Positions 1 to 34,734 of a stretch of 34,734 nucleotides of DNA are shown here, piece by piece. The stretch is from the NCBI GenBank assembly GCA_046597055.1, contig JBKJLC010000235.1, positions 1 through 34,734 on the forward strand, written 5' to 3'. The stretch is from Kofleriaceae bacterium (GTDB lineage Bacteria; Myxococcota_A; Polyangia; Haliangiales; Haliangiaceae). Below the pieces are notes generated by a model, which saw nothing but the letters and a program-made list of their open reading frames with translations, searched no databases and had not been told where the DNA came from. The stretch's first letter is position 1; the number at the start of each line of letters is the position of its first letter. Made by a program: the position numbers and the translations under genes.

Positions 1-77
1 GCGACCGGGTCGGGCCGCGCACCGGCGCCGCAACCACCGGCGGTGGCGCAGGCGAGGACCAGGGCGGCGCACCGCAT
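1..77 (-). CDS. 5' end of a probable lipoprotein, runs off the window
   Basis: ATG at 77 gives MRCAALVLACATAGGCGAGARPDPV: hydrophobic stretch and AGGC lipobox, no stop before the edge. Confidence 0.45.
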   Translation of the reverse strand, partial: MRCAALVLACATAGGCGAGARPDPV

Positions 78-265
78 CGCCACCGCATACCACGGCGACC
101 CGGCTCCTCGCGGGCGCGGTCGAAGCGCCCCGGGGTCGGACGCGCGCCCAGGCCGAGGTCGAGGGTCGCCCTCCCGGTGCCGGCAACGGCGACCGCGGGG
201 TCGGTCGTCACGGCGGTGAAGCGCGGTGCCGGCGGCGAGTGCGATCGGCTCGGCCTGCGCCGCCG

Positions 266-364
266 TCACGCGGGAGCGGGCGGGTCCGCGGGGTCGGACA
301 CGCACCCACTCGTGCCCACGATGCCGGTGATCAGGAGTGCAATGACGGCGAGGGTGGCGCGCAT
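266..364 (-). CDS. 32-aa lipoprotein-like peptide or gene remnant
   Basis: MRATLAVIALLITGIVGTSGC-VSDPADPPAPA*: signal peptide with lipobox-like TSGC; sigma54-like motif just upstream. Confidence 0.4.
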   Translation of the reverse strand: MRATLAVIALLITGIVGTSGCVSDPADPPAPA

Positions 365-376
365 GTCCGACCGTTT

Positions 377-392
377 TGCACGCGTCGAGCCA
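377..392 (-). promoter_or_regulatory. Candidate sigma54 -24/-12 promoter
   Basis: Minus strand reads TGGCTC-GACGC-GTGCA (GG-N10-GC). Confidence 0.35.
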
Positions 393-598
393 CGGGTGTA
401 CGATAGACACGTCACCGCGATTGCTCGGCGCGGGAGCCAGCTCCTGCCAGAATTCCCGACACCGGGCATGCCCGACGGGGCCGGCCCCGATCGCTTCCGT
501 CCGATCCGGCGGCCCCGGGCGGGGACGCATCCCCTTCATTCAATCCGGTCATGGCCGATTGATCCATCCGTGACCGTCCAGCCGGTCGGGGAGCAACG

Positions 599-991
599 AT
601 GAACTACAGCATCCTGGTCTGCGACGACGAGCCCGAGGTGCGCGCCGCGATGCGCCGCACCCTGCATGGCTTCACGGTCACGACGGTCGAGTCCATGGCC
701 GATGCGCTGGCAGAACTCAAGCAGCGGCCGTACGACGCGGTGGTCAGCGACTTCAACCTGAGCGCCACCTGCGATGGGCTGGAGCTGCTGCAGATGGTGC
801 GCATGCTCTATCCCAACAGCGTGCGCTTCCTGGTCACCGGCAACACCGACCTCCAGGTCGCGATCCGCGCGGTCAACGAGGGGGCCGTCCACCGCTTCTT
901 CCTCAAGCCGTGGGACGACGACCAGCTGGTCGCGTCGATGCAGATCCAGCTGCGTACCCATCACCGCGCGGCCGACTCGGCTCGTCCATGA
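599..991 (+). CDS. Stand-alone response regulator receiver (REC) protein
   Basis: ILVCDDE, VSDF (phosphoacceptor Asp), VTG and LKPW motifs; GGGAG RBS upstream. Confidence 0.9.
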   Translation: MNYSILVCDDEPEVRAAMRRTLHGFTVTTVESMADALAELKQRPYDAVVSDFNLSATCDGLELLQMVRMLYPNSVRFLVTGNTDLQVAIRAVNEGAVHRFFLKPWDDDQLVASMQIQLRTHHRAADSARP

Positions 992-2094
992 AGCTGCTCG
1001 CCACCGCCACGGCCGCTGCCATCGCGGTGGCAGCAGTCCCCGGCGCGACCCGGGCCGAACGTTGGATCGCGGCCGAGGTCCCGGCCGCGTGGGCGTTCTC
1101 CGATCCGCAGGCCAGCGCGTTCCGCCCCGGTGCGCTGCCCGCGGTCGGCGTCTACCAGGCGATGACCGGCTGGGCCGCGGTCGGGCTCCGGGCCCGCGCC
1201 GGCGTGCTCGCCGACGGCGCCGCGCCCGCCCCGGGCGTCCGCGATCCCGGCCCCGCCGGGCTACTCACGCTCAGCCTCGCCACCCGGGTCGCGCACCGCG
1301 GCTGGTGGCTCGAGGTCGCCGCCGGTGGCGGGCTCACCGGCGACGACCTGGTGCCCGCGCTCGAGCTCGGCATCGGCGTGACGCGGACGATGGGCGGTCT
1401 GGAACTCGGCCCCGCGCTGCGTGTCCTGCACGTCGAGGCGCCTGCGATGTCGATCGGGCTCGGCTCCGCCGATCTCGCGCTGATCGGCCTCGAGGTGCGC
1501 CGGGCCGCGCCGCGGCCGCGGGTCCGTCCGCCGGTCGCAGTGCAGATCGCCGCGCCGGTCGCCGAGGTCGCGCCGCCGCTCGCCTGCGCCGACGATCCGG
1601 CCTGCACACCGCCTCCTCGCGACGCCGATCCGCTGCTCGATCAGCTGGCGTCGTGCCGCGAGCTCGCCGCGGTGCTCGAGGGCGGCACCGCCGGCGACGG
1701 CTGCGCGACCGGTGGTGACGTCGTGGTCAATCACGACCGCATCATCTTGTCGGAGCAGGTGCTGTTCGATCTCAACCGCGCCCGCGTCGGCCGCCACGCG
1801 CGGCCGGTGATCGCCGCGATCGCGCGCGCGTTCACCGAGCAGCCCGGCTGGGACCGCCTGGTGATCGAGGGCCACTCCGACGTCCGCGGTCCTGCCGAGT
1901 ACAACCGCTGGCTCAGCCAGCAGCGCGCCGACCGCACCCGCGCGCTGCTGGTCGAAGCCGGGGTGCCGGCCGACCGGGTCGACGCGATCGGCCACGGCGC
2001 CGAGCGCCCGCGCGAGCTCGGCACCGACGAGGCCTCGCACGCCCGCAACCGCCGGGTCGAGTTCGTGTTCGTCCCGCCGGGAGCCTCGCAATGA
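988..2094 (+). CDS. OmpA-family protein (signal peptide, beta-rich N-terminus, OmpA C-terminal peptidoglycan-binding domain)
   Basis: ATGA overlap with the upstream gene; MKLLATATAAA signal; VLFD, IEGHSD..G..EYN..LS..RA and NRRVEF motifs. Confidence 0.88.
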   Translation: MKLLATATAAAIAVAAVPGATRAERWIAAEVPAAWAFSDPQASAFRPGALPAVGVYQAMTGWAAVGLRARAGVLADGAAPAPGVRDPGPAGLLTLSLATRVAHRGWWLEVAAGGGLTGDDLVPALELGIGVTRTMGGLELGPALRVLHVEAPAMSIGLGSADLALIGLEVRRAAPRPRVRPPVAVQIAAPVAEVAPPLACADDPACTPPPRDADPLLDQLASCRELAAVLEGGTAGDGCATGGDVVVNHDRIILSEQVLFDLNRARVGRHARPVIAAIARAFTEQPGWDRLVIEGHSDVRGPAEYNRWLSQQRADRTRALLVEAGVPADRVDAIGHGAERPRELGTDEASHARNRRVEFVFVPPGASQ

Positions 2095-3215
2095 GCCCCC
2101 GGCGCACCGCGGGCGCCCTCGCGCTGGCCGCGCTGATCGCGCTGGTCGGAGCCAGCGGCTGCTTCGACTCGCTGATCGACGCGGGCTGCGCCGACGGCTG
2201 GGTCGCCGAGCGCGGCACCTGCCGGCTCGCGGTGGCCGACGCCGGTGAGCTGGACGGCGGCACCGATGGCGCGCCCGCCGACGGCCCGACCACCGACGGC
2301 ACCCCTCTCGACGGCGCGCCTGAGGACGGCGCTCCCGCGGACGGTGCGCCCGAGGACGGCGCTCCCGCGGACGGTGCGCCCGACGCGACCCCAGATGCGA
2401 TGCTCGACGCCGCCGTCGACGCCGCGCTCGATGCGGCGACCGACGCCGCGCTCGACGCGAGCCCGACCTGCCCGGGTAGTGACGTGGTGTGTGGGGGCAC
2501 CTGCGTCGACATCGCGACCAACCCTGACCACTGCGGCGGCTGCGACCTGCCCTGCTCGAGCGGCCTGTGCTCGGCCGGCGTCTGCGGCGGCGTGGTCGCC
2601 GGCCACGTCGTCGTCATCGGCCACGACTACGAGACCTACCGCGCCGCCAATGCGCGCGTGCTCGGCAACGCGGTCTCGCTGGGCGCCGGCCGGCCGGTGC
2701 GGGTGATGGTGTGGCGCGGCGACGCTGCGGCCGAGGCCGAGCCGAGCATCCTGGCTGCGCTCGCGACCGGCATGACCGCGACCGGTCAGCCGTGGCAGGT
2801 GGCGCCGACCACCCCGATGCCGCCGGCCGACCGCGTGACCGCCGACGTGCTGCTGATCGTGCCGCAGCGCGGCGCCGCCAGCACCCAGGTCGAGCTCGGC
2901 GCGACCTATGCCCCGCGCCTGAACGCGTTCATCGCCGCCGGCGGGGTGGTGGTCGGCCTGGCCGGGCCCGGCTCGACCACCGCCGAGCTGGTCCGCGGCG
3001 CCGGACTGCTCGACGTGACCGCGGGCGCGACCGCGTCCGGGCAGTCGGTCCGCATCGTCGCCCCGACCGACGCCGTCGCGGTCGGCGTCCCGTCGCCGTA
3101 CCTCGGCACCACGGGGACCACGACCTTCGGCCTCACGCCGGGGCCCGCGACGGTCGTCGTGGTCGAGACGCCGGCCGGTGCGCCGGTCGTCATCCATCGC
3201 ACCGCCGAACGCTGA
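2091..3215 (+). CDS. Lipoprotein with Asp-Gly-Ala repeat linker, Cys-rich module and uncharacterised C-terminal domain
   Basis: ATGA overlap; ASGC lipobox; DG(A/T)Px and DAAx repeats; CGGTCVD....DHCGGC...C...C..G.C module. Confidence 0.8.
   Translation: MSPRRTAGALALAALIALVGASGCFDSLIDAGCADGWVAERGTCRLAVADAGELDGGTDGAPADGPTTDGTPLDGAPEDGAPADGAPEDGAPADGAPDATPDAMLDAAVDAALDAATDAALDASPTCPGSDVVCGGTCVDIATNPDHCGGCDLPCSSGLCSAGVCGGVVAGHVVVIGHDYETYRAANARVLGNAVSLGAGRPVRVMVWRGDAAAEAEPSILAALATGMTATGQPWQVAPTTPMPPADRVTADVLLIVPQRGAASTQVELGATYAPRLNAFIAAGGVVVGLAGPGSTTAELVRGAGLLDVTAGATASGQSVRIVAPTDAVAVGVPSPYLGTTGTTTFGLTPGPATVVVVETPAGAPVVIHRTAER
2322..2381 (+). repeat. Two exact 30-bp tandem copies inside a degenerate 15-bp coding repeat tract
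   Basis: gaggacggcgctcccgcggacggtgcgccc at 2322-2351 and 2352-2381 (EDGAPADGAP x2). Confidence 0.85.
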
Positions 3216-3413
3216 CTCTCGGGCTCTCCGCGGCAGCACCGCACGCGGTGCGACGACCGGCAGGGATTCGACCGTGTCGCGCGAGTGGCCGGCGACCCAC
3301 CTGGGTAGCCGGTGACCCGGTGCGATGGGTTAGCGACCGCGCGACGGCCCGCCAATGTGGCGACACTCGTCGCGCAAACTTGGTAGGTGAGGACACACTC
3401 CCGGACGCGGTCA

Positions 3414-3429
3414 TGGCGCGACATTCGCA
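3414..3429 (+). promoter_or_regulatory. Candidate sigma54 promoter
   Basis: TGGCGC-GACAT-TCGCA (GG-N10-GC), ending just upstream of the GTG at 3443. Confidence 0.4.
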
Positions 3430-3442
3430 ATGAGCTTCGCTC

Positions 3443-4468
<1,026 letters not shown>

Positions 4469-4490
4469 GCCGGAGCCGAGCCCGGCGGCG

Positions 4491-5933
<1,443 letters not shown>

Positions 5934-5982
5934 CTGGGGATAGCTTAGCGAAATTCGGCGCCGCGCGCCGCCGCTGGCCAGC

Positions 5983-7185
5983 TCAGGTCTTGGCCGGCGC
6001 CGGCGTCGGCAGGCGGAGCACGAACTGCGGCCCGTCGGCCAGCCCCTCGTAGCGGACCGAGCCGCCGTGGGCATCGAGCGCCAGCCGGCAGAAGTAGAGC
6101 CCGAGCCCGCGCTGACCATCCTTGCCGAGCGCGTACTTCTTGAACAGCCGGGGCTGCAGCGCCGGCGGCACCTGGGGTCCGGTGTTGTGGATCGTGATCT
6201 GGACGCCGGTGCGCTCGCCGTCTTCCCAGGGGGTCGCCGCCAGCCGGATCAGGCCGCTGGGGTTGCAATATCGGACCGAGTTGCCGACCAGGTTGTGGAT
6301 CACGCGCACGATCAGCGCCTCGTCGAAGTGGCCGACCAGGTCGGCATCGCAGGCGACCACGTGGCGGATGTTCCGCCCGATCGACGGCGCGTGCAGCGCC
6401 ATGACCTCGAGCAGGACCTCGCGCAGCTTGACCGGCGCACACCGGACCCGCAGCGCGTCGTCCTCGAACCGGCCGATGTCGACGAAGTTGGCGACCAGGC
6501 CCGACATGCGGCGCAGCGCGCGCAGGGTCGACGTCATCGCCTGGAGATCGTCGCCGGTCACCTCGAGCACCTGCGACAGATACGTGATGTTCGACAGCGC
6601 GACCGCGAGGCCGTTGTTGAGATCGTGAGCGAGCAGCGCGGACGCCTCGGCGCCCCACGCCAGCAGGCGGTCGGCGTGGTCGCGCGCCTGGCGGGCATCG
6701 ATGTAGGCCTGCTGGCTGCGCGCCGACGCGACCACGCGACGCTCGAGCTCGCGGATCGAGATCGGCTTGCTGATGAAGTCGTCGGCGCCGGCATCGAACA
6801 GCGCGACCCGGGTCAGCTCCTCGTCGGTGCCGCTCAGGATCGAGACGTGGACCGCCTGGCCGTGGTTCGCCTTGAGGTACTTCAGCACGTCGAGGCCGCT
6901 GGTCGGCATGCCGAGATCGATCACGGCCAGGTCGGGCGGCGTCTGCTCGGCCCGGGCGATCGCGGCGGCGCCGTCGTCGGCCTGCATGACCTCGAACCCC
7001 AGGCGCGACAGGGCGATGCTGACCGCGCGCCGGACCAGCGGGTCATCGTCGGCGACCAGGACCCGGATCCCGGGGGGAAGGGTCACGCTGGCCGCCAGCG
7101 TCGCGGTGGGGTCCCCGGTCACGTCGAGCCCATGATCGCTCGTCGACATGGCTTCGGTCGCGTCCGAATTCACTTTTTTGGTCAT
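5983..7185 (-). CDS. Cytoplasmic REC-histidine kinase (REC-HisKA-HATPase)
   Basis: VADDD, IDLGMP, SKP; H-box LAHDLNN; N-box HNLVGNS; NTG; GLGL; no obvious TM segment. Confidence 0.9.
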   Translation of the reverse strand: MTKKVNSDATEAMSTSDHGLDVTGDPTATLAASVTLPPGIRVLVADDDPLVRRAVSIALSRLGFEVMQADDGAAAIARAEQTPPDLAVIDLGMPTSGLDVLKYLKANHGQAVHVSILSGTDEELTRVALFDAGADDFISKPISIRELERRVVASARSQQAYIDARQARDHADRLLAWGAEASALLAHDLNNGLAVALSNITYLSQVLEVTGDDLQAMTSTLRALRRMSGLVANFVDIGRFEDDALRVRCAPVKLREVLLEVMALHAPSIGRNIRHVVACDADLVGHFDEALIVRVIHNLVGNSVRYCNPSGLIRLAATPWEDGERTGVQITIHNTGPQVPPALQPRLFKKYALGKDGQRGLGLYFCRLALDAHGGSVRYEGLADGPQFVLRLPTPAPAKT

Positions 7186-7352
7186 TTGCCCCGCCCGTCT
7201 CGTCCGCAAGTCTCCGAGATCGGTGAAGTCCGACCCCGTCAGATCCAGCTTCCTCGATGCCGACCACCGCCGCAACCCATCGGCCCGCCTGGCCCCCCTG
7301 AATGTCCGCCGCGGCTGGCCGATCCAGGCAAGTGCCCACCAGGAGCATCCCC

Positions 7353-8663
7353 ATGGAAGCGTCCCTCTCCACCGACCCGAGCGGCCACACTTACATCCCG
7401 GTCGCGGCGCCGACCTCCGGCTCCCGCCTCGATCCGCTCCAGGTGTGTGACCTCCTGCTCGACGCCGCCCTCGGCAACGAGATCGACACGATCTGGTTCG
7501 AGCCGCGGGCCCCCAGCGAGGAGCACTACGATGTGGCGCTCGAGCGCCAGGGCGTGGTCATGGCGGTCGGCACCCTGGACGCCAACCTCGGGGCCGCGGT
7601 GATCGCCCGACTGGCGATGCTGGCCGACATCGACCTGATGCTGCGGCGGCCCTCCACCGGCCGGACCTTCGTACGAAGCGCTAGCAATGCCGCCGAGATC
7701 GTGGTGACCGTCCGGCCCGGCCGCTCGCTGCGCGCCGAGGTCTTCGTGCGCCGCCAGGGCGCCCGGCCGGTGGTCGCGACCGCGCCGGTCGACCTCGAGC
7801 CGGGCACGATGGTCGGTCACTACCGCGTGCGCTGGCACGTCGGGTCCGGCGGCATGGGACGCGTCTATCAGGTCGAGCACGCGACGCTCGGTCGCGCCTA
7901 CGCGCTCAAGGTGCTCCACGCCCATGCCCGGACGGAAGATCCCGAGAGCAACGCCCGGTTCGTGCGCGAGGCCCGCGCCGCCGCCCGCATCAAGCACCCC
8001 AGCGTCGTCGACGTGTTCGACTTCGGCTACCTGGCCGACGGCCGGCCCTACCTGGTCATGGAGCTGCTGCCCGGCGCCAGCCTCACCGACCTGATGGCCA
8101 ACGGGCCGCTCGAGCCGCGGGTCGGGGTCGCGATCGCCAAGCAGCTCGCGTCCGCGCTCGCCGCCGCCCACGACGTCGGCGTCATCCACGCCGACGTCAG
8201 CCCCTCGAACGTGCTGGTCGGCGGCGATCACGCCGCCAAGCTGGTCGACTTCGGCCTCGCGCTCCTGCGCGACGACACCACCCGGCTCGCCACCGACGAG
8301 GCCGGCGAGTACGTGCTGGGCACACCGTCCTACATCTCGCCCGAGCAGATCCGCGGCCAGGTCGCGGACGAGCGCAGCGACCAGTACGCCCTGGGTGCGG
8401 TCATCTACGAGATGCTGGTCGGCAAGCCGCCGTTCGCCGGCCGCTCGCTGCGCGACCTGTGCCTCAAGCACATCGGGGCCCCGGTGCCCGCGCTGGTGAG
8501 CCCGTTCGGCCCGCTGCCGGTCGAGCTGACCCGCACCGTCGAGCGCTGCCTGGCCAAGACCGCGGACCTGCGGTTCGGCTCGATGCACGAGGTCGCGGCC
8601 GCCTTGGTCGAGGCCGAGCAGGCCGTGTTCGTCCGCGGCTGGCGACGCTGGCTGAGCACCTGA
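7353..8663 (+). CDS. Hanks-type Ser/Thr protein kinase with an N-terminal PilB/GspE-like domain
   Basis: AGGAG RBS; GSGGMGRVY, ALK, HADVSPSN, DFG, GTPSYISPEQ, DQYALG. Confidence 0.88.
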   Translation: MEASLSTDPSGHTYIPVAAPTSGSRLDPLQVCDLLLDAALGNEIDTIWFEPRAPSEEHYDVALERQGVVMAVGTLDANLGAAVIARLAMLADIDLMLRRPSTGRTFVRSASNAAEIVVTVRPGRSLRAEVFVRRQGARPVVATAPVDLEPGTMVGHYRVRWHVGSGGMGRVYQVEHATLGRAYALKVLHAHARTEDPESNARFVREARAAARIKHPSVVDVFDFGYLADGRPYLVMELLPGASLTDLMANGPLEPRVGVAIAKQLASALAAAHDVGVIHADVSPSNVLVGGDHAAKLVDFGLALLRDDTTRLATDEAGEYVLGTPSYISPEQIRGQVADERSDQYALGAVIYEMLVGKPPFAGRSLRDLCLKHIGAPVPALVSPFGPLPVELTRTVERCLAKTADLRFGSMHEVAAALVEAEQAVFVRGWRRWLST

Positions 8664-8694
8664 TCCCGCGCGATCCCGGCCCCTGGAGAACCCG

Positions 8695-9264
8695 ATGACC
8701 ACCCGCCCCGTCGTGCTGTGCGTCGATGACGATCCCGACATCCTCGCCTCGGTCTCGCGGCTGCTGCGCCGCGACGGCCACGAGGTCGTGCTCGCCAACA
8801 CCCCGGCCGAGGCGCTGGCAGTCCTGTCGACCCGGCCGGTCGACGTGCTGGTCTCCGACTTCGAGATGCCGGACATGAACGGCGTCGAGCTGGCGGTCCG
8901 CGCCCGCGAGGTGCAGCCCGAGACGGTCCGCATCCTCTTGACCGGCCGGAACACGGTCGACACCGTCACCGAGGGCATCAACGTCGGCGAGGTCTACCGC
9001 TTCATCGCCAAGCCGTTCGAACCCGACACGCTGCGGCGCGAGGTGGCCGCGGCGATCGCGCACCACCAGGAGATCGCGGCGGTGTCACAGGAGCGATCGA
9101 CCGTGGTGCGCCGCCAACGCCTGGTGGCCGCGCTCGAGACCGATTTCCCGGGCATCACCTCGGTACCGCGGGATGACACCGGCGCCTACCTGCTCGATCC
9201 CGAGGCCAGCATGCGTCCGGTCGGACCCGAGCTGGCCGCCGTGGCCGCGCTGATCCGACGTTGA
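8695..9264 (+). CDS. Response regulator (REC plus short C-terminal extension)
   Basis: LCVDDD, VSDFEMP, LTG, AKPF; GGAG RBS. Confidence 0.9.
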   Translation: MTTRPVVLCVDDDPDILASVSRLLRRDGHEVVLANTPAEALAVLSTRPVDVLVSDFEMPDMNGVELAVRAREVQPETVRILLTGRNTVDTVTEGINVGEVYRFIAKPFEPDTLRREVAAAIAHHQEIAAVSQERSTVVRRQRLVAALETDFPGITSVPRDDTGAYLLDPEASMRPVGPELAAVAALIRR

Positions 9265-9274
9265 CGGGGGGGTC

Positions 9275-9301
9275 TCAACGAACCCAGGGTCCGGTCGACC
9301 C
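9275..9301 (+). promoter_or_regulatory. Candidate sigma28 promoter for the flgM-like ORF
   Basis: TCAA-N15-GTCGACCC versus consensus T(A/C)AA-N15-GCCGATAA; spacing exact, -10 box partial. Confidence 0.5.
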
Positions 9302-9313
9302 AGGGTGTGGAGA

Positions 9314-9475
9314 ATGATGATGCGGATCGACCCGAGCACCCTGGCTACCTTCACCGACACGCCCTCGACCGAACGCATGGGTGCGCGCGCCGCGCGGATC
9401 CGCCAGACGCTCCTGTCCGGGCTGTACACGATCGACCTGGACCGGCTGGCCGGTCGGCTCGTCGGTAATCGCTAG
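9314..9475 (+). CDS. flgM: FlgM-like anti-sigma28 factor (53 aa, not in the ORF track)
   Basis: MMMRIDPSTLATFTDTPSTERMGARAARIRQTLLSGLYTIDLDRLAGRLVGNR; C-terminus fits the FlgM pattern hydrophobic-R/K-xx-hydrophobic-xxG-x-Y-x-I/V-D-xxx-LA; GGAG RBS; adjacent to fliA. Start could be 9314, 9317 or 9320. Confidence 0.75.
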   Translation: MMMRIDPSTLATFTDTPSTERMGARAARIRQTLLSGLYTIDLDRLAGRLVGNR

Positions 9476-9572
9476 CCGACAGCCGCCGCAACCCGGCCAC
9501 GAGACCCAGCCGCGCGGGCGGCCGACGTCTCGGAACCGTCGTGGTGCGCAGCCAATGCGCAGGTCGCGCAGG

Positions 9573-10310
9573 TCAGGCGGCGGCGGCGCGCACCGAGGTC
9601 AGCTCTGGCGTGCGCTCGATCTCGGCCCGGAGGCGAACGATCGCGCGGCCATGGAGCTGACAGACGCGCGAGATGGTCACGCCCAGGATCTGGGCGATCT
9701 CCACGTAGGTGAGCTCGTCGCCGTAATAGAGCGACAGCAGCAGCACGTCGCGCTCGCCGAGCCGGCCCAGCGCGCGGCGCACGCGGCCGAGGAGCTGGCT
9801 GCGCTCGGCCTGCTGGGCCGGCGACGAGGTCTCGCGGTCGGCGGGAAGGTCGATGTCGTCGAGCGCGCCCACCGTGACGTGGATTAGCTGCTCGAGGTCG
9901 TTGCGATAGGTCTCGACCGAGACGCCGAGCTTGGCGGCGACCGCCTCGTCGGCGGGCGGGCCGCTGCTGGTCTGCTCGAGCTCGCGGATGGTGGCGCCAA
10001 CCTTGCGCGCCATCTGGCGAACCCGGCGCGGCATGATGTCGCCACGACGCAGCTCGTCGAGGATCGCGCCGCGGATGCGTTTCTCGGCGAAGACCAGGAA
10101 CGGCTCCTGGCGGGTCTCGTCGTAGCGCGCGGCGGCCTCGGCCAGGCCGAGCAGGCCGGCGGAGACCAGGTCATCGGTGCAGATCCATGCCGGGCAGCGC
10201 CGCGCCATCCGGCGGGCGATGCGCTTGGCGACCTCGACATGCTCGGCGATCAGACGGTCACGCGTGGGTGAACGTGGGGTGGTGGCCGAGCGCGAGGTGG
10301 CGTGGGTCAT
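9573..10310 (-). CDS. fliA: FliA/WhiG family RNA polymerase sigma factor (sigma28)
   Basis: DDLVSAGLLGL, RIRGAILDELR..D..PR.VR, LYY.DELT..EIA.ILGVTISRVCQLH; overlaps flhG. Confidence 0.93.
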   Translation of the reverse strand: MTHATSRSATTPRSPTRDRLIAEHVEVAKRIARRMARRCPAWICTDDLVSAGLLGLAEAAARYDETRQEPFLVFAEKRIRGAILDELRRGDIMPRRVRQMARKVGATIRELEQTSSGPPADEAVAAKLGVSVETYRNDLEQLIHVTVGALDDIDLPADRETSSPAQQAERSQLLGRVRRALGRLGERDVLLLSLYYGDELTYVEIAQILGVTISRVCQLHGRAIVRLRAEIERTPELTSVRAAAA

Positions 10311-11188
10311 GGGGCGTCTCCTTGAGCGGTGAGGTGACCGCGGCGGCGCCGCGCGCCTCCCGCTCGCTCATCGGCAAGTGCATCCAGCGCGCCAGCCACG
10401 CGGGCGAACGCACGCGCCGCGGGAGCGTCGGGGTGTAGGCGGACCAGCGGAACCCCGCGCGCCGCAGCCTCGGAGACCGCGGGGTCGGTGGGAATGGCCG
10501 GGAGCGCGGTCAGGCGCAGCTCGAGGAACTGCTCGCTGAGCGCGGTCACGCGCGCGACGATGTCGTCGGCCTGCGCGGCGCTGGTGACCCGGTTGGGCAT
10601 GATGTACGCGTGGCGTCGGCCATGCTCGCGGACGAGCACCTTCAAGCACGCGTAGGCGGCGGCCATCGACACCGGCTCGGGATCGACGACGATCAGGGTG
10701 TCGTCGGCGGCCGCTGCGAACGCGGCCTGGCTGGCGCCGATGCCGGCGGCGACGTCGAGCACGACGGTATCGAAGCGGTGCGAGAGCGAGCGAATCAGCT
10801 CGAGCGCCCGGGCCCGGGCCGCGCCGCCCATGGTCGCCAGCGTGTAGCTGCCGTTGAGCGCAGGCAGGAGCTGCAGGCCGTGGGCGGCGACCAGCACGTC
10901 CTCGATCGGCGTGCCGGCGAGCGCGTCGAGCAGGCTGTGGGTCGGCGCGACGCCGAGCAGGAGGTTGAGGTCGGCCAGGCCGAAGTCGGCGTCGACCATC
11001 AGCGTGCGCGCGCCGCCGGCCGCGTAGGTCGCCGCCAGGTTGACCGCGACCGTGCTCTTGCCGACCCCGCCCTTGCCGCCGGTCACGGCGATCCGCCGCT
11101 CGCGTTGCCGGACGACCGGAGGCTCGCCCGAGATGACGCGAAGCGAGGCACGCAGGTCGGTCACGGCCGGCAAAGCTGCAACCGTCAC
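10307..11188 (-). CDS. flhG: FlhG/FleN (MinD-family) ATPase
   Basis: GGKGGVGKS, DADFGLA, LDVAAGI, PEP.S..AY..LK; directly upstream of fliA. Confidence 0.85.
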   Translation of the reverse strand: MTVAALPAVTDLRASLRVISGEPPVVRQRERRIAVTGGKGGVGKSTVAVNLAATYAAGGARTLMVDADFGLADLNLLLGVAPTHSLLDALAGTPIEDVLVAAHGLQLLPALNGSYTLATMGGAARARALELIRSLSHRFDTVVLDVAAGIGASQAAFAAAADDTLIVVDPEPVSMAAAYACLKVLVREHGRRHAYIMPNRVTSAAQADDIVARVTALSEQFLELRLTALPAIPTDPAVSEAAARGVPLVRLHPDAPAARAFARVAGALDALADERAGGARRRRGHLTAQGDAP

Positions 11189-11282
11189 GCCACCGGTAAC
11201 GCACCGGATCTAGACGGCTTGCGTGCCCGCGCCGCGGTCGGTGTCGGTGGCGTTGACGGTGGCGACGGCCGCCGGCCTGCCG

Positions 11283-12626
<1,344 letters not shown>

Positions 12627-12638
12627 GTGGCATCGTAC

Positions 12639-12673
12639 CGGAACCGATCGGCTCCACGGAACCGTTCGGCTCC
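12639..12673. promoter_or_regulatory. Tandem imperfect palindromes, candidate activator binding sites (UAS)
   Basis: CGGAACCGATCGGCTCC (12639-12655) and CGGAACCGTTCGGCTCC (12657-12673), 16/17 identical. Confidence 0.6.
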
Positions 12674-12715
12674 GTCTTCGTGGCCGCAACCAATGGGAAC
12701 TGTACGCACCTGGAT

Positions 12716-12731
12716 CGGAACACGGGTTGCT
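12716..12731 (+). promoter_or_regulatory. Sigma54 promoter for the 12773-13977 gene pair
   Basis: CGGAAC-ACGGG-TTGCT (GG-N10-GC with TTGC); AGGAG RBS downstream. Confidence 0.6.
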
Positions 12732-12772
12732 CTGGGATCCCGGACCGACCGCACTTCTGGTCAGGAGAATCG

Positions 12773-13570
12773 ATGCACCGACAGACCTACATCGTGGCCC
12801 TCGCGACTGCGCTCACCGTCCTCGCCACGGCCGGCACGGCCGCCGCCGACAAGAAGCAGCACCGCTTCGTGGGGATCCATCCGATCGCGAAGGGTCACGG
12901 CGGCGGCGTCTGCCACATCCAGGCGCCCCACGTCCACGTCTACGCCCCGACCGACGTCAAGGTGCAGTACCGCGACCACGACGGCTACCACCACTTCGTC
13001 GGTGATCCGGTCGCCTACGGATGGGACGGCGACAAGCACGCCTACTACGGCCACCACCCGGTACCGGTCGACGTGATCGTCGACGACCGCGAGCACCCGG
13101 ACATGGAGTACTGCTACCTCGACGGCGCGCACTATCACGCGTGGGCGCCGACCGCCGAGCTCGACCTCGATCTCGAGCTGCGCGGCGACGCGTACTGGTA
13201 CACCGGGAAGTTCCCCAAGGCCTACGTCGAGGCGCGGCCGGTCTACGATTCGATCGACGTCGTCTATCAGCCGATCGTCTACCCGCGGCCGGCGGTGGTC
13301 GTCGACGTCGCGCCGCCCGAGTGGTACGGCCTGGTCGTGGTCGCGCCGGTGGTGGAGGTCCGCGGCCCGCGCCCGCGCGCGCACGTCCAAGGCGCCGCCG
13401 TGTTCGAAGCCGGCGTGCGCGTCCACGTGCCGCCACCGCCGACGATCCGGGTCGAGGTCGGCCTGCCGTCGGTCCACATCGGCGTCGGTGGCCACGTCCA
13501 TGGCGGCTACCGCGGCCACCACCGCGGCAAGTTCAAGCGCGGCAAGCACAAGGGTCGCGGGCACCGATGA
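12773..13570 (+). CDS. Exported His-rich hypothetical protein with an internal duplication
   Basis: AGGAG RBS; signal peptide ending AAA; two G.HP..C..H.H...P units; basic His/Gly/Lys tail. Confidence 0.8.
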   Translation: MHRQTYIVALATALTVLATAGTAAADKKQHRFVGIHPIAKGHGGGVCHIQAPHVHVYAPTDVKVQYRDHDGYHHFVGDPVAYGWDGDKHAYYGHHPVPVDVIVDDREHPDMEYCYLDGAHYHAWAPTAELDLDLELRGDAYWYTGKFPKAYVEARPVYDSIDVVYQPIVYPRPAVVVDVAPPEWYGLVVVAPVVEVRGPRPRAHVQGAAVFEAGVRVHVPPPPTIRVEVGLPSVHIGVGGHVHGGYRGHHRGKFKRGKHKGRGHR

Positions 13571-13977
13571 GCGCGCGAAGCGCTCGCGCCCTGGGTGTGC
13601 TCGCGGCGCTGGCGCTCGGCGCGGCGGCGGGTGCGTGCGACAAGGACGCCAGCAAGACCGGCGGCAGCGACGACACCGCGGTTGCCGCCTGGCGCAAGGC
13701 CGGCCTCGAGGTGTCGGCGCTGACCGACGTCGATGCCAAGCCGTACTCGGCCCAGGGCTGCAAGGGCGGCACCGTCAGCGGCGTCGACGTGATCCTGTGC
13801 CGGTACGACACCGGCGAGGACGCCAAGGCGGCCGAGGACCCCGCCCTGGCGACCCTGAGCGGCGTCACCGGCGCGGCGCTGGCCAACGGCTCGCGTCTGC
13901 TGGTGGTCGCCGACCGCCGCAAGGCGGATCCGACCGGGCGGACGATCGACATCGTCACGAAGACGTTCCGGAAGTAG
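13567..13977 (+). CDS. Hypothetical lipoprotein
   Basis: ATGA overlap; MSARSARALGVLAALALGAAAGAC lipobox; GC-rich third codon positions. Confidence 0.8.
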   Translation: MSARSARALGVLAALALGAAAGACDKDASKTGGSDDTAVAAWRKAGLEVSALTDVDAKPYSAQGCKGGTVSGVDVILCRYDTGEDAKAAEDPALATLSGVTGAALANGSRLLVVADRRKADPTGRTIDIVTKTFRK

Positions 13978-13992
13978 CGAACGCGCCTCGCG

Positions 13993-14116
13993 CCTTCGCT
14001 CGGGATTGATCGTCAAGGATCGTTCCTTCGCTGACCTGCGGTCAGCTACGTTCACGACCCTTCGACCCTGCTCAGGATCGTTCCTTCGCTGACCTGCGGT
14101 CAGCTACGTTCACGAC
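13993..14116. repeat. REP-like palindromic repeat cluster
   Basis: Exact 43-bp direct repeat at 14016-14058 and 14074-14116, each with hairpin GCTGACC-TGC-GGTCAGC; related motifs at 13993-14006 and 14059-14078. Confidence 0.85.
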
Positions 14117-14152
14117 TGGACCGCGCGCGCGGCCTCGCCCAAGATGCCGGCC

Positions 14153-14680
14153 ATGGCGTCGCGCAAGGAGCTCCTGGTCGAGAGTGGCGGCAACGCGGTC
14201 ACGATCGCGCTCGAGCCGACGTCCGAGGGCGGCTGGCGGGTCGAGGTCGACGGCACGCCGCGGCAGGTCGATGCTCGGCTGATCCGGCCGGGCACCTGGT
14301 CGCTGCTGATCGACGGCCAGAGCTACCTGGTCGATCTCGATCCGCGCAAGAAGGGCCTGGCGGCGTCGGTCGCGGCCGCGGCCGGGCCCGCCGAGGCGAT
14401 GATCACGGTCGAGGATGCCCAGACCCGGCGGCTGCGCCAGAGCCTGGTCACCGGGCCGGCCGCGCGCGGCGAGGAGGTCCGGGCCCCGATCGCTGGCAAG
14501 GTCGTGAAGATCCTGTGCGCGGTCGGCGAGGAGATCGCCGTCGGCCAGAGCATCGCGGTGCTCGAGGCGATGAAGATGGAGAACGAGATCGCCGCCGAGC
14601 GGGGCGGCACGGTCAAGGAGATCCTGAAGGTCGCGGGCCAGTCGGCCGAGTCGGGCGAGCTCCTGCTCGTCCTCGTGTAA
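14153..14680 (+). CDS. Biotin carboxyl carrier protein (acyl-CoA carboxylase biotin-carrier subunit)
   Basis: APIAGKVV...LEAMKMENEI biotinylation motif; alternative start 14144. Confidence 0.9.
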   Translation: MASRKELLVESGGNAVTIALEPTSEGGWRVEVDGTPRQVDARLIRPGTWSLLIDGQSYLVDLDPRKKGLAASVAAAAGPAEAMITVEDAQTRRLRQSLVTGPAARGEEVRAPIAGKVVKILCAVGEEIAVGQSIAVLEAMKMENEIAAERGGTVKEILKVAGQSAESGELLLVLV

Positions 14681-14717
14681 TCCAACGCCGGTTTGCCCGT
14701 CGCCGCCGCTGCGTGCT

Positions 14718-15905
14718 ATGAGCGCGACAACACCCGTGGCCTACCGATCGTTCGCCGACGTCCTGGCCGACAAGAAGATCCTGGTCTGTGTCGGCTCGGG
14801 TGGCGTCGGCAAGACCACCACCGCCGCGGCGCTGGCGCTGGCCGGTGCCCGGGCCGGCAAGCGGACGCTGGTCATCACGATCGACCCGGCCAAGCGGCTG
14901 GCGAGCTCGCTCGGCCTGGCCGCGCTCGGCCACGAGATCCAGGAGGTCGCGCCCGAGCTGGTGCGGGCCGGCGCGCCCGGCGCTGGCTCGCTGTCGGCGA
15001 TGATGCTCGACCAGAAGCGCGCCTTCGACGAGATGGTCGAGAGCCACGCCAAGGATCCCGAGGCGGTGAAGCGCATCCTCGCCAACCCGGTCTACGTGCA
15101 GATCTCGGGCTCGCTGGCCGGCAGTCAGGAGTACGCGGCGATGGCGAAGCTCCACGAGCTCGACACCACCGGCCGCTTCGACCTGATCGTCGTCGACACG
15201 CCCCCGACCGCGCACGCCCTCGACTTCCTCGACGCGCCCGGCAAGCTCACCGAGGCCATCGACTCGCCGGCGATCGAGTGGTTCCGCAAGCTGCAGGGCG
15301 GCGGACGCTCGGGCTGGTCGGTGCTCGGCAAGAGCGGCTCGTTCGTGCTGGCCCGGCTGGCCAAGTTCGTCGGCTCGCAGTTCCTCGACGATCTCGGCGT
15401 GTTCTTCGCCGAGTTCAACGACATCCTCGGCGGATTCCGCCAGCGGGCCGAGGGCACCTTCGAGCTCCTGCGCCAGCCCAAGGTCGGGTTCGTCCTGGTC
15501 TCGTCGCCCGAGCCGATGGCCCTGCGCGAGGCGCTCTACTTCCACGAGCGCCTGGTCACGTCCAAGATGCCGCTCGCCGGCTTCGTCGTGAACCGCGTGC
15601 ACGTGCGGCGCCCGGTCAAGACCACCCCGGGTGACGTCGAGCGCATGCTCGCCGCCGAGCCGGCCGTCGCCGGCCTGGGCCTGTCCGCCACCAGCCTGCG
15701 CATCGCGGCCGAGGCGCTGGTCGCCGCCCACGCCGAGCAAGAGGTGCTGGCCAAGGTCGACGCCGAGGCGGTCGGCAAGGTCCGCGCCGCCGCCGGCCCC
15801 GACGCGCTGATCGTCCCGGTGCCGCTCGCGCGCGAGGACGTACACGACGTCGACCGGCTGATCGCGCTGGGCCTGCTGATCACCGCGCCGCCGCGCACGG
15901 CGTAG
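14718..15905 (+). CDS. ArsA/Get3-family ATPase
   Basis: GSGGVGKTT, TIDPAKRLA, VDTPPT..ALDFLDAP. Confidence 0.9.
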   Translation: MSATTPVAYRSFADVLADKKILVCVGSGGVGKTTTAAALALAGARAGKRTLVITIDPAKRLASSLGLAALGHEIQEVAPELVRAGAPGAGSLSAMMLDQKRAFDEMVESHAKDPEAVKRILANPVYVQISGSLAGSQEYAAMAKLHELDTTGRFDLIVVDTPPTAHALDFLDAPGKLTEAIDSPAIEWFRKLQGGGRSGWSVLGKSGSFVLARLAKFVGSQFLDDLGVFFAEFNDILGGFRQRAEGTFELLRQPKVGFVLVSSPEPMALREALYFHERLVTSKMPLAGFVVNRVHVRRPVKTTPGDVERMLAAEPAVAGLGLSATSLRIAAEALVAAHAEQEVLAKVDAEAVGKVRAAAGPDALIVPVPLAREDVHDVDRLIALGLLITAPPRTA

Positions 15906-15991
15906 GCCGCAGCCGGCCGCGGGGGGCTGGCGGATCGGGCGGCGTCGGGGCGGTCGGGAACGACGCGTCCACCCCGCGCTCGCCCCCGGCC

Positions 15992-17434
15992 TCACCTCAC
16001 CACGCCCTCACGCACCACCCCCGGCCGCCGTCCCAGCCACACGCACCACGACGGCGTGCACCGCAGCACGTCCCAGCCGAGCTCGGCCGTCGTCAGCCGC
16101 GCCACGTCGGTTGGCTGCCGCGGCGCGCCGGCCGCCGCCAGCAGGTACACCCGCTCGATCCCGTCCGCCGCCGACACCAGCGGCGGCTCGCCGCCGACCA
16201 GCTGGGTCCGGCACCCGGCATACCAGCCCACCTGCGGACGCGTCCCGGTGTAGACGATGCACCGCCGCCCGGCCACATCGTCCCCGACCTGCCGCGCGGC
16301 CTCGGCGAGCGGGCCGTGCAGGGTCCGCCGGTGGCCGAGTCGCACGTGGACGACGACCAGCGCGGCGACCACGCTGGCCAGCGCCAGCACGGTCGTCACG
16401 GCCCGCAGGCGCACCCGCGTCGGCGCCGACAGCCACCCGGCGCCGACGATCGCGAGCACGGTCGTCGCGAAGAAAACGTAGCGCGGCTCGCCGTGGGCGC
16501 GGGCGCCGAGGAGCACCCCCTGCGCGAGCGCGACGAGCACCAACAGCCGCCGCACCCGACCGCTCGCCATCGCGGCGCCGCCGCGCCGCCACGCATGCAA
16601 CCCGACCGCGGCGCCGAGCCCGACGACCACGCCCATCAGCGGCCCGGCCAGCGCCCACGGCCACCGGGTCGCGTAGTAGATCAGCCCCTCGCCCGGGTAG
16701 ATCTGGTTGGCGGCGTCGGACGCGATGCGCAACACGCCGAACGCCGACCCGGTGCGCGCCGCGCTCCACAGCAGGAACGGCCCGAGCAACGCGATCGTCG
16801 CCGTGCCCGCGAGCACGATCGCGCGCCGACGCGTCGGGTAGACCAGCGCGGCCCCGGCGAGGATCGCGGCCACGGTCGGCGCCGAGCCGTAGCGGACGTA
16901 CACGGCGAGCGCCGCCAGCACCGCGATCGCGAGCCACCGGCCCGGACCCGCGCGAGGGCGCTCGGCGTCGTCGGTGATCAGCAGCACGATGGCCAGCAGG
17001 AGCGCGGCGGTCGGGATGTCGGACAGCGCCTCGAACGCGCGCACCAGCCAGGGCGCAGCACCGACCTGCAGGAGCACCGCGAGCCCGGCCGTACGCGGGC
17101 CCGCCCAGCATCGGGCCGCCCGCGCGACCAGCGCGAGATACCCGAGCGCGAACCCGACGAACGGCGCCCGCACCAGCCAGTCAGCGCCGCCGGCGGCCAC
17201 GCCCGGGACGGCCAGCACGCGCATCCCGACCGACCGATACAGCGGGTACGGATCGACGTCGGCGACCAGGAGGCCACGGGCGCCGAGCGCGTACTGGGCC
17301 TCGTCGTTGCCGAGCGGGCTCGGCCGCGCGAGCACGCTGATCGCGGCGAGCGTCAGCAGCGCCGCGACCGCGGGTGTCAGCCAGCGCGCGGTCAGGAGCG
17401 CGTCGAGACGCGGGGGCCGGGGCGCCGACGTCAT
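15992..17434 (-). CDS. Multi-pass membrane GT-C glycosyltransferase (ArnT/PMT-like)
   Basis: DE.QY after the first TM segment, many hydrophobic segments, LSD.P and EPRY motifs. Confidence 0.7.
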   Translation of the reverse strand: MTSAPRPPRLDALLTARWLTPAVAALLTLAAISVLARPSPLGNDEAQYALGARGLLVADVDPYPLYRSVGMRVLAVPGVAAGGADWLVRAPFVGFALGYLALVARAARCWAGPRTAGLAVLLQVGAAPWLVRAFEALSDIPTAALLLAIVLLITDDAERPRAGPGRWLAIAVLAALAVYVRYGSAPTVAAILAGAALVYPTRRRAIVLAGTATIALLGPFLLWSAARTGSAFGVLRIASDAANQIYPGEGLIYYATRWPWALAGPLMGVVVGLGAAVGLHAWRRGGAAMASGRVRRLLVLVALAQGVLLGARAHGEPRYVFFATTVLAIVGAGWLSAPTRVRLRAVTTVLALASVVAALVVVHVRLGHRRTLHGPLAEAARQVGDDVAGRRCIVYTGTRPQVGWYAGCRTQLVGGEPPLVSAADGIERVYLLAAAGAPRQPTDVARLTTAELGWDVLRCTPSWCVWLGRRPGVVREGVVR

Positions 17435-17441
17435 GCGCGGC

Positions 17442-18815
17442 TCAGAGCGGATCGTGGCCGGGCGCGACCACGACGGGCCACTGCCAGCCCCCGGCCAGGA
17501 GCTCGCGCCAGCCGGTCAGGCTGGCGCCGGTGACGATCACGACCCGACGGCCGCGCCGCTCGGCGGCGGTGATCCGGCCGTCGCTGCCGAGCCAGCGGAC
17601 GTGGCCGGTCGCGGTCGCGAGCCGGGTGCCGACGACCATCTCGTCGAGCGCGGCGCCGAGCGCGTCCCAGAACTCGACCGCGTCGAGGTCGGTGTCCCAG
17701 GTGGTGACCGCGACCGCGCTGGTGCCGGCCGGGAACGCCGCGGCGCTGGCGCCGCCGTAGAGCGCGACCCGATCACCGCCCCACCCGGCCACGGCCGACC
17801 CCGCGGTGGCGGCGCCCACGCCGTGGGTCTCGAGGAAGCGGGCCCAACCGGCCTCGCCCCACACGTCATGATGAATCGTCCGGGAACCGGACGTCGCCGG
17901 CGGCGGCCCGGCGGTGATCTGATCGGGCCGCTCGTCCGCCAGGTACAGCTCGGGGTGCAGGATCTGCTCGGTCGAGCGCGGCGGGTGCTTGAACGCCTGG
18001 TCGACCCGGGTCCACGGGTGGACCCGGCGCAGGTGCGCGACGAACCTCGCGCCGGCCTGGTACGGAAAGACCAGCGACTGCCGCACCAGCAGCGGCGCCT
18101 GGCCGAGCAGGTCGTCGCCGCCCTCCAGGTTTGCCGTCAACATGCGCACCAGCAGCTCGTTGCCCCACGGCGCCGGCTGGCCCTGCTCGGCCAGCGTGTA
18201 CTCGAGCATGAGGACGACGCCGTCGCCCTCGACCAGGGCCTGGCGCGCTGCGGTGGCGTCACCGTCGCCCTCGACCTCATCCATCCACTTCTCGAGCCCG
18301 AAGTGCTGGTCCTGCAGCGCGTGGTCGATCTCGTGCGCCATCACCATGTCGGCCCAGGTCTGGTCGAAGTCGGGGCGGACCGTGATGTAGAGCTTCTGCT
18401 CCCTGGGGTCGTAGAAGCCGGCGATCTGCTCGGTCATCAGGTCGAGCATCAGCGCGTCGAGATCGGTCGCCATCGGGACCAGGCCCCATCGCTTGAGCGC
18501 GGCGGCCTCGGCGGCGCGTTCGGCCGGCGCCTGATCCTCGTCGCGGCTCGCGACGATCCGCTTGCGCAGGTCGTCGTGGCTCATCACGCCCTTGGCGATC
18601 GGACGCTTCATCTTCAGCCCGCGCAGCCGGGCGACCTTGCGGGCGATGCCGTCGGCGCGCGCGGCCAGGTGCTTGCTCCAGTCGCCGCCGGCCGGCTGGG
18701 TCGCGCGCGCGTCGTCGGCGCGCGCCCCGCCCGACACCGCCAGGAAGCCGGTGGCCGCGGCGAGCACCACGCCGAGCGCCACCGTGAGCTGCGACCAACG
18801 GCGGCGACGCGGCAT
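17442..18815 (-). CDS. Exported zincin-like metalloprotein
   Basis: Signal peptide; AGFYDP, AHEIDHALQDQHF, ALVEGDG, FPY..G, PP.STEQILHPE.Y, GWGGDR. Confidence 0.8.
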   Translation of the reverse strand: MPRRRRWSQLTVALGVVLAAATGFLAVSGGARADDARATQPAGGDWSKHLAARADGIARKVARLRGLKMKRPIAKGVMSHDDLRKRIVASRDEDQAPAERAAEAAALKRWGLVPMATDLDALMLDLMTEQIAGFYDPREQKLYITVRPDFDQTWADMVMAHEIDHALQDQHFGLEKWMDEVEGDGDATAARQALVEGDGVVLMLEYTLAEQGQPAPWGNELLVRMLTANLEGGDDLLGQAPLLVRQSLVFPYQAGARFVAHLRRVHPWTRVDQAFKHPPRSTEQILHPELYLADERPDQITAGPPPATSGSRTIHHDVWGEAGWARFLETHGVGAATAGSAVAGWGGDRVALYGGASAAAFPAGTSAVAVTTWDTDLDAVEFWDALGAALDEMVVGTRLATATGHVRWLGSDGRITAAERRGRRVVIVTGASLTGWRELLAGGWQWPVVVAPGHDPL

Positions 18816-18891
18816 CGTCCGCGCAGCCTACAACGATCGCGATGCGTGCGCTCTCGTCATGCGGTGGCCGTGCGCGCGGGCACCGCCACGA

Positions 18892-19635
18892 TCAGGTCGC
18901 GCCAGGCGGGGCCTCACCGGGAGCCGGCGCCGGCACGTCGACCGCCCCGCTCTTGACCAGCTTGCGCGCGACGATCCCGGAGATCAGGGCGCAGATCAGG
19001 CCGCCGGTCCACCCGGCCAGCACGTCGGTCGGGTAGTGAACCCCGAGGTAAACCCGGGTCGAACCGATCAGCACCGCGAGGAACACGCTGACGACGACCG
19101 AGAACACCCGGAGTGGCCCCTGCGGCAGCACCCGCGCGAGCAGCACGCCGAGCGTCAGGTACAGCGCGGTCGACATCATCGAGTGACCGCTCGGGAACGA
19201 CAGGCCGTGCGGGAGGTCGATGTGGCTGACCACCGACGGCCGGGGCCGCTCGTAGAGGAGCTTCAGCGCCGTCATCAGGCCCGCGGTGGCGGCGGCCGAC
19301 ACCCCGACCAGGATCGCGTAGCGCGCGCGGCGCGCCAGCAGCAGCGCGATCACCGCCAGGGTCGAGAACAGCCCGATGATGGTGCCCGAGCCCAGCGCCG
19401 AGAAGTTCAGCATCATCGCCTCGACCCAGGGCGGGCCGACCGGATCGTCGGGCGCGGACCGCACCGCGAGCAGGATCCGCTCGTCGAACGCCTGGAGGTC
19501 GAGCTCGGCCACCTCGTCGCCGAGCCACAGGAACAGCATGATGAGGACCCCGAGCGCGGCCAGCTCCGCGAACAGCCGCAGGTCGGCGTCGCGCAGCCAG
19601 GGCACACGGGCGGTCAGCGCCGCGCGGATTGCCAT
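18892..19635 (-). CDS. PAP2-family membrane phosphatase
   Basis: K....R.RP, SFPSGHS, TRVYLGVHYPTDVLAG. Confidence 0.92.
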   Translation of the reverse strand: MAIRAALTARVPWLRDADLRLFAELAALGVLIMLFLWLGDEVAELDLQAFDERILLAVRSAPDDPVGPPWVEAMMLNFSALGSGTIIGLFSTLAVIALLLARRARYAILVGVSAAATAGLMTALKLLYERPRPSVVSHIDLPHGLSFPSGHSMMSTALYLTLGVLLARVLPQGPLRVFSVVVSVFLAVLIGSTRVYLGVHYPTDVLAGWTGGLICALISGIVARKLVKSGAVDVPAPAPGEAPPGAT

Positions 19636-19783
19636 CACCAAGCCTAGCCCGGACCTGCGAACGCGCTCCTCCGAGGGGCACGATGACGCGCGATCCCTGG
19701 CGAATCCTGCCTGCGCGCGCGCCGGCGCGCGGCCTCGCGGTCGAGGCCAGCTCACCGGCGGACCCCGTGCTAGCTTGCGCCGC

Positions 19784-23380
<3,597 letters not shown>

Positions 23381-23408
23381 GCAAAAAGCCGAGTCGCGAA
23401 AGGTAGTT

Positions 23409-24485
23409 ATGCGTATCGTCACACTGTCGCTGCTGTCGATCCTGTCATTCGGCGGAGTCGCGACGCTGGTCGCCGGCTGCCAGGAAGACAACAAGGCGAG
23501 CCGCGCCAAGAAGGCCGGGGCCCAGCCCGCGCAGGCCGGGACCGATCTCAACCTGGCGCTCGCCAAGGTCGACGACGTGACGATCACCGTCGGGGAGCTG
23601 CAGGAGCGGCTCAACCGGCAGTCGCCATACATCCGCGCTCGCTACACCTCGCTCGAGCAGAAGAAGGAGTTCCTCGACAGCCTCGTCCGCTTCGAGGTGC
23701 TGGCCAAGGAGGCGCAGCGCCGGGGCTTCGACAAGGATCCGGAAGTGGTCCGGACCATGAAGCAGGTGATGATCCAGAAGCTGATGAAGGACGAGTTCGA
23801 GACCCGGGTGACGCCCGAGTCGATCACGGACGCCGAGATCAAGGCCTACTACGACGGCCACCTCGACGAGTTCGTGAAGCCGGAGGAGGTCCGCGCCTCG
23901 GGCATCGTGGTCAAGACCAAGGCCCAGGCCGAGCGGGTCGCGGCCGAGGCCGCCGGCGACGCCGGCAAGACCAACAAGAGCTTCCGCGACCTGGTCACGA
24001 CCTACTCGTCGCACGAGGACACCAAGCAGCGCGGCGGCGACCTCCGCTACATGACCGCCGCGACCAAGGACTGGCCCAAGCCGGTCAAGGACGCCACGTT
24101 CGCGCTGGCCAACACCGGCGACGTGTCGGGCGTGGTCGACGCCGGCGACGGCACGTTCTGGGTGCTCAAGCAGACCGGGCGCCGCAAGGCGATGACCCGC
24201 AACCTCGAGGACGCCGCCCAGCAGATCCGCAACAAGCTCTATCGCGAGAAGCGGGTCGAGACCCAGAAGCAGTTCATCGCGGCGCTCGAGGCCAAGGCCA
24301 AGGTCGTCGTCGACGAGGCCAACCTGGGCAAGGTCCGCATCGACACCTCGACCGGTGGCGGCGGCGACCCGCATGGCGAGACCCTGCCGATGCCCGACCT
24401 GACCAATCCGCCGGCCGAGGCGCCCTCCGCCATGCCGCCCCCGGTGGCGCCGCCGACCACTCCCGCGCCGCCCGCTGGCAAGTGA
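23409..24485 (+). CDS. PpiC/parvulin-type peptidyl-prolyl isomerase, lipoprotein
   Basis: VAGC lipobox; LAKV....IT..EL, YS....TK.RGGDL; follows mfd. Confidence 0.88.
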   Translation: MRIVTLSLLSILSFGGVATLVAGCQEDNKASRAKKAGAQPAQAGTDLNLALAKVDDVTITVGELQERLNRQSPYIRARYTSLEQKKEFLDSLVRFEVLAKEAQRRGFDKDPEVVRTMKQVMIQKLMKDEFETRVTPESITDAEIKAYYDGHLDEFVKPEEVRASGIVVKTKAQAERVAAEAAGDAGKTNKSFRDLVTTYSSHEDTKQRGGDLRYMTAATKDWPKPVKDATFALANTGDVSGVVDAGDGTFWVLKQTGRRKAMTRNLEDAAQQIRNKLYREKRVETQKQFIAALEAKAKVVVDEANLGKVRIDTSTGGGGDPHGETLPMPDLTNPPAEAPSAMPPPVAPPTTPAPPAGK

Positions 24486-24532
24486 CCGGACAACCCACCG
24501 CCGCTCCTGGCAGTCTCACCGTCGAGCCCATC

Positions 24533-25543
24533 ATGCGCCGTCTCCTCGCCAGCCTCGTGACCGTCCTCGTCGCCACCGCGCTCACGGCGCCGGCGTTCGC
24601 CCAGCCGAAGCGCTCGGATCCCAAGCGGACCCGGCGGGCGTACGTCATCGATCGCGTGGTCGCGGTCGTGAACGACGCGGTGGTGCTCAACAGCGAGCTC
24701 GAGGTCCGCATGGTCCCGTACCTCGCCGACGTCGAGAACATGCCCGATCTCAAGGAGCGGGCGCGCCGGACCGAGAAGCTGCGCGGCCAGGTCCTCGACG
24801 AGATGGTCAACGAGGAGCTGATCTTCCAGGCCGCGACCGAGGCCCACATCGAGATCGAGGCCAAGGAGCTCGATGCCGCGGTCAAGGACGTCCGCGAGCA
24901 GAACAAGCTCGACGAGGCCGGCTTCCAGCAGGCGCTGACCGCCCAGGGCTACACCCTCGGCCAGTACCGCCAGGACATGCGCCGGCAGCTGACCCGGCTC
25001 AAGGCGATGAACCAGCTGGTCGCGCCCAAGGTCACCATCACTGACGACGAGGTCCGCGCCCGCTACGACCAGATGCAGCGGCGCTCGGAGGCGGTCAGCG
25101 CGGTGCGGCTGTCGCACATCCTGTTCGCGCTGCCCGAGCGGCCGAGCGAGGCCGAGATCGCCGGGGCCAAGGCCAAGGCGGCGGCGGCGATGACCCGGGT
25201 CAAGGCCGGCGAGCCGTTCGCCAAGGTCGCCAGCGAGGTCACCGAGGACGAGGGCACCAAGGCCGGCGGCGGCGAGCTCGGCTGGATCGAGCGCGGCTCG
25301 CTCGACCCGGCGTGGGAGTCGGTCGTGTTCGGGATGGACAAGGACGACGTCCGCGGTCCGATCAACGGCCCGACCGGCCTGCACGTCTTCTTCGTCGCCG
25401 AGGTCAAGCGCAACGACATGAAGACCTTCGACCAGCTCAAGGAGCAGCTCCGGGGCGAGCTACGGCGGCGCGAGATGGAGAAGCAGACCAACCAGTGGAT
25501 CGAGGAGCTGCGCAAGAAGGCGTTCCTCGACATGAAGCTGTAG
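24533..25543 (+). CDS. surA: SurA-like chaperone/PPIase
   Basis: Signal peptide; IDRVVAVVND..VL.SEL, LSHIL, GGELGW, W.EELRKKA. Confidence 0.85.
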   Translation: MRRLLASLVTVLVATALTAPAFAQPKRSDPKRTRRAYVIDRVVAVVNDAVVLNSELEVRMVPYLADVENMPDLKERARRTEKLRGQVLDEMVNEELIFQAATEAHIEIEAKELDAAVKDVREQNKLDEAGFQQALTAQGYTLGQYRQDMRRQLTRLKAMNQLVAPKVTITDDEVRARYDQMQRRSEAVSAVRLSHILFALPERPSEAEIAGAKAKAAAAMTRVKAGEPFAKVASEVTEDEGTKAGGGELGWIERGSLDPAWESVVFGMDKDDVRGPINGPTGLHVFFVAEVKRNDMKTFDQLKEQLRGELRRREMEKQTNQWIEELRKKAFLDMKL

Positions 25544-25687
25544 CGTCCGCGGGCCCGAGTAGGCCCAGCTCGCACCCGCGCGGTGACGCGTGGGGTAGCC
25601 GGCACCCGCCGACGCCTGCCCGAAAGTCCGGCATCATCGGGCTGGTCTCGGCGCGTGGCCGACCTACAATCGGGTCAGGAGCACGCC

Positions 25688-25996
25688 TTGGCCGACAATC
25701 GACGATCTTCCAGCCGCCACAACGTCGATGTGCCCTGCACGTTCTCGGACGGCGTGAAACCGGGCCCGACCGAGACCCGCATCACCAACATGTCGGTGGG
25801 CGGCGCGTTCGTCTCGTACGGGCGCCTGCCGATGGGCCAGCGCGTCCACGTGAGCTTCCGGGTCCCGACCCAGGAAGACCCGATCGCGATCGGCGCGGTC
25901 GTCCGCTGGGCGACCGACCTGGGCGTCGGCGTCTCGTTCGACGGCATGCGCCCGAAGGATGTATGGGCGCTGTCAAAGTACTTCGACACGCTGTGA
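25688..25996 (+). CDS. Stand-alone PilZ-domain protein
   Basis: RxxxR (RSSSR) and NxSxGG (NMSVGG); AGGAG RBS before TTG 25688; TACAAT upstream. Confidence 0.85.
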   Translation: MADNRRSSSRHNVDVPCTFSDGVKPGPTETRITNMSVGGAFVSYGRLPMGQRVHVSFRVPTQEDPIAIGAVVRWATDLGVGVSFDGMRPKDVWALSKYFDTL

Positions 25997-27186
25997 TCGC
26001 TGCCTGCGGGCTGGCGCCGGTCCTCGTCGCGCCCGCGGCGTGGGCGGATTCGCCGGTGCGCGCGACCCCGGTCGCGCCGGTCGCGCCGGTCGCGGTGGTC
26101 GCCGTGGTCGATGCCCGCGCGCCGTCGCCGCAGGCCGAAGCCAGCCACGCGCGCTTCGTCGCCGCGCTGGCCGCGGTCAACGGCGTCGCCGTGATCACCG
26201 ACGAGCGGGCCACGGCGCTGGCCGGGCGGGTGGTGGATGCCGACGATCGGCTCGCCGCCGAGGCGCTGGCCGAGGCCCGCGACGGGTTCGGCGCGCTCGA
26301 CTGCGGGCGGGCCCGCCCGGCCGCCGAGGACGCGGTGCGGCTGCTCGCCGGCCGCCAGGCGGCGGGCCTCGACGAGGGGCCGCGGCTGACCGCGGCCTGG
26401 ACCTACGTGCTGCTGTGCGCCGAGCGCGACGGCGATCCGTCGGCGGCGCGGGCCGCGGCCGATCGGCTACGCGCGCTGGGCGGGAGCCCGGGGGTGCCCG
26501 CCGATCTTTGGGCGAAGTATCCGGACATCGACGTCACCGTCGACCGCGACATCGTCGCGCTCACGGTCACCGGGCCGGCCGGCGCGACGATCTGGGTGGA
26601 TCACACCCGGGTCGGCCCGGCGCCGGTGACCACCTTCGTCGCCGCCGGCAAGCACCTGATCGCCGCCGCCACCGGCTCGGTGCGGGGCTCGACCGTGGTC
26701 ACCGCCCACGCCAAGCCCGCGACCGTGGTGGTGCCGGTCGAGGAGCGCCGCGCGCGCTTCGCCGGCATCGCCGGGCAGGTCGCGGCCTGGCAGGTCGGCG
26801 ACCCGCCGACCGCGGTCGAGCTCACCGAGGTGATGGCGGCGCTCGAGGTCCGCTTCGTGGTCGTGCTCGGCGCCGGCAACGAGGCCGCGCTGTGGGTCCG
26901 CGCGCCCCGCTCGCCGACCGTGCAGCGGGTCGCCCGGGGCTCGCTCGACAACCCGCTCGCGGTCGGCAACGCGGTGGTCGAGCGGGCGAGCTACTGGACC
27001 GAGGGCGGCCCCGATCCCGACCGCCCGCTCCTCACCGAGACCGACCACCCCGAGCCGTCGCGGGCCGACGGACCGACCCAGTGGTGGATCTACGCGGCGA
27101 TCGGCGGCGCGCTCGCCACCGGCGCCCTCACCCTCTACGCGCTGGAGGCCGGCACCGACCAGCAGCGCATCGAGCTCGACTTCTGA
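25993..27186 (+). CDS. Exported hypothetical protein with a PEGA-like segment and C-terminal hydrophobic helix
   Basis: GTGA overlap (alternative ATG 25963); signal peptide; P.GATIWVD...VG.AP......GKH; WWIYAAIGG. Confidence 0.7.
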   Translation: MIAACGLAPVLVAPAAWADSPVRATPVAPVAPVAVVAVVDARAPSPQAEASHARFVAALAAVNGVAVITDERATALAGRVVDADDRLAAEALAEARDGFGALDCGRARPAAEDAVRLLAGRQAAGLDEGPRLTAAWTYVLLCAERDGDPSAARAAADRLRALGGSPGVPADLWAKYPDIDVTVDRDIVALTVTGPAGATIWVDHTRVGPAPVTTFVAAGKHLIAAATGSVRGSTVVTAHAKPATVVVPVEERRARFAGIAGQVAAWQVGDPPTAVELTEVMAALEVRFVVVLGAGNEAALWVRAPRSPTVQRVARGSLDNPLAVGNAVVERASYWTEGGPDPDRPLLTETDHPEPSRADGPTQWWIYAAIGGALATGALTLYALEAGTDQQRIELDF

Positions 27187-28358
27187 TGAAGCGCCTCCTC
27201 ACCACCCTGCTCGTCCTCGGCGCGCTGCTCGGGTTCCCCGGCCGCGCCCACGCCGAGCGCCTGCCGATCACGGTCGACCGGGGCCAGATCGTCGTGCACG
27301 CCGCCGCCGGGCTGGGCGCCGAAGCGGCCGGGCTCGCCGATCGAGCGGTCGACACGCTGCCCGCGATCGCCGAAGACCTGCAAGACCTGCCCGGGCCGCG
27401 TCGGATCGAGATCCGCCTGGTCCACGACTCCGCCGATCTCCCGTCGGTGGCACCGCCCGGGCGGGGCGCGCCGCGCTGGGCCGCCGGCGTCGCCTATCCC
27501 GACGCGGGGGTGGTCGCGGTCGCGATGCGCCGCGGCGCGAACGTGCACGACGTCGTCAAGACGCTCGACCACGAGCTGGCCCACCTCGCGCTCGGCGCGG
27601 CGATCCCCGACGCGCCCCGCTGGCTGCACGAGGGCTTCGCCTGGCAGCACGCCACCGATCTCGATCTCGCGCGCGCCGAGACCCTCACCGGCATGGCGTG
27701 GTTCGGCGGCGTGATCCCGATGGACGAGCTCGAGGCCGGCTTCCCCGCCGAGGAGCTGCCGGCCTCGCGCGCCTACGCGCAGAGCTACGACTTCGTCGGC
27801 TTCCTGGCCCAGCGCGGCCGCTGGGCCGACGCCAACGACGACGGCGATCGCTGGCCGTTCCGCCGGTTCCTGCGCGCGCTGGCGCACGGCGCCACCGTCG
27901 ACGACGCGGCGCTCGAGGCCTACGGGGTCCCGATCGACCAGCTGTTCCTCGAGTGGAAGGCCGACCTGGTCCGCCGCTACCTCACGGTGCCGTCGAGCGT
28001 GTTCGCATCGGTCCTGTGGATCTTCGCCGCGGTGCTGCTGGTGATCGCCTATTACCGCCGCCGCCACCGGACCCGCGCCCAGATCGCGCGCTGGTCACGC
28101 GAGGAAGCGGCCGCCGACCGGACCCGCGAGGAGCGCGACCGCCGCCCGCTCCAGCCGATCGTACGCCTGCGTGTCCCGCCCCACGTGCCATGGCCGGGCA
28201 CGACCGATCCGCTCGACGAGCGCACCGAGCGCGAGGGCGACCTCGAGGACCTGCGCACGCGCTACCCCGACGCCGTCGTCGGCGACGGCCCCGGCGACGA
28301 CGAACCGGCCGAAGACGGCGACGAGCCCGCGCCCAAGCCACCGCGCTGGATCAACTGA
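27186..28358 (+). CDS. Peptidase MA-like zinc metalloprotein with a C-terminal TM helix
   Basis: TGATG overlap; signal peptide; HELAH...PRWLHEGFA; AYAQS. Confidence 0.85.
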   Translation: MKRLLTTLLVLGALLGFPGRAHAERLPITVDRGQIVVHAAAGLGAEAAGLADRAVDTLPAIAEDLQDLPGPRRIEIRLVHDSADLPSVAPPGRGAPRWAAGVAYPDAGVVAVAMRRGANVHDVVKTLDHELAHLALGAAIPDAPRWLHEGFAWQHATDLDLARAETLTGMAWFGGVIPMDELEAGFPAEELPASRAYAQSYDFVGFLAQRGRWADANDDGDRWPFRRFLRALAHGATVDDAALEAYGVPIDQLFLEWKADLVRRYLTVPSSVFASVLWIFAAVLLVIAYYRRRHRTRAQIARWSREEAAADRTREERDRRPLQPIVRLRVPPHVPWPGTTDPLDERTEREGDLEDLRTRYPDAVVGDGPGDDEPAEDGDEPAPKPPRWIN

Positions 28359-28649
28359 CCCGGCCAGCCATTCCGGTTCCAGCGCTGCGTGGATCCGGTG
28401 CTTCGCCCTGCTCGCCGTGGTCCAGGTGGCCGGCGAAGGACGCGCCGTCGCGCCGACCCTGCGCGCCGACGCTCGCTCGCTGACGAGGTCTCGAAGCGCG
28501 CTGCCATCGCGGAATCTGCGAGCGATCCGCCGGGGCTGCCCTCCCGCGCGCGATTCACACGGCGCCGGAAGCGCACGGTCGTCGCTCGGGCTTTACGGAC
28601 CCGAGGCCGCCTGTGAGCCACCACCACCGTTCCCGGTCCGGATGGGTCG

Positions 28650-28961
28650 TCAGCTCCGGAACACGCCGTGCACCCACCCGTCTCGATGCTGCGTCGCCGC
28701 GCCGAGCTGCTCGAGCGCCCGCATGACGCACCAGTCGAGCATCGTGAGCCGGGTGCCGCGAAGCAAGATCAACGCGCGCCCTGCGATCCCGGGGTTCAGC
28801 TCCAGCTCGGTCACCGCCCTGCCGGCCCGGACCATGATGGCCGCGCCGCGATGGATCTCGATCGCGACGGGTGGCCCGACGAAGGCCTCGATGGCGACGC
28901 CGATCGCCTCGACCGGGGGCACGGCACCGGCGGGAAAGTCGAACATCATCGCGGCCTGCAT
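28650..28961 (-). CDS. Hypothetical protein (103 aa)
   Basis: Protein-like composition; TAGCCT 6 nt before the ATG; no recognised domain. Confidence 0.6.
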   Translation of the reverse strand: MQAAMMFDFPAGAVPPVEAIGVAIEAFVGPPVAIEIHRGAAIMVRAGRAVTELELNPGIAGRALILLRGTRLTMLDWCVMRALEQLGAATQHRDGWVHGVFRS

Positions 28962-29052
28962 TCCGCGAGGCTAACGCACCGAAGTCCGGTCGCGCCACGC
29001 CTTCCGAGGGCCCGAGAGGTCGAAGGGCGCCCTCCAGCCGGAGGCGGGCAGC

Positions 29053-32000
29053 CTACGCCGGGTGGACGTAGACGAAGTCGGACGGTGGCTCGAACCGGTA
29101 GCCGTCCTCGGTGACGCGGATGATCTCGGCGCCGTCTTCGCCGAGCAGGCGGCGGATGCGCATGATGTTGGTGAACAGCGCGGCGTCGTGGCGCAGCGGG
29201 TGGTAGGCGACGTTCCACACGGTCTGCACGATCTCTTCTTTCGAGAAGGTGCGGTTGGGCGCGGCCGCGAACAGGAACAGCAGCTTCTTGAGCAGGCTGC
29301 GACGGCGCAGGTCGGCGAGCTCGGTGCCCTTGCGCCAGATGGTCTCGCGGACGGCGTCGACCGCGAGGGTCCGGGTCGACAGGCGCAGCACCTCGGGGTC
29401 GGCGTCGGCGATCTCGCTGACCAGGCCGGCAGCGTCAACGATCCGGAACGGGCGGATCGCGGTCAGGCCGAGGTCGGTGAGCAGGCGGCCGGCCGCCTCG
29501 ATCGCGTGCTGGGTCATCGCGGCGGCCGCGCCCGAGCCGCCGACGGCGTAGGGATCGCCGCCGGTGATCGCATCGAGGGCGGCGGTCGCCGCCAGGCGCT
29601 CGACCGGCAGCCCGGCGTGCTGCGCGAGATCGGCAGCGTCGCGCGCGTAGGTGGCGGCCGAGGTGAGGTCGCCGTCGTCGCGGGCGAGCGAGGCGAGCGC
29701 GAGCAGCGCGTGGGCGCGCGACCGGATCAGCCCGGCGACCGCGGCCTCGCGGGCCGCGCGGCTGGCCTGGGCGCGGGCGCCGGCGCGATCGCCCTTGGCG
29801 AGCTCGAGGCGACAGCCGACCACGAGGGCCTCGGCCAGATCCGCGGCGCGGCCCGAGCGCTCGGCGGCGGCGGCGACCCGGCGGGCGGCCGACAGCGCGC
29901 GCCCGATGTCGCCGGCGGCGGTGGCGACCCGCGCCTCGGCGAGATCGCGCTCGAGCTCGCTGACCAGCTCGTCGGAGCCGGCGCTGCGGCCGGCGTCGAC
30001 CGCGCCGGCGCGCTGGCCGGAGGCGGCCCGGGCCTCGGCCGACAGCTGGGCGGCGCGGACCGCCGAGCTGGCCGGGAGCGCCTGCGAGGCGGTGAGGCGC
30101 TCGAGCGCCTCGCGGGCGCGATCGAGGCGCATCTCGCCGAGATCGACCGCGGCCAGCACGACCGACGCGCGATCGGCGAGCGCGGCCAGGCCGAGCCGGG
30201 TCGACTGCGAGCGGGCCGCGGTGGCGAGCTCGGCCGCGCGCGACAGATCGCCCCGGCGCATCTCGACCTCGGCCAGCGACAGCTCGGCCAGGAGCGCGCC
30301 CAGCTCGTCGCCGCGAGCGCGGCGGGCGACCACGTTGGCCGACAGCCGGCGCACCGCGCCCTCGCAGTCGCCGTGCATCAGGTCGAGGGCGGCGCGGGTC
30401 TCGTTGATCTGCTCGACCACCGGCACCGCATCGAGGCCGCGGGTGCGGGCGAGCGCGTCGTCGAGCGCGGCGCGAGCCTCGCCCAGCCGGCCCTCGCGGG
30501 CGAGGCAACCGGCGCGGCGGGCCTCGATGGTCGCGCCGAGCTCGTCGGACGCCGCGTCGCTCGACGCGAGCGCGCCAGCGGCGCGGGTCAGGGTGGCCCG
30601 GACCGCGGTCGGGTGGCCCTCGTGTTCGTCGACCGCGGCGAGCGCGACCAGGAGGTGCGCCCGCCCCTCGGGCAGCACCGCGGCCTTGAGCGCGCCGTCG
30701 ATCCGCGTGCGGGCGTCGGCCGGCCGGCCGCGCAGGAGGTCGAGCTCGGCGTGCATCGCGGCGCCGCGCGCGTAGGCCACCGTCGGGCCGATCGGGATCG
30801 CGGCCAGCCGGCGGATCGCGCCATCGATATCGCCGCCGGCCAGGGCCAGCTCGGCCGCGAGCACCGGCGACACCCCGATCGCGCCGGCGGCGGCCAGCCG
30901 CTCGCTCGCCTCGGCCACCCGGCCGGCCCGCGCCGCGAGCTCGACCAGCAACACCGCCAGCTCGGGGTCGGCGCTCGGCCCGATCGCGGCGATCAGGCTC
31001 TCGACCTCACCGCCGGCGCCACGCCGGGCCAGCACGTCGGCGTGCTCGGTCAGCCGCTTGATCGCCTCGGCCACCTCGCCGGCCGCGAGGTGGTGCAAGA
31101 CCGCCTCCCGCAGGCGATCGACCAGATCGAGCGCGACCAGGGCACCGTCGTCGGTGGAGCCGGGCGCGACGAGGCGGGCCGCGGCGCGCTCGAGCGGCAG
31201 CCGCTCCTCGATCGTGAGCGCCGCCATGACCTGGTCCTGCACCAGATCGTGGACGCGCAACCGGCCGGCGTCGTCGCAGTCGACCAGCTGGCGCGCGACC
31301 AGCCCGGTCACCGCCTCGTCGTACGCGGCCGCCGCCACCTCGGGCGCCAGCGCGGCCACTGCCGCCGGCAGGACCGGCAACCGCAGCACCGCGAGCACCG
31401 CCAGCACCCGCCGGGCGTCCTGACCGAGCGCTGGCAACGACCAGGCGTCGTCGCCGAAGCGCGCGCGGGCGTACTCGCGACGGAGCAGCAGCGGCAGGCC
31501 GCGGGTGCGCAGCAGCGCGGGCGCGACCTCGCCGGCGGGGCCATACGCGTCGACCAGGCCGCGCCACAGCGCCTCGGCGCTGGCGTCGTCGAGGCCGCCC
31601 AGCTCGAGCTCGTTGCGATCGAGATCCCCCGGCAGCAGGAGCGGCTCGCGGGCGACCGCGATCACGCGCCCGAGCGCGTCCGCGGCCGGCGCCAGCGCGG
31701 CGATCAGGCGCGCCGCCTCGTCGGGCGGCAGGTGGTGGAGGTCGTCGATGACGAGGAGCTGGGACTCCTGCGCCAGCGCCTCGGCCATGCCGCCGGGCGG
31801 GCAGCGCAGCTTGCGCTCGGCGCGCGACCGCACCGCCGGCGCGCGCTCGCCGGGGAAGCAGCGCACCATCGTCGTCGTCACCTCGAGCATGAGCGCGAGG
31901 TGCTCGAGCAGCGAGGTCTTGCCGGCGCCGATCGAGCCATACAGCACGGCGAGCGGCGCGCCGGCGAGGTGCTCGCGAAGCTCGGTGAGCTCGGGCTCGC

Positions 32001-32073
32001 GTCCGACGAACGAAGGTGGCCCCGGCACGCGCCGGTGCGGCGGCTGCATCGTCGTGGCACGGCGTCGGCTCAT
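29053..32073 (-). CDS. STAND/MalT-like regulator: P-loop NTPase, TPR-like helical repeats, C-terminal OmpR-type winged helix
   Basis: FVGRE.EL, GSIGAGKT, LLVIDDLH; Ala/Leu/Arg helical repeats; SKEEI...VW...NI.RIRRLL.....I.....GYRF; alternative start 32049. Confidence 0.85.
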   Translation of the reverse strand: MSRRRATTMQPPHRRVPGPPSFVGREPELTELREHLAGAPLAVLYGSIGAGKTSLLEHLALMLEVTTTMVRCFPGERAPAVRSRAERKLRCPPGGMAEALAQESQLLVIDDLHHLPPDEAARLIAALAPAADALGRVIAVAREPLLLPGDLDRNELELGGLDDASAEALWRGLVDAYGPAGEVAPALLRTRGLPLLLRREYARARFGDDAWSLPALGQDARRVLAVLAVLRLPVLPAAVAALAPEVAAAAYDEAVTGLVARQLVDCDDAGRLRVHDLVQDQVMAALTIEERLPLERAAARLVAPGSTDDGALVALDLVDRLREAVLHHLAAGEVAEAIKRLTEHADVLARRGAGGEVESLIAAIGPSADPELAVLLVELAARAGRVAEASERLAAAGAIGVSPVLAAELALAGGDIDGAIRRLAAIPIGPTVAYARGAAMHAELDLLRGRPADARTRIDGALKAAVLPEGRAHLLVALAAVDEHEGHPTAVRATLTRAAGALASSDAASDELGATIEARRAGCLAREGRLGEARAALDDALARTRGLDAVPVVEQINETRAALDLMHGDCEGAVRRLSANVVARRARGDELGALLAELSLAEVEMRRGDLSRAAELATAARSQSTRLGLAALADRASVVLAAVDLGEMRLDRAREALERLTASQALPASSAVRAAQLSAEARAASGQRAGAVDAGRSAGSDELVSELERDLAEARVATAAGDIGRALSAARRVAAAAERSGRAADLAEALVVGCRLELAKGDRAGARAQASRAAREAAVAGLIRSRAHALLALASLARDDGDLTSAATYARDAADLAQHAGLPVERLAATAALDAITGGDPYAVGGSGAAAAMTQHAIEAAGRLLTDLGLTAIRPFRIVDAAGLVSEIADADPEVLRLSTRTLAVDAVRETIWRKGTELADLRRRSLLKKLLFLFAAAPNRTFSKEEIVQTVWNVAYHPLRHDAALFTNIMRIRRLLGEDGAEIIRVTEDGYRFEPPSDFVYVHPA

Positions 32074-32098
32074 GAGGGGCACGTCGCGGTAACGTTTA

Positions 32099-32114
32099 CG
32101 CAAGCCTCGTGCCG
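32099..32114 (-). promoter_or_regulatory. Sigma54 promoter of the STAND regulator
   Basis: Minus strand CGGCACG-AGGC-TTGCG, near-consensus TGGCACG-N4-TTGC. Confidence 0.75.
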
Positions 32115-32326
32115 CTGCGACGCCGCGTCGTCGCACGCGCAGATGGTGATGGTAGCAGAGCTTTTTGTTTGCACGGCGCGCGCTGCTGCGACGAACGAGT
32201 CTCGATCGGGCTCGCCGCTGGGGAGTTTCGCCACGGACGCGCGCCCACATGTGCGCCTGGAACCGACGGCCGTCACCGCCTGCGTCGGCGGCCTCTTTCG
32301 AGCGCCAGCGCCGCCTCGCGTCGCGG

Positions 32327-33775
32327 TCAGCGGGTCAGCGCGAGCAGCCGCGCGCGGGTGTCGTCCACCGCGGCGGTCTCGTCGGCCGGCTGGCACAGGT
32401 AGCGCTCGAGCGTCGGCTGCCGGGTCACCGCCTCGTCGAGCGCGCGATCGCCACCGGGCTTGTAGGCGCCGACCTGGAGCAGGTCGCGGTGCTCCTCGTA
32501 GGTCGCGAGCCAGCGGCGGGCCTTGGCGGCGGCCGCGCGCTGGTCGGCCGGAGCCAGCCGCCCGAACAGCCGCGACACGCTGGCAGTCACGTCGATCGGC
32601 GGGAAGTGGCCGCGGGCGGCGAGCCGGCGCTCGAGCACGATGTGGCCGTCGACGATGCCGCGGACCTCGTCGGCGACCGGCTCGTCGAGGTCGTTGCCGG
32701 CGACCAGCACCGCGTAGATCGCCGTGATCGATCCGCGCGCGGCGGTGCCGGTGCGCTCGACCAGCCGGGGCAGCAGGGCGAACGCGCTGGGCGGATAGCC
32801 GTGGCGCGCCGGCGGCTCGCCGACCGACAGCCCGACCTCGCGCTGGGCCCGGGCCACCCGGGTCAGGGAGTCGAGCAGCAGGAGCACCCGCGCGCCCTGG
32901 TCGCGGAAGTACTCGGCGGTCGCGGTCGCGACCGAGGCCGCGCGGACCCGCACCAGGCTGGGCGCGTCGCTGGTCGCGCACACCACCACGGTCCGGGCGC
33001 GGGCCGGGCCGAGCGCCCCGATCCAGTCGCCGAGCTCGCGGCCGCGCTCGCCGACCAGGCCGAGCACGATCACGTCAGCGTCGGCGGTGCGCGCGAGCTG
33101 GGTGAGCAGGGTCGACTTGCCGACGCCGGCCGCGGCGAACACGCCGACCCGCTGGCCCTCGCCGAGGGTGAGGAAGCCGTCGATCGCGCGCACGCCGGTC
33201 GCGAGCGGTCGGGTGATCGGCGCCCGGGTCAGCGCAGGCGGGGCCGCGCGCTCGACCGGCCAGCGCACGCCCTCGATCGCGGCGCCGTCGAGCGGGCGGC
33301 CCAGCCCGTCGATCACGCGACCGAGCAGCGCCGGCCCGCACGCGAACGTGAGCGGCGCGCCGGTGGCGATCACGGGCGCGCCCGGCGACAGCCCGGTCAG
33401 GTCGCCGAGCGGCATCAGCAGCACGTCGTCGCCGCGGAAGCCGACCACCTCGGCCGGCAGCGGCTCACCGGCGCGCCCGAGCATCACGATCTCGCCGTGG
33501 GTGACGCCGCCGCAGCGCGCCGACACCAGCAGGCCAACCACGTCGGTGACGTGACCATCGCCGGCCGGCAGGCCGGCATCGCTGCGGACCCGGGCCGCCT
33601 CCGCGCGGGCGGCGGCGACCTGGGCCAGCGCACGCTCGACGTCCTTGCGGGCGACCTCGCGCAGCCCGGCCGCCTCGGCCCGCGCGGCGCGCAGCTCGGC
33701 GGCGGCGGTGTCGCGGATCGTGCCGGCCTCGGCCTCGGCGTCGAAGATGCGCCCGTCGATGATGCGCGCGGTCAC
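32327..33775 (-). CDS. sctN: Type III secretion/flagellar export ATPase (SctN/FliI) with a helical N-terminal extension
   Basis: AEVVGFR, LLGRVIDGLGRP, FAAAGVGKST, GERGRE, DSLTR.ARAQRE, GSITA.Y.VLV, GH.P.ID...SVSR, GAY.PG.D; GTGA overlap with the upstream gene. Confidence 0.9.
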   Translation of the reverse strand: MTARIIDGRIFDAEAEAGTIRDTAAAELRAARAEAAGLREVARKDVERALAQVAAARAEAARVRSDAGLPAGDGHVTDVVGLLVSARCGGVTHGEIVMLGRAGEPLPAEVVGFRGDDVLLMPLGDLTGLSPGAPVIATGAPLTFACGPALLGRVIDGLGRPLDGAAIEGVRWPVERAAPPALTRAPITRPLATGVRAIDGFLTLGEGQRVGVFAAAGVGKSTLLTQLARTADADVIVLGLVGERGRELGDWIGALGPARARTVVVCATSDAPSLVRVRAASVATATAEYFRDQGARVLLLLDSLTRVARAQREVGLSVGEPPARHGYPPSAFALLPRLVERTGTAARGSITAIYAVLVAGNDLDEPVADEVRGIVDGHIVLERRLAARGHFPPIDVTASVSRLFGRLAPADQRAAAAKARRWLATYEEHRDLLQVGAYKPGGDRALDEAVTRQPTLERYLCQPADETAAVDDTRARLLALTR

Positions 33776-34605
33776 GCGCCGACGGTACCACGCGCGATCG
33801 CAGCGTCGATCTCGGCGTCGGTCACCCCGTCGGCGGGCGCGCTCGCGAACGGGCCGGTCAGCTCGAGCGCGGCGACCTGACCGATCGGACGCGGCAGGCG
33901 CTGGGCGAGCTGGCGCGGCAGCTCGCCGTGGCCGGCGCAGCGGGACGCGATCGCGCGCAGCCCGACCACCGGCAGCGCCAGCGGATCGGTCCAGGTCAAC
34001 CCGGTGGTGCGGGCCACCGCGCTGCGCCGGCTGCCGAGCGCGGCCGCCGCGGCGTCGCCGAGCCGACTGACGGTCGCCACCTCGGTGATCAGCAGGATGC
34101 CCCACGGCAGCCGCGCCGCGAGCCCGGCGATCTCGCGCGGCGGCGAGCCGGCGATCGCGTGCGCGAGCTGGCGGCGTCCGAGCACGACGAGCGCCTGGGT
34201 CAGCGCGGCCGGCTCGAGCGCGACCAGCGCGGCAGCCCCGGCACCGGCCGCGTCCATCGGCACCAGCCCACCGAGGAACCAGCGGGCCAGGAACCGGTCG
34301 ACCGGCCGTTCGCCGTCGCCGAGCACCGCCGCGCGCACCGCCGCGCCCTCCCCGGCCAGCGCGTGCTCGACCCAGCTCGGGTGGACCCGGCGCCAGCCGC
34401 GGGGCCGCGCGCGGGTCAGCTCGGCGGTGGCCGCGCCGACCGCGGCCACGGTGACCGCGGCGCCCGGCGCCGCACGCCACCCGCTCGCCAGCGCGCGGGC
34501 CGCCGGTGCGTGGACGCTGTCGACCCGGGCCAGCGCCGCGTCGGCATCCAGCCGGTGGGCCGCGAGCGCCAGCGCGCGCGCGATCGTGGTGGCGGGGGGC
34601 GTCAC
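33772..34605 (-). CDS. Hypothetical protein, SctK-like (T3SS sorting platform candidate)
   Basis: VHPSW motif, LAQRLPR near the C-terminus, translationally coupled to the ATPase; TGC-TAGCCT 6 nt before the GTG. Confidence 0.6.
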   Translation of the reverse strand: MTPPATTIARALALAAHRLDADAALARVDSVHAPAARALASGWRAAPGAAVTVAAVGAATAELTRARPRGWRRVHPSWVEHALAGEGAAVRAAVLGDGERPVDRFLARWFLGGLVPMDAAGAGAAALVALEPAALTQALVVLGRRQLAHAIAGSPPREIAGLAARLPWGILLITEVATVSRLGDAAAAALGSRRSAVARTTGLTWTDPLALPVVGLRAIASRCAGHGELPRQLAQRLPRPIGQVAALELTGPFASAPADGVTDAEIDAAIARGTVGA

Positions 34606-34734
34606 CCGACCAGGCTAGCAGCCCGACCGGTCCCCACGTGGCGCACAAGCAGCTTGCTCAGGGCCCGCGAATGGATAAGTCGATCGACGATCGCGGCCGA
34701 GGCGCCCGGATGGCGAGGCGCGAGGAGGGCGCAT

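Follow-up and report, generated by a model that had tools for sequence, protein, structure and literature searches.

A divergent PilB/GspE-type N2 domain fused to a Hanks-type Ser/Thr kinase in a conserved two-component locus of Kofleriaceae

The N2-kinase gene and its conserved neighbours

The window, by which we mean the whole 34.7-kb stretch of DNA that was analysed, encodes a protein that joins an N-terminal domain resembling the N2 domain of PilB/GspE ATPases to a Ser/Thr protein kinase domain (Table 1); we refer to it as N2-kinase. The open reading frame is real. Its GC3 is typical for coding DNA here (window GC 72–77%), and the peptide strings quoted in an initial annotation of this DNA are present in its translation. 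Counted from the first ATG, the frame spans 7302..8663 (+), but we place the start at 7353, as the initial annotation did, rather than at the alternative upstream ATG (7302) because of the Shine–Dalgarno-like element that precedes the former. Orthologs are alignable only from about residue 19–32 onward. The product contains no visible hydrophobic segment and is predicted to be cytoplasmic.

Table 1. Features of the N2-kinase gene, its product and the neighbouring genes in the window.
Feature	Coordinates	Strand	Basis
Sigma-54 activator without receiver domain	3443..4468	+	Profile matches; syntenic in several loci
NtrC-type sigma-54 activator (REC, AAA+, HTH)	4491..6119	-	Profile matches
Hybrid REC–histidine kinase, divergent from N2-kinase; true start probably lies within the ORF as listed	5983..7275	-	Pfam REC and HATPase_c
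Shine–Dalgarno-like AGGAG	7341..7345	+	7 nt before ATG 7353, read from the sequence
CDS, N2-like/Ser-Thr kinase, 436 aa and stop	7353..8663	+	ORF list, translation, GC3 0.95
Residues 1–25, unconserved N-terminus, predicted disordered	7353..7427	+	pLDDT <50; no conservation in alignment
Residues 26–135, N2-like domain, element order alpha-3 beta-alpha-3 beta	7428..7757	+	AF2, Foldseek, VIA, profiles
Residues 136–157, linker between N2-like and kinase domains, predicted flexible	7758..7823	+	pLDDT <50 at 136–142
Residues 158–408, Hanks-type protein kinase domain	7824..8576	+	Pfam Pkinase, PknB-type model
Catalytic loop HADVSPSN, residues 279–286, non-RD, without the usual loop lysine	8187..8210	+	Family regex
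Residues 411–436, long C-terminal helix, ending in conserved G-W-R-R-W-L tail	8583..8660	+	Model, orthologs
Response regulator, 189 aa, REC and conserved ~70-aa C-terminal extension	8695..9264	+	Pfam REC, E 2.1e-23
FliA/sigma-28-type sigma factor	9573..10310	-	NCBIfam FliA NF005413, 208.2 bits against a cut-off of 201
MinD/ParA-type ATPase adjoining fliA, FlhG-like position	10307..11188	-	Profile matches

The response regulator gene starts 31 bp after the kinase stop codon, and the two genes are likely to be co-transcribed. The REC domain of the regulator scores 83 bits against a cut-off of 30.2, its phospho-acceptor set (D11, D12, D55, T83 and K106) is invariant across 19 orthologs, and its C-terminal extension carries a conserved RR..LE..PGI..R motif. 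A response regulator lies directly downstream of the kinase in 19 of 21 loci, with a spacing of 9–56 bp except for 151 bp in one locus and an overlap in another; of the two loci that lack it, one is on a contig that stops within the kinase gene and the other is a decayed copy. On the other side, a homolog of the hybrid REC–histidine kinase is divergently encoded upstream in 16 of the 21 loci, L027 and L036 have a REC-EAL gene in the immediate upstream position, and L024, L025 and L035 have neither of the two. Hybrid REC–histidine kinase, N2-kinase and response regulator thus constitute a conserved gene trio, and a homolog of the NtrC-type activator adjoins the hybrid kinase in many of the 21 loci.

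The surroundings also touch on motility. In addition to the match listed in Table 1, the sigma factor scores 195.7 bits with FliA_WhiG TIGR02479 (cut-off 189.6), and going only by gene order the adjoining MinD/ParA-type ATPase may be FlhG. FliL, MotA/MotB and NeuB/Maf-type genes occur in orthologous loci, and c-di-GMP-related genes are found near some of them (REC-EAL in L027, L033 and L036; HDOD in L017 and L023). Flagellin was detected in 5 of 9 genomes with N2-kinase and in 123 of 301 genomes overall, and three near-complete genomes (G115, G245 and G290, each 97–98% complete) encode N2-kinase with no flagellin match. We therefore rejected a strictly flagellar role and keep motility as partial context. 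An FHA–sigma54 activator at 11283–12689 was likewise considered, as a phospho-Thr reader and possible kinase target, and set aside because it is never the best-matching window protein anywhere in the 21 related loci.

An N2-like domain ahead of a complete kinase domain

Single-sequence profile searches with the N-terminus gave a weak match to the type II secretion ATPase family that falls under every curated cut-off. Pfam T2SSE aligned at profile positions 13–110 of 370 (12.6–15.5 bits, cut-off 24.9; E 0.007 at 15.5 bits), and on the same residues the NCBIfam models returned E values of 1.9e-4 (GspE), 3e-4 (TfpB) and 1.9e-3 (PilB), with GspE/PilB family scores of 12–20 bits against cut-offs of 617–850 that denote whole-protein membership. 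With the family profile, the relationship is far beyond chance. A 10-ortholog profile run against PDB sequences ranked four PilB chains at the top, all aligned on N2; in a six-frame search of its own genome (8.4 Mb), the third-best match of the same profile was a true T2SSE ATPase, aligned over its N2 region; and against 1.84e9 proteins it matched seven true T2SSE ATPases on the N2 region, with E values from 2.1e-5 to 9.3e-4. Profile–profile comparison by hhalign with four ATPases from the same genome gave 78% probability (E 1.8e-5, 90 columns). These ATPases were picked by PF00437 only, because the set used in an earlier run (97.7%, E 1.6e-12) had been selected by the family's own profile and was biased, so that value is discarded. 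An ESM Atlas feature search, taken as a lead only, returned short T2SSE-annotated clusters with scores of 0.88–0.90.

The motif order A-D-x-I-x-x-E-P, R-L-x-x-x-x-x-x-D and then a T/S-x-x-P-G segment is common to N2-kinase and the N2 domains of PilB and GspE. The RxDG and PQDG motifs of those domains are degenerate in the window protein, where they align to ERQG and PSTG, and the RVS motif is likewise degenerate; the arginine pair (RR) ahead of the PQDG equivalent is retained in most orthologs. The residue numbers published for the two arginine fingers of these ATPases (PMC5424180) do not all agree with a count along the alignment to the PilB chains. The domain is kept in no fewer than 19 orthologs, in which 14 positions within residues 51–123 are invariant, and it is also retained in distant HRD-type relatives and in paralogs fused to a receiver. 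We conclude that residues ~26–135 are a divergent homolog of the PilB/GspE ATPase N2 domain.

Predicted structures agree with this assignment; every structural statement made here comes from model predictions whose input alignments were shallow (10 and 19 rows). The AF2 model of the N2-like domain has pLDDT >90 over residues 30–135, and all 26 Foldseek matches at E <= 1e-3 are PilB, PilF, GspE, EpsE or BfpD (best 6.9e-8), with rmsd values for the top matches starting at 1.6 Å over 107–113 columns. A VIA search, which is independent of Foldseek, gave Z scores of 16 for both EpsE and GspE, 14.2 for BfpD, 10.6 for PilT and 10.5 for DotB. In the model, residues 26–135 therefore have the N2 fold. 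The full-length model has a pTM of 0.64 with linker pLDDT <50 at residues 136–142 and does not pack the N2-like domain and the kinase against each other with confidence. We dropped the idea of a rigid arrangement of the two domains, on which these values are evidence neither way.

Residues 158–408 are an unambiguous protein kinase domain (Pfam PF00069 Pkinase, E 8e-41, 140.6 bits against a cut-off of 31.7; NCBIfam PknB-type kinase model, E 6.5e-75). The Gly-rich loop, the beta3 lysine, the alphaC glutamate, the catalytic aspartate and asparagine, the DFG and an APE-like motif are all present, and the positions invariant in 19 orthologs comprise G164/G166/G167/G169, K186, E206, D281, N286, D299-F300-G301, T324, P330-E331, D343 and R407. 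Because these catalytic residues are all invariant, the kinase is predicted to be active. Unlike in PknB-type kinases, the RD arginine and the lysine of the catalytic loop (HRDxKxxN) are both missing, and the family pattern is H-A-D-V-S/T-P-x-N. What these two residues mark is the RD subclass and the usual Ser/Thr loop, and a protein can belong to the kinase superfamily without them; their joint loss could make the activity low or atypical. We take the family loop to be similar to the one in Rio/Bud32-type kinases; the kinase also gave weak matches to RIO1 and Bud32 profiles, consistent with such a loop. C-terminal to the kinase domain, the model predicts a helix over residues 411–431, and G429, W430 and R431 are invariant in the 19 orthologs.

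The initial annotation had reached much of this picture from the sequence. It read the N-terminal ~135 aa as a PilB/GspE N2-type domain, which family profiles, hhalign, Foldseek and VIA bear out, the last two in the kind of structural similarity search that it had proposed. Its view that the RiDG and PQDG motifs are degenerate agrees with the alignments and the T2SSE consensus. A kinase does stand in place of the RecA domain, as it had stated, given that the Pfam T2SSE match ends at position 110 of 370 and the kinase follows. The non-RD catalytic loop that it described as HAD is found at residues 279–281, with A280 conserved in at least 90% of the 19 orthologs; the missing loop lysine is a feature that the initial annotation had not mentioned.

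A kinase is carried by 52 of 112 representative matches to the family profile, most of the others being short fragments, which indicates that the N2–kinase fusion is a real family. The fusion is concentrated in Kofleriaceae; the lineage from which the window comes is uncultured and represented by a MAG. An N2 copy without a kinase in L030 was excluded because it is what is left of a tandem module copy that has decayed and whose frame is broken, and five long representatives without a Pfam family (P0017, P0047, P0050, P0021 and P0012) match kinase profiles weakly and in part and probably stem from broken gene calls; a further long representative without a Pfam family, P0092, had no kinase match. 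The paralog G000:C240 (L002:802-2613, 604 aa) has the architecture REC–linker–N2–kinase. Its first 160 residues align without gaps to residues 7–154 of the window response regulator at 34% identity, and the similarity extends past the REC domain. The genome has at least 61 REC matches, and of these the window response regulator is the best non-self match of the receiver in this paralog (86.7 bits; next, 71.4 bits). The REC–N2–kinase fusion recurs in nine further 90%-identity clusters (586–603 aa) and in P0095. The receiver is N-terminal in these fusions, whereas the separate response regulator gene lies downstream of N2-kinase.

Possible roles of the N2-like domain

The structural and evolutionary observation is well supported, and the mechanism is one that we infer. 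Our preferred reading, to which we assign a probability of roughly 0.45 and which therefore stays tentative, is that the N2-like domain sits on a flexible tether, serves for docking or control and connects the kinase with the downstream response regulator, making the locus a node between two-component signalling and Ser/Thr phosphorylation. The hybrid histidine kinase would feed the response regulator; the regulator, probably in its phosphorylated form, would bind the kinase and switch it, or else serve as its substrate; and the N2-like domain would be the contact site for the regulator. The locus would in this way join a two-component phosphorelay to Ser/Thr phosphorylation, with an output that may bear on motility-related regulation in flagellated members. 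A flexible linker, as suggested by the low linker pLDDT and the pTM of the full-length model, fits a tethered docking module.

Complex prediction with the full-length kinase and the response regulator gave an ipSAE of 0.57 (0.56, 0.57 and 0.59 in separate runs), compared with 0.00 for the best of three controls; the runs share at least 77% of contacts and the partner pLDDT is at least 77. In calibration, 116 of 157 solved complexes and 2 of 215 mismatched pairs scored high enough to pass, and scores of 0.60 or under comprise 18 of the 157 solved complexes together with both passing mismatches. A pass at or below 0.60 is thus wrong in most cases in which the pairing was not likely beforehand, and for kinase and regulator it is gene order and fusion that supply such a prior. 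We treat the predicted complex as a weak pass, in which the model does not specify whether the N2-like or the kinase domain makes the contact. Adjacency and fusion point to a functional link and stop short of showing that the proteins bind each other.

Control through accessory domains and dimerization is common among Hanks kinases, and the N2-like domain might act only in cis or between kinase copies, through packing on the N-lobe or oligomerization, with no external partner and with the response regulator as a substrate or an unrelated operon mate. In PMC5424180, the N2 domain of the ATPases is described as closing onto the nucleotide that the catalytic domain binds, and the N2-like domain almost always accompanies a kinase in the family once short fragments are set aside. 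However, the full-length model has no confident interdomain packing, and the recurrent REC fusion and strict adjacency of the response regulator argue that a receiver belongs to the mechanism. We consider action purely in cis rather unlikely.

Docking on a motor, in which the orphan N2-like domain would bind the CTD of a PilB/PilT/GspE-type ATPase by mimicking the N2D(n)–CTD(n+1) unit and so recruit a kinase that monitors or poisons the motor, draws on the fact that, by sequence as well as by fold, the nearest relatives of the domain belong to the PilB/GspE clade. The flexible tether would suit such docking, and the genome holds 14 T2SSE-family matches outside the window, six of which (loci L008–L013) cover nearly the whole profile and two of which are PilT-like. 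PMC5424180 describes the N2 domain of these ATPases as the main inter-chain contact, of about 1,600 Å2, with the neighbouring CTD. Against this, no T2SS or T4P gene was found in the 34.7-kb window or among the 78 ORFs annotated up to 8 kb away in 10 orthologous loci, the genes conserved next to the kinase encode two-component proteins, and the motifs typical of real N2 domains are degenerate. We therefore judge motor docking to be unlikely. It was this part of the initial annotation, docking on pilus or T2SS machinery, that found no support in the gene context, whereas its N2-type domain and non-RD kinase in place of RecA stood. A complex-prediction pass of the N2-like domain with an ATPase could stem from likeness to solved hexamers.

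Use of the domain as a sensor of a small molecule such as a nucleotide or second messenger, in the manner of PAS or GAF domains, appears very unlikely. The N2/PilT N-terminal fold has a low-level PAS/GAF-like resemblance (Z about 4) and the c-di-GMP-related genes noted above lie near some loci, but the best PAS/GAF rows in the VIA search reached only Z 3.9–4.2, as against 9–16 for N2 domains, and the Pfam scan of the N2-kinase protein contained no PAS or GAF match. We know of no ligand that binds an isolated N2 domain. That the domain is a functionless leftover of gene fusion, as its degenerate motifs might suggest, is hardly credible given its retention with invariant positions in orthologs, distant relatives and REC-fused paralogs and its well-folded predicted structure.

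Under the preferred reading of a receiver-coupled kinase, a bolder version would have N2 co-opted as a stand-alone adaptor that reads receiver phosphorylation and switches the Ser/Thr kinase, and that might still recognize a PilB/PilT/GspE-type ATPase domain, linking motility-gene regulation to the state of a motor. We regard this extension as improbable.

Comparison with known systems and significance

To our knowledge, N2 domains have been seen nowhere but in PilB/GspE/PilT-type motors, where they form the N-terminal half of the catalytic unit, so an N2 domain split from its ATPase and joined to a kinase is unexpected. The open-access literature text that was searched, including passages from PMC2877116, contained no description of an N2-domain/kinase architecture, which the initial annotation had likewise not recognised as described. 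The domain in N2-kinase has the same fold and the same order of elements as the N2D of PilB, GspE, EpsE, PilF and BfpD (the N-terminal third of PF00437). Unlike these ATPases, N2-kinase has no RecA-like domain, Walker motifs or zinc-binding cysteines and carries a protein kinase instead; its N2-like domain also differs from theirs in scoring under the curated cut-offs and in its distance from pilus and secretion genes. The full kinase domain, the complete set of catalytic residues and the predicted cytoplasmic location are shared with PknB-type Hanks kinases, including those of the large myxobacterial kinome, but the accessory domain is N2-like rather than PASTA, FHA, TPR or similar.

In being encoded with a receiver protein beside a hybrid histidine kinase, and in having receiver-fused paralogs, N2-kinase resembles systems with cross-talk between two-component and Hanks-type signalling, although in contrast to known receiver–kinase fusions the receiver and the kinase are here always separated by an N2-like domain. 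A family-wide fusion in a fixed two-component operon implies that the N2 fold is able to work as a module in its own right. Should the domain truly be a receiver- or motor-binding adaptor, it would represent a new class of accessory domain for bacterial Hanks kinases. In that event the locus would also be a concrete, testable case of two-component/Ser-Thr cross-talk in myxobacteria, a group with very large kinomes that are for the most part uncharacterized, and the adaptor reading would add a previously unrecognized wiring of His–Asp phosphorelays into Ser/Thr phosphorylation. Other N2-containing proteins are likewise wired to signalling, as in T2SSE ATPases with regulatory domains (MshEN/N1, or a C-terminal receiver as in P0107); these keep the ATPase, whereas the N2-kinase family lost it or never had one.

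A Hanks-type kinase with a secretion-ATPase N2-type domain

The gene encodes a Hanks kinase that carries an N2-type domain, the N-terminal domain of PilB/GspE-type pilus and type II secretion (T2SS) ATPases, instead of one of the accessory domains known from kinases. Its frame is open for 453 codons (window 7302–8663, forward strand). Because AGGAG lies 7 nt upstream of the ATG at 7353, the start chosen in the initial annotation, and ortholog alignments begin only at about residue 19–32, we took the 436-residue product P0001 (hereafter N2-kinase) as the gene model. The peptide strings quoted in the initial annotation are present in this translation. The GC content of the window is 70–78%, and the GC3 of the frame is 0.95, as in the window's other genes.

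Single-sequence profile matches of the N-terminal domain were weak but consistent: Pfam T2SSE matched at E 0.007 (15.5 bits, below the 24.9 cut-off; profile positions 13–110 of 370), and residues ~30–120 matched the NCBIfam models GspE (E 1.9e-4), TfpB (3e-4) and PilB (1.9e-3). A word-indexed search with query residues 1–155 returned nine other proteins (391–458 aa) of the same two-part architecture, the N-terminal parts of which were aligned with that of P0001 (alignment A2). Against PDB sequences, the top four matches of the A2 profile were PilB chains, all at the N2 region (E 0.017–0.21). In a six-frame search of the window's own 8.4-Mb genome, the gene itself came first, a paralog on contig C240 second (E 1.2e-6) and a genuine T2SSE ATPase on contig C193, matched at its N2 region, third (E 0.0024). 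Exhaustive search of 1.84 billion representatives gave 112 matches at E <= 1e-3. By Pfam classification, 52 had Pkinase downstream of the match, seven were true T2SSE ATPases in which the match fell on N2 (library-wide E 2.1e-5 to 9.3e-4), two had a receiver domain without a kinase call and four, repeat proteins matched many times over short stretches, we regard as spurious. The other 47 had no family at E <= 1e-4; four are longer than 370 aa, and the 43 of 56–228 aa may represent either fragments or domains that stand alone.

Profile–profile comparison of the family with seven ATPases gave a probability of 97.7%, these ATPases having been picked by the A2 profile itself. We therefore repeated it with four own-genome ATPases chosen only by PF00437, which gave 78% (E 1.8e-5, 90 columns, T2SSE positions 9–99). 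The motifs that the initial annotation called degenerate are so against the tool-derived T2SSE consensus, ASDIHIEP...RFRIDG...SRLKIMAxLDIAERRLPQDGR...DLRVSVLP, to which correspond ADTIWFEP...IERQG...ARLAMLAxVDLxARRxxTGR...EIVVTxRPG in the N2-kinase family (IERQG versus RFRIDG; xxTGR versus PQDGR).

AlphaFold2 on A2 yielded a model with pLDDT above 90 at residues ~30–135 and the order helix, three strands, helix, three strands. All 26 Foldseek matches to the PDB at E <= 1e-3 were PilB, PilF, GspE/EpsE or BfpD (best 5zfr_C, 6.9e-8; top matches with rmsd from 1.6 Å over 107–113 columns), with DotB and PilT next. Together with the profile comparison, this search on the predicted model bears out the proposed likeness to PilB/GspE N2. 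VIA-align, a Foldseek-independent structure search against 48,161 chains, gave Z scores of 16.0 for EpsE and GspE, 14.2 for BfpD, 10.6 for PilT, 10.5 for DotB, 8.9 for PilB and 8.8 for CpaF. From the predicted model and both structure searches, we assign the domain specifically to the N2 type found in the secretion-ATPase superfamily, with the PilB/GspE clade nearest to it, rather than to generic PAS-like modules; PAS and GAF domains had a Z of about 4 at most. The full-length prediction had a pTM of 0.64 and a pLDDT below 50 at linker residues 136–142, so the N2-like domain looks tethered to the kinase and not rigidly packed on it. Extracts of McCallum et al. (2017; PMC5424180) describe N2D(n) packing on CTD(n+1) over about 1,600 Å2 and two arginine fingers that are completely conserved in PilT-like ATPases.

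The ESM Atlas contains 'hypothetical protein' clusters of about 115–130 aa with language-model features like those of the N2-like domain (score 0.88–0.90), from Gemmatimonadota, Armatimonadota and Myxococcota and in part annotated T2SSE, which may be stand-alone N2-like proteins. One of the A2 profile matches, P0107 (782 aa), is a genuine T2SSE ATPase that has a receiver domain at its C terminus; N2-containing motors can thus themselves be wired to two-component signalling.

Catalytic loop and spread of the kinase family

P0001 matched Pfam Pkinase at E 8e-41 (140.6 bits; cut-off 31.7) and, confined to the kinase domain, the NCBIfam PknB-type model at E 6.5e-75. The enzyme is predicted to be active because its canonical kinase residues are invariant across 19 aligned orthologs (Gly-rich loop, K186, E206, D281, N286, D299-F-G, T324, P330-E331, D343 and R407). 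Its loop, HADVSPSN, was correctly read as HAD and non-RD by the initial annotation, and is also without the usual loop lysine. The loop could be located in 57 of 122 family proteins examined, as HRD in 23, HAD in 20, HGD in 4, HSD in 3, HCD in 3, HLD in 2, HFD in 1 and HND in 1, so the wider family includes both RD and non-RD kinases; the close subfamily of P0001 (P0001–P0010) has HAD throughout. After a long helix, the extreme C terminus of the family ends in an invariant G-W-R(-R-W-L) tail, which might serve as a motif for docking or for membrane association.

The N2-kinase is a conserved family. All 21 related loci in named genomes belong to metagenome-assembled genomes labelled Kofleriaceae, Myxococcales or Deltaproteobacteria. 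At E <= 1e-6 the A2 profile matched at least 9 of 301 genomes sampled across the phylum (5/5 of the window's family, its own genome, 1/1 of a second family of the same order and two others), a lower bound because scoring was limited to 13 candidates in each genome. In public sources these proteins go solely by the names Ser/Thr or protein kinase. The initial annotation did not recognise the architecture as a described one, and we found no paper on it in the open-access literature, including T2SSE and Pkinase together; in excerpts of a prokaryotic kinase classification (PMC2877116), the domains linked to kinases include none from secretion ATPases.

Conserved neighbours and receiver fusions

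The N2-kinase gene has fixed neighbours: a response regulator (RR) gene, with which it probably forms an operon, and, usually, a hybrid histidine kinase gene. In tblastn of the window proteins against the 21 loci, an RR homolog lay directly downstream in 19, the exceptions being L029, where the contig ends within the kinase gene, and L030, where the copy has decayed. RR alignments started 9–56 bp past the kinase stop (151 bp in one frame-broken locus; overlapping in one). In the RR family the phospho-acceptor set is intact (D11, D12, D55, T83 and K106 invariant), and the C-terminal extension is conserved. The hybrid REC-histidine kinase had a divergent upstream homolog in 16/21 loci; in a more distant subgroup, REC-EAL took its place upstream (L027 and L036) or lay one gene further out (L033). 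Sigma-54 activators, NtrC-type and receiver-less, came next in many loci. The initial annotation's proposal that the kinase docks on a pilus or T2SS motor is possible, but the context gives it no support: Pfam detected no pilus or T2SS component among 78 further ORFs of 10 full-length loci and 26 window ORFs (18 + 8).

At L030, on the same contig as L023, the whole module (sigma-54 activators, hybrid REC-histidine kinase and N2-like gene) is present a second time in tandem. In this copy, decay of the N2-kinase gene begins about 90 codons in, and FliL-like and NeuB-like genes come after it. An FHA-containing sigma-54 activator of the window could conceivably be a Ser/Thr kinase target; it is not syntenic across the 21 loci.

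Between the middle of the N2-like domain and the kinase end, the C240 paralog shares 42% identity with P0001. Over its first 160 residues it gives a gapless alignment with window RR residues 7–154 (34% identity), beyond the receiver domain and into the conserved extension. The genome has at least 61 receiver matches, of which the window RR gave the longest alignment and was the best non-self match (86.7 bits; next 71.4). Nine further 90%-identity clusters (586–603 aa; 44–51% identity over 94–97% of the query region), one labelled Kofleriaceae protein kinase, share the fusion, as does P0095; it is therefore not an artefact. A receiver of the operon partner's type is thus repeatedly kept fused in front of the N2-kinase, a recurrence that is classical evidence for functional coupling.

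Complex prediction weakly supports the pairing. The full-length kinase (A3) and RR (A4) alignments, 19 rows each, gave an ipSAE of 0.57 (runs 0.56, 0.57 and 0.59; best of three controls 0.00), with runs agreeing in at least 77% of contacts and a partner pLDDT of at least 77. In calibration the mark was reached by 116/157 solved complexes and 2/215 mismatches; scores of 0.60 or under comprised only 18 of the 157 and both passing mismatches, and such a pass counts only if pairing is already likely. We infer that the RR would control the N2-kinase or be its substrate, with the N2-like domain as a putative adaptor. The module would then connect phosphorelay signalling with Ser/Thr phosphorylation, perhaps as part of motility-gene regulation in some lineages.

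Flagellar genes and other features

FliL immediately follows the RR in L020, L021 and L028, which also encode NeuB, CMP-sugar synthase, MptE-like and ParA/MinD-like proteins; MotA and MotB occur in L017, and HDOD proteins in L017 and L023. Myxobacteria are generally described as lacking flagella. The window's genome has flagellar genes on contig C73; its estimated contamination is 7.55%, and a same-genus genome, G150 (1%), likewise has flagellin. The flagellar link of the N2-kinase is only partial, because a flagellin match was present in 5/9 N2-kinase genomes (123/301 overall) and three near-complete genomes of the window's family have the kinase and no flagellin match.

Coordinates of the N2-kinase module and of other features (window positions unless a contig or locus is named)
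Feature	Position	Strand	Remark
Hybrid REC-histidine kinase	5983–7275	minus	
N2-kinase (P0001)	7353–8663	plus	
G-W-R(-R-W-L) tail	8637–8660	plus	kinase residues 429–436
RR	8695–9264	plus	189 aa
FliA-type sigma factor	9573–10310	minus	passes curated FliA cut-offs
FliA and adjoining MinD-type (MinD/FlhG-like) ATPase	9573–11188	minus	span of the pair
Sigma-54 activator	11283–12689	minus	N-terminal FHA domain (phospho-threonine reader)
Two adjacent large ORFs	15992–18815	minus	480 and 457 aa; without Pfam family
Mfd/TRCF transcription-repair coupling factor, then two PpiC/SurA-type peptidyl-prolyl isomerases	19376–25543	plus	housekeeping
1065-aa ORF	29053–32250	minus	sole Pfam match: C-terminal OmpR-type DNA-binding domain (Trans_reg_C)
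Receiver–N2-kinase paralog	G000:C240, L002:802–2616	plus	604 aa; receiver, linker, N2-like domain, HRD kinase
FlhA and two flagellin-like genes	G000:C73:34174–36138 and 46098–47450		
Tandem second module copy	L030:8001–8300		

The first ~980 residues of the 1065-aa ORF lie outside its sole Pfam match. The second of the two adjacent large ORFs matches the Hvo_1808 surface-protein family, but below the threshold (132.7 bits; cut-off 200).
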